64,000 nucleotides of DNA, from positions 90,036 through 154,035 of the forward strand of contig JAUHZC010000002.1 of NCBI GenBank assembly GCA_030425805.1. Direction: 5' to 3'. Origin of the DNA: Alphaproteobacteria bacterium (GTDB lineage: Bacteria; Pseudomonadota; Alphaproteobacteria; JAUHZC01). The translations under genes and the position numbers were made by a program. The number at the start of each line of letters is the position of its first letter. Position 1 is the stretch's first letter. Positions 1 to 64,000 of this stretch are shown one piece after another. The notes under the pieces are model-generated. The model saw only the letters and a program-made list of their open reading frames with translations, was not told the origin of the DNA and ran no database searches.

Positions 1-560
1 TTTTGATCTGCTGGAGCTCTGCGCAACTTTGTCATTTCCCGAGGATCAGGGCCAGGCTGTCCAACCTCTGCTAGGCGTTGCTTTAATTTCACAAGCTCAG
101 GACCTCCTGGACCTCTAGGACCAGGACGGCGAAGACCAGGCCCTGGTCGACGAGGAGGCATAGGATGCGCAGCCGGAGCAGTAGTCGCGACTACTGCTGG
201 TGCTTCTTCGGCCACGGTGGGGGCAGGCTCAGGAGTCATTGTAGGATCGGCAGTAGGTGTACTTTCTTCAGCATGCCTCCCCACTGTTCCAACTGCAGAA
301 GATACGGGCTTGGGCGTCTCTATCTTCTTACGCTTTTTGATAATTTTTTTGATCTTACCCTTTAGGGCTTTATCATTCATAACCGAAACAACTTGCTGCT
401 TTTCTTTTGTTGTCGCAGAAGAATAGCCCAACTTGGCTAGTTCCTGTTCTAAAGTCTGTACTTTAGGGTTTCTATTCAAGACCTCATCCAGGGACCCTCC
501 AAAAGCTTCTGATGCCCCAAACACAGTTCCTGCAAGAATTAAAGGAAGAAAGAATTTCAT
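1..560 (-). CDS. Exported Pro/Ala/Thr-rich hypothetical protein, partial (runs off the window start)
   Basis: Not in the ORF track. ATG at 560 preceded by GAGGG; reads MKFFLPLILAGTVFGASEAFG...STPTADPTMTPEPAPTVAEEAP...HPMPPRRPGPGLRRPGPRGPGGP with no stop to position 1; Sec-like signal peptide. Confidence 0.8.
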   Translation of the reverse strand, partial: MKFFLPLILAGTVFGASEAFGGSLDEVLNRNPKVQTLEQELAKLGYSSATTKEKQQVVSVMNDKALKGKIKKIIKKRKKIETPKPVSSAVGTVGRHAEESTPTADPTMTPEPAPTVAEEAPAVVATTAPAAHPMPPRRPGPGLRRPGPRGPGGPELVKLKQRLAEVGQPGPDPREMTKLRRAPADQ

Positions 561-876
561 AACACCCTCAAAAATATACTTTTAATAATCATTCTAAATA
601 TTCATGATTAAAAAAATATAAATTAATCAGATTATTATTTTTTTGTATCAAGTTAAGGAAAAAGAAAAACCACATATTCAAGCCCCCATGCTATTGTTTT
701 AAGGGGTTCTAAATTTCAGCAAAACGTAAATATCATTTTTTCTAACATCTGAGTGCCCCCATTTGTGGAAAAAACCTCTTCAGATAAAAATCCAAAAACA
801 AGCACCCCTCCAAATTTTATCTTGATTTTCTAAATATTCATACCTATATCCTTGTCATAAATTAAAAGGTTTATTC

Positions 877-1608
877 ATGAAAAAGTTGCTTTACATATTT
901 TTATTATCCAGCATGTGTACAGTAAATGCATTCGCTGCTGTGGCAGCACCACCTGCAGCCGCAACACCTGAAGGAATGGAATATGCAAGGGTAGCCGGGG
1001 AAATGAACGAGGTTTTTGCAAGAAATGAGATGTACAGAGAAGGCTTTGCAGGCCTTTCCCTCGAAGGCCTAGCAAACTTGGCAAGATTAAAGCGCGTCAG
1101 CCTTCTAGCACTTCAAAAGTTCCACGCCACTGTTCGCAGGCAATGTGGATTAGCCCCCATAGATTACACAACAGGTGCAGTAATGCCATTAGCGGCAGAT
1201 TTCGCTGCAGCAGTCCTCTCAGAAATGGCACCAGAAAATTTCGACCCCTTCTTGAGGGCCATTGAAGAATTAAGGGAAAGTGATGTACCTGAAAAAGAAT
1301 TTTTAGGTGCAGAAGGATTTGATCGTTTTGCAAGTGATAGCGGAGTGGATACAGTTATCCTCAGGGAACTTCAAACAGAGATGAGGCTACGCAGAGGTTT
1401 GCCTCCTCTTGGGGCCGCATGGGAAGGCGGTGGAGCTGCTGCACCCATTGGAAATGCAGAAGAAATAGCAGCAGCTGATGCGGCATTGTTACGTAGAATG
1501 GCTGCAGATGAAGGTCTGAACCCACAGCGCCTAGAGGATGACGGCTTTGGTAATTGGGGAGACGGCGGTGGAGGCGGCGGTGGAGGCGGCGGTGGAGCCG
1601 ACGCTTAA
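877..1608 (+). CDS. Exported hypothetical protein with internal repeat and C-terminal poly-Gly
   Basis: Signal peptide MKKLLYIFLLSSMCTVNAFA, AAGG RBS, downstream terminator. Confidence 0.8.
   Translation: MKKLLYIFLLSSMCTVNAFAAVAAPPAAATPEGMEYARVAGEMNEVFARNEMYREGFAGLSLEGLANLARLKRVSLLALQKFHATVRRQCGLAPIDYTTGAVMPLAADFAAAVLSEMAPENFDPFLRAIEELRESDVPEKEFLGAEGFDRFASDSGVDTVILRELQTEMRLRRGLPPLGAAWEGGGAAAPIGNAEEIAAADAALLRRMAADEGLNPQRLEDDGFGNWGDGGGGGGGGGGGADA
1564..1599 (+). repeat. 12-bp tandem repeat (GGCGGTGGAGGC x3) encoding poly-Gly
   Basis: ggcggtggaggc ggcggtggaggc ggcggtggagcc read directly. Confidence 0.9.
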
Positions 1609-1651
1609 AGAAGAACCTGAGAAGGCTCCGATTTAAAATCCCTCAAATAAT

Positions 1652-1678
1652 TCCGGCCTTTATGGCCGGATTTTTTTT
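1652..1678 (+). terminator. Rho-independent terminator
   Basis: tccggcc-tttat-ggccgga followed by T8. Confidence 0.85.
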
Positions 1679-1738
1679 ACATAAGAGCTCCTTCAACCTT
1701 TGGTAAAAGGTTAGCTTATTACTCGATATAGCCAAAAA

Positions 1739-2236
1739 TTAGGCTTTTTTATGGCACTTCTCTTGCCATTTTTTATGGCGGGCCAATTGACGAGCACGCT
1801 TCTCAAAGCTTGAGACCATAACATGCGTCGCCTCGGTAAAGAGTCCCGCCATCAACATATTCAGCATGTTTGATTTAAACCGGAAGCTCACATGGAAATA
1901 GACAGAGGTATGTGCTGGCCCTGATTCCCGAGGCACTGGTGTAAACCGCCATACATTGTTTAAAAACTCAAACGGTCCATCTTCGTAAGTGACCTCAATC
2001 TGATGGGGGCGGTCGAGCGTTACATGAGAGAGGAAGCTCTCCTTATAAATTTGATATCCCATGGACATGGTGGCAAGCATGTGTGTTTCAGATTGCTCAT
2101 GAATCTCTGCCCCTACGCACCAGGGGAGAAACTCCGGATAAGCCTTCACGTCTGCCACCAAATCAAAAAGATATGTCGGGCAGTAAGGAAGTATTTTTTC
2201 TTCTGTAAACGTGTGTTTTCCACCAGAATTTAGCAT
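1739..2236 (-). CDS. ratA: RatA/PasT/Coq10 START-domain protein
   Basis: [18 protein letters not shown] and [12 protein letters not shown] motifs; usual position after lipA in Alphaproteobacteria. Confidence 0.85.
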
Positions 2237-3177
2237 GAGGCCGCGAGACGCTTTTCCTTCAGCTTAGCAAAATCATCTCCTGCATGGTAGGAAGAACGTG
2301 TCAAAGGTGTGCAGGAGGCCATGAGAAACCCTTTCCCATAGGCCATCTTCTCATAGCTTTTGAACTGTTGTGGTGTCACAAAATCAATCACAGGATGATG
2401 TTGCGGAGAGGGCTGGAGGTACTGACCAATCGTTAAGAAGTCCACATCTGCTGCCCGAAGATCATCCATCACCTGGTGAATTTCCGCCCGGTCCTCTCCA
2501 AGGCCCACCATCAACCCAGACTTTGTGAAGAGAGAAGGATCAAGCTCCTTGGCCTGGGCTAAGATCCTGAGAGAATGGAAATATCTTGCCCCAGGCCGCA
2601 CCGTTGGATAGAGCCGTGGAACTGTCTCAAGGTTGTGATTAAACACATCTGGTTTTGCTGCCACAACTACTTCCAAGGCCCCTTCTTTGCGCAAAAAATC
2701 AGGAGTCAAAACTTCAATTGTTGTTTCTGGAGAGGCCTGGCGAATAGCACGAATGGTTTTCGCAAAATGCTCCGCTCCCCCATCAGGCAAGTCATCCCGA
2801 TCCACAGAAGTAATCACAATGTGGGCAAGACCCAGCTGAGACATTGCTTCCGCTACCCGCTCTGGCTCATGAGGATCAAGCTTATCAGGCATTCCCGTTG
2901 CGATATCACAAAAGCGGCAAGCTCGTGTACACACACTCCCTAGAATCATGATGGTTGCATGTTTCTTAGCCCAACACTCTCCGATATTTGGACAAGAAGC
3001 CTCCTCACAAACTGTATTCAGCTTGTATTTCCGCATAAGATCTTTTGTCTCATTGTACCCCTTAGAAACAGGAGCTTTGACCCGAATCCAATCTGGCTTC
3101 TGGGACTTGTGACCTTCTTGCTTAACTTGGTAAGGCTGAGCCTTTCCTTTTTCTCTCGGCGTTGTTAAAGGCTGCAT
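2230..3177 (-). CDS. lipA: Lipoyl synthase
   Basis: [12 protein letters not shown], radical [17 protein letters not shown]. Confidence 0.97.
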
Positions 3178-3191
3178 AAGAGATACCTCTT

Positions 3192-4592
3192 CTAGATATG
3201 GATGCTCCGCCCCCAGGCACCGAGGACAGCTTCGTGCATCATTTCAGATAGTGTGGGATGAGGAAAAACTGTGTGCATCAAATCAGCTTCTGTGGCTTCC
3301 AAGGTCTTGGCCACAACAAATCCTTGAATCTGTTCAGTCACTTCGGGACCAATCATATGAGCCCCCAAAAGTTCCCCAGTCTTTTCTTCAAAAATGACTT
3401 TGACCATGCCAGATGGATCTCCATAGGCAATCGCCTTTCCATTTCCAACACCTGGGAAACGACCAACTTTAATTTTTAAGCCTTGATCCTTAGCGGCCTG
3501 TTCTGTCAAGCCCACACTGGCAACTTGCGGGTGGGAGTAGGTACACCCGGGAATATTCTCTTTTTTCATCGGGTGCACATCTTTTTGCCCCGCTGCATGC
3601 TCTGCAGCAATCACACCCTCATGGCTGGCCTTATGGGCCAACCAGGGAGCCCCTGCCATATCTCCAATAGCATAGAGGCCTGGGACATTGGTTTGGCAAT
3701 AGCCATCAACAACGACATGCCCTCTGTCTTGTTTAACACTCAAAGCCTCGAGGCCCAAATTTTCAGTGTTTGCCTGAATACCTACCGCAACCAAGACTTT
3801 GTCAAAAGTCTCATCCTTTGAAGACTTCTTTGCTTGATCTTCCAAGGTAAGGGTAACGCCGGATTTTGTGCTTTTCTTCAGAGCTGCCGTTGTTTTGGTG
3901 AGAATCCGAATCCCCTGCTTCTCAAAGGCCTTTCGGGCAAGGTCTGAAACTTCATGATCTTCCACAGGCAGAATGCGATCCTGAAGCTCCACAATCGTGA
4001 CCTCAGTACCCATTTGGTTATAAAAACTTGCAAATTCTACACCAATAGCCCCACTCCCAATTACCAGAAGCTTCTTGGGACAAGCCTCTGCTACCATGGC
4101 TTTACGGTAGTTCCAGACATTGTCGTCCTTAAAATCATAACCGGGGAGAGCCCTGGCCCGGGCACCTGTTGCCAAAATCACCTTCTTTGCCAGAACTTTT
4201 TCTTTACCTACTGTGACTTCAAAACCACTAGGGGTTCGTTTTGTGAGTTTCCCCTCTCCTGTCAGGACCTGAATTTTATTCTTTTTCATAAGGTGTTGGA
4301 TTCCAGAAGATAGCTGTCCAGATACCCCGCGAGAGCGCTCAATGACTTTATCCCAATGGACCTTCGGACTCATGTTTTCAAATCCAAAGTCCTTCCCATG
4401 GGATATGTTATGATGGACTTCAGCACTCCGCAAAAGAGCCTTGGTCGGGATACATCCCCAGTTCAGACAAATCCCGCCCATCTCAGCTTTTTCAACGATT
4501 GTGACCTTCTGGCCAAGTTGTGCGGCACGAATTGCAGCCACATATCCACCGGGTCCTGCACCAATAACGAGAATATCTGTTTGATTTGCCAT
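3192..4592 (-). CDS. lpdA: Dihydrolipoyl dehydrogenase
   Basis: [26 protein letters not shown]. Confidence 0.97.
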
Positions 4593-4646
4593 GTCAGATT
4601 GCCTACACTTTTATAGAGAAATTAACCCCCACTATCGCCCATTTTC

Positions 4647-5339
4647 ATGAATGCTGACAAGCCAAAACTTCTAATTGTTGATGACGACACCAAGCTTCGG
4701 TCCTTGCTTGCAAAGTTTTTGGCCGAAAGTCAGTATGAAACCATTGAGGCTGAGAATGGGGCTAAAGCCCTTTCAAAACTTGAGGAAGAAGAGATTGACC
4801 TCATTATTCTTGATGTGATGATGCCAGAATTGGATGGATATGGCTTTCTTGAAAATCTTCCCAAGGCCCCTCGCCCCCCTATTCTCATGCTGACAGCCCT
4901 TGGAGATATTGAAGAGCGGGTCAAGGGCCTCAGTCATGGAGCAGATGACTATCTGCCGAAACCTTTTGACACACGGGAACTTCTTCTCAGGGTTGAGAAG
5001 CTTTTAGAGCGGAAAAAACCTTCCTCCTCTCAATCAAAAATTTTTCAGTTTGGCCCCTTCAGCTTTACCAGCAAAACTGGAGAGCTCTTTGCTGGGGAAA
5101 AACGTGTTGAACTGACAACAACAGAGGAATCCCTTATCAAAGCACTTACCAAAGCCCAAGGCACCCCCTTAAGCCGAGAAGCGCTATGTGAAAGTGGTGG
5201 GTTTACACTTTCACCACGCACCATTGATGTGCAAATCAATCGCTTACGCAAAAAGCTTTCTCTTTATGCGCCTGATCAAACTTTGATCAAAACCGTGCGT
5301 CACCAAGGTTACGTACTTGTTGGAGTTATTTCATCATGA
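4647..5339 (+). CDS. OmpR-family response regulator
   Basis: Receiver domain (VDDD, LDVMMP, GADDYLPKPF) plus winged helix (RTIDVQINRLRKK). Confidence 0.92.
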   Translation: MNADKPKLLIVDDDTKLRSLLAKFLAESQYETIEAENGAKALSKLEEEEIDLIILDVMMPELDGYGFLENLPKAPRPPILMLTALGDIEERVKGLSHGADDYLPKPFDTRELLLRVEKLLERKKPSSSQSKIFQFGPFSFTSKTGELFAGEKRVELTTTEESLIKALTKAQGTPLSREALCESGGFTLSPRTIDVQINRLRKKLSLYAPDQTLIKTVRHQGYVLVGVISS

Positions 5340-6673
5340 AATACGCAATCCCTAAACTTTTGAAATATCTTCTGCCGCGCCATCTTTTTGGGCGAGCCCT
5401 TCTCATTCTCTGGCTTCCTATGATTGTTGTACAGGCAGTTACAACTTTTGTTTTTCTAGATCGCCACTGGTACACCACAACACGTGAAATGTCCCAAAGC
5501 CTTGTCCGGTCTGTCAAAACCGTTCAGTATTTCACCCAGCAACAAAAATTCATGCCCCAACCTCTACGGGAAGAAGCAGGACATCTCTCTGGCTTGGAAA
5601 TCTCTGTGACAAAGGATTTAAAAGAACTTCCTCCCCCAGACAAATCCTTTCCAGGAATCTCTCTCTTAAAAAGAACTCTCTGGCAAAGCGGTGTAAAACT
5701 TCATTCAGTTTTTGCAAGCGGAGATAAACTCTTCTTTATACTCCCCTGGAAGCGCCAACAATTCCTTGTCCTGACCTGCTCGACAAAACGCCTTCATCTG
5801 CGAACAACGCCCCTCTTCCTAATCTGGATGTTTGCAGCCCCCTTGTGCTTCTTTATTATTGCAGCTTTATTCCTTCGAAATCAGATCCGCCCAATCACCC
5901 GTCTTTCCCAAGCTTTGATGGAGTTTAGTATGGGGAACAAAACGAAGACAGTTAAGCCCCAGGGAGCCTTGGAAATCCGACGCGCTGCTATTTCTTTTAA
6001 TCAAATGCAGCAACGCCTCACCCGGTTTATCACCCAACGAACGCAAATGCTTGCAGGTGTTTCTCATGATCTTAAAACGCCACTCACCCGGATTCGTCTC
6101 TCTATTGCCATGTTAGAAGATAAAGAAGCTGCCCAATCTCTGGAAGAAGACGTCTCTCACATGTCGAGAATCATTGATGACTACCTTGCTTTCTCAAAAG
6201 GAGAGCATGACACAAAACCGAGTGAGGTTTCCCTGCGTGGTTTTATATCTGAAATTATCGCGCCCTATAAAAAACAAGAAAAGGATATTCGTTATCGAGC
6301 GTCGAAGGACACAACCCTCCTCCTACAACATCAAAGCATGAAACGGGCCCTGTCCAATCTCATTGATAACGGCTTAAAGTATGGCAGCAAAGTAGAAATT
6401 TCCACACGAATCTCAGACCAAGTTATCCAGATCTTTGTTGATGATAATGGCCCCGGCATCCCCCCTGAGCATTATCAAGACGTTCTCCAGCCTTTTCAAC
6501 GCCTAGAGAGCTCCCGAAATAGCTCTACCGGGGGCATTGGTCTTGGATTAACGATTGCCAATGATATTGTTCTTGCACATGGAGGAAGCCTGAGCTTTAC
6601 ATCTTCAAAAACCTTGGGGGGACTTCAGGTTTCCCTCACACTCCCAAAAGACTTTTTTCATGGAAAGAGCTAA
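5336..6673 (+). CDS. EnvZ-like sensor histidine kinase
   Basis: Two TM helices, HAMP, AGVSHDLKTPL H-box, DNGPGI and GLGL boxes; ATGA overlap with the regulator. Confidence 0.92.
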   Translation: MKYAIPKLLKYLLPRHLFGRALLILWLPMIVVQAVTTFVFLDRHWYTTTREMSQSLVRSVKTVQYFTQQQKFMPQPLREEAGHLSGLEISVTKDLKELPPPDKSFPGISLLKRTLWQSGVKLHSVFASGDKLFFILPWKRQQFLVLTCSTKRLHLRTTPLFLIWMFAAPLCFFIIAALFLRNQIRPITRLSQALMEFSMGNKTKTVKPQGALEIRRAAISFNQMQQRLTRFITQRTQMLAGVSHDLKTPLTRIRLSIAMLEDKEAAQSLEEDVSHMSRIIDDYLAFSKGEHDTKPSEVSLRGFISEIIAPYKKQEKDIRYRASKDTTLLLQHQSMKRALSNLIDNGLKYGSKVEISTRISDQVIQIFVDDNGPGIPPEHYQDVLQPFQRLESSRNSSTGGIGLGLTIANDIVLAHGGSLSFTSSKTLGGLQVSLTLPKDFFHGKS

Positions 6674-6759
6674 GAATAATTTCTTTCACTAACCCCTCTC
6701 ATTTTGGAGCCTTGAATTTCAAATGTCACAATTTTCCACGCCTCAAGCTGTGCCACCTA

Positions 6760-6945
6760 TTGAAAATTGGCGGTGCAGCGATGGATGGTCCGCGCTACAT
6801 CTGGTGGAATTTTGTTGCCTCTAATTATGATCTCCTCATGGCAAATATCGAGCGATGGCAGAAAAATGAGTTCCCAACTGTCCCTGAAGATGAGGAAGAA
6901 TTCATTCCCCTTCCCGATCGTGCTCTTCCCGCAAAAGAATTTTAA
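6760..6945 (+). pseudogene. C-terminal remnant of a pirin-family gene
   Basis: IGGAAMDGPRYIWWNFVAS...W....FPTVPEDEEEFIPLP matches the pirin C-terminus as I recall it; the N-terminal cupin is absent. Confidence 0.7.
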
Positions 6946-7005
6946 AAAGCTCTTTTTTCTTTCCATAATTCAAAGCACAATGGAATAGGAACAGGGAGAT
7001 AATCT

Positions 7006-7419
7006 ATGAAACTTTTAATTCTAGCACTGGCGCCGCTGTCTCTCTTTGCTGCAAGTGCAAAACAAACGAAAGACGATGATGCGGCTGATAAGCCCCCGAC
7101 TGTTGCCATGGGCAGTCAAGGGTCCGATTATTCTGAGGCTGAAACTGTTGAAGATAGAGACTTTGATGCTCTATTTGCACGGCTAGAGGGGAATGCATCT
7201 GGAGAAGGAAAAAGTTGGAAGCTCATTCTTGATGCAGAGGGAGCTGGAAAACATCTGCTTATACATGTCCGTGAAGATGGGGGAGAGCGCATTATTGGCA
7301 TTATATCAGAAGAGGACAAAGAACGGCTTGACCGATTTAAGGATCGGATGGAAATGCAATCTGAGGGAAAAGATGTCACAGAACCTGAGGAAACAGGGGC
7401 TAGTGGAAAAAGCTCTTAG
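7006..7419 (+). CDS. Small exported acidic hypothetical protein
   Basis: GGAG RBS, signal peptide MKLLILALAPLSLFA. Confidence 0.7.
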   Translation: MKLLILALAPLSLFAASAKQTKDDDAADKPPTVAMGSQGSDYSEAETVEDRDFDALFARLEGNASGEGKSWKLILDAEGAGKHLLIHVREDGGERIIGIISEEDKERLDRFKDRMEMQSEGKDVTEPEETGASGKSS

Positions 7420-7485
7420 TCAAGTAGGCTGCTTGAACAATACAAAGAGACAGAGTAGGATAAAGCAAGAATTATAGAGGTTCTC

Positions 7486-8277
7486 ATGATGCGCATCACG
7501 CTCACATCTGTTTTTTTGATTCTCCCGACTCTTTTGACGGCCAATGAACTTTCTCTAGAAGAACGCGTTGCAAAGCTGGAAGAGGAGGTGCGCCGTCTTG
7601 GAGGAATGATTGCTCAGGAGCAGATGGAAGCCAAACGCTCTCCAGCAAAAGAAGATGTAACTGCAGAATCCACAGTCGAAGAGAAAACAGAAGAATCATC
7701 TACCCCTAAAGAAGCGGCTGAGCCCAAAGGAACGCCTGATGTAGAGGCCGAAGAAGCAGAGTTAGAAGATCCTGTTGCGGCCCTCATTGCCCAGCAAAAA
7801 AAGGACAATCCAAAAAGCACAACTGTTGGAGATACCTTAATCCCCAATGGTGATGACTATACCGCCTACACCAATGCTAGATCTTCCCTCAAGCAAGGAC
7901 AGACCTACAAGGCTATTAATGAGCTGAACAGCTTTTTAGAAGCCTACCCGAACTCCCTTCTCGGCCCGAATGGTGCCTTTTGGTTAGGAGAAGCTTACAA
8001 TCTAGCAGGGGATAAATCTCAAGCAGCAGTAGCCTATGGCAGGGCCTATAGCCTGTCTAAGGCTCTTCTTGAGAAACCTGAGAACAAGCCTCATCAATCC
8101 ACGATCCAGGCCCAAGTTCCTGCAAGTATGGTGAAACTCTCAGAAATCCTCATTGATACGGGAAAGAAAGACCAAGCAAAGGCCACCATGAAGGCGCTGA
8201 AAGCTGAATTTCCCATGATGCCTTACAAGTTGAAGAAACGGCAGGAAGCCTTGCTCCAGCGGGCATCTTCTAGGTAG
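7486..8277 (+). CDS. cpoB: CpoB/YbgF-like Tol-Pal-associated TPR protein
   Basis: Signal peptide, LEERVAKLEEEV coiled coil, FLEAYPNSLLGPNGAFWLGEAY TPR; directly upstream of tilS. Confidence 0.75.
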   Translation: MMRITLTSVFLILPTLLTANELSLEERVAKLEEEVRRLGGMIAQEQMEAKRSPAKEDVTAESTVEEKTEESSTPKEAAEPKGTPDVEAEEAELEDPVAALIAQQKKDNPKSTTVGDTLIPNGDDYTAYTNARSSLKQGQTYKAINELNSFLEAYPNSLLGPNGAFWLGEAYNLAGDKSQAAVAYGRAYSLSKALLEKPENKPHQSTIQAQVPASMVKLSEILIDTGKKDQAKATMKALKAEFPMMPYKLKKRQEALLQRASSR

Positions 8278-9471
8278 ATGTCTCCCGAAACGCTTCTAAA
8301 AAGTTTGCGAAAAGGCCCAGGCACAGGATGGGCCGTAGGTGTTTCCGGTGGCCCTGACAGCCTCGGACTTTTAGCTTGGTTGAAGCCCTACGCGGAAAAA
8401 TTACAAATTCCCCTTTATGCTGTTATTGTCAACCATGGCCTACGCCCTGAAGCAAAAGCTGAAGCGGAGCAAGTTTTGCAATGGGTCACAAGATTTGGGG
8501 TTCTTGGGGAGGTGCGCACGCTCTCACCCAAGCAAGGAGGAGAAAATCTACAAACCTTTGCCCGGGAAGGTCGTTACGAAGCTTTTGACCAGTTCATGCA
8601 AGGTAAAAGGCTAAGCCACCTTTTCCTTGGCCACACCCAGGAAGATCAGGCAGAGACCCTGCTCCATCGCTTTTTGCGGGGGACTGATTATCTTGGGGCT
8701 CAAGGGATGCATCCTCTCTCCTCTCGGATTACAGATACGGGCTATACCTATACTCTGGCTCGGCCATTTTTAGACAATCCAAAGACTGAGCTTCACCAAC
8801 ACTGGAAGACAAAGGTGATCACTGATCCCTCCAATCACAATCCTGACTTCTCCCGGGTACGACATCGACACTTCTTAGAACAAGAAACACCCCATGAGCT
8901 TCTTGTCACAGCCCAAAAGTTTTCAGCACTTGGGAAAGCCCATGAAGAAGCTCTCCAACCTTTTTGGAAAAATTCATATGCTTGTCATGACGGGTGGGGC
9001 TCCCTGAATCGAGAAGCCTTTCGAGCGCTTCCCCCCCTTCACCAAGATATGGTTCTACGGCGTATTCTTCAAACCTATGGGACACGCCCAACACAGGGGT
9101 ATCCTCCACGGACGCGAAGCCTTGAGACTCTCCTTCCAGAACTCCTGGATGGAAAAGGAAAGCTCACAGTCCATGGCACATTAATTGAGATCCAACCTCA
9201 GCTCCTGCGTTTCTCCCGGGAATTCTCTAAGATTTCTGCCAAGGCCCTGCCTCTCTTGCCTCATGGGATGATGTGGGATCATCGCTATAAAATTGCATGG
9301 ACAGACAAAACCGAAGGGCTTGCTGTTCATGCACTGGGGCCTTTATTTTCTCAGCTTCGAGAATATACAGATACTCCCTATGAAATTGGCCAGACCTTCC
9401 CTGGGATTTTCAGAAATAAAGACCTTGTTGCCCATCCATTGGAAGGAGAGTTTATTTCCTTTGAGGTTTAA
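8278..9471 (+). CDS. tilS: tRNA(Ile)-lysidine synthetase
   Basis: SGGPDS PP-loop, NHGLR, GHTQEDQAET, DPSN. Confidence 0.93.
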   Translation: MSPETLLKSLRKGPGTGWAVGVSGGPDSLGLLAWLKPYAEKLQIPLYAVIVNHGLRPEAKAEAEQVLQWVTRFGVLGEVRTLSPKQGGENLQTFAREGRYEAFDQFMQGKRLSHLFLGHTQEDQAETLLHRFLRGTDYLGAQGMHPLSSRITDTGYTYTLARPFLDNPKTELHQHWKTKVITDPSNHNPDFSRVRHRHFLEQETPHELLVTAQKFSALGKAHEEALQPFWKNSYACHDGWGSLNREAFRALPPLHQDMVLRRILQTYGTRPTQGYPPRTRSLETLLPELLDGKGKLTVHGTLIEIQPQLLRFSREFSKISAKALPLLPHGMMWDHRYKIAWTDKTEGLAVHALGPLFSQLREYTDTPYEIGQTFPGIFRNKDLVAHPLEGEFISFEV

Positions 9472-9484
9472 TACTTTGCCTTTA

Positions 9485-10774
9485 TCAAAATCCAAAATCT
9501 TCTTCAAGGCTTGAAAGAACGCTTTCGATTCGATTGACACCCCAATCAATTTCCTCACGGGTAATTGTCAATGGTGGCGCAATGCGAATCACTGTCTCTT
9601 TAGTTTCCTTAGAAAGAATTCCCTTCGTCAGCAAGCGCTCACAAGCAACACGCGCATTGCAATAATCAGGATTCACTTCCATACCAATCCAAAGCCCTCG
9701 GCCCCGAATATTGGAGATAACGGGAGAGCGAATCTCTCGAAGGGCTTTGAGGAGATACTCTCCTAGAGTATGAGAGCGCTCCACAAGGCCTTCTTCTTCC
9801 AATACCTCCAGAGCCTTTAACCCTATTGCACAAGCCATGTGATTTCCCCCAAAAGTAGAGCCATGGCTACCTGGATTAAAAACATTCATGAGCTCTTCTG
9901 TACCAATCATAGCTGAGACTGGATAAATCCCGCCTCCCAAAGCTTTACCGAGCAGAATTGCATCAGGCTTGACCTCTTCATGGTCCATGCCAAACATCTT
10001 TCCTGTCCGGCCTAACCCTGTTTGGATTTCATCTGAAATCAGGAGAACTTTATGCTGACGACAAAGTTCTGAAACGCCTTTCATCCAGCCTTTAGGCGGG
10101 AATTTAATTCCTCCCTCCCCGAGCATAGGCTCTGTGAGAAAAGCACAGGTGTTTGGCGTAATAGCCTGTTCCAAGGCCTCGAGATTCCCAAAGGGAATTT
10201 CCCGGAACCCAGGCGTCAAAGGACCAAACCCCCGACGATACTCATCCTCTGAGGAAAAGCTGATGACCGTTGTTGTGCGGCCATGAAAATTTCCAGCATT
10301 TACAATGATTTCACATTTATCTTTGGGAATACCTTTGACTTCCTCTCCCCAGCGACGAGCACCCTTAATCGCTGTTTCAACAGCCTCAGCTCCCGTGTTC
10401 ATGGGAAGTGCGCGATCAAGGCCTGAAACCTCACAAAGCTTTTTTAAAAATCGTCCAAGGTTGCATGGATAAAAAGCCCGTGAAGTCACGCAAATTTTTG
10501 AAAGCTGATTATGAAGAGCTGTGAGCAACTTTGGATGGCGGTGGCCATGACTCACAGCGGAATAGGCTGACATCATATCTAAATATCGGTTCCCCTCCAC
10601 ATCCCAAATCCAACAGCCTTCTGCAGAGGAAGGTACAACAGGAAGAGGATCGTAGTTCAGAGCCCCGTAGGACTTCTCAAGATCAATGAAATCCTGGGTT
10701 GTTTTCAGAGAGGGGTCCTCTACTTTGCAACACGCTTTCTGGGCTGAGCATAGGGGGTTTTGAGTTTCAGACAT
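9485..10774 (-). CDS. rocD: Ornithine aminotransferase
   Basis: YLDMMSAYSAVSHGH, MNTGAEAVETA, DEIQTGLGRTG, LGKALGGG, HGSTFGGN. Confidence 0.95.
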   Translation of the reverse strand: MSETQNPLCSAQKACCKVEDPSLKTTQDFIDLEKSYGALNYDPLPVVPSSAEGCWIWDVEGNRYLDMMSAYSAVSHGHRHPKLLTALHNQLSKICVTSRAFYPCNLGRFLKKLCEVSGLDRALPMNTGAEAVETAIKGARRWGEEVKGIPKDKCEIIVNAGNFHGRTTTVISFSSEDEYRRGFGPLTPGFREIPFGNLEALEQAITPNTCAFLTEPMLGEGGIKFPPKGWMKGVSELCRQHKVLLISDEIQTGLGRTGKMFGMDHEEVKPDAILLGKALGGGIYPVSAMIGTEELMNVFNPGSHGSTFGGNHMACAIGLKALEVLEEEGLVERSHTLGEYLLKALREIRSPVISNIRGRGLWIGMEVNPDYCNARVACERLLTKGILSKETKETVIRIAPPLTITREEIDWGVNRIESVLSSLEEDFGF

Positions 10775-10804
10775 AGCCTTCTCCTGATCATTTTGACCCC
10801 TATA

Positions 10805-11674
10805 TTAAAGCTTTTGTGAGAGAAGAACGACAAGAATTTTTTTCAAAAGCTGTAAGGTTTTTTGGCTCTGATCTTGAGAAAAATCATACCCTAAGACCTC
10901 AATGGCACAAAGCCGGGGGTCTCGGGCTATTTTCCGGAGAGGTTTTTCAAGGTCATAAAAAGAGATTCCCGACTCACCTGGAAAAAAAACACCGGGTGCC
11001 TCGAAAATATCAAATGCATTTAGCCCAATTGAAATTCCAAAGTCACCCTGCCCTCGGCTTGCAATCTTATGGGCCTTCTCTAGTGCACGGGACAACCCCT
11101 TGCGATTCACCTCTTCTAGTAAGATGGTTTGGATACCAGACGCTTCAGCAGCTTGCTTTTCCTCTTCTAGAAAAGTTTGCCCGCCAATAAGGCATATATT
11201 CTCAGGCTTGAATGTCTGGCCTTTGAGAAATGTTCCCTGCCCTAAAAGGTTTGTAATGACTTTTTGACAAAGTCGTTTTGGTATTGATTGTGTGGGGATT
11301 TCCAGGGAGAGCCGATTATCCAGCCAAATTAATCCTTCTATATTCTTTGGACAAAGAGCCGGCCATGTTCCCAGACTTGTGATACGGGCTTCCCCCAAGA
11401 TGAGAGGTAATTTCCCTTCAACCAACTCTTTTTTCAAAAGATTTCCCAAGCGACTATTCATATCTTGGACTAAACTTCTTTCTGTCTCATCCAAGACTGA
11501 ATCAGCGCCTGTTTCCGGAAGGATAGAGAAAACGTTCGCGACCCATTGCGCATCAACTCCGTGCTCTTCGAGTAGCTGTAAAACCTGGCTTTTGAGAAGG
11601 TCTTGAGAACCATTTCCGCCCCCATTTTTTTCCATCCAAGAATTGCCGACTCCAATGATTGATACAGACTTCAT
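10805..11674 (-). CDS. Arginase-fold protein with degenerate active site
   Basis: Ureohydrolase layout (IIG, PLILG, GLIWLD, PENICLIG, APG...GIS) and position upstream of rocD; metal ligands substituted. Confidence 0.75.
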   Translation of the reverse strand: MKSVSIIGVGNSWMEKNGGGNGSQDLLKSQVLQLLEEHGVDAQWVANVFSILPETGADSVLDETERSLVQDMNSRLGNLLKKELVEGKLPLILGEARITSLGTWPALCPKNIEGLIWLDNRLSLEIPTQSIPKRLCQKVITNLLGQGTFLKGQTFKPENICLIGGQTFLEEEKQAAEASGIQTILLEEVNRKGLSRALEKAHKIASRGQGDFGISIGLNAFDIFEAPGVFFPGESGISFYDLEKPLRKIARDPRLCAIEVLGYDFSQDQSQKTLQLLKKILVVLLSQKL

Positions 11675-11777
11675 TTTTTGAGCTTATCCAATTTTGATAA
11701 AATTTGAGTTAAATCAAAAAAAACGTGAATATCCTCTAAATATGCACTACCCTTATAATAAGGGTAAGGGATTAAAA

Positions 11778-14666
11778 ATGTTTGCACTGCGTCTTTTTAG
11801 TTATTTCTTGGGGGTTCTCCTTGTTGTCACGACCATTGCGCCTCGTGTCATCAGTTGGAATTTTCTTAAGCCCACCCTGGAGAAGGAGATGGTCTCATCT
11901 CTTGGAACGCCTGTTAAAATCAAGGGAGATATTCACCTCACGGCTCTCCCTCTGATTAGTGCTTCTGTTGAGAATATTGAGATTGTTGAGAAAAAATCTC
12001 CCACCGGCAATACCTTAATCAAGGGAAAAGTCAAAGAGGTTGAGCTTACCCTAAACCCTCTAACGCTACTCTTTTTCACCATTGCGCCTGATGTCCGTGT
12101 TGTCGGGCTTGAAGGGATGATGGACAGTGCTTTTCTAGATACTCTCCCAAAATCTAAGGAAGACAAGAAAGCGGCAGCAGAGGCTGCTAAAAAAGCTAAA
12201 GCAGAAGGTGAGAAAACAATTTATCAACAGCTCACGGACATTCGAGAAAAGGTCCCTCTTTTAAGCCGTGCACAACTTTACCTAGATTTGATTGATGTGA
12301 ATTTCGTCTACAAAGACAAAGCTTCTGAAACAGCTCTCCAAGATATGGATCTTCATCTCGAAATTAATGATATCCTGGGGCCATATAGCATTGAAGCAAC
12401 ACTTAGCAAAAGTGGTACACCCACAAGTGTAGAAGTTTCCCTTGCAGATCTAAACGCAGCAACACCCTCCTCTTTCTCCCTTGAGCTGGCTCAGGGAACT
12501 CTTCGTGCAGATGCAGGCGGAACCGTTAGTCTTGGCAAGAACATTGCTGTGAAGGCTGATTTCAAAGGCGGCTGGGATGCCTTGCCTGGCAAAGGCAAAA
12601 AAGTACAAAGCCTGCCTGTGACTTTCAGAGGAAAACTTGATGCCACCCCAGATGTTGTCAAAGGGGAAGTTACAGAGCTTAAGTTTGGAAAATCTGTAGG
12701 CACAGGAAAAATTAATCTGACTCTCTCTCCAACGATGAAAGGCCAAGTTAGCTTCAAAAAGCTTCCTGGAGATACATCTCTTGAGTTTGAATTGCTGCCC
12801 TCAAAATCGGTCAGCCGTGGAGATTTAACTTTTAAATCTGCCCGCCTCCAATCCTTCTTAGCGGCTCTGCCTGGATCTCCAAGTGTTTTGACAGAAGACC
12901 AATCGGCAGAAATCTCAGCAAAAGCTGTTTACAATCCAAAATCAAAGAAGCTTAATCTGGATCGCTTCAAAATTGAGATTGGCAAAGCTCAGGTCACAGG
13001 AGATGTTGATCTTGACCTCTCCAAAGGCATGAGAATTATTTACAATCTTAGCATACCTTCAGGTGGACAATGGGCTCATCTCTTTAACGCAGAGCACAAA
13101 CCAGCCCACCCTGGAAAGCTCCACCTTAAAGGAGATGCGACGAGTGCTGGCGGAGGATATGACATCAATGCAACCCTTAATCTCTATCCTGGTTCTGTAC
13201 GTATTGATGGCCTCTATGGGGGGCACCCAAATCCTCTTAATTTAAGCCTGACTTTTAAGACAGATGACCTTGGGGCTACGCTCACAAGCATCACAGGAGA
13301 CAATGGCGGCCAAGCTGGCCCTGTTGAGATCAAAACAAAGGTTGTGGGGTCTCCTAAAAAGTTTGACTTGAAAGAAACATCCTTTGATTTAGACATCACA
13401 GCCGTTAACACTGAGGGAAAATCTGATCTTTCCCTTGATATGACGAAAGCCAAGCCTGATGTTCAGGGGAGTGTGACCATTGAAAAATTGAGCTTTGGTG
13501 GTGGGAAAGCAGCAGCTAAGACCTCAAAGGCAAGTAACGATAATGAAAAAAAAAGCGATGCCAAGGAAGCCAAATCATCCCCCAAAGATTTGCCTAACAT
13601 GATCAAGGCTATCCCCGTTACTGGGAAAGTCACTCTTAAAGGCCCAACTGTTGCGAAAGCAGAAGGCCTTGAGATCAAGGGGCTTCAAGCCGTCCTGGCT
13701 TTAGGTTCTGACCTTGTTCATATCCAGTCTATCGGAGGGACTATTGGAAAAGGAACCCTCTCCGGCTCAGGAAAGCTCTTTGCCTCACAGCCTGGAAACT
13801 ATCTGAAACTCCAAGGAAAAGACCTTCCCCTTGGAGATATTGTGAGCAAGCTTTCTGGGCAGGAATTGCTAACCGGCATTCCCACGAATGTCAACATTGA
13901 CCTAAAATCCCCCAAAGGACATCACCCTCTTGCCTTCATGGAACACGGCTCTGGTGTCATCAAAATTGATGGCGGAAAAGGAACTGTGTCTTCTCCAAAG
14001 GTTGTCGCTATCTGTCCCTTGATTAACCTTGCTGGCTCCAAAAATCTCCTTCCTGGAGGAAGCAATGATAAGAAAAACATTGGGAATATCTGCTCTGGGG
14101 AACCCTCAACGCTAGATAGTCTAAATGTAGACATGAAGCTAACTAAAGGAAAAGGCGTACTTTCCAAGGCACAGGCCAAGTCTAGTTTTGCAGACGTAGA
14201 CTTTAAAGGAGATGTAGACTTTGTGAAAAAAGCAGTCAACATGACCGGAGAATATAACGTGAAGCTTATTAAAAACCTTCCTCCTGTCCCCGCAAAACTT
14301 CATGGGCCTTTTGACAATCTTACCCATGAAATGGATACGGCCGGTCTTGCAATGAAGCTTGCAGGGTCTCAAATTGCAGGGCAACTTGGCCTTGATCTTT
14401 CAGGAGATAATCCTGGGGAGCTCCTGAGTGGAAGCCTTTCAAAATTTGCAGGAAAAGGTGTTCCTGGCCTTGGAGCTATTACAGGAATATTCTCTGGTGA
14501 TGGCGATGCAAAAGGTGCTGTTGGCGATATCATTGGAAATGCTGTTGGTGGACCAGTAGGTGGCGCCATTATTTCCGGCATTTTTGGTGCCATCACAGGC
14601 GGCAGCAAAAAAGGCGATAATGATAACAAAGAAGAAGAGAAGAAAGACGCTTCTGAAAAGAAGTAA
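11778..14666 (+). CDS. AsmA-family (beta-groove) envelope protein
   Basis: N-terminal TM then PRVISWNFLKPTLEKEMVSSLGTPVKIKGDIHL (AsmA N-terminus), long beta-rich body; likely start ATG 11778 after AAGGG. Confidence 0.75.
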   Translation: MFALRLFSYFLGVLLVVTTIAPRVISWNFLKPTLEKEMVSSLGTPVKIKGDIHLTALPLISASVENIEIVEKKSPTGNTLIKGKVKEVELTLNPLTLLFFTIAPDVRVVGLEGMMDSAFLDTLPKSKEDKKAAAEAAKKAKAEGEKTIYQQLTDIREKVPLLSRAQLYLDLIDVNFVYKDKASETALQDMDLHLEINDILGPYSIEATLSKSGTPTSVEVSLADLNAATPSSFSLELAQGTLRADAGGTVSLGKNIAVKADFKGGWDALPGKGKKVQSLPVTFRGKLDATPDVVKGEVTELKFGKSVGTGKINLTLSPTMKGQVSFKKLPGDTSLEFELLPSKSVSRGDLTFKSARLQSFLAALPGSPSVLTEDQSAEISAKAVYNPKSKKLNLDRFKIEIGKAQVTGDVDLDLSKGMRIIYNLSIPSGGQWAHLFNAEHKPAHPGKLHLKGDATSAGGGYDINATLNLYPGSVRIDGLYGGHPNPLNLSLTFKTDDLGATLTSITGDNGGQAGPVEIKTKVVGSPKKFDLKETSFDLDITAVNTEGKSDLSLDMTKAKPDVQGSVTIEKLSFGGGKAAAKTSKASNDNEKKSDAKEAKSSPKDLPNMIKAIPVTGKVTLKGPTVAKAEGLEIKGLQAVLALGSDLVHIQSIGGTIGKGTLSGSGKLFASQPGNYLKLQGKDLPLGDIVSKLSGQELLTGIPTNVNIDLKSPKGHHPLAFMEHGSGVIKIDGGKGTVSSPKVVAICPLINLAGSKNLLPGGSNDKKNIGNICSGEPSTLDSLNVDMKLTKGKGVLSKAQAKSSFADVDFKGDVDFVKKAVNMTGEYNVKLIKNLPPVPAKLHGPFDNLTHEMDTAGLAMKLAGSQIAGQLGLDLSGDNPGELLSGSLSKFAGKGVPGLGAITGIFSGDGDAKGAVGDIIGNAVGGPVGGAIISGIFGAITGGSKKGDNDNKEEEKKDASEKK

Positions 14667-14683
14667 GGCCTTTGCTCAGCAGG

Positions 14684-15499
14684 TTACAACAACAAACTCT
14701 TTATGGGGTGTATCCGCTCTTTGTCAGTGATAAGAGCCTTCATGCGTTTTGCATTAGGGCTTACACCGCCACCTCGTGTCGGATGGTAAAGATGAAGCAC
14801 AGGAGACCCTTGATTAATTGTCTTACGCTTAATCCCAGAGCGAATAAGCCGAAGGAAAAAATCAGAATCTTCGAACCCATGCCCCTCATAGGTTTCATCA
14901 AATCCGCCAATTTTTAGAATATCTTTTCGAAAAACGCCAAAATGGCATCCCTCAACACCTTGCCAATTATCTTGATTTTCCCAAATTTTCTTTTCGCTTT
15001 GACCAAAATCTATCAACAAAAATGGTCGCGATCCAGCACCCAAAGCGATAACAGGAAACAAGCGCCATGTTCCCCATTGAGAAAAATGCATATCATTTCT
15101 GAAAGCAAATTCAGTAGCCCACTTGCGCATGTAGATGCGCTTTCCAGAAATAAAAGCCCCCTTTGCAGCTGTACGTCTATGGGTCTGGATGAAATCTGGC
15201 CGAACACAACAATCCCCATCGATGAAGATCACATATTCTCCTGAAGTCTTTTGAATGCCATTGTTTCGAGATCTGGATAAACGGAACCCCTTATCCTCTT
15301 GCCAAGCATGTTTTAGTGGAACAGGGGAAGTCTTCCGTAGATTTTCGATGAGCTGCCGGGTCTCAGCCCGGGAGCCATCATCAGCCACAACAATTTCAAA
15401 GTTCTGATCTGTTTGCGCGAACAAAGAAAGAAGAACAAACGAAAGAGCCTTCGGCCAATTGTATGTTGTTACAATAACCGAGATTAGCCCACTTCCCAT
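14684..15499 (-). CDS. GT2 family glycosyltransferase
   Basis: ISVIVTTYNW, ADDGS, FIDGDC, GGFDETYEGHGFEDSD. Confidence 0.92.
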   Translation of the reverse strand: MGSGLISVIVTTYNWPKALSFVLLSLFAQTDQNFEIVVADDGSRAETRQLIENLRKTSPVPLKHAWQEDKGFRLSRSRNNGIQKTSGEYVIFIDGDCCVRPDFIQTHRRTAAKGAFISGKRIYMRKWATEFAFRNDMHFSQWGTWRLFPVIALGAGSRPFLLIDFGQSEKKIWENQDNWQGVEGCHFGVFRKDILKIGGFDETYEGHGFEDSDFFLRLIRSGIKRKTINQGSPVLHLYHPTRGGGVSPNAKRMKALITDKERIHPIKSLLL

Positions 15500-15501
15500 G
15501 C

Positions 15502-16998
15502 TTATCCCTTTTTCTTCAAGGTTGGGAAAGCAATCACATCCCGAATACTTGGGGAGGCCGTGAGAAGCATAATCATACGATCAATACCAATGCCCATGCC
15601 GCCTGTAGGGGGCATACCATATTCAAGCGCGGTCAGAAAATCTTCGTCCATCCGTTGAGCTTCTTCATCCCCGGCTTCCCGCTCTTTGACCTGTGCCTCA
15701 AATCGGTGACGCTGGTCAATAGGATCTGTGAGCTCAGAAAAAGCATTCGCAACTTCCCAAGCATTCACAAATGTCTCGAAACGACGTGTAAGACGAGGAT
15801 CTTCCTCATGTGCACGGGCCAAAGGAGAAACATCCAAAGGCATATCCATCACATGAGTCGGCTGAATAAGCTTTTCTTCAACTTTCTCCTCAAAGACCTT
15901 GAGCATTAACTTACCCCAGGTATCTGTTTTTTCAACATGAACACCTACAGACTTTGCAGCCTCAGCAGCAGCCTCATCACCATCAAGACTGAGGAAGTCG
16001 ATGCCTGTCTCTTCTTCTACAAGCTGTGCCATAGTCACCCGTCGCCAAGGTTTCCCAAAATCAATAAGATGCTCGCCAAACTGGACTTCAGTTTTACCCA
16101 AAACATCCTTTGCAGCAGAGACAAAAATCTCTTCTGCCAAGTCCATCATGTCTTCATAGTTGGCATAAGCCTGATAGAGTTCCATCATCGTGAACTCAGG
16201 ATTATGACGCACAGAAATACCCTCATTCCGGAAGCATCGGTTAATCTCAAAGACTTTTTCAGCCAAACCACCCACAACCAGACGCTTCAGATAGAGTTCT
16301 GGCGCAATCTTGAGATAAAACTCCTGATCAAGGGCATTATGGTGCGTCATGAAAGGCCGCGCAGAAGCTCCTCCAGGAATGGGATGCAACATGGGTGTTT
16401 CCACCTCAACAAAGCCTTTATCCACCAAAAGATGTCGGATATGGCTAATGATATTTGCCCGTGTTAAGAGCGTCTTTTGACTCTCTTCATTCATGATCAA
16501 GTCGAGATACCGTTGACGATAGCGGACTTCAACATCTGTGAGCCCGTGGTACTTCTCGGGTAATGGCAACAAAGTTTTCGTGAGTAACGTTACCTCGAGA
16601 GCATTCACGGTGATCTCCCCCCGTGGTGTCCGGCGCACAAGGCCACGAACCCCAATAAGGTCTCCAAGATCCAGATTCTTAACCAGCTTTAGTTGCTCTT
16701 CATCAAGCTGAGACTTGTGGCAAAAAACTTGGACACGCCCATCTGGGCCTGCAACATCCATAAACATGCCAGAATTACGATACGCCTTTACACGGCCTGC
16801 AATCGTAACTTCATCTTCTGTTTCTTGGCCGCTTTCAAGATGAGCATAGTTCTTATGGATATCATCCATATCATGAAGGCGCTTAAACGTGCTGGGATAA
16901 GGTTCAACACCCATCTCCCGAATCGCTTCAAGCTTTGCTAAGCGGCTTTCCCGCTGAGGATTATCAGAAACAGTGTTTTGTACGGCAGCCTCAGTCAT
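15502..16998 (-). CDS. lysS: Lysine--tRNA ligase (class II)
   Basis: YRQRYLDL, FRNEGIS..HNPEFT, YGMPPTGGMGIGIDR. Confidence 0.97.
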   Translation of the reverse strand: MTEAAVQNTVSDNPQRESRLAKLEAIREMGVEPYPSTFKRLHDMDDIHKNYAHLESGQETEDEVTIAGRVKAYRNSGMFMDVAGPDGRVQVFCHKSQLDEEQLKLVKNLDLGDLIGVRGLVRRTPRGEITVNALEVTLLTKTLLPLPEKYHGLTDVEVRYRQRYLDLIMNEESQKTLLTRANIISHIRHLLVDKGFVEVETPMLHPIPGGASARPFMTHHNALDQEFYLKIAPELYLKRLVVGGLAEKVFEINRCFRNEGISVRHNPEFTMMELYQAYANYEDMMDLAEEIFVSAAKDVLGKTEVQFGEHLIDFGKPWRRVTMAQLVEEETGIDFLSLDGDEAAAEAAKSVGVHVEKTDTWGKLMLKVFEEKVEEKLIQPTHVMDMPLDVSPLARAHEEDPRLTRRFETFVNAWEVANAFSELTDPIDQRHRFEAQVKEREAGDEEAQRMDEDFLTALEYGMPPTGGMGIGIDRMIMLLTASPSIRDVIAFPTLKKKG

Positions 16999-17001
16999 AA
17001 T

Positions 17002-17583
17002 TTAGCGCTCCATCAAACGGGGATATGCCAAACGCACAATGCTACTTGTGATAACAACCTTCAAGAGAGACGGTGCCAACAACCCAAGGGTCACATTCCA
17101 CGCTATTTTTGGACTAAAGAGATAACCTAACCAAGCTGCTCCCATAAACTGGAGCACGGAACAACCAAGGAGAGAAATTCCCAAGATCGCCCAGAAGTTC
17201 CGGGGGCGAAAATGCTCCATCAAGGATCCAGAAATACAGGCCCCAACAAGAAAACCAAGGAGGTATCCCCCAGTTGGACCAACCATGTAAGCAAGACCAA
17301 TTCCCCGCTCTGGTGTGCTCTGGAATACAGGAAGCCCCATTGCCCCTTCAGCAAGGTACAACAAGACAGCTGCTCCACCGATCCGAGGACCTAGCAACAT
17401 ACCCATCATGACAGCCACTTGAGGTTGGAAGGAAAGTTTCACAATTCCTGTGGGAACTTGAATTTTGGCTGAAATATAAAGAATGAGAGACCCTAGAAAA
17501 ACCATCAGTGTTTTCAAGAGAAGCTGTTTCTGTACGAAAACGTCACGGTTTTCCATCACAAGCGCTTTGATTGTTTTTGCCAT
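17002..17583 (-). CDS. bioY: Biotin transporter BioY
   Basis: YLAEGAMGLPVF, GPTGGYLLGF. Confidence 0.92.
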   Translation of the reverse strand: MAKTIKALVMENRDVFVQKQLLLKTLMVFLGSLILYISAKIQVPTGIVKLSFQPQVAVMMGMLLGPRIGGAAVLLYLAEGAMGLPVFQSTPERGIGLAYMVGPTGGYLLGFLVGACISGSLMEHFRPRNFWAILGISLLGCSVLQFMGAAWLGYLFSPKIAWNVTLGLLAPSLLKVVITSSIVRLAYPRLMER

Positions 17584-17598
17584 CTTATAAAACCTCTT

Positions 17599-19857
17599 TT
17601 ATTTCGCAATAACTGCGTTAAATTTGTTTGACCGCGGAAATCCTGGAGGAGCAAACCGCCCTTGAGAAGCCCGGTGTGCCATCCAAGGCGCCAAATCCTT
17701 TTCATCTAATGAAATGGATTGTCCTCGCCACAATTTCCCCTCATTCATAGAGAATATTTTAGCGTCTGACAAGCCGCCATCCTTAAACCGTTGTAAAATA
17801 ACGCCTTTTCCACGGTTTACGAGAGGCACTTCTTCAACAGCAAAGATCAACATCCGGCGATTCTCTCCCACCGTTGCCACATGGGATCCCTCCACCCTTT
17901 CAAAGACGATCAACTCATCACCTGCATCAAGGTTCACAAGCCGTTTCCCAGCCCTGGTTTGAGTGACAAGGTTGGAGGCTTCCACCCGGAATCCCCGACC
18001 TTTGTGAGTTGCAACAAACCATTGTTCTTCTGGCTCTTCCTCTGGGGCCTTAGGTTTTGGAAGCCACATAGCAAGCGGCGTAATTTCCCGCCCCGCTTTC
18101 AGTAAGAGCCCCAGTGGTTCTCCTTGAGAACGTCCACCCGGAAGCTCACCCACAGCTAAACTAAAGACGTATCCCTGAGGCTCAATCAAATGAAGACGTT
18201 GGTTTGTGTAAGCATTCAAAGCGAACACCCACTCTTCACTCCCCTCATGCTTATCAGCCTCATGTCCTTTGACAACTTTTACCCATGCCTTTGGACTCAC
18301 CAAAATTGTGACAGGCTCTTTCACTTGGTTCAGAACCTCTGCTGTGAGAGAAACAGATTCAGCCTCTTCAATCACTGTACGGCGTTTATCCCCAAAGGTC
18401 TTGACCATTTCCTCAAGATCTTCTGCCATTTTTTGAGATTGAAGCCCCGCATCTGCAACAAGAGTCTTGAGTTCTTTTTGGGTTTTCAGAAGGTCTTTCT
18501 GCTCTGCATCCAAAGCCTCTTCTTCAAGCTTGCGTAACGCCCGCAAGCGCGTATTCAAAATAGCTTCTGCCTGGATCTGGCTGAGGGGAAAACGCTCCAT
18601 CAGCTTTGATTTGGGGTCATCACTCGTCCGGATGATATGAATAATTTCATCCAAATGGTTAAAGATCAGCAGCAAGCCCTCTAGGATATGCAGACGCTCC
18701 GCAATCTTCTCTAAGCGGTACTGAGCCCGGCGAACCAAAACTTCCCGTCGGTGATTCAAGAAAGCCTGAAGCAATCCCCGAATTCCCATGACCTGGGGAA
18801 CTGTATCTTTTGTCAGAACGTTTAAGTTCACACCAAAAGAAAGTTCAAGATCTGTTGCCTGGAACAGGCTTGCCATCAAATGCTCTGGCTGAACAGTCCG
18901 AGCCCGAGGGACAAGCACGAGGCGGATATGCTCTTCACTCTCGTCTCGAATATCTCCCAAAAGGGGAAGCTTCTTTTCCTCAAGAAGCTCTGCAATCCGG
19001 GCAACAAGACGTGATTTTTGGGTTTGGAAAGGGATTTCAGTAATGATAATCTCATAGGCCCCACCCTTTTGTTTTTCCACGTCCCATTTTGCACGAACTT
19101 TCAAGCTCCCGCGGCCAGTCTCATAAACATTTTCGATATGGGACTTTGCATCAATTAAGGTTCCCCCCGTTGGGAAATCTGGACCCTTAATCTTGGACAT
19201 TATCTTTTTCGTTGTTGCTTCAGGATTTTCAAGAAGCACAAGCGCACCCTGGATCACTTCCTTAAGGTTATGCGGGGGAATATTTGTTGCCATTCCCACA
19301 GCCACACCCGCAGACCCATTACACAAAAGATTTGGCACAGGACCCGGAAGCACCACTGGCTCCTCTCCATTAGAAGTCGCTGTGGGGCGAAACAGCACAG
19401 CATCCTCTTCAATACCACGAAGCATGGCTTCCCCATAAGGACTCAGGCGGGCTTCCGTGTACCGAAAAGCAGCGGGGCCATCCCCATCAATAGAACCAAA
19501 GTTCCCCTGTCCCTCAATCAAAGGATAACGGCTGGAGAAATCCTGAGCCATGCGCACCAGAGCCTCGTAGATCGGCGTATCCCCATGGGGGTGATACTTC
19601 CGCATCACATTCCCAAGAGCATCTGCAGATTTACGGAAAGGTTTAGAAGCCGTATTTCCGCCCTCATACATGGCGTAGATAATGCGGCGCTGCACAGGCT
19701 TAAGCCCATCACGCACATCCGGCAAAGACCGACTCGAAATCGTTGAGAGGGCATAGGAAAGGTAACGCTCTTTAAGCGCATCCTGGAAGGAAACTTCTTG
19801 GATTTGCCCACCAGAAGGAGGGATATTATCGGTGCTTACGGCCTTTTTCTTAGACAT
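17599..19857 (-). CDS. parC: DNA topoisomerase IV subunit A
   Basis: [30 protein letters not shown]; short CTD without a GyrA box. Confidence 0.95.
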
Positions 19858-20570
19858 TCCTGATACAACTTTTCAAAACGCTGTCTCGCAGGAGGCAATT
19901 CATTCCCTCCCTGATGCAAGATCAGATGTTTTAAAAAATACCCTGTAAGGCCTAGTCCTTGCAAGAGTTCATCTGCTTTTGGTGCCTCTTTTTCTATATT
20001 TTTTACCAAAAATGCCGGTAAAGGCAGCAATTTTTCTGCATAGGGCGCCCCAGCTTCCCGACTCACAGCCCGAGCTGTGCGGGGAGAAACGTAAATGAGA
20101 TCCTCTTGCTGGCCTGTGCTGGCACATTTTTCAAGGCTCAGGCCAAAACCCAATTCCCGCAAAACAAGCAATTCAACCTGAATCAGCCGACCAATCCAAT
20201 CCGGCGACTCCAGGTGGTCGAAAAAATCCTGCACGCCCTCCCAAATCCTGAGATAAGGATGTCCTTCAGGAAGCACGATGCTCAATAACCCCAACAAACT
20301 CGACAAAGCCCCCAGGCGCAAGGGATCATCCATATAGATCAAGCAAGGGTTTCCATGATACTCAAACTGGAATTTTCCGAGATGCTGAGAAAGGCGTGCC
20401 CGCCACGTAAACTCCCCAAGTGCCCCAATCTGACAGAGGGCAACTTCTTTTTTAGTGGGGCGGAACCACCCTTTAGCTAGTCCCTGACCGGGTGTAAAAA
20501 TGGTCAAGAGAAGTCCTGACTCCCCTTGTTTTCTGGCTGAGAGCAGTAAACCTTGATCCCGCCATTCCAT
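19836..20570 (-). CDS. recO: DNA repair protein RecO
   Basis: [30 protein letters not shown]. Confidence 0.95.
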
Positions 20571-20575
20571 CCGAA

Positions 20576-21502
20576 TTAATCCTCAAGGTTATTAAAACGC
20601 TCAAGCCCAAGAGCATCGAGGCCCTCCCGGGCTTCTTTCCAGTTAGGCTTAACCTTCACGTGAAGAAAGAGGGAGACTTTGCACCCCAACTCGTCTCTCA
20701 TCCGATGCCGGGCAGTGGTTCCGATCTTTTTCACCTTTTCCCCACCCTTGCCTAAGACCATAGACTTATGAGCCTGTCGTTCGATGTAAATCACCTGGTG
20801 AACTTTAATTCCAGAGGCCGTTTCTTCCCAAGCCTCTGTTTCAACTGTGAGCCCATAGGGCAACTCTTGGTGCAAATGCTCAAAGAGAACTTCCCGTGTA
20901 ATCTCAGCAGCCCACACCCGGGTCGGCAGGTCTGTGACTTGTTCGGGATCAAAATGCCACTGCCCTTCTGGCAAAACCTTTTTCAACGCTGCAACCACAT
21001 CTGCGACACCATCCCCATTCAAAGCTGAGATCATAAAGACCTCATCAAAATTCTTTCCTTCAGGGCAGAGGCTGAGGAGGGATTGAGTCACATCTAGAAG
21101 TTTCTCTTTTTGGAGTTTATCCGTTTTGTTTAAGACTAAGAAAATTTTCTGATTTGCTTGAAAGGCTAAATTCACCAAACGCTCTACCCCTTCAACAGGT
21201 GCAGACGCATCGATCAAGAGGAGAATCATGTCTCCTTCACCAACAGCCTGGCGGGCTGTGGAAACCAATTGCCCTTCAAAGCCTTTTCGGGGTTCAAACA
21301 CACCTGGTGTATCCACAAAAGCAATCTGCGTCTCTTCTTCTGTGAGAATCCCGAGAAGGCGACGACGAGTCGTTTGAACTTTGTGAGTTACAATGGAAAC
21401 CTTCTGCCCAAGAATCTGGTTCAAGAGCGTAGATTTTCCTGCATTCGTTTTTCCCACAATGGTCACAAATGCAAATTTCTGGGAGGCCTGATTTTGGCTC
21501 AT
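20576..21502 (-). CDS. era: GTPase Era
   Basis: GKTNAGKSTL, DTPG, NKTD, KH domain. Confidence 0.96.
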   Translation of the reverse strand: MSQNQASQKFAFVTIVGKTNAGKSTLLNQILGQKVSIVTHKVQTTRRRLLGILTEEETQIAFVDTPGVFEPRKGFEGQLVSTARQAVGEGDMILLLIDASAPVEGVERLVNLAFQANQKIFLVLNKTDKLQKEKLLDVTQSLLSLCPEGKNFDEVFMISALNGDGVADVVAALKKVLPEGQWHFDPEQVTDLPTRVWAAEITREVLFEHLHQELPYGLTVETEAWEETASGIKVHQVIYIERQAHKSMVLGKGGEKVKKIGTTARHRMRDELGCKVSLFLHVKVKPNWKEAREGLDALGLERFNNLED

Positions 21503-22197
21503 GAATTTTCCTTTTTCAACTGGGCCAGCAGATCCTGCGCCCCGGCAAGCTCTGCCTGTTTCTTGTTCCCTGCCGTGCGAGTGATCATCACCTTGTCTTG
21601 TACAGAGATAGACACTGTAACTTCTGGCGCATGGTCTGGCCCTGTCATATTCTCAATTTTATAAGTTGGCAAGCCTTTCTTATGGGCTTGCAGCCATTCC
21701 TGCAAAGCTGTTTTTGGGTCCTGGGGCACATCTTGGCCCAGCTCCACAAATTGGGGATCCCACAAACGCAGGATCAGACGTTCAACCGCCCCATACCCCT
21801 TATCCAAAAAGACGGCACCCAAAACCGCCTCCATCACATCGGCCATCACGGAGGCTTGTTTGTGGGTTCCTTGAGCCCCTTCTCCTCGGGAAACACGGAT
21901 ATAGCGATCCAGGTTGATTTCTTGAGCCACTTGATGCAACGCCTCTTTTCGCACCAAATGGGTGTGGCGTTTTGCAAGATCTCCTTCATCACTTTCTGGA
22001 AATTGCACCACCACCCAATGGCTAATGACTAAAGCTAGGGCCCGATCTCCCAGGAATTCAAGATTCTCATATGTCGCTGCCCGATTCGCAGTAGAGGCAT
22101 GGGTCAAGGCCTGTTGGAGAAGTTCAGGCTTCCCAAACTTCACGCCCAAGACTTTTTCCAAATAGGGTACCTGAGAAGGAGAGGTCTCTACCATCAT
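21499..22197 (-). CDS. rnc: Ribonuclease III
   Basis: YENLEFLGD, dsRBD DPKTALQEW. Confidence 0.96.
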   Translation of the reverse strand: MMVETSPSQVPYLEKVLGVKFGKPELLQQALTHASTANRAATYENLEFLGDRALALVISHWVVVQFPESDEGDLAKRHTHLVRKEALHQVAQEINLDRYIRVSRGEGAQGTHKQASVMADVMEAVLGAVFLDKGYGAVERLILRLWDPQFVELGQDVPQDPKTALQEWLQAHKKGLPTYKIENMTGPDHAPEVTVSISVQDKVMITRTAGNKKQAELAGAQDLLAQLKKENS

Positions 22198-22203
22198 GCC
22201 CCC

Positions 22204-23013
22204 TTAAGCAATATGCTTAAACATCCGACTAAACCGTCCTTTGAACGGCCAATCCCAAAGGTAGAGGATGGAGCTATTTTCAATAGAAAACCACAGCACC
22301 TCAACCCGGCCCACCAAATTTTCCTCAGGAATAATACCTAAGAAATTCGGATTCCGGCTATCATCAGATTGGTCCCGATTATCCCCCATCATAAAGTAAT
22401 GCCCCTCTGGCACCACATAAACGGACGTATTATCAAACCGAGCCTGCCCGAAAGGAAGGTGTTTTAGAATGGGATGTTCCACACCATTAGGGAGGGTTTC
22501 AATAAACTGCTGCACTTTGTAAGGCTTCCCAGATTCAGGCACAACGCGATAATCCTCAATCCGACGGAGCTTCACAGGCTTACCGTTAATATGCAGGATC
22601 CCCTCTTTCATCTGAACCCGATCCCCTGGCATCCCGACAAGACGTTTAACAAAGTCTGTGTTAGGATTACGAGGTCCGCGGAAAACGACCACTTCCCCTT
22701 GGTGAGGACGACGATCAGAGCCAACCCGCCCCTCGAGAGGCACCATAGGAATATGGTCTGGACCATCACTAAAGCCTGTGAAAGACGGGAAAGAGTATTT
22801 GCTGTATCCGTAGATATACTTTGACACAAAAAGATAGTCCCCAATCAGGAGCGTTGGCACCATGGAGGGGGATGGAATCACAAAGGTTTGATAGGCAATA
22901 CTGCGAAAAATCACAGCAATGAAGAGCGCCCCTAAAAGCGGTCGTAGCCAATCCCAAAAATCTGACACAGATTGGACGTCACGGAGTTTTATATCTTTTC
23001 GCTTTGTGGCCAT
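22204..23013 (-). CDS. lepB: Signal peptidase I
   Basis: IPSPSMVPTL, FVKRLVG, GDNRDQSDDSR. Confidence 0.96.
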   Translation of the reverse strand: MATKRKDIKLRDVQSVSDFWDWLRPLLGALFIAVIFRSIAYQTFVIPSPSMVPTLLIGDYLFVSKYIYGYSKYSFPSFTGFSDGPDHIPMVPLEGRVGSDRRPHQGEVVVFRGPRNPNTDFVKRLVGMPGDRVQMKEGILHINGKPVKLRRIEDYRVVPESGKPYKVQQFIETLPNGVEHPILKHLPFGQARFDNTSVYVVPEGHYFMMGDNRDQSDDSRNPNFLGIIPEENLVGRVEVLWFSIENSSILYLWDWPFKGRFSRMFKHIA

Positions 23014-23118
23014 CGGCTACCCTCTCTCAAGTGTCATGAGTATAACGCCCCAGGCTTTGTGAATACAAGAGAGAATGACATGGATCATGTGAGGAGAAAG
23101 CATCACACAAACCTATAT

Positions 23119-23242
23119 ATGGACTCCAGATCAATTCCAGAGTGATGGTGAAGAATTGCTGTTCAATCACAAAAAGTCAGTCCGGGCTTAACCCGGATCT
23201 ATGGGGCCAACGGATTGCCAGAGCTTATGCTCCTCACAACGA
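23119..23242. repeat. Cluster of decayed RPE-like palindromic elements
   Basis: tggactccagatcaattccagagtgatg; gtcagtccgggcttaacccggatct hairpin; ggattgccagagcttatgctcctcacaacg; pieces shared with 26.4 kb and 31.9 kb. Confidence 0.55.
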
Positions 23243-23334
23243 TATTTCATTGAAACTATTGAAGACTTCCCAACAAGAGCAGAGCCCTAAGTTATACCTA
23301 GAGCTTCTTGTAAAAAGATGAAGCCATAAGTCAC

Positions 23335-23880
23335 TTATTTCAAGTTTCCATAGGAAATTAATGCCAAAAGTATTTCATCAATTGTATATTCTTTTTGTCC
23401 AAGAGCACCAGCCTTTCCCTTCTCCACAAAATTTCCAACTTTCCCGGCTTCCAGTAACTGCGCTTCAATCAACTTCCACAATATTGAATCCTCTTCTGAA
23501 CAAACATCGGGCATTTTTATTTGAGATAAAGAAGCCCTTGTTGGTTCTGGCCAAGAAGGCTCTACTATAGCTAAAGCAGGATTTCTAGGTGATCCCACAT
23601 CAACAACGCGTGGCCCTATATTAAAAGGCCCCTTGCCAAGCGCACCTCTTTTTAGCTTCCACAATACTGAATCCTCTTCTGAACAAACATCGGGCATTTT
23701 TATTTGAGATAGAGAAGCCCTTGTTGGTTCTGACCAAGAAGGCTCTACTATAGCTAAAGCAGGATTTCCAGGCGATCCTACATTAACAACGCGTGGCCCT
23801 ATATTAGCAAAAAAACCACTGTCTTCAGCAAAACCGCACGATACAATACATAATATTATAAAAGGCAAATAATTCTTCAT
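23335..23880 (-). CDS. Exported hypothetical protein with an internal 61-aa-period duplication
   Basis: Signal MKNYLPFIILCIVSCGFA; NIGPRVV...EEDS.LWKL occurs twice, 183 bp apart. Confidence 0.75.
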   Translation of the reverse strand: MKNYLPFIILCIVSCGFAEDSGFFANIGPRVVNVGSPGNPALAIVEPSWSEPTRASLSQIKMPDVCSEEDSVLWKLKRGALGKGPFNIGPRVVDVGSPRNPALAIVEPSWPEPTRASLSQIKMPDVCSEEDSILWKLIEAQLLEAGKVGNFVEKGKAGALGQKEYTIDEILLALISYGNLK

Positions 23881-24021
23881 CTTTAAACTTCTTTACACTT
23901 CATAATTTCGGAATAACCTATGACAATGGAGAAATCAAGCTCTTCCTCGCTGCTCTCACCAAAACTATTGAAGATTTTCTGTAAATATGACACAAAGAGG
24001 GCAGAATGATTAAAAGGAGCC

Positions 24022-24447
24022 ATGATGGCAATTCAACGTACACTTTCTATTATCAAACCCGATGCGACACGCCGTAACTTGACAGGCGCAATCAACGCTA
24101 AATTTGAAGAAGCAGGCCTTCGCATTGTGGGGCAAAAACGCCTCCAGCTAACAAAGTCCCAAGCTGAACGCTTCTATGAAGTCCACAAAGAGCGGGCTTT
24201 TTATGACTCTCTCGTATCCTTCATGACATCCGGTCCTGTGGTTGTACAGGTTCTTGAGGGCGAGAATGCTGTAGAGGAAAACCGCCGTGTCATGGGCGCA
24301 ACAAATCCTGCCAATGCAGATGAAGGAACAGTTCGCAAGGAATTTGCTGAATCTATCGAGGCAAACTCAGTGCACGGATCCGACTCCGATGAAAATGCTG
24401 CAAAAGAAATTGCCTTCTTCTTTGCAGAAACTGAAATCGTCGGTTAA
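24022..24447 (+). CDS. ndk: Nucleoside diphosphate kinase
   Basis: [16 protein letters not shown]. Confidence 0.98.
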
Positions 24448-24481
24448 GATAGACCTTATTGGTTTATTTTAAGGAGGTCCC

Positions 24482-25870
24482 GTGAAGAAAGTTTTATTCC
24501 CTATTGGGTCTTTTTTCACAGGCCTCCTTTTTTTATGGGCAGGCCTGACTGCCTCTGCATTTGCCGAATCCACTGACATGGATGCGTACAAAGTTGAGAA
24601 AGTTCCTGCAGAGGCCAAAGGAGCGAGTGGAAAAGAAGCTCAGGAAAAAGCCTTCCAAACCGCTTTGCGTGAAGGAATGCAAATGCTTCTGGAGCGCTTG
24701 GTTTCAGGCGCAGAGACACCTGAGATTGAAGATTCTCTTCAGTATCTCCTCACGCATCAGGTTCATGTAGACAAGCAAACCTCTCACTTTTTCAAAGGAC
24801 ACTTTACCTTCCAATTTGATCCTACAGCCGTCAGCACCCTCCTTCAGGACAAGGGGCTTCAGCAAGCCTCTCTTTCTAAATCCCCTCTCATCATTGTTCC
24901 CATTCTGGACAAGACGTACCCCCCACTTGTATTTGAAGAAGAAAGCCCTTGGTTTGATGCATGGTATAACCACAAGCTCCCCTTCAGCACACACCCCCTT
25001 ATTGTTCCTGAGGGGGATGGTCAAGACCTGATCACCTCTCAAAAACTCATTGATCCCGTTGCCCGCAATGAGGGGATTGAGGATCTCTTAAAGCGGTATC
25101 CAGGGAAAAAAGTTGCCCTCATTACCCAACGCACTATTGATGAGAAAACCTCTTTAATTTTTGAAATCTATAACCAAAAAACCCAAAAGCTTTATGAGCA
25201 TACCCTTGCAACTTCGGGTACTGATGGAGACCTTGTAAAGCAAGCCGTCTCCCACCTCAATGTATACGCTAAACGTGGCGCAGCGGCCTCTGAATATCCG
25301 AAGGCTTTCACCACAAAGGTTCCAAAGCAATTTGCTGTTAAGGTCTACTTTGATGAGATTTCTCATATCACCCATTTGATGGGAGGGCTTTCCAGCTCTG
25401 ACCAAAAAACACCACGATTGACCCTAAAACATATGTCTTCGAATTATGCTGAATATGAGCTCCAGCACCAGCGTGATCTTTCTGCTCTCCGGGACTTCTT
25501 CTTAGGTCATGGCTTCCGCCTTCAAAAGTCTGAAGAGGGATGGGAAGCTCGGCCGATTGCAGTTCAAGAAACACCCCGTGCTATGACTTCTATGGAAGCT
25601 CATGACCCTGAAGAAGAAACAGCTCCAACAGCTTTTCAAGTAGAGGAAGACCTTGCCATGGAAGAAAAAGTGTCTCCTAAGCCTCCCATGCACGCAAAAG
25701 CGCCTCTAACATCCTCAGCTTATCTGAAGGCACAAACGCCGATTCATCCGCCCCGCCATCGGTCTCTCCGAGAGCGATTTCAGGCTGAAGAGTCTCTTGA
25801 CTCATTTGAAGAAGTTGCCCATGCAGAACCAGGCCAAGCAACGCATACCTCTCAAGAGGCCTTGCTATGA
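24482..25870 (+). CDS. DUF2066-like exported protein
   Basis: Signal peptide, A.EKAF..A.REGMQMLLERL, F.FQFDPTAVSTLL, PLIVPEGD; followed by a CDP-alcohol phosphatidyltransferase as in other Alphaproteobacteria. Confidence 0.6.
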   Translation: MKKVLFPIGSFFTGLLFLWAGLTASAFAESTDMDAYKVEKVPAEAKGASGKEAQEKAFQTALREGMQMLLERLVSGAETPEIEDSLQYLLTHQVHVDKQTSHFFKGHFTFQFDPTAVSTLLQDKGLQQASLSKSPLIIVPILDKTYPPLVFEEESPWFDAWYNHKLPFSTHPLIVPEGDGQDLITSQKLIDPVARNEGIEDLLKRYPGKKVALITQRTIDEKTSLIFEIYNQKTQKLYEHTLATSGTDGDLVKQAVSHLNVYAKRGAAASEYPKAFTTKVPKQFAVKVYFDEISHITHLMGGLSSSDQKTPRLTLKHMSSNYAEYELQHQRDLSALRDFFLGHGFRLQKSEEGWEARPIAVQETPRAMTSMEAHDPEEETAPTAFQVEEDLAMEEKVSPKPPMHAKAPLTSSAYLKAQTPIHPPRHRSLRERFQAEESLDSFEEVAHAEPGQATHTSQEALL

Positions 25871-26442
25871 TAGACCTTTTCAGGCGGAATCGTATTCCAA
25901 ATCTGATTACATTGGGACGCCTCCTGAGCGTTCCAGCAATTATCCTTTGCATGATTGCTGATGCAAGTGGTGTTGCCCTTTGTCTTTTTGCTTTCTTCGG
26001 GTTAAGCGATTTTTTGGACGGCTATCTTGCCCGCCGCTGGGGAGCAACCTCTGATTTTGGTGCCACCCTTGATCCTATTGCAGACAAGTTTTTGATTGCC
26101 GCCATGGGACTTGCCCTTGTCTTTGAAGACCTGATTCCCCTTTGGTTCCTTTATGTCATTTTAGGGCGGGATATTTTAATCCTAAGCTTTATGGGACTTT
26201 TTTTGCTGCTAAAAAAAGAGATCACCCCCCAGCCCTCTCTCCTAAGTAAGGTGAATACCCTGGTTCAGATTCTTTATCTTATGCTGGTTTTGCTTGAGAA
26301 AAATATGGGAACGACTATCACCTTCTCCGGGGTCTCAATACATAAAATTGGGATCAGCACTGTTGTTTTCTTTACGCTTATTTCTGGTACCGACTATGCC
26401 CTCAAAGCTTTCCAAATTTTGTTAAAAAAAGAAACTTCGTAA
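25867..26442 (+). CDS. CDP-alcohol phosphatidyltransferase (PgsA-like)
   Basis: IPNLIT, DFLDGYLAR...GATLDPIADK. Confidence 0.92.
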   Translation: MIDLFRRNRIPNLITLGRLLSVPAIILCMIADASGVALCLFAFFGLSDFLDGYLARRWGATSDFGATLDPIADKFLIAAMGLALVFEDLIPLWFLYVILGRDILILSFMGLFLLLKKEITPQPSLLSKVNTLVQILYLMLVLLEKNMGTTITFSGVSIHKIGISTVVFFTLISGTDYALKAFQILLKKETS

Positions 26443-26492
26443 AGCAATCCACTCATCTTATGGATCGCCACGCCCTTCGGGCTCGCGATGAC
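26438..26492. repeat. RPE-like palindromic element
   Basis: aagcaatcca...tggatcgccacgcccttcgggctcgcgatgac. Confidence 0.65.
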
Positions 26493-26549
26493 TGTAGGGA
26501 AAGTCCATGTATTCTAGCCCTATACCCAGGGAACTCCAGGAGCAAAGCT

Positions 26550-28493
26550 TTACCCAGCGACTTTCTCAATCTCATCCAAAGATTCAGGGTTTTGAAGTGC
26601 CTGACGATTTGTCAGGGGCTCCTGATTCAACACGCGACTCACAGCAATCTCTGACAACTTTCCATTGGTTGTCCGAGGCAAATCAGAGACCTGAAAAACC
26701 TCTGCTGGCACATGACGCGGTGTTGTGTTTTCTCGAATCTGTGTCTTGATTTTCCGCTCAAGATCTAGATCCAACTTTAGGTCATCTTTCAAAACGACAA
26801 AGAGAACAATACGGGTATCCCCCTTCCATCGCTGCCCCACAGCTGCAGACTCCAGCACTTCAGGAACTTGCTCAACTTGGCGATAAATCTCAGCAGTCCC
26901 GATCCGAACGCCCCCAGGATTCAGGGTGGCATCAGAACGTCCGTGGAAAATCATTCCTTCTTCCGGTGTAATCTCCACAAAATCCCCATGAGCCCACACA
27001 TTCGGATAGAGCTCAAAGTACGAGGATAAATACTTTTCATCACCTTCATCATTCAAAAAGCCCGTTGGTTTTGAAGGAAAAGGCTTTGTACAAACCAACT
27101 CCCCTTTTTCTCCACGCAACGGCTTCCCATACTCATCCCAAACATCTACAGCCATGCCGAGCCCTCGCATCTGAAGCTGGCCAGGATAAACTGGCTTCAC
27201 AGGGCTCCCTAATGCGAAACAGGAAATAATATCAGTGCCCCCTGAGATAGAAGCCAAACACAAGTCAGACTTCACCTTTTCATAAACGTAGCGAAATCCA
27301 TGATTTAGAAGCGGTGATCCTGTTGAGAGAATCATCCTCAAAGCTTCAAGCTTAAAGGACTTTGCTGGGTGGAGACGAAACTTTTCACAAGCATCAAGGT
27401 ATTTTGCTGAAGTCCCAAAGTGCGTGCACTTTTCCTCCTCCACAAACTGGAAAAGAATATCTTTTTTGGGACTGAAGGGGTTACCTTCGTACAAAAGAAG
27501 AGCTGCCCCGGAAGCCAGGGCTGAAACTTGCCAGTTCCACATCATCCAGCCTGTTGTCGTGAAATACATCAGACGATCTTTTGGCTGGATATCACAATGG
27601 AGCTGATGCTCTTTCAAATGCTGGAGCAATGTCCCGCCAGCTCCGTGGACAATGCACTTTGGTTTTCCTGTCGTCCCAGAAGAGAACATAATAAAAAGCG
27701 GATGATCAAAAGGAAGACGGGTAAATGTAAGGGGCTTGGGCTCATAGGCCTTCAAAACCTCTTCGAAGCGCTCTCCCGCGCTCTCCTCAATCGGGGATGC
27801 TAAATCATAGGTACTAATCAGAAGCTTTTCGAGGCTTGGAAGCCCATCCCTCAACCCTTGAATTGTGTCTGCCAAAGAATGAATGGTTGTTTTATAGCGA
27901 TACCCGTCTGTCACCAATAAGATCTTTGGCTCAACTTGTGAAAAACGATCCAAAAGGCTCTCCAAAGCAAAATCAGGAGAGCAGCTTGAAAACACAGCTC
28001 CCAGACTTGTCGCAGCCAGCATAAAGATAATTGTTTCCGGGCTATTGGGCATGACAGCCCCAATGCGATCCCCTGGTTTGATCCCTTGATCCTTCAAATA
28101 TTGCTGTGCCCGGGAAACCTGGGCTCTCAATTCTGCAAAAGTCAGTGTGCGCTTTTGATGATCTTGGGCCTGATAAATAATGGCTGCCTCTGCTTCATCT
28201 GCCCGGGGACGCAAAAGATTTTCTGCGTAATTTAATTGTGCCTCAGGAAAAAATCGACATTTATGAAATTGAGGATGAGGCTCGTAAGCTTGTGTGCCCT
28301 TCTCACCAACAACGCCTGTAAAATCCCAAACCTCTGACCAAAAGGCTTCAAAATCATCGATAGACCAGGTATAAAGGTCTTGTATCGTTTTCGAGAATTG
28401 AAAATTGTGAGAACACTTTTCTAAAAACTTGTAAACGCGTGTATTTTGAATCTGATCCTCAGAAGGGGTCCAAAGGGCAGACAGGTGAGACAT
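26550..28493 (-). CDS. Acetoacetate--CoA ligase
   Basis: FSSGTTGKPKCIVHGAGG, TTTGWMMWNW, SISGGTD, GRSDATLNPGGVRIGTAE. Confidence 0.92.
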   Translation of the reverse strand: MSHLSALWTPSEDQIQNTRVYKFLEKCSHNFQFSKTIQDLYTWSIDDFEAFWSEVWDFTGVVGEKGTQAYEPHPQFHKCRFFPEAQLNYAENLLRPRADEAEAAIIYQAQDHQKRTLTFAELRAQVSRAQQYLKDQGIKPGDRIGAVMPNSPETIIFMLAATSLGAVFSSCSPDFALESLLDRFSQVEPKILLVTDGYRYKTTIHSLADTIQGLRDGLPSLEKLLISTYDLASPIEESAGERFEEVLKAYEPKPLTFTRLPFDHPLFIMFSSGTTGKPKCIVHGAGGTLLQHLKEHQLHCDIQPKDRLMYFTTTGWMMWNWQVSALASGAALLLYEGNPFSPKKDILFQFVEEEKCTHFGTSAKYLDACEKFRLHPAKSFKLEALRMILSTGSPLLNHGFRYVYEKVKSDLCLASISGGTDIISCFALGSPVKPVYPGQLQMRGLGMAVDVWDEYGKPLRGEKGELVCTKPFPSKPTGFLNDEGDEKYLSSYFELYPNVWAHGDFVEITPEEGMIFHGRSDATLNPGGVRIGTAEIYRQVEQVPEVLESAAVGQRWKGDTRIVLFVVLKDDLKLDLDLERKIKTQIRENTTPRHVPAEVFQVSDLPRTTNGKLSEIAVSRVLNQEPLTNRQALQNPESLDEIEKVAG

Positions 28494-28559
28494 TTACGTT
28501 CCTTTAAAAAATTTAGTAAAACATATGCCCGAACCCTTGACCAGGCGCAAGGGGGGAAA

Positions 28560-29444
28560 ATGATTTTTCGCTCAATTCTTTTCTTTTCTCTTCTCATCAC
28601 AATGCTTCCAGGCTGTGGCAAAATTTGCCCTAAGCTCCCGAATGCCATGTATGTTCCCCAAAGAAGCCATCAAGTTGCTGGGACAAAAATTATTGTCGTC
28701 GATAAAGAAGACAAAACGCTTTTCAAGACAAAACGCCCTCTGTGTGAAAAACCTACGTTCATGAACGTTGCCAAAAAGGCCATTGCTGAAAAAGTCCCTC
28801 TTATGCTGATTCCTGATGGGACTCCTGGTGTGATTGAAATTGAGATGACTGATGGCTCTTTTGAATTGCTGCGAGAAGGCAACCCTCCTCACCCCACAAC
28901 CCCAAAACAGCTTCAAGGAGGCATTATTGATCTCTACCGAGCTCGGGTTGTTCTTACATTCCACTTTCCTCATTTGACCTCGACAGGAGATCAAATTGCC
29001 TTGACTCAGGGAACAGATGTTTTGGATGAGCCCTCACCTGAGGGAGAAGAGGACACACTCTCCAGCAAACTCATCATGGACCCAACCTACAATGAAACTG
29101 AGGTTGCAATCAAAGAACGCCTTGGGGAGACAGTTGAAGATGCAACGCCCCCTCCTCTTGCCCTCCAAAGCGCTACAAAAACAGAGGGGGATCCCATTGT
29201 GGAGACCTTTACAATGATTCGCGACCTGCAGGTCCAACGCCAAGACGCTAAAAAGCCTGGAGGGTACGCTCTGGCTATGGAAGGCATTTTAATGGATCTT
29301 GAAAACAGCCTTGATGAGTACCTCAAGGGCAAAGGCAAATTCCTTGTCCAGCGTTTCACTGCCCGGCAGCGGGAAGAGCGAAACATTGAAAATCTAATGG
29401 ATACGATTAAAGCGACCCAGCCTGAAAACATCAATTTTTTGTAG
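28560..29444 (+). CDS. Hypothetical lipoprotein
   Basis: ATG 28560 after GGGGG; lipobox LPG-C in MIFRSILFFSLLITMLPGC. Confidence 0.7.
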   Translation: MIFRSILFFSLLITMLPGCGKICPKLPNAMYVPQRSHQVAGTKIIVVDKEDKTLFKTKRPLCEKPTFMNVAKKAIAEKVPLMLIPDGTPGVIEIEMTDGSFELLREGNPPHPTTPKQLQGGIIDLYRARVVLTFHFPHLTSTGDQIALTQGTDVLDEPSPEGEEDTLSSKLIMDPTYNETEVAIKERLGETVEDATPPPLALQSATKTEGDPIVETFTMIRDLQVQRQDAKKPGGYALAMEGILMDLENSLDEYLKGKGKFLVQRFTARQREERNIENLMDTIKATQPENINFL

Positions 29445-29452
29445 GAAGACGT

Positions 29453-29695
29453 ATGTCTGCATCCGGCACTCCTGATTTCCTTCCCCATACCCATGTTCCC
29501 ACTGTAAATCAGCTTGGATATTGCCTTGGGAAGCTCAATTATCTGAGTGAGGCCTTTCTTAATTTTTCAAAACAGCATCCTGGCAGGACTCTTAATCTTG
29601 AATGTGTTTCCTACTCACCCCTGGGAGGGCCTGATACTGTGCGTGCCGGAAAATATGAATGTACCCTCGCCATTGCCGAGAAAGCCACATCATGA
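29453..29695 (+). pseudogene. 80-aa ORF, possible internally deleted class I SAM methyltransferase
   Basis: AGGA RBS and ATGA coupling to the next gene; family resemblance is from memory only. Confidence 0.4.
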
Positions 29696-30126
29696 TCAAA
29701 CAGCTTTTGCTCCCTTTCCTTTTTCTGGCCTTTTCTCCGATTGTTCAGGCATTAAGCTTTCAAACACCTCTTGAAATTCACACCCAAAATCATGTTCATA
29801 GCTTCCAGGTTTCCATTGCTCGGACACCCCAGGAACGCTACCAAGGACTCCGGGGATATCGAGGGCTTATGCCCTATCAGGGCATGCTCTTTCTATGGCC
29901 TCGCAAAACCCGCCCTAACATGGAAATGCTGGGTGTTTTGTTCCCTCTCGATATTCTGTTTCTCGATGACCAGGGCCGCATCCTTGAGGTGGCTTTGAAT
30001 CTTCAGCCTCTCTCATCTGAAAATTTCCGGCCTCACCAACCGATCTCCCAGGTTCTTGAGCTTTGGGGGGGAACCTGTGCGCAGCTTGGGATTCATGTGG
30101 GAAATTATGTGAAATGGAGACCTTAG
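29692..30126 (+). CDS. DUF192 domain protein
   Basis: IARTPQERYQGL, GMLF, FPLDILFLD, VLELWGG...GIHVG. Confidence 0.88.
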   Translation: MIKQLLLPFLFLAFSPIVQALSFQTPLEIHTQNHVHSFQVSIARTPQERYQGLRGYRGLMPYQGMLFLWPRKTRPNMEMLGVLFPLDILFLDDQGRILEVALNLQPLSSENFRPHQPISQVLELWGGTCAQLGIHVGNYVKWRP

Positions 30127-31853
30127 GCTCTTTCTCTAAAAGCCGCAGGCACATGACTCATGACATCTATTTTAAAGTCTTCTGCATTTTGTAGAAGACG
30201 CCCCAAAACTTCAAAATCTGAAAACTCCCCTCTAGGATCAACGAACCCTCGAAAATTTGAAAAAAGCCTTGTTTCGTCAAACCTCACCAAAGGTACTTTT
30301 ACTGTATCTTCTTGCCGCCAATCTGGCCCGTGCCTCAATTGATATTTTACGTCAACAACATAAATACCCTGCTCTTCGCCAGTTTCTACCGAGAGAAGTT
30401 CAGTCCTAAATTCTCTTGCAAATCTTAAATCTCCCCTACTTACGAATAGAGGGCTCGCTCTTGCTACTGCCAGAGCAAGTTCAGCTTCTGTTTCAATCAG
30501 ACCCACCTGAAATTTTAGAGTTTGAAGACCAATATATCCTTTGTAAAACTTTTCTGCAAAACTTCCCAAAGCTGCCTTTAGGTATCCCTCGGTTAGAAGA
30601 CGCAACCGATCTTCATCAGATGCATCAACAGCTCCCTCCCAAAACCTTGTTCTTCCCCCCAACTCAAAGTTGTATTCATGCCACAACCAAAAAGAAAGGT
30701 TTAACCCCCTCTCAATGCGCTGCCTTTCCTCTGCAGAGGTTGTCATTGAACCCATCTGCCAATACCGAGATAAAACATAATGTTGGATTACAGACTGAAG
30801 CCCCACTGGCAACCTCCCAACTCCTATAAGGAGGCGTTCTCGCTCTAAAGCATGCAAACCCTGTGACTCAGCATAGACAGTAGACCATAATGAGAGGGGA
30901 AAATGATTTCCAGAAATCAAACTTGCCATTTCATGCAAAACATCGTGGAGATAAAAACCCACTGCATCTCCCCTAATATTATCATACGGAATATCCTTTG
31001 GCGTCATGGGAACAACCGCAGGAGCTGCACCCATAAATCCCATTTCCATAAGCGTCAGGACTCCCGCTTCCACACGATGTCTTGGGTGAGGAAAAGGCCA
31101 ATCAAAAGATGGTGTTTCCCAAGGGAATCTTTCAACCCCCTCAAAAAGAGTGCTCCGCCCCTCAGGCACGGGAAATTTCTGACCTGTAACATCAGTTCCA
31201 GTTTTTGCGAGAGGAAGGTTATTCCAAGCTATAAATCCATAGGCCTCATCTGTCATATCTCCAAAGGTTCCAGCACATAAGAGAGCTACCTGATAAAGCT
31301 CTTTCCTTGTGAGAGATTTTTTTCCCTCAAGAAATTTCTGAGCTTTCCCTAATCGATCGTAATATGGCACACGTCCATAAAAACGGATGTATTCTTCTAC
31401 AGCAGCAACAAGACGCCTTGCATTCCAGTAGTAAGCATAAGGAATCCTGTGACGCTGTCCATTTGCAAACGCTCTTGCTGTTGGCTCTACAGTCTTAATC
31501 TCTGGCCATTGATTGAAGTTCCGCTCCTGACCCGCTGTGGTACATTGGGGACTCACACCGTAGCCAAGTCGGTCTCGACCAAGCTGCACAATAGGATCTC
31601 TAACACCTTCAAACCATTGCTGCCGCAACTTCCCTAGTCCATCAGGACGCTCTAAAAACCCTTGAAACAGGTGAGGTGGAATTTGCATTCCGGGGCCAGC
31701 CCCAGTTGAAAAACAAGCAGCAGCCTCTGCTTTTGAGACTGCTGCCCGAGCACGAATAGCAGCACGTCGAACACACGCCCCCTCTAGATCTGCGAAAGAA
31801 AAACATAGAACAAAAACAGCAAAAATTTTTCTTCTAAAGATAACAATCCTCAA
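30123..31853 (-). CDS. Exported orphan protein, candidate effector
   Basis: 576-aa ORF, TTG start (uncertain), signal-like N-terminus, YLHDVLHE and WHE motifs. Confidence 0.7.
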   Translation of the reverse strand: MRIVIFRRKIFAVFVLCFSFADLEGACVRRAAIRARAAVSKAEAAACFSTGAGPGMQIPPHLFQGFLERPDGLGKLRQQWFEGVRDPIVQLGRDRLGYGVSPQCTTAGQERNFNQWPEIKTVEPTARAFANGQRHRIPYAYYWNARRLVAAVEEYIRFYGRVPYYDRLGKAQKFLEGKKSLTRKELYQVALLCAGTFGDMTDEAYGFIAWNNLPLAKTGTDVTGQKFPVPEGRSTLFEGVERFPWETPSFDWPFPHPRHRVEAGVLTLMEMGFMGAAPAVVPMTPKDIPYDNIRGDAVGFYLHDVLHEMASLISGNHFPLSLWSTVYAESQGLHALERERLLIGVGRLPVGLQSVIQHYVLSRYWQMGSMTTSAEERQRIERGLNLSFWLWHEYNFELGGRTRFWEGAVDASDEDRLRLLTEGYLKAALGSFAEKFYKGYIGLQTLKFQVGLIETEAELALAVARASPLFVSRGDLRFAREFRTELLSVETGEEQGIYVVDVKYQLRHGPDWRQEDTVKVPLVRFDETRLFSNFRGFVDPRGEFSDFEVLGRLLQNAEDFKIDVMSHVPAAFRERA

Positions 31854-31936
31854 TTCTGATTCTTTTTTATGGGTTTTATATTTTTTTTATTTCTGGTTCA
31901 AGCATTATGGATAATTAAAAAATCACTTTGGGGACA

Positions 31937-32033
31937 AGATCAAGTACAGAACGATGGTAGCGTTATCATTACGAAGAGCGCCCAAACATCCTATGGATCG
32001 CCACAGGCCTTCGGCCTTTGCAGAGTTGATGAC
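31937..32033. repeat. Decayed RPE-like palindromic element
   Basis: tatggatcgccac identical to 26459-26471; agatcaagtacagaacgatggt matches 23128-23149 at 18/22; aggccttcggcct hairpin. Confidence 0.6.
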
Positions 32034-32140
32034 TGGAGGAGAGGAAGGCTCGTCGATGAGTTTGAAGAAGGTCATGCGATGAGTTAAAATCAAAAATCAG
32101 CTTTTTTTGTAAAATTTATAGCTTCTGTTATAATCAGCCG

Positions 32141-33454
32141 ATGAGTCAGATTTTTACAGCATTGCGAGACCCTCGGGTTCTCTCAGTTGGGATCCTGGGG
32201 TTTGCCAGTGGTCTCCCTTTTATGCTGACATTATCTACACTCACTTTCTGGTTGTTTGAGGCTGGAATTTCAAAGACCAGTATTGGGCTTTTTGCCTCAG
32301 TCACCCTTCCCTATTCCCTCAAGTTTCTCTGGGCTCCCGTCATTGACCAGGTCAAAATCCCTATTCTTGGAAAAGGCCTTGGTCACCGCCGTAGCTGGCT
32401 CGTCTGCACCCAAATCCTCCTCATCATTGCTCTTGTCAATTTGGGTTATACGAATCCAGCCCAGCACCTTTCTCTCACCGCGTTCTGGGCTTTTTGTGTT
32501 GCGTTTCTCTCAGCAACCCAAGACGTAATTTACGAAGCTTACCGTGTTGAGATTCTCAAGGGGCGCATGCAGGGTTACGCCATTGCAGCTTCTGTTCTGG
32601 GATATCGCGTAGGACTCTGGGTTTCAGGCGCAGGAGCCCTTTACCTTGCTGCCTCTTTTTCTTGGACCACAGCCTACGGCTTCATGGCATTCGGCATGGT
32701 CATTGGCGTCATTGCCACCCTCTTTAGTCCAGATTCAGAATCAACCCGCTCCCCCTCAATAGCTGCGCCCTTTACCCTTGATCGGAGCAAACTCAATTTC
32801 CGGCGCCTCGCCAGAGCTCTCCTCAATCTTGTCCGGCAAGAAGACCTAGTTTTCCTTCTCTTCTTTATCTTCTTCTTCAAAGTTGGGGACACCGTCTTAA
32901 ATGTTATGACGCCTTGTTTCCTGAGTGAACTTGGTTATACCAAGATTGAAATCGCCCACGTTGCCAAGACCTTTGGAATCGGTACTATGATTTTAGGGGG
33001 GATCTTGGGGGGCTATTTACTTGCCCGCTACTCCCTCGCTTGGGTTGTGGTGCGCACTTGTCTTGCCATGTCATTTGCAAGCCTCATGTATGTTTCCCTC
33101 TCTATGGTTGGAAAAAATATTCCCTTCCTTTTTCTCACCATGGGTATCGAGAATTTTGCCTGTGGTCTCTCCCAAGCTACCCTTATTGCCTATTTCACCT
33201 CCCGCTGCCAGGGCTCTTATACGGCCACTCACTACGCCTTTATTTCTTCCTTGGGGTCCTTTTGCCGGGTTTGCCTGTCTGCGATTGCAGGCTGGGGAGC
33301 AGACCAACTCCCCTGGGAAAGCTTTTATGCCATTACAGGTGTCATCTCTCTCCTCACCGCCTTTTTTGTCCTCTCCTCAAAGGAACACTTCCTTTCCTTT
33401 GCGAAAGACCCCCAAGATGATGCCATATCACTGCGACCCCGGGAAATTTCGTAG
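32141..33454 (+). CDS. ampG: AmpG-family MFS muropeptide permease
   Basis: LGFASGLP, KFLWAP, RRSW, SATQD. Confidence 0.93.
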   Translation: MSQIFTALRDPRVLSVGILGFASGLPFMLTLSTLTFWLFEAGISKTSIGLFASVTLPYSLKFLWAPVIDQVKIPILGKGLGHRRSWLVCTQILLIIALVNLGYTNPAQHLSLTAFWAFCVAFLSATQDVIYEAYRVEILKGRMQGYAIAASVLGYRVGLWVSGAGALYLAASFSWTTAYGFMAFGMVIGVIATLFSPDSESTRSPSIAAPFTLDRSKLNFRRLARALLNLVRQEDLVFLLFFIFFFKVGDTVLNVMTPCFLSELGYTKIEIAHVAKTFGIGTMILGGILGGYLLARYSLAWVVVRTCLAMSFASLMYVSLSMVGKNIPFLFLTMGIENFACGLSQATLIAYFTSRCQGSYTATHYAFISSLGSFCRVCLSAIAGWGADQLPWESFYAITGVISLLTAFFVLSSKEHFLSFAKDPQDDAISLRPREIS

Positions 33455-33503
33455 ATTTTTTCTGGACAAGCTCGCGAGAAACGACTAAAAAGAATTACGG
33501 TTT

Positions 33504-33580
33504 CGGGGCGTAGCGCAGCCTGGTAGCGCATCTGCTTTGGGAGCAGAGGGCCGGGGGTTCAAATCCCTCCGCCCCGACCA
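33504..33580 (+). tRNA. tRNA-Pro (TGG)
   Basis: cggggcgtagcgcagcctggtagcgca; anticodon arm tctgc-tttggga-gcaga; ggttcaaatcc; CCA end. Confidence 0.97.
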
Positions 33581-33644
33581 TTTCCTTTTTTAATATTGAA
33601 TCTCTGATTAAATAGGGTTATCCATAAGAAACTTTTGGATAATT

Positions 33645-34130
33645 ATGAAAAATCTTCTTTTTATTTTGTGTGTTTTGCTTTCCTTTGATGTCTGTCATGG
33701 CGCCACAGCAGGAGCTATAGATAGCGGAAGTAGAGACCCATCTCCTACGCAAACCTCATGGTCTTGTTGGAATCCGTTTAGTTGCTGTTGCTCAAGGGCA
33801 GCACCTGGAGGCAGAGAAGAACCTGAAGACGCAGAAGATGCTCTTCGAGAAGATCGTGATAATCAAAAAGCAGCTGCAGCTTGTTGTGCATGTAGCCTTG
33901 GTTGCCTTGTTTGCGCCGGTTGCGCAATGCGGGGATCACCTGATGTTTCTCTAACAGCTCTCATCACTGCTGGTGCTGATGCTGGGGCAGGTTCATTTTT
34001 CCTCATTAGCAATGGAATACGAAGTATGCATTGTATTGGTGCAAAAACTGTTGCGCGAACGCTAGTTGTTAGCGCATTCTTGGCTGGTTTCATAAACATG
34101 TGGCCTTTTGTTACTTATTTCAGAGGCTAA
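33645..34130 (+). CDS. Exported/membrane Cys-rich orphan protein
   Basis: Signal MKNLLFILCVLLSFDVCHG, SCCCS, CCACSLGCLVCAGC, hydrophobic C-terminus. Confidence 0.7.
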   Translation: MKNLLFILCVLLSFDVCHGATAGAIDSGSRDPSPTQTSWSCWNPFSCCCSRAAPGGREEPEDAEDALREDRDNQKAAAACCACSLGCLVCAGCAMRGSPDVSLTALITAGADAGAGSFFLISNGIRSMHCIGAKTVARTLVVSAFLAGFINMWPFVTYFRG

Positions 34131-34160
34131 AAAACACCTTCCTGGGTAGAACAATTCCCG

Positions 34161-34190
34161 TTGACAAAAGGGCGTCAAAACTCTTATAAA
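34161..34190 (+). promoter_or_regulatory. Sigma70-like promoter for tRNA-Met
   Basis: TTGACA, 17-18 bp spacer, then TATAAA just upstream of the tRNA. Confidence 0.65.
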
Positions 34191-34202
34191 CAATCATTCC
34201 CT

Positions 34203-34279
34203 GGCGGGGTAGCTCAGCTGGTTAGAGCATCGGAATCATAATCCGAGTGTCGGGGGTTCGAGTCCCTCCCCCGCTACCA
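34203..34279 (+). tRNA. tRNA-Met (CAT), probably elongator
   Basis: ggcggggtagctcag; anticodon arm tcgga-atcataa-tccga; ggttcgagtcc; CCA; paired first base and no GGG/CCC initiator stem. Confidence 0.93.
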
Positions 34280-34358
34280 GTTTCATGGCACCCCTTATAT
34301 GTGTCATAATTGCAACATTTCTCTTCCCTTTTTCTCAATTTTCGGTATAGTTCCCTTT

Positions 34359-35375
34359 ATGACTCAGCCATGTGAACACGCATCCTCTTCTTGGGGGCTC
34401 AAAATTGGAAACATCCAAGTGCCTGGAAAGACTTTCCTGGCCCCTATGTCTGGTGTTACAGATATGCCATTTCGCCGAACCTGCAAGCGATTTGGCACCC
34501 CTATGGTCATCTCTGAGATGATTGCGAGTCAGGGGATGATTCGCCAAGTCCGCCAGGCTATGATCAAAGCCAAAAAACATCCTGAAGAGGAACCTGTTGC
34601 CACACAACTTGCGGGCTGCTGTCCGGAAGCCATAGCTGAAGCAGCAAAGCTCAACGAAGATCTTGGTGCACGTATTATTGATATCAATATGGGATGCCCT
34701 GCTAAGAAAGTTGTGGGAGGTTGGGCTGGTTCAGCTTTGATGAAAGATGAATCCCTCGCTGGAAAAATCCTTGAGAGAACGGTTAAGGCTGTTTCCGTTC
34801 CTGTGACGTTAAAGATGCGCACGGGTTGGGATTCTGATAATCGGAATGCACCGAGCCTTGCAAAAATTGCTGAAGAAGCCGGCATTCAAATGATCACCGT
34901 CCATGGCCGCACCCGTTGCCAAATGTATACAGGCTCTTCTGACTGGTCTTTCGTACGCCAGGTTAAAGAGGCTGTTTCCGTTCCTGTGATTGTGAATGGA
35001 GATATTCGTAGCTGTGAAGACGCTGCCCAGGCCTTAGAAAACTCTGGCGCTGATGGCGTAATGGTGGGCCGTGGGGCTTATGGTAAGCCTTGGCTTCCTG
35101 GGCAAGTTGACCATTATTTAAGGACAGGAGGCAGGCTCCCCCTTCCTTCCCTTAAGGCTCAAGGAGATGCCCTGCTTGAGCAAATTGAAATGATGTATAA
35201 TCTTTACGGAAAAGATGTTGGCGTTCGCATGTCTCGCAAACATATTGGCTGGTACTGCAAAGGCCTGACAGATGCAGCAACTTTCCGAGCTGCCATCAAT
35301 ATGGAGAATTGTCCGGAAAAAGTTGTTACAATGGTGAATGAATTTTACACGAGTCATGAAGATGTTGCCGCTTAA
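34359..35375 (+). CDS. dusB: tRNA-dihydrouridine synthase B (NifR3)
   Basis: [35 protein letters not shown]. Confidence 0.95.
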
Positions 35376-37611
35376 GCTCGAAAAAAGGCCTAACTTCAGC
35401 CATCTGTGGCGGAGAATTTCGGCTTGGATCCTGCATCCTGGCACATCGCGCCGTTTGGCATGGTCTCTGGTTTTGCTGAGTGTGGGGATGGGCATTCTCA
35501 CCTATATTGCCTTTTCCCGACAAGACATCCATGGGTTTCATCCCCGATCTGTGACACTGCTCTTAAACATTGATTTGGGAATTCTTCTTTTTATCTTTCT
35601 CGTTATTGCACGGCGGGTGATCCGCCTTTTTGTCCAGCGTCGGGAAGGAGCCGCAGGTGCAGCCCTCCATAGCCGACTTGTCAGTCTTTTTTCCATCCTT
35701 ACCATCACCCCTGCTATTATTATGGGCTTGTTAATGGTCCTTTTTTTCCATGCAGGTGTAGAGTCCTGGTTTGATGATAAAGTTAAAACCGCTCTGAATG
35801 GATCCCGCGCTGTTGCAGATGCTTATTTGAAAGAGCACGAAAAAGTCATCCGGGTTCACACTGATGCGATGGCTCGCTCCATTGAAAAAATCCTTACCAT
35901 TGCAGAAGCAGAAATGCGTGAAGAACGTGGAAGTCTCCATAACCCCAGCGAGCTTGGGATTTCCTCTGAAAAGCTTTCCTTCATCGTGAATGACCAAGCA
36001 CGAGCACGTGGCCTAAACGAAGCTGTTGTTTTTGATGCAAATGGGATCCTTGCTCGCTCTCAACTTGCCTACGCCCTGGATCTTCACCCTGTCACGCCTG
36101 AAGATCTTCAACGGGCACGAACAAGCGTTATCCTCTATGTTTCTCCTGAGGGAGATCGGGTCCGCGCCCTCTCTATTGTTGATGAGATTCGAGGAATTTA
36201 TCTCCTTGTTGGACGCCCTTTGGACCCTAAAATTCTCAAGCAAATCTCAACGACAAAAGAAGCGGTGGATGTCTACGCAGAGTTAGAAAAAAATCTTGGT
36301 GATCTTTCTATCCAGCTTTTTTTGATCTTTGGACTGATTACCTTGATGCTCTTGATGGGAGCGATTTTGGTTGGAATTATCTCAGCAAATAAATTAGCTC
36401 AACCGATTGGAGACCTTATTCACGCCGCTGAGAAAGTCAGTCAAGGAAACCTAAAAACTCGGGTGAGGGTCAGTGAAGACTCAGATGTTGGCAAGCTCAG
36501 CCAAACCTTCAACACAATGACGGCAAAGCTCGATCAGCAGCAAAAAAATCTTCTCCGTGCAAATGATGTTCTTGATGAGCGCCGCCAATTTATTGAGGCT
36601 GTTCTCTCAGGAGTCTCAACAGGTATTGCCAGCTTGAGCGAAAAAGGACGGATCCGCATGATGAATGCTGCGGGAATGAAAATTTTTGGACTCTCAGAGG
36701 CGCCAACAGGATTTATTCATACCCTTTTTTCCAAGTATCATTGCCATCTTTTTGAAGAAGGATTCCCCCCAACACCCTTCCAAACTCAAATCAAAGTTTT
36801 TGTTAAGGGGCAAGAACGTCAGCTCATCCTCCAACTTTCTGCCGAATCAGAGACTAAGAATTTTGGTTATGTGATGACATTTGAAGACATTACAAGTCTT
36901 CTCCAGGTGCAGCGTCAGGCTGCCTGGTCTGATGTTGCCCGGCGTGTTGCCCATGAAATTAAAAATCCCCTGACCCCTATTCAGCTTGCGACAGAAAGAT
37001 TGCGCAAGCGGATTGGCAAGGACCTGCCCGAGGACGAGCAAAAAGTCCTCGAAAAGTGCCTACAGACCATTGGACGCCAAGTGACCCACATGGGAAATAT
37101 TGTGAGAGAATTTTCTCACTTTGCACGCTTGCCACAACCAACACTCAAAGACATAGACCTTGTTAAACTCATTCAAAATCATATGGATGAGACAATTTTG
37201 CCGTCTTTCAAAGACATTACTTTCACTTTCTCTGGTGCTCAAACACTCCCCCTCTCTGTTGATCCAGAGCAAGTTGTGCAAATTCTAGATAACCTCATCC
37301 AAAACAGCCGTGATGCCATGGAGGAATCAGAAACAGCAGAAAAAGCGATTCGCATTTCCTTAGAACAAAAGAATAACTATGCTGTTCTCACCCTCCAAGA
37401 CAATGGTCCTGGATTTCCTCCTGACCATATCCACCAGCTCACTGAGCCCTATATCACCCATAAGGAAAAAGGCACTGGCCTTGGTCTTGCGATTGTGCGT
37501 AAAATTGTAGAAGACCATAAGGGAAGAATTTTGCTTTCCAATACGGACCAGGGAGCCCAAACACGCATCGAATTTCCCTTGCCTCTTAAAAAAGGATCAG
37601 AAGCAGCATGA
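35356..37611 (+). CDS. ntrY: Sensor histidine kinase NtrY
   Basis: N-terminal TMs, [33 protein letters not shown]. Confidence 0.93.
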
Positions 37612-39053
37612 CCCAGATAAAATCAGATCGTGAAATTCTAATTGTAGATGATGAAAAAGACATTCTGGAATTATTGCAAGATGTCTTTGAAGATGAAGGT
37701 TTTCTTGTGCGCACAGCTCTCTCTGGTGCTGAAGCCATCGAAGAAATTTCGAAATCCCAGCCTTCTCTCTTGCTACAAGACATCTGGCTGAAAGACCCCC
37801 AATTTGACGGCCTGAAAGTTCTTGAGACTGTTAAACAGTCCCACCCCCATCTTCCCGTCATTATGATGAGTGGCCATGGAACTGTAGAAACAGCTGTCCG
37901 TGCAACACGCATGGGGGCTTATGACTTTGTGGAGAAGCCCTTCAAGGCAGATAAGTTGATGGTCATTGTCAATCGCGCTTTGGAAACCTCTTCCCTTTCC
38001 CGACAGCTAGCTGAATCAACGGCACCTTCCCCTTATCAGCACATCTCTGAATTGGTTGGCCATAGCCCTGCTATTGAAAAACTGCGCCAGGCTGTTGAGC
38101 GAATTTCAGAAACCAACAGTCGTGTTCTCATTACAGGAGAAGCGGGAAGCGGGAAAGAAGCCCTAGCCCGCCTTGTTCACCGCAATTCTCCTCGGGCACA
38201 AGGACCCTTTATCTCTCTAAATTGCAATTTAGTTTCCCCTGAAACTTTTGAGGCAACTTTGTTTGGTAAAGAAAATGAAGAGGGGCAAGTCCTCCAAGTG
38301 GGTCAACTTGAGATGGCAAGCCGTGGAACCCTTCTGCTTAATGAAGTCCTTGAAATGCCTTTGTCTGTGCAATCAAAATTGGCCCGCGCCCTCCACCTGA
38401 TGAGTTTCCAGCGTGTCAATGGCCAGCGCTCCGTTCAAGTCAATGTTAGGGTTATTGCAACGACGATGCGGGATCCTCAAGAAGCCCTTTCAGAGAAAAC
38501 ATTCAGCGAAGACTTATATTACAGGCTCAACGTTGTCCCCCTTCATATGCCTTGCCTTACAGATAGAGCTGAAGATATTCTTCCTCTATTTGCTGATATG
38601 ATGAGTCATTTGTCTTTCTACCATCAGCGTATCCCATGTCGCCTTTCAGAAGAGGCCCAGAAGATCTTGATGAAAGCTAAGTGGCCTGGCAACCTTCGCC
38701 AGCTTCGAAATTTCGTCGAGTGGGTCGTCATTATGTACGGCAATGATAAAACCGAAACAATCCTGGGACCTGAGCAGTTGAGCAGTCCTATGCTCCAAAG
38801 CCCTCGGCCTTTTGAACTCCCCTCCTCTGCACATGCTGAAGACTCTCCTGTTTCAGAAGAAGGAGCTGGTGTCTCAAGCAATGTGTTTGAACTTCCCCTC
38901 AAAAATGCTCGGGAGGTTTTCGAGCGTGAGTACCTTGTGGCTCAAGTAGAGCGATTTGGGGGAAACATTTCCAAAACAGCTGAGTTCGTTGGAATGGAGC
39001 GATCAGCCCTCCACAGAAAGCTCAAATCTCTTGATGTGAAGCGGGCAGGTTAA
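37608..39053 (+). CDS. ntrX: Response regulator NtrX
   Basis: Receiver with DIWL, AAA+ domain without GAFTGA, GMERSALHRKLKSL HTH. Confidence 0.93.
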   Translation: MTQIKSDREILIVDDEKDILELLQDVFEDEGFLVRTALSGAEAIEEISKSQPSLLLQDIWLKDPQFDGLKVLETVKQSHPHLPVIMMSGHGTVETAVRATRMGAYDFVEKPFKADKLMVIVNRALETSSLSRQLAESTAPSPYQHISELVGHSPAIEKLRQAVERISETNSRVLITGEAGSGKEALARLVHRNSPRAQGPFISLNCNLVSPETFEATLFGKENEEGQVLQVGQLEMASRGTLLLNEVLEMPLSVQSKLARALHLMSFQRVNGQRSVQVNVRVIATTMRDPQEALSEKTFSEDLYYRLNVVPLHMPCLTDRAEDILPLFADMMSHLSFYHQRIPCRLSEEAQKILMKAKWPGNLRQLRNFVEWVVIMYGNDKTETILGPEQLSSPMLQSPRPFELPSSAHAEDSPVSEEGAGVSSNVFELPLKNAREVFEREYLVAQVERFGGNISKTAEFVGMERSALHRKLKSLDVKRAG

Positions 39054-39055
39054 TC

Positions 39056-40429
39056 ATGCTACGGATTATTATTTGTGGAGCAGGACATGTCGGCGTCAGT
39101 CTTGCGCGCTACTTGACGTACTATGATACGCACCTCACAGTGGTTGATGAGGATCCTGATCTTATCAAACATATCAGCAATACACTTGATGTCCGTGGCA
39201 TTTCTGGCTTTCCCTCTCACCCTGAGGTTTTAGATCGCGCAGGAGCCCGCCAAGCTGACATGGTAATCTCAGTAACCCAAATGGACGAGATTAACATGAT
39301 TGCTTGTGAAGTTGCCCATGCCCTTTTCAATGTTCCCACAAAAATTGCCCAAATTCGGGGGCGCACCTATTTGAATCCCAAGTATGATTCTATGTTCCGG
39401 GAAGATAATCTGAGCATCGATCATGCCCTATGCCCAGAAGTGGATACGGCAAGCTCTATCAGCAATAGCCTGACGATTCCTGGCGTCAATCGTATTCTGC
39501 CCCTCTCTACGTCAGGCGTAAAGGTTGTCAGTATATCTCTAACCGCCCAGACAGAAGCCTGTCATACAGATGTGGAGCACCTCCCTAGCCTCTGTCCAGA
39601 AGCACAGTTCTCAGTTCCTCTCCTGATTCGTGGCCAGTCCCCCATGATCCCTCGACATGAGACTGTCCTTTTGCCAGGAGATGAAATCATCCTGATTTGT
39701 GCCGATGAGGATTTAGAAAAAGTGATCCCGCTGTTTTCAAAGCATACCTCTCCCCCTGAAAACGTCCTGATCGCAGGTGGTGGACATATTGGCAGCTGCA
39801 TCGCCCATAACATCCAAAATGATAAATCTCTTGGGGTAAAGCGGCTCACCATTATCGAAAATGATTCTCACCAAGCTCTAGACCTAGCGGAATATATCCC
39901 GAACACAACCGTGATTTGTGGCAGCGCTCTGGACCGGGAAATCTTGGAAGAAGCAGGAATTGAGTCTACAGATCTTGCTGTGACTGTCACCAACGATGAC
40001 AAAACAAATGTCCTCTCCGCGCTCCTCAGTAAAAACCAAGGCGCAAAACGGAGTGTTTCTTTGGTGAATGATCGCTCCTACAGCCCTCTTGTAACCTCTC
40101 TTGGGATTGATGGGATTATCAACCCCCGAGCCATTACAGCTTCCCAGGTTCTCCATAAGGTTCATGGAGATTGGATGGAAAAAACCTATACCTTCAAAGA
40201 GGGTTTTGGGGAGTTGATGGAAATCAAGCTCCAGGCTGGTTCTCCTCTTATTGGAAAAACACCTGATGATCTCTACAAAAAAGACCTTCTCTTTTGTGGA
40301 GGCATTGTGCGAGATGATGCTTTGATTCTTCGCAACACAGAAGTTTTTCTTGAAGAAGATACGCTTCTTATTGCAACACACATTAGTGAAATTTCTGAAC
40401 TCAAATCACTTGTTGTGCCAACACCATGA
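39056..40429 (+). CDS. trkA: Trk potassium uptake protein TrkA
   Basis: Two RCK domains (ICGAGHVG, AGGGHIG), DEINMIAC. Confidence 0.92.
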   Translation: MLRIIICGAGHVGVSLARYLTYYDTHLTVVDEDPDLIKHISNTLDVRGISGFPSHPEVLDRAGARQADMVISVTQMDEINMIACEVAHALFNVPTKIAQIRGRTYLNPKYDSMFREDNLSIDHALCPEVDTASSISNSLTIPGVNRILPLSTSGVKVVSISLTAQTEACHTDVEHLPSLCPEAQFSVPLLIRGQSPMIPRHETVLLPGDEIILICADEDLEKVIPLFSKHTSPPENVLIAGGGHIGSCIAHNIQNDKSLGVKRLTIIENDSHQALDLAEYIPNTTVICGSALDREILEEAGIESTDLAVTVTNDDKTNVLSALLSKNQGAKRSVSLVNDRSYSPLVTSLGIDGIINPRAITASQVLHKVHGDWMEKTYTFKEGFGELMEIKLQAGSPLIGKTPDDLYKKDLLFCGGIVRDDALILRNTEVFLEEDTLLIATHISEISELKSLVVPTP

Positions 40430-40932
40430 ATCGTATTCTATTTCATCTCCCCACAAAAAAAGGCCATATCGGGGTATACAGCTTTTCTTTTCACCATGGG
40501 AAAGAAGGCTACATTTCTGAGGACAAACATGTCGAAGGAGACATGAAAACCCCTCTTGGGATTTTTCATCCCCTCCAAGTTTTTTACCGCCCGGATCGCC
40601 TCACGCCTCCTCAAACAAAAATGCCTTTGTGGGCGCTTTCTCCTCAGGATGGATGGTGTGATGATCCGCACAGCCCTGAATACAATCGGGCAGTTCACCT
40701 TCCCAGTCCCTATGGCCACGAGAAAATGTGGCTGGATACCTCTCTCTATGATCTTGGAATTGTGATCGACCACAACACTTCCCCTCCAATCCCGGGGAAA
40801 GGAAGCGCCATTTTCATCCACATTGCTTCTCCTAAAGGCTATACCGCGGGCTGTCTTGGACTCCAGGAAAAGGATCTCCGCCAGCTCTGCAAAGCCCTAA
40901 CGCCTGAAACTGAGTTGGTGTTTGGGGAGTGA
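40426..40932 (+). CDS. L,D-transpeptidase-like (YkuD) protein
   Basis: EGDMKTPLG, WCDDP.SPEYN, GSAIFIH, TAGC. Confidence 0.88.
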   Translation: MNRILFHLPTKKGHIGVYSFSFHHGKEGYISEDKHVEGDMKTPLGIFHPLQVFYRPDRLTPPQTKMPLWALSPQDGWCDDPHSPEYNRAVHLPSPYGHEKMWLDTSLYDLGIVIDHNTSPPIPGKGSAIFIHIASPKGYTAGCLGLQEKDLRQLCKALTPETELVFGE

Positions 40933-40943
40933 ATTCTCTAACA

Positions 40944-41378
40944 CTATAATAGCTTCCCCATGTCCGTATCTTCAGGGCTGCCTTCATACCCATCGGGGTC
41001 ATTAAAGGGCATAGCAACGTAGTTAAGTCGCTCATAAAACCCTAAAGCTGAAGGAGAGCTCTCTGTATGGATGCTTTTGTAGTCCTGCTGAGCCAGCCAT
41101 TCTTCAATAAGCTCTACAAATTCTTTCCCATAGTTTTTGCCGCGATAAGCCTCATCAATAACAATAATGCGTATCGCAGCTCTTGCCTCGGGCCAGAGTT
41201 GAATGTGAGCATAGCCAACAATTTCAGCCTCTTTGTGTAGGATGAAGTGTTTGTGACCCTCATGCTCAAAAGTCCAGGTATAAGGATCGTCAATCTTATG
41301 AGGTTTAAAAAAGTATCTGTTCCGAAACTCTCTAACGGCATCCCACTCTTTATCAGTATGTGCAGTAACGATTTTCAC
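40944..41378 (-). CDS. GNAT family N-acetyltransferase
   Basis: IVIDEAYRGKNYG acetyl-CoA motif, ALGFYERLNY. Confidence 0.88.
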   Translation of the reverse strand: MKIVTAHTDKEWDAVREFRNRYFFKPHKIDDPYTWTFEHEGHKHFILHKEAEIVGYAHIQLWPEARAAIRIIVIDEAYRGKNYGKEFVELIEEWLAQQDYKSIHTESSPSALGFYERLNYVAMPFNDPDGYEGSPEDTDMGKLL

Positions 41379-41431
41379 CTTTAACCCCTCTTCTTTCTGA
41401 AAGTACGAGGAGGATATTTCAATGAAGATCT

Positions 41432-41485
41432 TTTGCCAAGGCTTAAGAAGATACTCTCACACCCTCTTGCCAAAGCCATAAATTT
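41432..41485 (+). repeat. 54-bp direct repeat, left copy
   Basis: tttgccaaggcttaagaagat-actctc-acaccctcttgccaaagccataaattt; 50/54 identical to 42665-42718. Confidence 0.92.
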
Positions 41486-41503
41486 TTACATCTCATCAAA
41501 ATT

Positions 41504-41583
41504 ATAATTTAAAGCTTATTAAATATTGTATTTTCATAGGTTTTAGCTTATTATAATATATATTAACATAAGTTATAGGTTTC
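41504..41583 (+). promoter_or_regulatory. Promoter (TTGTAT-N17-TATTAT) with three ATAAG-N6-CTTAT-like operator sites
   Basis: ataatttaaagcttat (41504), ataggttttagcttat (41536), ataagttataggtttc (41568). Confidence 0.6.
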
Positions 41584-41586
41584 GTT

Positions 41587-42039
41587 ATGAGCATGACAGC
41601 GCGTAGGAAAATTATGGAGAAAGTGAGGGCATTCGTAGGTAGCCCTCAGGAAATTCCTCATAAAGGATGGATCCGTGCGCTGAGGGAATCCCTCGGCATG
41701 ACAACAACACAGCTTGCAAAAAGAATTGGCATTTCTCAACCCGCCCTTGTACAGCATGAGAAAAGAGAAGCCTCAGGTTCAATAACAATACAGACGCTTA
41801 GGAAAGTTGCTGCAGCCTTGAATTGCAAACTTGTCTATCACTTTGTCCCAAATGAAGACCTTGAGGCTTATCTTGAACGCAACGCTAAGGAAAAGGCCAT
41901 ACAAATTTTAAAAAAGATTGAGCACTCAATGGCTCTAGAAAATCAATCGATTTCTAAAGAAGAATCTCAACACCAGCTGGAGGAGCTCATTCGAGAATTA
42001 AAAGAGAGTCCCAAAAAAATATGGGAAAAGGATGACTGA
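41587..42039 (+). CDS. Mobile mystery protein A (Xre HTH)
   Basis: PHKGWIRALRESLGMTTTQLAKRIG, EHSMALENQ. Confidence 0.93.
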   Translation: MSMTARRKIMEKVRAFVGSPQEIPHKGWIRALRESLGMTTTQLAKRIGISQPALVQHEKREASGSITIQTLRKVAAALNCKLVYHFVPNEDLEAYLERNAKEKAIQILKKIEHSMALENQSISKEESQHQLEELIRELKESPKKIWEKDD

Positions 42040-42619
42040 ATTTTTTCAAGTCGATTCGGATGCAACGCCTCTTCAGCCTGAGGAAATTGAAGATCTGAAG
42101 CTCTCCTACATTTCAACAAGAGATGAGCTTAATGCTGCAGAACAAGCAAACATCCTAAAGGGGTTGAAATGGGCGCATACCTCTAAGGTACCTCTCCTTT
42201 CTGAAAAATTTCTTAAGCAGCTGCATAAGAAAATGTTCTCTGATGTTTGGAAATGGGCAGGTTCCTACCGAAAAACAGCCCGCAACATTGGTGTGGAGGC
42301 ATATCTGATACCAACTTCAATATCTCAGTGTCTAGATGATACCCAATTCTGGATTAGCAACGAGACCTTTTCAAAGAAAGAGATCATTGCAAGATTTCAT
42401 CATCAACTTGTCTATATTCATCCCTATCCAAATGGAAATGGGCGTTTTGCACGATTAGCTGCAGACCTTCTATCAAAAAAGCTTGTAGTCAATAAGCCCA
42501 CCTGGGGAGGCAGTAATCTTGCCAAAGCAACAGATATAAGGAAGCAATATATCCATACCCTACGGGTGGCTGATCAGCATGATATGAACCCTTTAATAAC
42601 CTTCATGTGGCAATTTTGA
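42032..42619 (+). CDS. Mobile mystery protein B (Fic domain)
   Basis: ATPL..EE, LNAAEQANI, VWKWAG.YR, Fic motif HPYPNGNGRFAR. Confidence 0.93.
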   Translation: MTEFFQVDSDATPLQPEEIEDLKLSYISTRDELNAAEQANILKGLKWAHTSKVPLLSEKFLKQLHKKMFSDVWKWAGSYRKTARNIGVEAYLIPTSISQCLDDTQFWISNETFSKKEIIARFHHQLVYIHPYPNGNGRFARLAADLLSKKLVVNKPTWGGSNLAKATDIRKQYIHTLRVADQHDMNPLITFMWQF

Positions 42620-42664
42620 GATTTTTTAAAAGTGTCCATAAAGGGGTGGAGTCCTCCCTCCCAC

Positions 42665-42718
42665 TTTGCCAAGGCTTAAGAAGATGTTTTTACACCCTCT
42701 TGCCAAAGCCATAAATTT
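42665..42718 (+). repeat. 54-bp direct repeat, right copy (xseB upstream region)
   Basis: tttgccaaggcttaagaagat-gttttt-acaccctcttgccaaagccataaattt. Confidence 0.92.
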
Positions 42719-42752
42719 CTGAGATCTTTGAGGAAATCAAAAGGTGAAACCC

Positions 42753-43001
42753 ATGGAACCAAATGCACTTCCCAAGCTTGAGGGTCCTCTACCTGAAAAA
42801 TTTGAAGACGCCCTTGAGGAACTCTCTCAAATTGTTCGCTCCCTTGAATCTGGTCAAGTTCCCCTCGAAGAAAGCATTAAGGCTTATGAACGCGGGATGG
42901 CTTTGAAGAAGGTCTGTGAAGATCGCCTTAAGAACGCACAAATGCGGGTGCAAAAGCTTGTAGAGGGAGAAAATGGCGATATGGAAGCTACCCCTCTTTA
43001 A
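42753..43001 (+). CDS. xseB: Exodeoxyribonuclease VII small subunit
   Basis: FEDALEELSQIVRSLESGQVPLEESIKAYERG. Confidence 0.95.
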   Translation: MEPNALPKLEGPLPEKFEDALEELSQIVRSLESGQVPLEESIKAYERGMALKKVCEDRLKNAQMRVQKLVEGENGDMEATPL

Positions 43002-43051
43002 AAAACCATAAAAACCACTTACACTAAACAATAGAAAGTTTCAGGTCCCAA

Positions 43052-43354
43052 ATGAGCAATGTCATTCTCATTCCCCTTTTAAATCTCCTCGTCACTGTGA
43101 TGGGCATTGTGCAATTCTTTGTAATCCTCCGGATTATCATGAGCTGGTTGGTTGCCTTCGGCATCGTTAATGCCTATGGACAGGTTTCCAGCATGATCAA
43201 TGAATTCTCCTTTCGCCTGACGGAGCCTTTGATTGGACCCTTTCGGCGGATCCTCCCTAATATTGAAGGGATTGATCTCAGTCCTTTAGCCTTGCTTTTG
43301 GCCATTCATTTCCTTAGAGATATGATAGAGAATTTGATTTTACAGCTTCATTAA
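43052..43354 (+). CDS. YggT family membrane protein
   Basis: IMSWLVAFGIVN, LTEPLIGPFRRILP, IDLSP. Confidence 0.92.
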   Translation: MSNVILIPLLNLLVTVMGIVQFFVILRIIMSWLVAFGIVNAYGQVSSMINEFSFRLTEPLIGPFRRILPNIEGIDLSPLALLLAIHFLRDMIENLILQLH

Positions 43355-44196
43355 TGTCAGCCACCCTTATCAATGGAAAAACGCTCGCGGCGAATATCGC
43401 TCATACCTTGCGTGAGACGATCAAGAAGACACCTGGTCATCCCACCTTGTGCGCGATCCAAGTTGGAGAAGACCCCGCCTCCCAAGTCTACCTAAGGGCG
43501 AAAGCCAAGGCCTCAGAAAAGGTCGGTATCCAATTTTGCCGGGTTTCCCTGAAAGCTGATGTTGATCTCTCAGAGATTCTCTTTCAAATCCAAGAACTGA
43601 ATAAAGACCCGAAAGTTCACGGCATCATTGTTCAGCTTCCTCTACCAGATCCTGCTATGGTCCCTGCAGTGATTCAGGCCATTGCTCCTGAAAAAGACGT
43701 GGATGGCCTCCACCCTCTGAATCAAGGACGTCTCTTTTCTGGGGATTACAGCGGGATGATTCCTTGCACACCACTTGGTTGCCTTGAATTGATTCAATCT
43801 GTAGAACCTCATCTTTCTGGAAAGCACGCTGTCGTCGTTGGTCGCTCAGTCCTGGTCGGACGCCCCATGACACAGCTTCTTTTAGCGCAAGACTGTACAG
43901 TCACCCATTGCCATGGCAAAACAGTAGATCTTGCCGCCCATACCCGCCAAGCTGATATTCTTGTGAGTGCTGTTGGAAAACAAGGTCTGATTACAGCTGA
44001 CATGGTAAAGCCTGGTGCAACTGTTATTGATGTTGGCATTACCCGGGGAGAAACCCAGGTCATTGGAGACGTCCACCCAGATGTGGTCCAGGTTGCCAAG
44101 GCCCTCACCCCCGTTCCCGGAGGTGTGGGTCCTATGACTGTCATTGGGCTCATGGAAAACACTGTCCGAGCCTGGCAAGTTCAAACAAGGGCGTAG
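43354..44196 (+). CDS. folD: Methylenetetrahydrofolate dehydrogenase/cyclohydrolase
   Basis: VQLPLP, KDVDG, PCTPLG, TPVPGGVGPMT. Confidence 0.97.
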   Translation: MSATLINGKTLAANIAHTLRETIKKTPGHPTLCAIQVGEDPASQVYLRAKAKASEKVGIQFCRVSLKADVDLSEILFQIQELNKDPKVHGIIVQLPLPDPAMVPAVIQAIAPEKDVDGLHPLNQGRLFSGDYSGMIPCTPLGCLELIQSVEPHLSGKHAVVVGRSVLVGRPMTQLLLAQDCTVTHCHGKTVDLAAHTRQADILVSAVGKQGLITADMVKPGATVIDVGITRGETQVIGDVHPDVVQVAKALTPVPGGVGPMTVIGLMENTVRAWQVQTRA

Positions 44197-45275
44197 CCTT
44201 TTCCCCTTATTTGACTCTGAACCAACCGATATCCCGTCAAAATGATGAGTCCTGGGTAAAGAATTTCAAGGATCGGCGCAAGGAACCTGGAAATCCCTTG
44301 AAAATCTAGCGTTGAGAAACAAAATGAAATTGCCAACGTCCCCAGAAAACACCATCGAAAAGGGAGCTTCAGCTGGCTCTGGATAAACTCTGCAAAAAGA
44401 AAAGCCAACACTGAGGCCGTTGTGAGGCAGGCCAAAGAGACTGCCAAGCAAAGGAGGCTTTTGCTATAGGGACCAAGTGCATGAGCCGCAATAATACCGA
44501 GAAAATGTTGTGGCGCCGCCCCTTCTAAAAGCGGTGCGTAAGCTGCCCCCAGGTATACAAAACTTGTATACACTCCGATAAAAAGGCAAAGTGCAAGAAG
44601 CAGACTCCCCCCAAGAACAAACTGCTGTTCTTTTTTGGGGATCGCTTGACTTTGCAAATAGTCATAAATCACTTTTGCAAAAAAGAAAGCCGCCAGAAGA
44701 TCCATTGTCTCATATCCCACCTTAAATCCTGTCCACAAAGAGACATGAGATGGTGTCGTCATTTGCATAGGCGGCTGTGCTTTATAGAGCCCTGCAAAAA
44801 TAATGCAGAAAATCCCAATCAACAATCCAGGCGTCAGATACTTCCCAATTGCCACCATCAAGGTCTCTCGCCGCAAAGCCAGGAAATAAATCAGAATGCA
44901 GGCACATAAACTAAAGGCCATTATCGGAAGTTCGATGCCGAAATTCAAAAAGCTTCCATAAGACACTGTAATACACCGTGGCACCACTCCAAAAGGCCCT
45001 AAAAGACTGAGGAGTAGAAAAGACAATGCAATTGAGAGACGCCTTCCGAAAACATCAAAAAAGTCTCCTTTAAAAAGAAGAACGCTCAGTACGCCTAAAA
45101 AAGGCAGAAAAACACCGGCAAGAATGACACCAAGGCTGGCCCAGGGAAACCCTGAGAGACTTTGTGTTCCCACAACTAAGGGAAACACAAGGTTTCCCGA
45201 GCCAAAAAACATTGCAAAAATGGCGAATCCAATCTTGAGGGTTTGCCCAATATGATAAGAAAAAATAGGTTTCAT
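44181..45275 (-). CDS. brnQ: Branched-chain amino acid transporter BrnQ (LIVCS family)
   Basis: FAMFFGSGNLVFP, GPFGVVPR, GYETMDLLAAFFF, LACLTTA, LEILYP. Confidence 0.92.
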   Translation of the reverse strand: MKPIFSYHIGQTLKIGFAIFAMFFGSGNLVFPLVVGTQSLSGFPWASLGVILAGVFLPFLGVLSVLLFKGDFFDVFGRRLSIALSFLLLSLLGPFGVVPRCITVSYGSFLNFGIELPIMAFSLCACILIYFLALRRETLMVAIGKYLTPGLLIGIFCIIFAGLYKAQPPMQMTTPSHVSLWTGFKVGYETMDLLAAFFFAKVIYDYLQSQAIPKKEQQFVLGGSLLLALCLFIGVYTSFVYLGAAYAPLLEGAAPQHFLGIIAAHALGPYSKSLLCLAVSLACLTTASVLAFLFAEFIQSQLKLPFRWCFLGTLAISFCFSTLDFQGISRFLAPILEILYPGLIILTGYRLVQSQIRGKGYALV

Positions 45276-45326
45276 CGTCCGTATCCATTACGAAATAAAA
45301 ATTAAAATAGAAATATAAAATGAGGG

Positions 45327-45362
45327 GAAAAAAGGCGTAGGTCGGCGTTAGCCGACGACGCG
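45327..45362 (-). terminator. Attenuator-type terminator overlapping the leader stop codon
   Basis: Minus strand GCGT-c-GTCGGC-TAAC-GCCGAC-ct-ACGC-c-TTTTTT. Confidence 0.7.
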
Positions 45363-45416
45363 GACGACGACGGAGACAACAGGAGAGTTTGAAAGGATGA
45401 AGTGTTGTCGATCCAT
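45348..45416 (-). CDS. Val-rich leader peptide of brnQ (22 aa, MDRQHFILSNSPVVSVVVRVVG)
   Basis: AAGGTGAG RBS 7 nt before ATG; 7 Val in the last 10 codons; directly upstream of a BCAA transporter. Confidence 0.8.
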   Translation of the reverse strand: MDRQHFILSNSPVVSVVVRVVG

Positions 45417-45486
45417 AATGAAACTCACCTTAACGGATTTTAGTCTTTTCTCCAAGGAGATTATGCAACCCCCTTTCAGGGGGCCA

Positions 45487-46782
45487 TTACGACTGTGGGG
45501 ATTTCTCAGTAATTTTCAGGAGGGTGATCTGATTTCCCACACGGCGCAGGACCTCAATTTCAAGGTTATGGATCACAAAAATTTGACCCATCTCAGGGAT
45601 AGTCATGGTCTCCTCAAGAACTAGCCCGGCAAGGGTACTGGCTTCCTCATCAGGAAGTTCCCACTCAAAACGACGATTCAGATCACGGATCGTGACCTTA
45701 CCATCGACCATGATCTCGCCCTTTTTGTTCACAAAGATATTGGACTCATCCTGGTCTGTCTCATCTGTAATATCACCCACAATCTCTTCGAGGATATCTT
45801 CCAGAGTGAGCAAGCCCTGAATATCGCCGTATTCATCTACCACAAGAGCAACGTGTTCTCCGCGCTTTCTAAAAGCATGCATCTGACTCAGCAGCGTCCG
45901 GGTTTCTGGCACAAACCAGGGTTTTGAGGCCAGACCCAACACATCTATACTCTCAAGCTTGACCTTTGTTTTTGACGTCACAGCCCGAATGAAGGACTTC
46001 ACATGAAGAATCCCCACGATGTTATCTTGGTTATCAATATAAATAGGAACACGCGTATAAGGGCAATCCAAGATCTGGCGTACAATCTCTGACGCAGGAA
46101 GCCCTCCATCGACACAAAACATGTTTTTACGGTGGATCATCACTTCTTCCACAGCCACATTGCCAAGATCTAGGATACTCTGAAGCATTAACTGCTCATC
46201 CCGTGCCTCAACCCCAGAACGACCATGGAGATCTATAATGCCCCTCAACTCTTCCACGGTATCTACAGTCTCTTGATCTGGAGATTTTTTGAGTCCAAAA
46301 AGCCGAAGGTTCATTCGGGCATAAAAATCCATAAACCGTGTCACAGGACTTGTGATAAAGAGAACAACCCTGACCATTGGGGAAACAATCACGGCATAAC
46401 TTTCTGCAAAGGTAATGGCTAAAATTTTCGGCAGAACTTCAGCATAGATCACTAAGGCCGCCGCCATCACCCCTGTAGCAATAAAAACACCGGCATCTCC
46501 AAACATCTCCACAAAGAGGTGCGTCGCAAGAGCTGAAGCAAAAATATTAATCAATGTATTACAAAACAAGATGGAGCTAATGAGAATCGGCAACTCCTGC
46601 TTCAAAAGCAAAACCCGAGAAGCCGCCACTGACCCCTCCTTTTCCATACGGTGCAATCGGACCTTAGATGCCGCAATGAAAGCTGTTTCTGTTCCAGAAA
46701 AAACAGCAGAAAGCAAAGTCAATCCAACCAAAGCAAGGGCCGAACCGTATTGTTCAAAAATGGAGAGAATTTGCTCTAACAT
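45487..46782 (-). CDS. HlyC/CorC (CNNM) family transporter
   Basis: SAVFSGTETA DUF21 TM domain, CBS pair, VVDEYG...TLEDILEEIVGDI, CorC C-terminus. Confidence 0.93.
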   Translation of the reverse strand: MLEQILSIFEQYGSALALVGLTLLSAVFSGTETAFIAASKVRLHRMEKEGSVAASRVLLLKQELPILISSILFCNTLINIFASALATHLFVEMFGDAGVFIATGVMAAALVIYAEVLPKILAITFAESYAVIVSPMVRVVLFITSPVTRFMDFYARMNLRLFGLKKSPDQETVDTVEELRGIIDLHGRSGVEARDEQLMLQSILDLGNVAVEEVMIHRKNMFCVDGGLPASEIVRQILDCPYTRVPIYIDNQDNIVGILHVKSFIRAVTSKTKVKLESIDVLGLASKPWFVPETRTLLSQMHAFRKRGEHVALVVDEYGDIQGLLTLEDILEEIVGDITDETDQDESNIFVNKKGEIMVDGKVTIRDLNRRFEWELPDEEASTLAGLVLEETMTIPEMGQIFVIHNLEIEVLRRVGNQITLLKITEKSPQS

Positions 46783-46803
46783 ACCACGCCATCATACCTG
46801 TAT

Positions 46804-49035
46804 TTATGATTGTCGCCTAGAGGATCTTTGCTGCTTCTGAAGCTCTTCTCTTGTGGGAATGCGTTCAATATCCTGATAAGAAAAGCGCTCTCCTGTCTGC
46901 GGGTCAATGCACAATAAATGAACCCATTCATTGCCAAAAAGCCTTTGAAGAACCTCTTGCCGATGAATCACTTTCTTCAGCCGCGCTACAGGAGCATAAA
47001 CCACCGTCAGTAACCTTTGTGGCATATGATACAGCTTGTTATCCCCTGCATACACAGACTGAAGCGGCAAGCCTGTCATAAGATCACTCCCATTTCCCTG
47101 CATCACACTATGCTTACCAACAATATTTTTTGTGACCTTGCTCCCGCCACCGTAGGCAACATTATTAAGGCTGGAGAAAAAATATTGCATATTAATCCAC
47201 TGGGCGACAACCATGGGAGCCGTCAAGATTGTCTCTAAAATAGCACCATCCTTGTCCTGCTCCCAGTCATAGGAATGAAGAAAGGTGCGCCCTTCCAGAT
47301 CCATGCTTGTTGTAATGGAGCGGGGTCCCACGATAAAGGCAGCATTTTGAGCCAACCCCCATTCTGGGCGAATCTGAGCCCAATCCCAAGCGTAGGAGCG
47401 AACACGCTTTCCTTTTTTGCGTCGAACAGGGAGTCTTTGAATGCGTTCCCCAGAAACCTCTTGTTGTGCCTTCTGAAGGTCTTCCCGGATTTCTTTTAAG
47501 GCAGGCAGTGATGCAGCCTCCCCAAAAAGAGAGATATCATCAGTCGTTGTATTGTGTTGTGCCGCCAAAAACGTTACGTCCTCTAGAATACGGATCCCTC
47601 TTTGGGCAAGCTGCTCCCTCACGCTCGGCGTATTCAAAATCTGCGCAAGAATCTGGGCATTATCACCCCCTTGATGCCCCGCACATGCTCCACAATCCAA
47701 GGCCGATGCATAAGCATTGTTCTGGGTTTGGCTACCATGACCACAGAAGATGACATACTTTGCAAAGTTATGGGTGAGTCCCATACCCCGCAAAGCATTC
47801 TCTGCCATATCACACTGCATTTTGAGAGGAATCCCAGAAAGATCAAAGGGAGCCACATGCCTGCGCCTTAAATACCCAACAACAGAATAGAGGGCTCCGG
47901 TTATGCGCGGAAAGAGTGTCCGCATCCCCATCCAGAATCCTGAGAGAGGCCCCAGTGTCTCAACCAACGCAAGAGGCGCTGTAAAAGTATATTTCAGAGA
48001 TTGATAGAGCCTTTTGAAGGTTGCGGAGCTTAACCGGGAACGTTTCTCCAATCCTGGCTCTTCCACCATATGTTCTGGCTTAAGCAAAACAGGGCAAGCT
48101 GCATAAGGCGCGCGCTCCCCTTTTTTCTGAAGTGCGACCGGTACTCCAAAAAAACCAGCAAACCCAAATGTCTCATAATTTCCACGAGCCTCAATAGCCC
48201 GACGCATGGGTTCTGACCGCACATCGATACAAAAGACAAGTTGTGCCTTGAGAGGATAATCAGGTTTTGCCTGAGGATCTCCTGTTTCAAGAAGCGTTAA
48301 AAGATGTTCTTGGTAAGTCTCTTCTGCTGCAATAACCTCTTTTAAAATTTTTTCCCTCCCAAGAGGAGTCTCTTGTTTTTTCAAAAGAACGGAAATTGGT
48401 TTTTCTTCAGGCCAAAGCAGCGCTAGGATTGCAGCTCTCAAGGCAACAAACTCAATCTTCAAAGATTTTTTCTCTTGCCCAGACCAGTCCTCAAGATATT
48501 TCACATGAGCTGCCCACCCAGGAAGTGTTGCTAAGAGGAGTGTGAGAAAGTGTCCCCAATCTTCCCGCTTTAGACCCAACCGGATAAAACTTGAATGTAA
48601 AACCCCTTCAGGCAAATCTGGCAGGGATTGAATCCAGGAGGCCGCATTTTTATCTTTGCCCACAAGCTCTGCATCATAAACAGCCAGCCTTTTCCAAGCC
48701 TGCAAAAGACCCTGATCGCGCAAAGGCATTTCAATTGTGGCCTGCCCTTCATCAAAGAAAGCCTGGAAGTACTTAATGGAGATTGTATTTAACGTCAAAA
48801 TTTCCTGGGGGAAGGAGGTTTGCTCATAGAGCTGCGCCCCTTTCTCAAGAGCCTCAGAAAAAGACAAGTCCTCAAGTCCCTGAAGAGGATTGACAGCAAT
48901 CAAGCTCTGAAGCGGCCAAAAAGGAGCCACCAGGCGCCAGGAAACTTCATTTAACCCATGAAGCTCAGAGAGAGACTCCTCTCTTTGAGGAGTTTGAGTC
49001 TTTTTACTTTTTTGTTGAGAGGTAACAATTTTCAT
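46804..49035 (-). CDS. dabA: DabA/MpsB (DUF2309) inorganic carbon pump subunit
   Basis: WPL..IAVNPL, FCIDVRSE, ETFGFAGFFG, GHGS, LDCGACAG, RPEWGLA, FLHSYDW. Confidence 0.93.
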   Translation of the reverse strand: MKIVTSQQKSKKTQTPQREESLSELHGLNEVSWRLVAPFWPLQSLIAVNPLQGLEDLSFSEALEKGAQLYEQTSFPQEILTLNTISIKYFQAFFDEGQATIEMPLRDQGLLQAWKRLAVYDAELVGKDKNAASWIQSLPDLPEGVLHSSFIRLGLKREDWGHFLTLLLATLPGWAAHVKYLEDWSGQEKKSLKIEFVALRAAILALLWPEEKPISVLLKKQETPLGREKILKEVIAAEETYQEHLLTLLETGDPQAKPDYPLKAQLVFCIDVRSEPMRRAIEARGNYETFGFAGFFGVPVALQKKGERAPYAACPVLLKPEHMVEEPGLEKRSRLSSATFKRLYQSLKYTFTAPLALVETLGPLSGFWMGMRTLFPRITGALYSVVGYLRRRHVAPFDLSGIPLKMQCDMAENALRGMGLTHNFAKYVIFCGHGSQTQNNAYASALDCGACAGHQGGDNAQILAQILNTPSVREQLAQRGIRILEDVTFLAAQHNTTTDDISLFGEAASLPALKEIREDLQKAQQEVSGERIQRLPVRRKKGKRVRSYAWDWAQIRPEWGLAQNAAFIVGPRSITTSMDLEGRTFLHSYDWEQDKDGAILETILTAPMVVAQWINMQYFFSSLNNVAYGGGSKVTKNIVGKHSVMQGNGSDLMTGLPLQSVYAGDNKLYHMPQRLLTVVYAPVARLKKVIHRQEVLQRLFGNEWVHLLCIDPQTGERFSYQDIERIPTREELQKQQRSSRRQS

Positions 49036-50384
49036 GAGGAGGCCTCTTCAGTATAGGCATATAAATTTCGGTGAGGTGTTAGTGTTCCAGGGGCTGGCTG
49101 GCTACGATTCAGCCCTCGCATATAAAGCTTAAGGAACCACTCAGACTGCATGCCTTTTACCATCAACTTCTCACGGAATAAAAATCCTGACCAAACCAGG
49201 AACAAGGTAAAGGCAGCCCCGAAATGTAATAGGCTCAAGGGGTGTGGCTGCATAGCTCCTAGAGGAGAGAGAAAGCTCTCAATTGTTGAAACACTATATC
49301 CATAACCAGCGCCAACCAAGGCTGTCAAAACGGCAACAGGAACAAAGCGCTTGAGCAAAGAAGTTCTCAAAAGAGTCAACGCAAATTGTGCCCCAGCAAC
49401 AGTCGTTAAAAAGAGTAGGAAAGTGCGGGTATCCATAGCTTTCCAAGAATAGCCACTCATCTCACAAAAGCCATAACTTGCCCCAATACCACAAATGATA
49501 GCCACAACAAAGGCTTCAACAGTCGGAGTCACCTGCTTATCATAGCGATTTTCCTGAGCCGCCCCACCGGATGCCAAGAACAAATATGCTTTGAAGAAAC
49601 CGTGCCAGCAAAGGTGCGTTACTGCTGCTGGAAAGAGCCCAAGCCCGCACTGGACGATCATGAACCCCATCTGGGACATTGTCGAACAGGCTAACATTCG
49701 CTTGACATCACTTTGCAAAAGTTTCCAGAAAGTCCCCAGAACGGTTGTGAAAATTCCAACCATAAACAGGATAGAAAGGGCTTCTCCTTCCCCAAAGAGT
49801 AAGGGGGAAAAACGCACCAGCAAAAAGCCACCCCCGTTCACAAGCCCTGCATGCATCAAAGCAGAAACTGGAGTTGGAGAATTCAAAGAGCTTAAAAGCC
49901 ACTTGTGGAAAGGCCAAATTGCAGACTGTACCATCGCCCCCAAGATTAAAAGAGAAAGTACTAGGACTTTTGACCATCCATCAAGTCCATAGAGAAAAAT
50001 CCACTGGAGTGAGGTCTCCCCTGTTTCAAAAAACATTAGAAAAAAGGCACCTCCTATCAGCACCCCCCCGCTCCCAAGCATACGCCCAGCTAAAACACCA
50101 GAGGCCCGAGCCGCAGCCCAAGAAGACTTGTGAATCATGAGCCGCACAAGGAGATAATTGCTCACCATCCAGGCTACCCAGAACAGCGCTAGATGATCTG
50201 AAGAAACCATCAAAAGGAGTGCAACGACCAACCCGGCCAAACGGAGGAAGAAGCGGCCAAAAGCCTGATCTCCCCTTAGATACCTTATAGAAAAGCTCCC
50301 GATAATGAACGCAATAAAGCTGATGAGCCCTGCAGTGAGAATCGCAAGTTCATCTATATTCAAAAGAGCGGTGAAGGTTTCCAT
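49032..50384 (-). CDS. dabB: DabB/MpsA membrane subunit (NuoL/MrpA-like)
   Basis: PFHKWL, PTPVSALMHAG, LACSTMSQMGFM, HGFFKAYLFL; ATGA overlap with dabA. Confidence 0.9.
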   Translation of the reverse strand: METFTALLNIDELAILTAGLISFIAFIIGSFSIRYLRGDQAFGRFFLRLAGLVVALLLMVSSDHLALFWVAWMVSNYLLVRLMIHKSSWAAARASGVLAGRMLGSGGVLIGGAFFLMFFETGETSLQWIFLYGLDGWSKVLVLSLLILGAMVQSAIWPFHKWLLSSLNSPTPVSALMHAGLVNGGGFLLVRFSPLLFGEGEALSILFMVGIFTTVLGTFWKLLQSDVKRMLACSTMSQMGFMIVQCGLGLFPAAVTHLCWHGFFKAYLFLASGGAAQENRYDKQVTPTVEAFVVAIICGIGASYGFCEMSGYSWKAMDTRTFLLFLTTVAGAQFALTLLRTSLLKRFVPVAVLTALVGAGYGYSVSTIESFLSPLGAMQPHPLSLLHFGAAFTLFLVWSGFLFREKLMVKGMQSEWFLKLYMRGLNRSQPAPGTLTPHRNLYAYTEEASS

Positions 50385-50547
50385 AGCCCTGACTCCCCAA
50401 TTTGGTACATCAGGGTATCACTAAATTACCCCCCCGCAAAGCCTTATGGAAAACTTAGTTATAAGGGTTTATTTTGACTGTTTTTTTTCTTTACATCAAT
50501 TTTTCTAAGACTAGAATACTTGGCGTCGTTTAAAAAGGATAAGATTT

Positions 50548-52008
50548 ATGAAGTTCTTATTAGCTTTTCTTTTCTCTCTTTATTTCATCATACCCGTACA
50601 AAGCAACGCTGCTACTCTAGAATCTCTTCCCCCAGGACCTTGCTGTCATCTCATTGAACACTTAGACCCAGGTGCAATTCTTGCTCTGTTGCAAACCTCA
50701 AAAACCATCAGAACGCAAGTAAGCTCTGCCTTTTTTGAAAAGCACTTCAGAACAACTTTTCAAAAGCTTCTTAGGGAAGAATATGTTCCCCTCTCCACCC
50801 AAGAACAACTCGTTGCTTTCTTAAATTGTCATCCAGAACAAAAAGCTCGGGTCCTTAAAGACTGCGTGGAAAAGGCAAAAGTAAGAGGATATCTTTTCGT
50901 GCCCTTCATATATACAAGTAACCCACGTCACGGTAGGCGCATTGGTTTTTTTGGCTTTGCCAATACTTTGATTAGTGAATGGCCATTTGGCGCCCCCTCT
51001 AAAGGCTTATTTATGCCCTCAAATGATTTTTTCATAGACCTTTTTAGAAAATATTCACCCGTTAATCCGGACCGAGGAGGAGATTGGGTAGCAAGGATGC
51101 GTGCTTCTTCAGGTCGCGAGCTTTTTGTGCACCCAGAGGCTTCCCCTGCACAACTTGAAGACTTAGCAAACCGACTTAGAAATGGGCACACTCGCCTGAG
51201 TGACTATCTTGCTCTTGAAGAAACAGAAGCTGGTCATGCGGACTCTACCTCTGGTGCCCCTCGAAAACGGGGACGACCTGATTTAGAAGAAGAAGTGGAT
51301 GATGGAGCAGCAAGCGCTGCAGGAGGAGGTGCAGCAACGCAAGCCCCTCCTGGTCAAACTTGGCAACAAAGGCTCCTTCCCTCTTATACCCCAAGAATTG
51401 TTGTTACAACAGCACAACTCTCCAGCCCTGTTGTATTCTCTGATCTCACACGCATTTTTACAGCTCACCCGGACTATGTCCTTGTTATAGATATTGAAGC
51501 AAATGATCCTCCGGAAGATGAGGATGAAGATGAAGATGATGAATTAAACAACAGCTTTGATCTTTCCTCTCTGAGAGGTCATATTCCAAGGTCCGTTAAG
51601 AGAATTGCTCTCTCTGACTCCAGCGATCGTGTGGAAATTCTACAAGGAACCTTTCCTCCAGAACTTGCAGATACTCTAGAGGTGGTTGATCTCTCAGGAA
51701 ACAGCGTTTTAAGGTGCTTTGGTGATGATAGCCCTTATTCTGCAGCATCTCCAGGCATTTTAGAAGGATTTACCCGGCTTAAAGTTGTGTGTCTACGAGC
51801 ATGTGGTTTTCTTGAATCTCTCGGCCCTCGATCCCTTCGCAACACACCTTTGCTGAAGGTCTTAGATCTAAGAGATTGTCCAGCCTTTGAAAAGCTTTAT
51901 CCTGATGCCCTTACAGGATCAGGTATTCCCCTTCCTGAGCATCCTGAATCAGCCTTCCTGACAAGAACAGTTGGAAGTGTTGATGGCTCTGGAGGTGGTA
52001 CAGCCTAA
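50548..52008 (+). CDS. Exported F-box-like/LRR candidate effector
   Basis: AAGGA RBS, signal peptide, LESLP...HLDP...LLQTSK, PRKRGRP, acidic tract, C-terminal LRRs. Confidence 0.75.
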   Translation: MKFLLAFLFSLYFIIPVQSNAATLESLPPGPCCHLIEHLDPGAILALLQTSKTIRTQVSSAFFEKHFRTTFQKLLREEYVPLSTQEQLVAFLNCHPEQKARVLKDCVEKAKVRGYLFVPFIYTSNPRHGRRIGFFGFANTLISEWPFGAPSKGLFMPSNDFFIDLFRKYSPVNPDRGGDWVARMRASSGRELFVHPEASPAQLEDLANRLRNGHTRLSDYLALEETEAGHADSTSGAPRKRGRPDLEEEVDDGAASAAGGGAATQAPPGQTWQQRLLPSYTPRIVVTTAQLSSPVVFSDLTRIFTAHPDYVLVIDIEANDPPEDEDEDEDDELNNSFDLSSLRGHIPRSVKRIALSDSSDRVEILQGTFPPELADTLEVVDLSGNSVLRCFGDDSPYSAASPGILEGFTRLKVVCLRACGFLESLGPRSLRNTPLLKVLDLRDCPAFEKLYPDALTGSGIPLPEHPESAFLTRTVGSVDGSGGGTA

Positions 52009-52024
52009 AGCTTTTCACATAACA

Positions 52025-52053
52025 AAAACCTCCCCGAAAGGAGGGGAGGTTTT
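52025..52053. terminator. Bidirectional Rho-independent terminator
   Basis: aaaacctcccc-gaaagga-ggggaggtttt between convergent genes. Confidence 0.88.
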
Positions 52054-52078
52054 ACTTCAGACAAGAGTAAGAGAGATT

Positions 52079-52990
52079 TTAGCTCTCTTTTTCACCTTTC
52101 ATCAAAAAGGCAAATTCACCGGTTTCTGGGTAGTCAACGAAAGGCTTAATACCCTCAACAAAAGCTTCTCGGGCTTTGATGGAATCCTTTTGGACCCCAT
52201 TCAAAAAGGCGACAGCTTTTTTCAAGAAAGCACCCCCATCTTTTGCAGGGTCTTTTAAGAATACGTAGAGTGATGTAATAAACTGAACTCCCATATCAAT
52301 CTGCCCATTTCGGAGCATCAGCATGTGGCGATCTTCACCCTTGTTATTTTTCCAAGCAAGATGGTTGTATGTATTCTTATCTTCATCTGAAGGCAATCCC
52401 TTCTGGATACGATAAACCTTTTTATCCATTCCAAAAGCTCTTGTTAAAATTCCTGCAACCCGCATCTCTTGCTTGGATGAGCGGAATCCAATAATAATTG
52501 ACTGCGCAAGCCCATCAACAATTTTCTTTTGGAAGGCATCCTTTTTAATTTCTGGATGAGCCTTGTAGAACTTTGCCTTCAAAGCTTTAACTTCTTTGGG
52601 AGGAATCGCACCCATAAGAAGGGCAAAAGGAGGAATCCCCTCTTTCTCAAAAAAGGCCATCACAGCCGGCATAATCACCTCTTGCATAGCTTTATCAGAT
52701 TTTTCCTGATTGTCTTTCATGAAAGCTTGGAATTCTGAATTTTTCCCGTGGGCAGACTTGATTCTTCCACTCAGTTTTGAAAGACGCTTTTTCTGCTTAT
52801 CACCAAGCTTTTTCAGAGAAAAAGAATATGTCTTTTCCGGTTTCACATCTGCATTTTTTTTCAGATCTTCAAGGGAAACTTCTGGGATTCCCTCTTCTTG
52901 CACTTTCACATCCTCAGTCTCCGCAAAACCCATTGCTGGGGAAAGAAACAACGAAAGTGAAAGTATATACTTTTTATAATCTTGAAACAT
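52079..52990 (-). CDS. Exported Lys-rich helical hypothetical protein
   Basis: Signal MFQDYKKYILSLSLFLSPAMGFA; AGGAG upstream. Confidence 0.75.
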   Translation of the reverse strand: MFQDYKKYILSLSLFLSPAMGFAETEDVKVQEEGIPEVSLEDLKKNADVKPEKTYSFSLKKLGDKQKKRLSKLSGRIKSAHGKNSEFQAFMKDNQEKSDKAMQEVIMPAVMAFFEKEGIPPFALLMGAIPPKEVKALKAKFYKAHPEIKKDAFQKKIVDGLAQSIIIGFRSSKQEMRVAGILTRAFGMDKKVYRIQKGLPSDEDKNTYNHLAWKNNKGEDRHMLMLRNGQIDMGVQFITSLYVFLKDPAKDGGAFLKKAVAFLNGVQKDSIKAREAFVEGIKPFVDYPETGEFAFLMKGEKES

Positions 52991-53102
52991 TGCCTTATCT
53001 CCTGCTTCCCCTATATTTTATTATTATGCATATAATTTAATGTTAATTATTACATAAAATTTGACATTAATTAAAAACAAAGAAATCAAGGCTATTCCCC
53101 AC

Positions 53103-53132
53103 AAAAAACCCTCTTAACTTGCGCTAAGAGGG
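53103..53132 (-). terminator. rpsU terminator
   Basis: ccctctta...taagaggg stem with a T tract on the minus strand. Confidence 0.8.
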
Positions 53133-53160
53133 CTCTTGAAATCTTCAAAATAAGAAACGA

Positions 53161-53364
53161 TTAATAACCGTCCTTTTCCATCCGCTTGCGGTTTAGCTTA
53201 CGGACGCGGCGGAGAGACTCCGCTTTCTCGCGAGCTTTACGCTCTGAAGGCTTTTCAAAATGACGCCGAAGCTTCATTTCACGAAAAACACCCTCGCGTT
53301 GAAGTTTTTTCTTCAACACGCGAAGCGCTTGCTCTACATTATTGTCGCGTACTGGCACTAGCAT
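53161..53364 (-). CDS. rpsU: 30S ribosomal protein S21
   Basis: [28 protein letters not shown]. Confidence 0.98.
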
Positions 53365-53455
53365 GTGGCCATCAACCCCTTTCTAATGTTAGATTGTTTT
53401 TAACGACGTAACTAATATAATAACATATTTCTCGAAAAAAAAGAAGTATTTACCC

Positions 53456-54112
53456 ATGACATCAAAAAACACAGCTTCCTTTCCTTTTTCAAAAGCCGAT
53501 TTTCTTGCCAAAGTTCTCGAAATTACTGAAAATCAGGACTGGCGTGAAGATGTCATGGTTCAGGCCGCCACAACCCTGGGAGAGCCTGGACTCTACCATC
53601 ATTATTTCCCAAAAGGGATCGAGGATGTCATTTGGTATTACCATGATATCCTGAACACCCAAATGCTAGAGAAGATGGATCAAATCCCTTTTGATGCCCT
53701 GCGGACAACAGAAAAGGTTACGCTTTTAGCCCTCACCCGGATTCAGCTTCAAAAACAACATTGTCAGGCCAATAGAAAACTCCTGAAATATCTTGCCCAC
53801 CCAACCCGGGCACCCTTGGGGACACGGCTTGTGTTTAAAATGGCAAATACCATCTGGCGCCGGGCGGGAGATACCGCAACAGACCTCAACTACTATTCTA
53901 AGCGGGCTATCCTTGGTACCGTATACAGCACAAGCTTGGTCAAAAGCCTCCAGGGGGCTGAGGACAAGGCCGTCGAGGCTTTTTTCAAGGATCAGGTCCA
54001 GACTATCTTCAAAGTTACAGGCGTTGCAAAATCTATTGGTAGCACTGTAGAAAAAACCCTTACCTCAATCCCACACTGCCTCAGCCTCCTGCGAGAACGG
54101 TTTCGGGGGTGA
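53456..54112 (+). CDS. COQ9 family protein (divergent from rpsU)
   Basis: IWRRAGDTATDLNYYSKRAIL; divergent from rpsU. Confidence 0.9.
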   Translation: MTSKNTASFPFSKADFLAKVLEITENQDWREDVMVQAATTLGEPGLYHHYFPKGIEDVIWYYHDILNTQMLEKMDQIPFDALRTTEKVTLLALTRIQLQKQHCQANRKLLKYLAHPTRAPLGTRLVFKMANTIWRRAGDTATDLNYYSKRAILGTVYSTSLVKSLQGAEDKAVEAFFKDQVQTIFKVTGVAKSIGSTVEKTLTSIPHCLSLLRERFRG

Positions 54113-54205
54113 TTAAAATCAATTGAGGGGTTACCTTCATCTCTCCCTTGGAGAGAACCCCTTCACTCATGACGAACCTTCTCTTTCATGAAGCTGCATC
54201 ATTTT

Positions 54206-55693
54206 TTAAGATACTGCCTTTTCATCAGGGCCACATTCAGAAAGTTTTTTGAGTCTACGTAGGCTGCTTTGAACTTCCTCAATGACACGATCCCTGTGGG
54301 GATCAATGTCGTTCTGAATACCGAGAAGAAGCAGATTTAATTCTGAAAGATTTTCAATTGCCATCAGCGTCAAAGCATGGTGCCTTTTCTGGGAAACACC
54401 GACTTTACCAACTTTCTCAATAGCATGCACAACACTCACTGTACCTTTTGTTGATAAAAAAATACCATCTTCTTTTGTAGAGACCACCCAAAAGGTATCT
54501 GCGGCTATTCTTAAAAGCCTAATTCCCACCATGAGAACAGCAGGCATAGTTTGCGGCACATCACATACAGCATCTGCAAGGTGTTGGGCTGCAGTGTCTG
54601 CATAATGTTTTGGTGAATTCTTATGGGGAGATGAAATCTCCATATAGATACTAACTAGACTGCATAAGGCTTCTAAAGCTTGTTCTATTTGTTTTTCATC
54701 TGCGTTTTTGAGTCCAGTTTTGATGTAGTGCCGAAAACCCTCCAGTGTAGAGCTAATAACCTCATCTTCCATGGAGGCATCATCAAAAGCAGAACCTTTT
54801 TTATAAAAGGTATTCCCCCTTCCTGTTACGTAGTACCTGTTAATTTTTACTACTGTTTTCAGAGCACTGTAAGAAACTTCATAGTCCCCCTTTTCAGCTG
54901 AAACTCTAGCATAAAAAAAACCGTGATCAATAACACTGCAGATATCAGAAGACCTATCTTGGGTATCTCGGAAAAAGGCTGTCAAGCTTAGATCATCTCT
55001 AAGTTTTTTATCATCAATAACCTTTATTTCCTCATCTTCATTTTCATAAAGGAACCGCGCTCCTCTACCATGTATACACCAGGAATTTACTTTGTTCCGG
55101 CCATCCACCCGCATCAAATTCAGCTGTTTCATAGGGTTGATAAGTGATAATGCATGGCCATAAGCAAAAATCAGGAGAAGATTGATGGAAAAAAGCGTTG
55201 CTAAAAAAAATTTAGAAACTTCTACTATATTTCCTGCATTAACAACGACAGCTGAAAATGAAATTGATATCGAGCATATCATTGACAGCAAAAAGAGAAA
55301 TATCAAAAGATAATCACCCGTTACCTTTTTAAACATTCTATACGGCAGATTACAGTAGCTTTGCTGCGTAGAAAATATAAGAATTGCAAAAAAAATAGCT
55401 GTAAAACCTGTTAGGGTAGCCCCCATATTACTTAGGAAATTTTCAAAGCTTTCCAAACCATGCTTCTCTCTGGCAATAAAAACATCCATCTTGCAAGCAA
55501 TTAGGTATGAAAACAAACCAGTGTAAATAACAATCAATAACAAATTAAAAATCAAATACTTATAATAAAGAAATTTAATAGTTTTTTTATTGTTGAATAC
55601 ACAAAAAGAATTCCAAAATGAGGCAAATCCATATTTTATAGATCCCTTTATTCCCTTCAGCTTATTATCCTGATTATTATTTTGAAACAACAT
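54206..55693 (-). CDS. AT-rich membrane protein (about 4 N-terminal TMs plus helical domain), probably foreign
   Basis: 495-aa ORF, visibly AT-rich 5' half, hydrophobic N-terminal segments. Confidence 0.7.
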   Translation of the reverse strand: MLFQNNNQDNKLKGIKGSIKYGFASFWNSFCVFNNKKTIKFLYYKYLIFNLLLIVIYTGLFSYLIACKMDVFIAREKHGLESFENFLSNMGATLTGFTAIFFAILIFSTQQSYCNLPYRMFKKVTGDYLLIFLFLLSMICSISISFSAVVVNAGNIVEVSKFFLATLFSINLLLIFAYGHALSLINPMKQLNLMRVDGRNKVNSWCIHGRGARFLYENEDEEIKVIDDKKLRDDLSLTAFFRDTQDRSSDICSVIDHGFFYARVSAEKGDYEVSYSALKTVVKINRYYVTGRGNTFYKKGSAFDDASMEDEVISSTLEGFRHYIKTGLKNADEKQIEQALEALCSLVSIYMEISSPHKNSPKHYADTAAQHLADAVCDVPQTMPAVLMVGIRLLRIAADTFWVVSTKEDGIFLSTKGTVSVVHAIEKVGKVGVSQKRHHALTLMAIENLSELNLLLLGIQNDIDPHRDRVIEEVQSSLRRLKKLSECGPDEKAVS

Positions 55694-55853
55694 CTGATTT
55701 TGTTTCCCAGTATCAAGTATTTTTCTTGATAGAAAGTCTTGCAGACCCAGCCCTAAAACACAACAAAAAAGCCCTTGAAAAACAAATGTTTATATACACC
55801 CCCGAGAGGAATTTAAGTATTTTTAAAACACTCCCCCACCACAATCATGGCAC

Positions 55854-55879
55854 AAAAAAAAGGCCTGAGATCAGGCCTT
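55854..55879 (-). terminator. rpsT terminator
   Basis: aaggcctga-ga-tcaggcctt hairpin with a T tract on the minus strand. Confidence 0.85.
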
Positions 55880-55907
55880 GATTTTACAACTAAGAAACTA
55901 GGGAAGC

Positions 55908-56177
55908 TTAAGCTTTTGCCATCGCCTTGAGGCGAGCAGAAAGACGGGATGTCTTCCGAGCTGCTGTGTTCTTATGAATAATGCCTTTTGAAACACTCTT
56001 CATCAACGCAGACTCTGCTTCTTTCAAAGCAGACTGAGCAGCCTTTGCATCTGTTCCCAATAGAGCTTGCTCAGCTCTTTTTACGAAAGTCCGCATCTTG
56101 GAACGAAAAGTTTTGTTCCGCTCTGTGCGAACGATGGTTTGTTTTGCGCGTTTTTTCGCAGACTTAATATTAGCCAT
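55908..56177 (-). CDS. rpsT: 30S ribosomal protein S20
   Basis: MANIKSAKKR, KGIIHKNTAARK. Confidence 0.98.
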   Translation of the reverse strand: MANIKSAKKRAKQTIVRTERNKTFRSKMRTFVKRAEQALLGTDAKAAQSALKEAESALMKSVSKGIIHKNTAARKTSRLSARLKAMAKA

Positions 56178-56354
56178 GGGTACCCATAAATTAAAAAATC
56201 TATGATCTTTTACCTGTTTTCCCGACCATGGTCAACTGTTTCTTCAATAAATCCTCTTCGAGGCTAGATTTTTCGTAAAATAAAGTCGATTATTAAAAAT
56301 CGTATTAATTTTTAGTTAATGTCTAGAGGTTATGATGGGTTATAGGAGAGGTCT

Positions 56355-59300
56355 ATGGCCTGGAAAAGAGATGAATTGATAAATCTTCCCCTGAAACAGG
56401 GGCTTATGATTTCCGTAGCGTGGCTCGCACTTGAGCTCACAGCCCCTTCTCTCGCCTTTGCTGAAGATGATTCTGTCCGTGTCATTACCTACGAAGACCT
56501 TGTAAAAGCCGGGCAAGCAGGTCGGAATGTACGACCTGAGGCTAACCTTCGCGTCAAAAGTGAGGCCTCTACTCCTCCTGCTGCTGCAGCTGTACCACCC
56601 CCTAATATGCCGCCAGAGCCTTCAGCTCCCCCTTTCGAAGATGCAGCACCTCAACCTTCAGCTCCGCCTTTCGAAGATGCAGCGCCTCAATCTACAGCTC
56701 CGCCTGCTTATCCAGAAGCGCCTCCACCTGCCTATCCAGAGCCTCCAGCACCTTCAGCCCCACCAGCGTACCCAGAGCCTCCAGCGCCTTCAGCTCCACC
56801 GGCGTACCCAGCGTCACCAGGACAAGCCCCTCAAGGACTTTTCCAGGGTGTGGGACCTCAACAAGGTTCCTATCCAGGAGATCCTGCTCCGCAACAACCC
56901 CAAGGTCTTTTCCAGGGCACAAGTGCGGGTGGACAATTTGGAGCCCCCACCCCCGGAGCTTATCCAGGTGATCCGGTTGCCCCCAACCCTGTCCAGCAAG
57001 GTCTCTTTGCAGGAACAAACGCTGATCAAACTCAAAGCGGACCCCTATCAGGAGACGCTGGAGGTCAGTCTTCTGGGGCTGTAAACACCCAGAAGCTTTT
57101 CCAAGGCACAGGATTTGATCAAGGACCAGGAGGCTCTTCTGCTGGGGGAGCACCCGCTCCAAGCGCTCCTGATCCTATGCAGCAAGGTCTCTTTGCAGGA
57201 ACAGGTCTAGAACAAGCTGCTTCAGGTGGTGCTGCCGCGGCAGCAGGAGGATCTTCCTCAAGCGGAGGGGGGCTTGGGGCCCTCTTTTCCAAGCTGACGT
57301 CTTCTGATTTTGGTAAAGCTATTAAGAGCAAGCTCACAAGCACAGCCCAAGAACGCATCATCAGTGAGATTGAAAGTGGCATTGGCGCTTCTGGAGTCAA
57401 AGTGACTATGGATGGCCCAACTTTCTCGATGAATGGGAAAACTTACCGCGTTGATCCTGCAACTGGAAATGTCATTGACGTTGCAACAAATGAAACACTG
57501 ACACCTCTTGGGAATGGTCAATTCCAATCTGCAAGTGGAGAGACAATTACACCTCCTCCCCAAGCAGTTCAAGCAGCGGTTCAGCTCAAAGCTGCCATTC
57601 TGAAGCAGGCTGGAGCTATGTCTGGGCCAACATTCACAGCAAATGGAAAAACCTTCCGCATCGATCCAACAACAGGCAAAGCAATTGATATTTCCACAAA
57701 TGAAGAGTATGCCCCCACAGGAAATGGCTTCTTCATGAGCGAGACAACGGGTGCTGTTATCAAAGCTCCCGAGGAAGTGATTGCTGAAGCTGAAAAACTC
57801 AAGGCTGAGATTGAAACAGCCCAAGCTTCTCTTAGCTCCACAGGGCCTTCAGCAGGCGGCATGGCCCCTCCTGCACCAAGTGCACCGCCTTTTGAAAGCA
57901 ATGACGGTCAATCTATGGGTGGAGGAGGCGTACCTGTTCCTCCGGGCCCAACATTCACCACACCAGATGGCAGAACCCTACAAATCAACCCCCTCACTGG
58001 TGTTGCCACAGACCTCAGAACAGGTGAAACATTCAAGGCCATTGGGAATGGTCAATTCCAATCAACCAATGGGGAAACAGTACAAGCTCCCCCAGAGGTG
58101 ATTGAGGCCGCTAAACGGGCCCGGGCTCAAGCCAAGGCTGCACAACAAGCAGCCATGGGCGCAGGAGCAATGGGTGGAGGAGGCGCACCTGTTCCTCCGG
58201 GCCCAACATTCACCACACCAGATGGCAGAACCCTACAAATCAACCCCCTCACTGGCGTTGCCACAGACCTCAGGACGGGTGAAACATTCAAGGCCATTGG
58301 GAATGGTCAATTCCAATCAACCAATGGGGAAACAGTACAAGCTCCCCCAGAGGTGATTGAGGCAGCTAAACGGGCCCGGGCTCAAGCCAAGGCCGCCCAA
58401 CAAGCAGCCATGGGTGGCAGTGCGATGGGCGCAACACAACAAGCTGCCATGGGCGGAGGGGCTCAATCTATGGCAGGAGGTGCGGTGGGAGGAGTAGCGA
58501 TAGGCGGAGGTGCTCCAGGTCCAGCACCACAACCCCCTGCACAAATTTCTTCTAAACAAGCAAAAGAAATGCTTCTTCCCGTGTTTCAACAGGGACTAGA
58601 TCGTGCTTTGAGAGGTGAGCCTGTTGTTCCCCCTGCTGGCTTTGGTGGAGCTGCAGGCATGGGAGGTGGTCCAGGAGGCCCAGGTGCTCCGCCATCAATG
58701 AGTCCGGAAGAAGTAAAAGCAAAGCTAACACCGCTTCTTGTTGCTGGCCTTCTCCGCGTCCTCAGTGGGAAAGATCTTGTTCCACAACCCATGACTTACA
58801 AGACTGCCTCTGGACAAACTCTTGCTGTCAATGCTCTAGGCCAACCTATCGATCCAAACACAGGAAAACCTCTTGTTCCTGGCCCTGATGGCGTGTTGCG
58901 TACAGCTGATGGTGCCCCCGTTAACGCAACGGAAGGAGATGGTTTAAGCCAGGAAGAGCGCCGCCAAAGACTTTTGTCAGCCTTCAGAGAAGGGCTTCAA
59001 AGAATCATTGAAGGCAAGGATCTCGAGCCTGAAAAACCCTTTACTTTTGTTGATCCTGTCACTGGAAAAGAATTTCCAACAGATGCCCAAGGGCGTCCCC
59101 TTGACCCTCGCACAGGACAACCCCTTGCTCCAGGTCCCGATGGAAAAATTCGGACTTCTGATGGCCGCATTCTTGAGAAAAAGCAAAATGATGGATTGAG
59201 TAATGCAGAGCGGCTCCAAAAACTAAAAGGCGTCCTAGCAGATGCACTGGGTCGCCTTCTTCGCGGAGAATCAATGTACCCTCCCTCAGCTAGCGGCGTT

Positions 59301-59879
59301 GTCTACACAGATGCATCAGGAAAGCGGATTCCCGTAGACCAATTCGGCAACCCAATAGATCCTGTGACTGGAAAACCCCTTATTCCTGATGCAAAGGGTG
59401 TCTTGCGCACAAGTGATGGAAGGCCAGTTACAGCAACTGCAGATGATGGATTGAGTGAAGCTGCACGGAGTGAGAAGCTGGCAGGTGTCTTGAGAGAATA
59501 CCTTGAGCGTATTCTTGCAGGCGAAGATGTAGATATGACAGGAGAAGGTCCTAGCACCACAGCGGTCAGCAAAAAACTTCTTCCTGCCTTCACTGAAACA
59601 CTTCGACGCATCCTTGATGGCGAAGATGTAGACCTCTCGGCTCCTGCTATCGACCCAGTCACAGGAGCTCCTACTGGATCTGCAAGCGGTGCAGGAGGAG
59701 ATGCTTCAAAACCACTTCTCAAATCTGAAAAAGATGCTCTCTTAAAAGCTTTCCAAGACAAACTCCAGAGGATCTTTGATAGCGAAGCTGCAGAGCAAGA
59801 AGGCCTTGAAGAACAAATCGAGATGGCTATCGAACTCTTTATCAACAGACAGCCTGCTCGCTCCCTCCCAGAAGATTGA
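56355..59879 (+). CDS. Large exported multi-repeat Pro/Gly/Ala-rich protein
   Basis: AGGAGAGG RBS, signal-like segment ending SLAFA, several internal repeat classes. Confidence 0.85.
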   Translation: MAWKRDELINLPLKQGLMISVAWLALELTAPSLAFAEDDSVRVITYEDLVKAGQAGRNVRPEANLRVKSEASTPPAAAAVPPPNMPPEPSAPPFEDAAPQPSAPPFEDAAPQSTAPPAYPEAPPPAYPEPPAPSAPPAYPEPPAPSAPPAYPASPGQAPQGLFQGVGPQQGSYPGDPAPQQPQGLFQGTSAGGQFGAPTPGAYPGDPVAPNPVQQGLFAGTNADQTQSGPLSGDAGGQSSGAVNTQKLFQGTGFDQGPGGSSAGGAPAPSAPDPMQQGLFAGTGLEQAASGGAAAAAGGSSSSGGGLGALFSKLTSSDFGKAIKSKLTSTAQERIISEIESGIGASGVKVTMDGPTFSMNGKTYRVDPATGNVIDVATNETLTPLGNGQFQSASGETITPPPQAVQAAVQLKAAILKQAGAMSGPTFTANGKTFRIDPTTGKAIDISTNEEYAPTGNGFFMSETTGAVIKAPEEVIAEAEKLKAEIETAQASLSSTGPSAGGMAPPAPSAPPFESNDGQSMGGGGVPVPPGPTFTTPDGRTLQINPLTGVATDLRTGETFKAIGNGQFQSTNGETVQAPPEVIEAAKRARAQAKAAQQAAMGAGAMGGGGAPVPPGPTFTTPDGRTLQINPLTGVATDLRTGETFKAIGNGQFQSTNGETVQAPPEVIEAAKRARAQAKAAQQAAMGGSAMGATQQAAMGGGAQSMAGGAVGGVAIGGGAPGPAPQPPAQISSKQAKEMLLPVFQQGLDRALRGEPVVPPAGFGGAAGMGGGPGGPGAPPSMSPEEVKAKLTPLLVAGLLRVLSGKDLVPQPMTYKTASGQTLAVNALGQPIDPNTGKPLVPGPDGVLRTADGAPVNATEGDGLSQEERRQRLLSAFREGLQRIIEGKDLEPEKPFTFVDPVTGKEFPTDAQGRPLDPRTGQPLAPGPDGKIRTSDGRILEKKQNDGLSNAERLQKLKGVLADALGRLLRGESMYPPSASGVVYTDASGKRIPVDQFGNPIDPVTGKPLIPDAKGVLRTSDGRPVTATADDGLSEAARSEKLAGVLREYLERILAGEDVDMTGEGPSTTAVSKKLLPAFTETLRRILDGEDVDLSAPAIDPVTGAPTGSASGAGGDASKPLLKSEKDALLKAFQDKLQRIFDSEAAEQEGLEEQIEMAIELFINRQPARSLPED
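57915..58414 (+). repeat. Near-identical in-frame tandem duplication, 255-bp period
   Basis: 57915-58159 vs 58170-58414 (MGGGG.PVPPGPTFTTPDG...AQQAAMG). Confidence 0.95.
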
Positions 59880-59959
59880 TAATATCCAACCTGTTCAGCT
59901 CTAGATTTTAAAGGCAAAATGTGCCAGGATACTAGGAAGGTTTCGGGGTATCGCGGGCT

Positions 59960-62107
59960 GTGATTCGCCAATTTGAACTTGTTAATAAGGTAAAATCCTA
60001 CCTTAAAAACGTTGACGAAGATGCTTTGAATAAAGCTTATGTTTTCGCAATGAAGGCTCATGGCCATCAGACCCGTGCCTCTGGAGAGCCCTATTTCACG
60101 CACCCCCTCGAAGTTGCCAATATTCTTACAGATTTGTCGATGGACAGTGATACGATTATCACGGCTCTCTTGCATGATACAGTTGAGGATACGGATGTCA
60201 CTCTTGAGGATATCCGTAAAAATTTTGGCGAGAATATTGCAGCCCTTGTGGATGGGGTCACAAAACTCTCCCGCATTGAAAATTTGTCCGACAAGGCAAA
60301 TCAAGCTGAGAACTTTCGCAAACTCCTCCTCGCTATGTCTCAGGACTTGCGTATTCTTCTTGTGAAACTTGCAGACCGCCTCCATAACATGCGCACGCTG
60401 CACCATATCAAAAAAGTTGAAAAGCGCGTCCGTATTAGTCGGGAAACCATGGAGATTTACGCTCCTCTTGCAGAGCGTATCGGACTTCACAAAATTAAAG
60501 ATGAGCTTGAAGATCTTGCTTTTGAACAACTCAATGCAGATGCTCGAGATTCTATTCTCTCTCGCCTCCATTTTCTCCGCCGGGAAGGAGGAGAAATTGT
60601 CGAGCATGTTATTGAAACCTTAGAGAAACTTCTCAAAGAAGGGGGCATTAAAGCCAAAATCTACGGACGAGAAAAACGCCCCTACTCGATCTGGCGAAAA
60701 ATGCGGCGCCAGAATATCGCCTTTGAACAGCTCACAGATATTATTGCTTTCCGCATCTTAGTTGAGGACGCCAAAGAGTGTTATACCGCCCTCGGCATCA
60801 TCCACTCTACCTACCCCGTCATTCCGAATCGATTTAAAGATTATATCTCAACCCCCAAGCCAAATGGATATCGCTCTATCCATACGTCGGTTTTTGGGCC
60901 AAAACACCTCCGTCTTGAGGTTCAAATCCGAACCCAGCAAATGCATGAGATTGCAGAGAACGGCGTTGCTGCCCACTGGTCCTACAAACAGGCTGGCAGT
61001 AGTGGAGACCCCGACAGCTATCGATGGCTCCGCGGGCTTTTGGATATCCTAAACCAAGATGCAGAACCAGAAGAGTTTATTGATCATACCAAAATGGAGA
61101 TGTTCCAAGATCAAGTTTTCTGCTTTTCTCCCAATGGAGACCTTCTTGTTTTGCCTCAGGGATCCACACCCCTGGACTTTGCTTATGCTGTTCACTCTGA
61201 CATTGGAAATACCTGCGTGAGTGCCCGTATTAATGGCAAAATGTCACCGCTGAGAACCGTCCTAAAAAACGGGGACCAGGTTGAGATCACCACCTCAAAG
61301 ACACAGACACCTTCCCCAAACTGGGAGCGCTTTGTCGTTACCGGGAAAGCCAGATCTCACATTCGACGTTTCTTACGCCAAAAAGAGCAAGAACAATACA
61401 TCAAGCTTGGCCGAAGCATCTTGCAAAAAGCCCTCAAACTTGAGAACAAGATTCTTGTTGAGAAGGATCTAGAGAAGCACCTGTCCCGCTTTAAGGCCAA
61501 AACGACAGAAGATCTTTTCCGCTCTCTTGGTCAAGGTGTTCTGTCTTCGAATGAAGTCTTGCGGGCCCTTCTAAAGCCTGAAAACATCAAGTCTCCTCCA
61601 GATCAATTCATGGAAATTGATGAGGCTCACTTCCAAGAAAGCAAGAAGGCAAAAAACCAAGACCAAACCAACCTCATTGGCCTTATCCCTGGAATGGCTG
61701 TTCATTTTGCAAAATGTTGTCATCCGGTCCCCGGTGATAAGATTGTTGGTATTGTCCATACAGGCCATGGAGTCACTGTTCACCAGCTAAACTGCCCCAC
61801 CCTCCAGGAATTTGAAGAAGAGCCAGATCGCTGGCTTGATATTGGATGGGATATGGAAGTCATGGAGGATAAGGTTCATGCCGCCCGCCTCTCAGCGTTT
61901 CTTCTTAACAAACCTGGAAGCTTAGCCGCGGTCAGCCAGGTGATTAGCCAACAAAAAGCTAATATTCAAAACTTCAAAATCCTCCATCGTGCAGCAGATT
62001 TTTATGAAGTGCTCTTCGACATTGAGGTTCAAAACGTGGAACATCTTGATAATATCATTGCACGATTGCGCACCAGCTCATACGTCAACAGCATTGAGAG
62101 AAGATAG
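59960..62107 (+). CDS. spoT: Bifunctional (p)ppGpp synthetase/hydrolase (RSH)
   Basis: HD domain ALLHDTVED, synthetase EVQIRT, TGS (TPLDFAYAVHS), CCHPVPGD, ACT. Confidence 0.96.
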   Translation: MIRQFELVNKVKSYLKNVDEDALNKAYVFAMKAHGHQTRASGEPYFTHPLEVANILTDLSMDSDTIITALLHDTVEDTDVTLEDIRKNFGENIAALVDGVTKLSRIENLSDKANQAENFRKLLLAMSQDLRILLVKLADRLHNMRTLHHIKKVEKRVRISRETMEIYAPLAERIGLHKIKDELEDLAFEQLNADARDSILSRLHFLRREGGEIVEHVIETLEKLLKEGGIKAKIYGREKRPYSIWRKMRRQNIAFEQLTDIIAFRILVEDAKECYTALGIIHSTYPVIPNRFKDYISTPKPNGYRSIHTSVFGPKHLRLEVQIRTQQMHEIAENGVAAHWSYKQAGSSGDPDSYRWLRGLLDILNQDAEPEEFIDHTKMEMFQDQVFCFSPNGDLLVLPQGSTPLDFAYAVHSDIGNTCVSARINGKMSPLRTVLKNGDQVEITTSKTQTPSPNWERFVVTGKARSHIRRFLRQKEQEQYIKLGRSILQKALKLENKILVEKDLEKHLSRFKAKTTEDLFRSLGQGVLSSNEVLRALLKPENIKSPPDQFMEIDEAHFQESKKAKNQDQTNLIGLIPGMAVHFAKCCHPVPGDKIVGIVHTGHGVTVHQLNCPTLQEFEEEPDRWLDIGWDMEVMEDKVHAARLSAFLLNKPGSLAAVSQVISQQKANIQNFKILHRAADFYEVLFDIEVQNVEHLDNIIARLRTSSYVNSIERR

Positions 62108-62115
62108 GAAAGAAC

Positions 62116-63636
62116 ATGCAAAATCTTATTTTTTTTCTCATCTTTCTTCCCATATTCATTCTCCTAACCTTTCCAACACGATATTACCGTCTCCTGAATA
62201 CCCTTGGCTATCTTGTCTGCTTTATGGGACTTGCCATGGTTATTCCTGCTCTTCTAGACACCCTTCACCCTGATGATCAGTGGGATGCCAATGGTTATGG
62301 TTTTGGACTCAGTGCTCTTGTGACCCTTTTTAACGGTATTATGATGACACTGAGCACCCGGAACCGGGGCGAAGAAGCCCATCGCACTAAAGACGTCTTC
62401 CTGTTCACAGGGCTGACCTGGGTCACACTTTCCCTGTGTGCAACAATCCCCTTTCTTCTGACTTTTACAACTTACTCCACAACAGACGCATTTTTTGAGG
62501 CCATCTCAGCTATTACAACGACAGGAGCCACGGTCCTGACAGGCATTGACTTTGCGTCACCTGGCATTGTCCTTTGGCGAAGCATGCTTCAGTGGTTTGG
62601 CGGCATTGGAATTGTTGTGATGGCCATGGTTATTTTGCCGGATTTGCGTATTGGAGGGATGCAGCTTTTCCGCAGTGAATTTTCTGATCGCTCAGATAAA
62701 GTCCTCCCCCGTGTCCGCAATATCGCCAAAAACCTTTTTTTGGTGTATATCGGCCTCACCCTGGCTTGCACATTCTGTCTATTGGTTGCAGAAATGTCTG
62801 TCCTTGATGCAATTTGCCATGGCCTGACGATTATGGCCACAGGAGGCTTCTCCACCATGGATAGCTCCATTGGGGCGTTTCACAACCTTTGGGTAGAAGG
62901 CATTGCTGTGTTCTTCATGATTCTCAGCGGAACAAGCCTGATTCTCTACCTTCACCTATACAAAGGCTCTCCTCGCAAGTTCTATACAGATGATCAATTC
63001 CGAGCCTACCTTAAGCTCTTAGGAGGAGCGAGTCTTTTACTAACCCTCTGGCTCGTTTACCATGAGGGATATGAGCCCTTCATTGCACTCCGCCACGGCA
63101 TTTTCACAGCCGTATCCATTATCACCACAAGCGGCTTCTCAAATTGCGATTTTGGAAATTGGACTGGTTTTCCTTTGGTTCTGATCTTTTTCCTCATGAT
63201 TCTTGGAGGATGCTCTGGCTCTACATCGAGTGGACTGAAGATTTTTCGAATTCAGGTCATGTTTCGCGTCGCAAAGTCACAAATGCGCACACTCACCCAA
63301 CCACACGGAATCTTCCTTCCTCAGCTGGAGGGTCGAAACATTGACTCTGCAATCGTTGCAGCGATCCTCACGTTTGTCGGTGTTTTCTTGCTGACGGGTG
63401 TTGGTTTCGCCCTGACCCTGTCTCTCTTTGATCTCGACTTTATTACAGCCCTTTCTGGTGCTTTTTCCGCCCTTTCAAACGTTGGCCCTGGGCTTGGAGA
63501 TATTATTGGCCCCAGCGGGAACTATCAACCGTTGCCAATTGGATCAAAGTGGGTTTTGATGGCTGCGATGTTCTTAGGCCGCCTTGAGTTGCTCACACTT
63601 CTGGTTTTCCTCAGCCCTTCCTTCTGGGAGCGGTAG
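62116..63636 (+). CDS. trkH: Trk potassium uptake protein TrkH
   Basis: FFEAISAITTTGAT, QWFGGIG, ATGGFS, GGCSGSTSSGLK, NVGPGLG, GRLE. Confidence 0.95.
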   Translation: MQNLIFFLIFLPIFILLTFPTRYYRLLNTLGYLVCFMGLAMVIPALLDTLHPDDQWDANGYGFGLSALVTLFNGIMMTLSTRNRGEEAHRTKDVFLFTGLTWVTLSLCATIPFLLTFTTYSTTDAFFEAISAITTTGATVLTGIDFASPGIVLWRSMLQWFGGIGIVVMAMVILPDLRIGGMQLFRSEFSDRSDKVLPRVRNIAKNLFLVYIGLTLACTFCLLVAEMSVLDAICHGLTIMATGGFSTMDSSIGAFHNLWVEGIAVFFMILSGTSLILYLHLYKGSPRKFYTDDQFRAYLKLLGGASLLLTLWLVYHEGYEPFIALRHGIFTAVSIITTSGFSNCDFGNWTGFPLVLIFFLMILGGCSGSTSSGLKIFRIQVMFRVAKSQMRTLTQPHGIFLPQLEGRNIDSAIVAAILTFVGVFLLTGVGFALTLSLFDLDFITALSGAFSALSNVGPGLGDIIGPSGNYQPLPIGSKWVLMAAMFLGRLELLTLLVFLSPSFWER

Positions 63637-63735
63637 GGTCAACTTTAGTTTCTACTTATATCCAGCAACCATATTTCAAAAAAAATTGACTTTATTAAAA
63701 TCTCAACTATGTAATAATAAAAATATTTTTTTACC

Positions 63736-64000
63736 ATGAAAACTTTACTGACAATACTTATTTTTACATTTCCAAATTTTTCCTATGGTGCAGCAACTGA
63801 AGTTGCAGGTACAACAATGGCCCTCAGTTTGGAAGAGAGACTTCAAAGAGTCTGTAACCTTCTTAAAGAGAAAAAAGACCTAACAAGGGGTCGCAAGAGG
63901 CTGTTGGAAGAAGCAAAGATGCTCCGGGATTCTGGTGTGCCTGAACAGCAAGAACTTGCAAGACAGCTTCTAGACCAAACTCCACTAGACAAAATTGATG
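63736..64000 (+). CDS. Exported hypothetical protein, partial (runs off the window end)
   Basis: Not in the ORF track: MKTLLTILIFTFPNFSYGAATEVAG... open to 64000; TTGACT promoter-like element upstream. Confidence 0.7.
   Translation, partial: MKTLLTILIFTFPNFSYGAATEVAGTTMALSLEERLQRVCNLLKEKKDLTRGRKRLLEEAKMLRDSGVPEQQELARQLLDQTPLDKID

Follow-up and report, generated by a model that had tools for sequence, protein, structure and literature searches.

A valine-rich leader reading frame ending in a hairpin upstream of brnQ: a probable ribosome-read valine gauge for branched-chain amino-acid import

The leader upstream of brnQ described here is a real, previously undescribed variant of leader-peptide control, and it probably serves as a ribosome-read valine gauge controlling the only BrnQ-type importer found in a small genome where valine synthesis genes were not detected. 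Directly observed are the anatomy of the leader, how rare it is within the genome, and its recurrence ahead of brnQ in distantly related bacteria. A literature search, with subscription journals and supplements outside its scope, found no paper on a leader peptide or attenuator before brnQ.

We analysed a stretch of 64,000 nucleotides (the window), in which the gene presumed to be regulated, brnQ, occupies positions 44181..45275 on the minus strand and encodes a short-type LIVCS/BrnQ carrier of 364 aa. The protein matches Pfam PF05525 (Branch_AA_trans) with an E value of 6e-51 over residues 11-358 of 364, and is predicted from this match to be a transporter, putatively an importer, of branched-chain amino acids. 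Its relatives are about 380 aa long and share 32-39% identity in an alignment of 13 sequences, rising to 53% for the closest homologue, L028, and brnQ is the only gene of its kind found in the genome. A profile search of the genome, which is 91% complete, found neither IlvD nor IlvC domains; this is consistent with the branched-chain amino-acid auxotrophy that had been called probable. The genome does contain rho. Upstream of the leader and on the same strand as brnQ lies corC (45487-46782), which has no canonical terminator of its own; a hairpin directly following the corC stop codon carries no U tract and varies between strains. A sigma-70 promoter scan called no promoter between corC and the leader, and a search of sequencing runs listed no RNA dataset that contains this DNA. 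An Rfam search of window positions 44000-47000 returned 0 matches at E<=10; in 16 related loci none reached the gathering score, and no T-box was matched in either set.

The leader ORF (45348..45416, minus strand) translates to MDRQHFILSNSPVVSVVVRVVG, 22 codons followed by a stop. Direct reading of the sequence places a Shine-Dalgarno-like element, AAGGTGAG, at 45424..45431 on the minus strand; AAGGUGAG (45431-45424) stands 7 nt 5' of the ATG at 45416. The putative regulatory valine run comprises codons 13-21 (V V S V V V R V V; 45354..45380, minus strand), and the final 10 codons hold 7 valines, six encoded by GTC and one by GTT. The stop codon TAA (45350-45348) is separated from the brnQ ATG at 45275 by exactly 72 nt. 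The preliminary description had reported a valine-rich minus-strand frame with a ribosome-binding site, 72 nt 5' of brnQ, with seven valines in its last ten codons, six of them GTC; coordinates and sequence agree with this to the base, and translation bears out the codon count. When all 119,228 stop-delimited frames of the 1.41-Mb genome were taken in six-frame translation, just one had at least 6 valines in its final 10 codons, namely the brnQ leader. GTC makes up 18.6% of the 20,306 valine codons in long frames of this genome, against 6 of 7 in the leader, and tRNA-Val(GAC) and tRNA-Val(UAC) are each encoded by a single gene copy. The leader frame is not accidental.

Conservation was assessed by counting as valine-rich any locus with an upstream frame that ends 15-160 nt before brnQ and has at least 3 valines in its last 12 codons. 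Such frames occur at 45 of 93 distinct brnQ loci, whereas 50 shuffles gave 3.5 on average and 8 at most, and with at least 4 valines required the count is 28 of 93 versus 0.7 in shuffles; upstream ORFs of this kind are conserved before brnQ orthologs. The loci come from Legionella, Berkiella, Paracaedibacteraceae, Finniella and genomes labelled Rickettsiales, and they share a common anatomy in which a Val/Ile run leads into a GC hairpin that holds or just precedes the stop codon, followed by a G-depleted spacer of about 50 nt and the brnQ start. This architecture of ORF, hairpin and spacer recurs before brnQ even though the neighbouring genes differ. A homologous hairpin is present in 41 of the 45 valine-rich loci, and in the hairpin alignment the paired share of cells is 80%, compared to 25-54% in controls with a slid partner strand. 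Three pairs are changed on both sides, and compensatory changes include GUGGCC/GGCCAU, GUCGGC/GCCGAC and GUGACC/GGUCAC. To avoid selecting on the frame, loci were also chosen by the hairpin alone (33 of 93); every one of these 33 contains a frame that stays open for at least 10 codons and stops at the hairpin, and this frame carries a mean of 2.89 valines in the 12 codons before the hairpin versus 0.17 in the other frames. With frame, valine run and stop-at-hairpin recurring in dozens of distant brnQ loci, the earlier proposal of a translated, valine-sensing leader peptide before brnQ gains support from sequence comparison.

When 71 held-out brnQ loci (both strands, 236 kb) were searched with a covariance model built on the valine run and hairpin, 10 matches reached E<=1, every one of them just upstream of brnQ. 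Covariance model R1 was run over 150 class-level genomes and returned 5 non-self matches at E<=0.01. The match in L110 is a true brnQ leader, three fall within Val/Ala/Ile-rich coding regions of unrelated genes, and the match in L112 has neither brnQ nor any other plus-strand gene downstream. Because only one of the five is a true brnQ leader, R1 is not specific outside brnQ loci, and we rejected it as a genome-wide detector.

Closer to the window, a related strain represented by contigs of roughly threefold depth has the same stem and U tract, and also retains the start-site helix described below; its V14 codon is changed synonymously from GUC to GUA, and its spacer differs by C/U exchanges only. 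A metagenome scan with BrnQ yielded full-length matches of 36-43% identity only, plus one of 54% over 93 residues, and since it supplied no close relatives, fine-scale conservation is judged from this one low-depth strain variant. Of the two further genomes of the same family, L005, in which the brnQ upstream region could be read, has no valine-rich leader there, and the L006 contig breaks off 57 nt before its brnQ match. L028 has a short leucine-rich frame in place of the valine-rich leader. Family-wide Shine-Dalgarno energies do not discriminate in-frame ATGs (mean -1.49 kcal/mol) from out-of-frame ATGs (-1.74 kcal/mol), in a test with unreliable automatic choice of start codons: in the window an upstream TTG was picked and not the ATG served by AAGGUGAG.

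Folding of the window places the GC hairpin GCGU-c-GUCGGC-UAAC-GCCGAC-cu-ACGC at 45335..45361 (minus strand), with the leader stop codon in its loop and codons 19-22 as its 5' arm. Its predicted energy is -15.6 kcal/mol (z -4.6), a stability matched by 1 of 200 shuffles. One nucleotide, a C, separates it from a tract of six U (45328..45333, minus strand), which together with the hairpin looks like a terminator. The hairpin, the stop inside it and the U6 are as the preliminary description gave them, and by folding and sequence they fit a credible intrinsic terminator. A simple terminator scan did not list the window hairpin because of its internal loop. When core stems were tested for a U-rich tail, the window scored 4 of 8, its U6 following the extended stem, and among the 45 valine-rich loci, the window's own included, just one showed such a tail. 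For this reason, whatever forms the conserved core of the device, it cannot be U-tract intrinsic termination. The window spacer is 57% U, and the U6 may be in part a product of that composition. Folds of the relatives, inspected by eye, revealed no convincing extended terminator stems reaching distant U runs. Leader folds contain one hairpin and a long-range helix to the brnQ start and nothing else: neither a separate antiterminator (2:3) nor a pause (1:2) hairpin appears in them, and the 3' arm has no alternative partner. The folds thus hold no mutually exclusive hairpins, in agreement with the earlier remark that no separate antiterminator was evident.

Two features had gone unnoticed in that earlier reading: a conserved and strongly G-depleted spacer, and a complementarity between the valine codons and the brnQ start region. 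The U/C-rich spacer runs from the hairpin to the brnQ initiation region (45289..45334, minus strand) and has a G fraction of 0.04 in the window. Across 41 loci spacer G averages 5.1%, compared to 17.2% farther upstream, and is the lower of the two in 40 of the 41; C makes up 22.8% over about 50 nt. Segments of 53 nt with at most 2 G account for 0.19% of the genome. Between hairpin and brnQ lie 53-78 nt, a distance that varies little.

The complementarity appears in minimum-free-energy folds of the window as a predicted long-range helix of 9-10 bp, in which an anti-initiation strand UCGUCGUCC(G), formed by codons V16-V18 and R19 (45361..45370, minus strand), would pair with the brnQ initiation segment (C)GGACGAUGA (45272..45281, minus strand), the AUG at 45275-45273 included. 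The helix score of 25 is reached by 17 of 1000 shuffles of the start region and by 71 of 1000 shuffles of the leader that keep its dinucleotides. Across the family, leaders match their own start sites with a contiguous-helix score of 16.4, versus 14.6 for the start sites of other loci (reached in 2 of 20,000 permutations), and with a duplex energy of -13.9 versus -12.6 kcal/mol (17 of 10,000 permutations). Opening the brnQ start site in the window is predicted to cost 14.0 kcal/mol, which a modelled 28-nt footprint on the valine run lowers by 5-6.8 kcal/mol; over 34 loci the mean drop is 1.5-1.8 kcal/mol, about half of them gaining less than 1 kcal/mol, and footprints placed 45-75 nt farther upstream have almost no effect. 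In ensemble folds the start site pairs mainly with the valine run, though by a slim margin over a shuffled valine run (0.257 against 0.193; higher in 19 of 34 loci), and the predicted pairing is strong in about 40-45% of relatives. As a separate candidate line of evidence we examined whether synonymous valine codon choice co-varies with start-region triplets, and rejected it, the Spearman coefficients (0.13, -0.11, 0.23 and 0.09) all being non-significant. The start-hiding pairing predicted for the window has the support of the family permutations, the shuffle and codon tests being weak and all of these tests being in silico. A second lock, in which the valine codons would pair with the brnQ start region, is only moderately supported by modelling.

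The mechanism we propose is as follows. The 22-codon leader would be translated from its own ribosome-binding site, with the six GUC codons presumably read by tRNA-Val(GAC). The valine codons would form one strand of two helices, the stop-in-loop GC hairpin with its U6 and the 9-10 bp helix that buries the brnQ start codon. With charged tRNA-Val plentiful, the ribosome would finish the leader and depart, allowing the hairpin to form, and the formed hairpin would lead either to a stop in transcription or to Rho access to the G-poor spacer; on any read-through mRNA the brnQ start codon would stay paired and little BrnQ would be made. With tRNA-Val scarce, the ribosome would stall on codons 16-21 and hold both helices open, so that transcription could continue, the brnQ start would be exposed and more importer would be produced. 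That the leader is translated, that the response runs in this direction, and how much weight falls to termination as against translational unmasking are the parts of this scheme that we infer.

Other explanations for the same features have to be set against the valine gauge. The regulated step might be Rho-dependent attenuation of the tna or mgt kind, the spacer being a Rho loading site and the hairpin and U6 incidental, with the position of the ribosome at the leader end, or translation of brnQ, deciding whether termination occurs inside brnQ. The scarcity of G and the share of C in the spacer at 41 loci, the near-constant distance from hairpin to brnQ, the U tract missing in most relatives and the rho gene in the genome all point this way, but Rho binding cannot be read from composition, a tether or a ribosome standby site would call just as much for an unstructured spacer, and the window has a good predicted intrinsic terminator. 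We consider it possible, though rather unlikely, that this is the real switch; it also overlaps the valine gauge as a sub-mechanism and does not exclude it. The pure single-hairpin transcription attenuator put forward in the preliminary description, with terminator formation as the sole regulated event and the start complementarity a by-product of the GUC repeat, stands in part. Within the window the stable hairpin, followed by C and U6 and having codons 19-22 as its 5' arm, is a credible terminator, and both the 71 of 1000 dinucleotide-keeping leader shuffles and the non-significant codon-triplet correlation would suit a by-product. The U-tail found at a single one of the 45 loci with leader and hairpin, however, takes termination out of the conserved core, and leaders match their own start sites better than those of other loci. 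Moreover, with the stop in the loop a terminating ribosome would also block the hairpin, which would make for a leaky, one-hairpin kinetic scheme. As a complete account we judge it improbable.

We give far less credence to a functional small hydrophobic peptide, acting either as a membrane partner of BrnQ or as an arrest peptide responding to free valine in the way that TnaC (PMC3902921) responds to tryptophan, with no gauge at the level of codons. Some relatives, such as L011 and L012, do have hydrophobic leaders of 30-60 residues, and the stop codon lies beside a G-poor stretch as in tna. Among the peptides, however, only the Val/Ile/Ala-rich tail is conserved, and the hairpin sequence itself accounts for part of this (GUG GCC encoding Val-Ala); lengths range from 8 to 81 residues, as measured from automatic and unreliable start picks; and the window peptide has 22 residues with an arginine inside its hydrophobic part, while that of L019 is largely polar. 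Hardly credible is a chance ORF with no regulatory role, lying beside a terminator of upstream corC. The same-strand position of corC, its want of a canonical terminator and its strain-variable post-stop hairpin without a U tract would leave room for one, but the valine run is unique in the genome and the architecture recurs before brnQ where the neighbouring genes differ.

Returning to the valine gauge, we put forward tentatively a wider reading, which we hold to be somewhat less likely to be right than wrong. The leaders could represent a class of amino-acid gauge of their own that has spread horizontally: the regulatory codons serve as the anti-start strand and Val-tRNA starvation unmasks the start, a stop-in-hairpin and a G-free spacer of Rho or standby type take the place of terminator and antiterminator, and the cassette travels with short-type brnQ among amoeba-associated and other intracellular bacteria. 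The loci that carry the device belong to two proteobacterial classes. Leader-peptide attenuation is the textbook means of tuning synthesis in bacteria that make their own amino acids; here the same principle would be wired to uptake, in bacteria apparently unable to make valine and living inside other cells. How such intracellular bacteria regulate nutrient import is little understood, and they have frequently lost the classical regulators. The device forms a small, self-contained unit that is conserved across Legionellales, Holosporales-like and Rickettsiales-labelled genomes. Computational attenuator finding relies on an antiterminator architecture that the device does not have, which may explain its absence from Rfam; the device also flags a class of unannotated small ORFs for genome annotation. 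If the start-codon pairing is real, the leader would be a clean natural example of starvation-sensing translational attenuation and a compact part for synthetic valine sensors, and if the anti-start strand does act as the gauge, it would couple nutrient uptake in auxotrophs directly to tRNA charging, with no regulator in between.

Among known systems the ivbL-ilvBN and ilvL-ilvGMEDA leaders of E. coli are likewise short and carry a run of Val (or Ile/Leu) codons that reports the supply of charged tRNA. The annotated ivbL of strain K-12 translates to MTTSMLNAKLLPTAPSAAVVVVRVVVVVGNAP, which upholds the valine tract given for IvbL in the preliminary description, and the VVV-R-VV..G pattern of its end, AAVVVVRVVVVVGNAP, is common to the window leader. 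The ivbL and ilvL attenuators also place a hairpin and a U tract before the structural gene. They differ in controlling biosynthetic operons, whereas the window leader precedes an importer in a genome in which IlvC and IlvD were not found; in using 1:2, 2:3 and 3:4 alternative hairpins, which the window leader lacks; in having the terminator (for ivbL) well downstream of the stop, which in the window lies inside the single hairpin; and in their U tract, which is missing in nearly all relatives of the window leader. The window leader matches no Rfam leader family.

T-box leaders precede branched-chain amino-acid transporter genes in Firmicutes and follow the same logic, the importer being induced when the cognate tRNA is uncharged. 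The T-box is a wholly different RNA that binds tRNA directly, and none was matched in the window. Rho-dependent leader-peptide control is known from tnaC-tnaAB and mgtL-mgtA, where the leader ORF likewise ends beside a G-poor, C-rich untranslated stretch, and rho is present in the window genome. Those leaders sense free Trp, or Pro-tRNA and Mg2+, through conserved peptides or alternative stem-loops, while a role for Rho in the window is a conjecture from composition.

In translational attenuation of the erm and cat kind, the downstream start site is hidden in a stem, which a ribosome stalled on the leader ORF or translating it pulls apart. An uORF of a Salmonella Mg2+ transporter similarly opens a downstream ribosome-binding site (PMC8092293). 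The likeness of the window to these systems is that leader codons are predicted to pair with the regulated AUG. The stall signal for erm and cat is a drug or a peptide, whereas that proposed for the window is a shortage of charged tRNA at the codon run, and, unlike in erm and cat, the regulatory codons of the window leader are themselves predicted to be the anti-start strand.

An SD-like AAGGTGAG (45431-45424, minus strand) lies 7 nt 5' of an ATG at 45416 that opens a 22-codon ORF (45416-45348, minus strand). Its conceptual translation, MDRQHFILSNSPVVSVVVRVVG followed by a stop, has seven Val residues in the last 10 codons, one encoded by GTT and six by GTC. The hairpin GCGU-c-GUCGGC-UAAC-GCCGAC-cu-ACGC (45361-45335, minus strand) takes the first three bases of its loop from the leader stop TAA (45350-45348) and is followed by one C and then U6. 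The brnQ ATG (45275, minus strand) stands 72 bases beyond that stop and begins a 364-residue ORF (44181-45275) matching Pfam Branch_AA_trans (PF05525, E 6e-51), the sole gene of this family found in the genome. Predicted folding gives the hairpin -15.6 kcal/mol (z -4.6) and the RNA reaching from the Val run as far as the brnQ start -30.4 kcal/mol, a stability reached in 0 of 200 shuffles. The preliminary description had the ORF, Val codons, hairpin, U6 and 72-nt gap correct in every detail, and the VVVVRVVVVVG tract of E. coli IvbL that it cited holds on checking.

The Val run is not due to chance: in a six-frame, stop-to-stop survey of the 1.41-Mb genome, the leader is the one frame among 119,228 with at least six Val in its last 10 codons, and GTC accounts for six of its seven Val codons versus 18.6% of 20,306 such codons across long frames. 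The assembly (12 contigs, estimated completeness 91%) encodes one tRNA-Val(GAC), one tRNA-Val(UAC) and a rho gene. IlvD and IlvC domains were not found in this 91% complete genome by searches whose controls matched 14 of 14 reference genomes, an absence that is consistent with valine auxotrophy, short of proof.

By sequence this BrnQ is divergent; homologues occur in 6 of 61 class-level genomes, and those in genomes other than its own share 35-41% identity with it. A metagenome scan with BrnQ returned 19 loci that align along the full length at 36-43% identity and one shorter match, 54% identical over 93 residues, and a scan of species-representative genomes with a 13-protein alignment as query returned 80 loci, labelled Legionella, Berkiella, Paracaedibacter, Finniella, Odyssella, Rickettsiales, various Alphaproteobacteria and a few others. 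Within 350 nt upstream of every brnQ we searched for short frames whose end lies 15-160 nt from the gene, a check for Val-rich uORFs that the preliminary description had proposed and that bore it out. At least three Val in the last 12 codons were found at 45 of 93 distinct loci, whereas dinucleotide shuffles gave 3.5 on average and never more than 8; at least four were found at 28 loci (0.7 in shuffles) and at least five at 18 (0.1 in shuffles). Examples of the tails, each ending at a stop, are ..LAVVVVVVAPAAI, ..FNVVVVVA, ..NIIVVVIIVG, ..PVVVVVTVAV and ..SQVVVVA; over the last 14 residues the leaders are 31.6% Val, 14.3% Ala and 10.5% Ile.

A frame-blind test used the 33 of 93 loci picked solely for having a GC hairpin whose end falls 35-80 nt short of brnQ. 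All 33 have a frame that is open for at least 10 codons and stops in or just past the hairpin (30 loci have a single frame of this kind and 3 have two); over the 12 codons that lead up to the hairpin, this frame has 2.89 Val on average and the other frames 0.17. The bias toward the hairpin-stopping frame favours translation of that frame over a mere G/U-rich RNA strand. Within this locus set the device is present in Legionellales and several alphaproteobacterial lineages; the Val run is absent at L032, the sole Chlamydiales-labelled locus.

The relatives' BrnQ, at about 380 residues, is the short BrnQ type. Short-form proteins with the leader (loci L003 and L009-L107) share 35-45% identity among labelled groups, and the record labels of short-form loci are Legionellales, Holosporales-like, Rickettsiales-labelled, Opitutia and Chlamydiales, which suggests that brnQ, perhaps with its leader, has been exchanged among intracellular bacteria. 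The closest homologue (53% identity; L028, a MAG labelled uncultured Alphaproteobacteria) has neither a Val run nor a GC hairpin upstream of its brnQ match (about 1100-1200; match at 1201). A 14-codon frame there, MIFQSLLLSFLLLF before its stop, has seven Leu and ends about 46 nt before brnQ; it could sense Leu in an analogous way, or have arisen by chance in this AT-rich DNA.

The common order is a Val/Ile run, a GC hairpin, a G-poor spacer and the brnQ start, the last mostly with a GGAG-like SD 5' of it; the brnQ and leader starts of the relatives were assigned by rule, which will have misplaced some of them. The 5' arm of the hairpin begins at the last Val codon. Its commonest form is GUGGCC-loop-GGCCAU, with GUCGGC-loop-GCCGAC in the window and at relative loci L054 and L030 (GCCGGC in L030) and GUGACC/GGUCAC at L012. 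The stop codon is found in the loop or else one codon beyond the 3' arm, the latter position producing the recurrent ..VAPAAI ending. The hairpin was detected at 41 of the 45 Val-rich loci, and in a 33-sequence alignment its pairing holds in 80% of cells versus 25-54% for slid partners, with three pairs changed on both sides. The spacer, usually 45-57 nt, has 5.1% G versus 17.2% farther upstream (lower in 40 of 41 loci); 53-nt windows with no more than two G make up 0.19% of all windows in this genome. At E<=1, a covariance model built on the Val run and the hairpin found matches in 10 of the 71 brnQ loci that had been held out, all 10 at the expected place; it is not specific genome-wide because the codons of Val/Ala/Ile-rich membrane helices mimic the pattern. 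One further match (29.1 bits; L112, 1501-1555, plus strand) encodes ..SAVVTVVAVVAV before a stop and ends at a GUGGCC..GGCC-like hairpin, with no brnQ or other plus-strand gene downstream and with a minus-strand ORF overlapping it.

The preliminary description proposed a single-hairpin attenuator in which a stalled ribosome occludes the terminator 5' arm. For this genome, with its hairpin and U6, that is partly right; it is not the conserved core, as a U-rich tail follows the hairpin at only 1 of the 45 Val-rich loci. The window's U6 sits after an extended stem, and the relatives do not have that extension.

Predicted minimum-energy folds of the window also join UCGUCGUCC (codons 16-19) to GGACGAUGA, the segment holding the brnQ start codon, through a helix that stacks on the hairpin; comparable pairings are predicted in many relatives. 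When the last 54 nt of each leader were matched to every brnQ start region, the best contiguous helix scored 16.4 for own pairs versus 14.6 for others (observed mean reached by 2 of 20,000 permutations), and duplex energies were -13.9 versus -12.6 kcal/mol (17 of 10,000), figures that overstate significance given the non-independence of related loci. Forcing a 28-nt footprint on the Val run to stay single-stranded lowered the computed opening energy of the window's start site, 14.0 kcal/mol, by 5-6.8 kcal/mol; across 34 loci the mean drop was 1.5-1.8 kcal/mol (median about 0.3-0.85), exceeding 1 kcal/mol in 13-16 loci, and a footprint 45-75 nt farther upstream had no effect. Counting against such a start-codon lock, ensemble folds assign the Val run 25.7% of start-site pairing versus 19.3% with a shuffled run, higher in only 19 of 34 loci. 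The window's own helix score is reached by 17 of 1000 shuffled start regions and 71 of 1000 shuffled leaders, and across leaders Val codon choice does not track complementary start-region triplets. GUC makes up 87 of the 211 leader Val codons; this preference could reflect a starvation-sensitive isoacceptor, an idea from work on isoacceptor charging, instead of pairing. With five pairing tests giving a mixed outcome, the lock between Val codons and start codon is probable in the window and in some of the relatives, but unproven.

Contigs about 95% identical to the window were present at low depth in two runs of other samples. One 255-nt contig spans 45153-45407 with 11 differences, seven of them listed away from its ends (depth about 3): Val codon 14 changes synonymously from GUC to GUA, one change falls in the hairpin internal loop, three C/U exchanges in the spacer keep U6 and gain no G, and two are at brnQ third-codon positions. 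None of the seven touches the stems or the start-site helix, which is weak support, the changes being few and the depth about 3. The related strain has no listed change in the 45 nt between the corC-end hairpin and the leader SD (45426-45470).

That other hairpin, GGCCCCC-UGAAA-GGGGGUU (45467-45485, minus strand), lies directly 3' of the stop of corC, the CNNM/CorC-type gene upstream of the leader on the same strand (45487-46782, minus); it has no U tract and differs at five bases in the related strain, with no obvious compensation. Within corC, foreign contigs from four runs pile up over about 90 nt (45756-45850; depth up to about 135 versus 14 elsewhere, 5-14 mismatches), which is a conserved CorC/CBS-domain segment common to abundant unrelated community members and not a feature of this genome. 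Just upstream of corC, a DabA (PF10070, E 2e-212) and DabB-like (Proton_antipo_M) gene pair (46804-50384, minus) is probably an inorganic-carbon pump, in a 1.4-Mb genome. A 486-residue ORF (50548-52008, plus) begins with a signal-like N terminus and contains an acidic Asp/Glu run; its C-terminal part looks like repeats, and Pfam gave no match at E<=0.001. folD lies downstream of brnQ in convergent orientation, and at 41587-42619 (plus) an HTH_3 (XRE-type) protein overlaps a Fic/DOC-domain protein (PF02661, E 1.5e-14) in a layout resembling a toxin-antitoxin or 'mobile mystery protein' module.

Anatomy, rarity and conservation are matters of observation, and what precedes this amino-acid importer is a real leader-peptide switch that is conserved. 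It is most economically read as a gauge of charged tRNA-Val that works through the ribosome. When valine is plentiful the leader would be translated and the ribosome would depart at the stop, letting the hairpin and the helix between Val codons and start codon form; transcription would then end at U6 in this genome, or Rho would act through the untranslated G-poor spacer, and any read-through mRNA would be translationally shut. A ribosome reaches about 12-15 nt beyond its A site, and with valine scarce one waiting on codons 16-21 would cover both the 5' arm and the anti-start strand, opening both locks. Raising importer levels as the amino acid it brings in runs low would fit an auxotroph. Leader translation, the sign of the response and the relative weight of termination, Rho and start-site masking are what we infer here.

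Full-text searches of the literature turned up no account of a leader peptide or an attenuator upstream of brnQ. The pertinent portions of a 2018 review of BCAA physiology place leader peptides upstream of biosynthesis genes, list chlamydial BrnQ among transporters, describe Legionella pneumophila as a BCAA auxotroph and make no mention of a leader peptide before a transporter (PMC6123439); passages of another paper assign Shewanella brnQ to TyrR control and place attenuators ahead of biosynthetic operons (PMC3223726). The device matches no Rfam family. It works like the enterobacterial ilv leaders but lacks two features that define them: its target is not a biosynthetic operon, and its predicted folds show no alternative antiterminator or pause hairpins, in keeping with the preliminary description, which saw no obvious separate antiterminator. 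Its spacer is similar to the Rho loading sites of the tna and mgt leaders. The predicted start-site masking is like translational attenuation of the erm/cat type and like start sites opened by a uORF, an example being the uORF of a Salmonella Mg2+ transporter (PMC8092293). The device, for which no published description was found, is a variation on known leader-peptide control.
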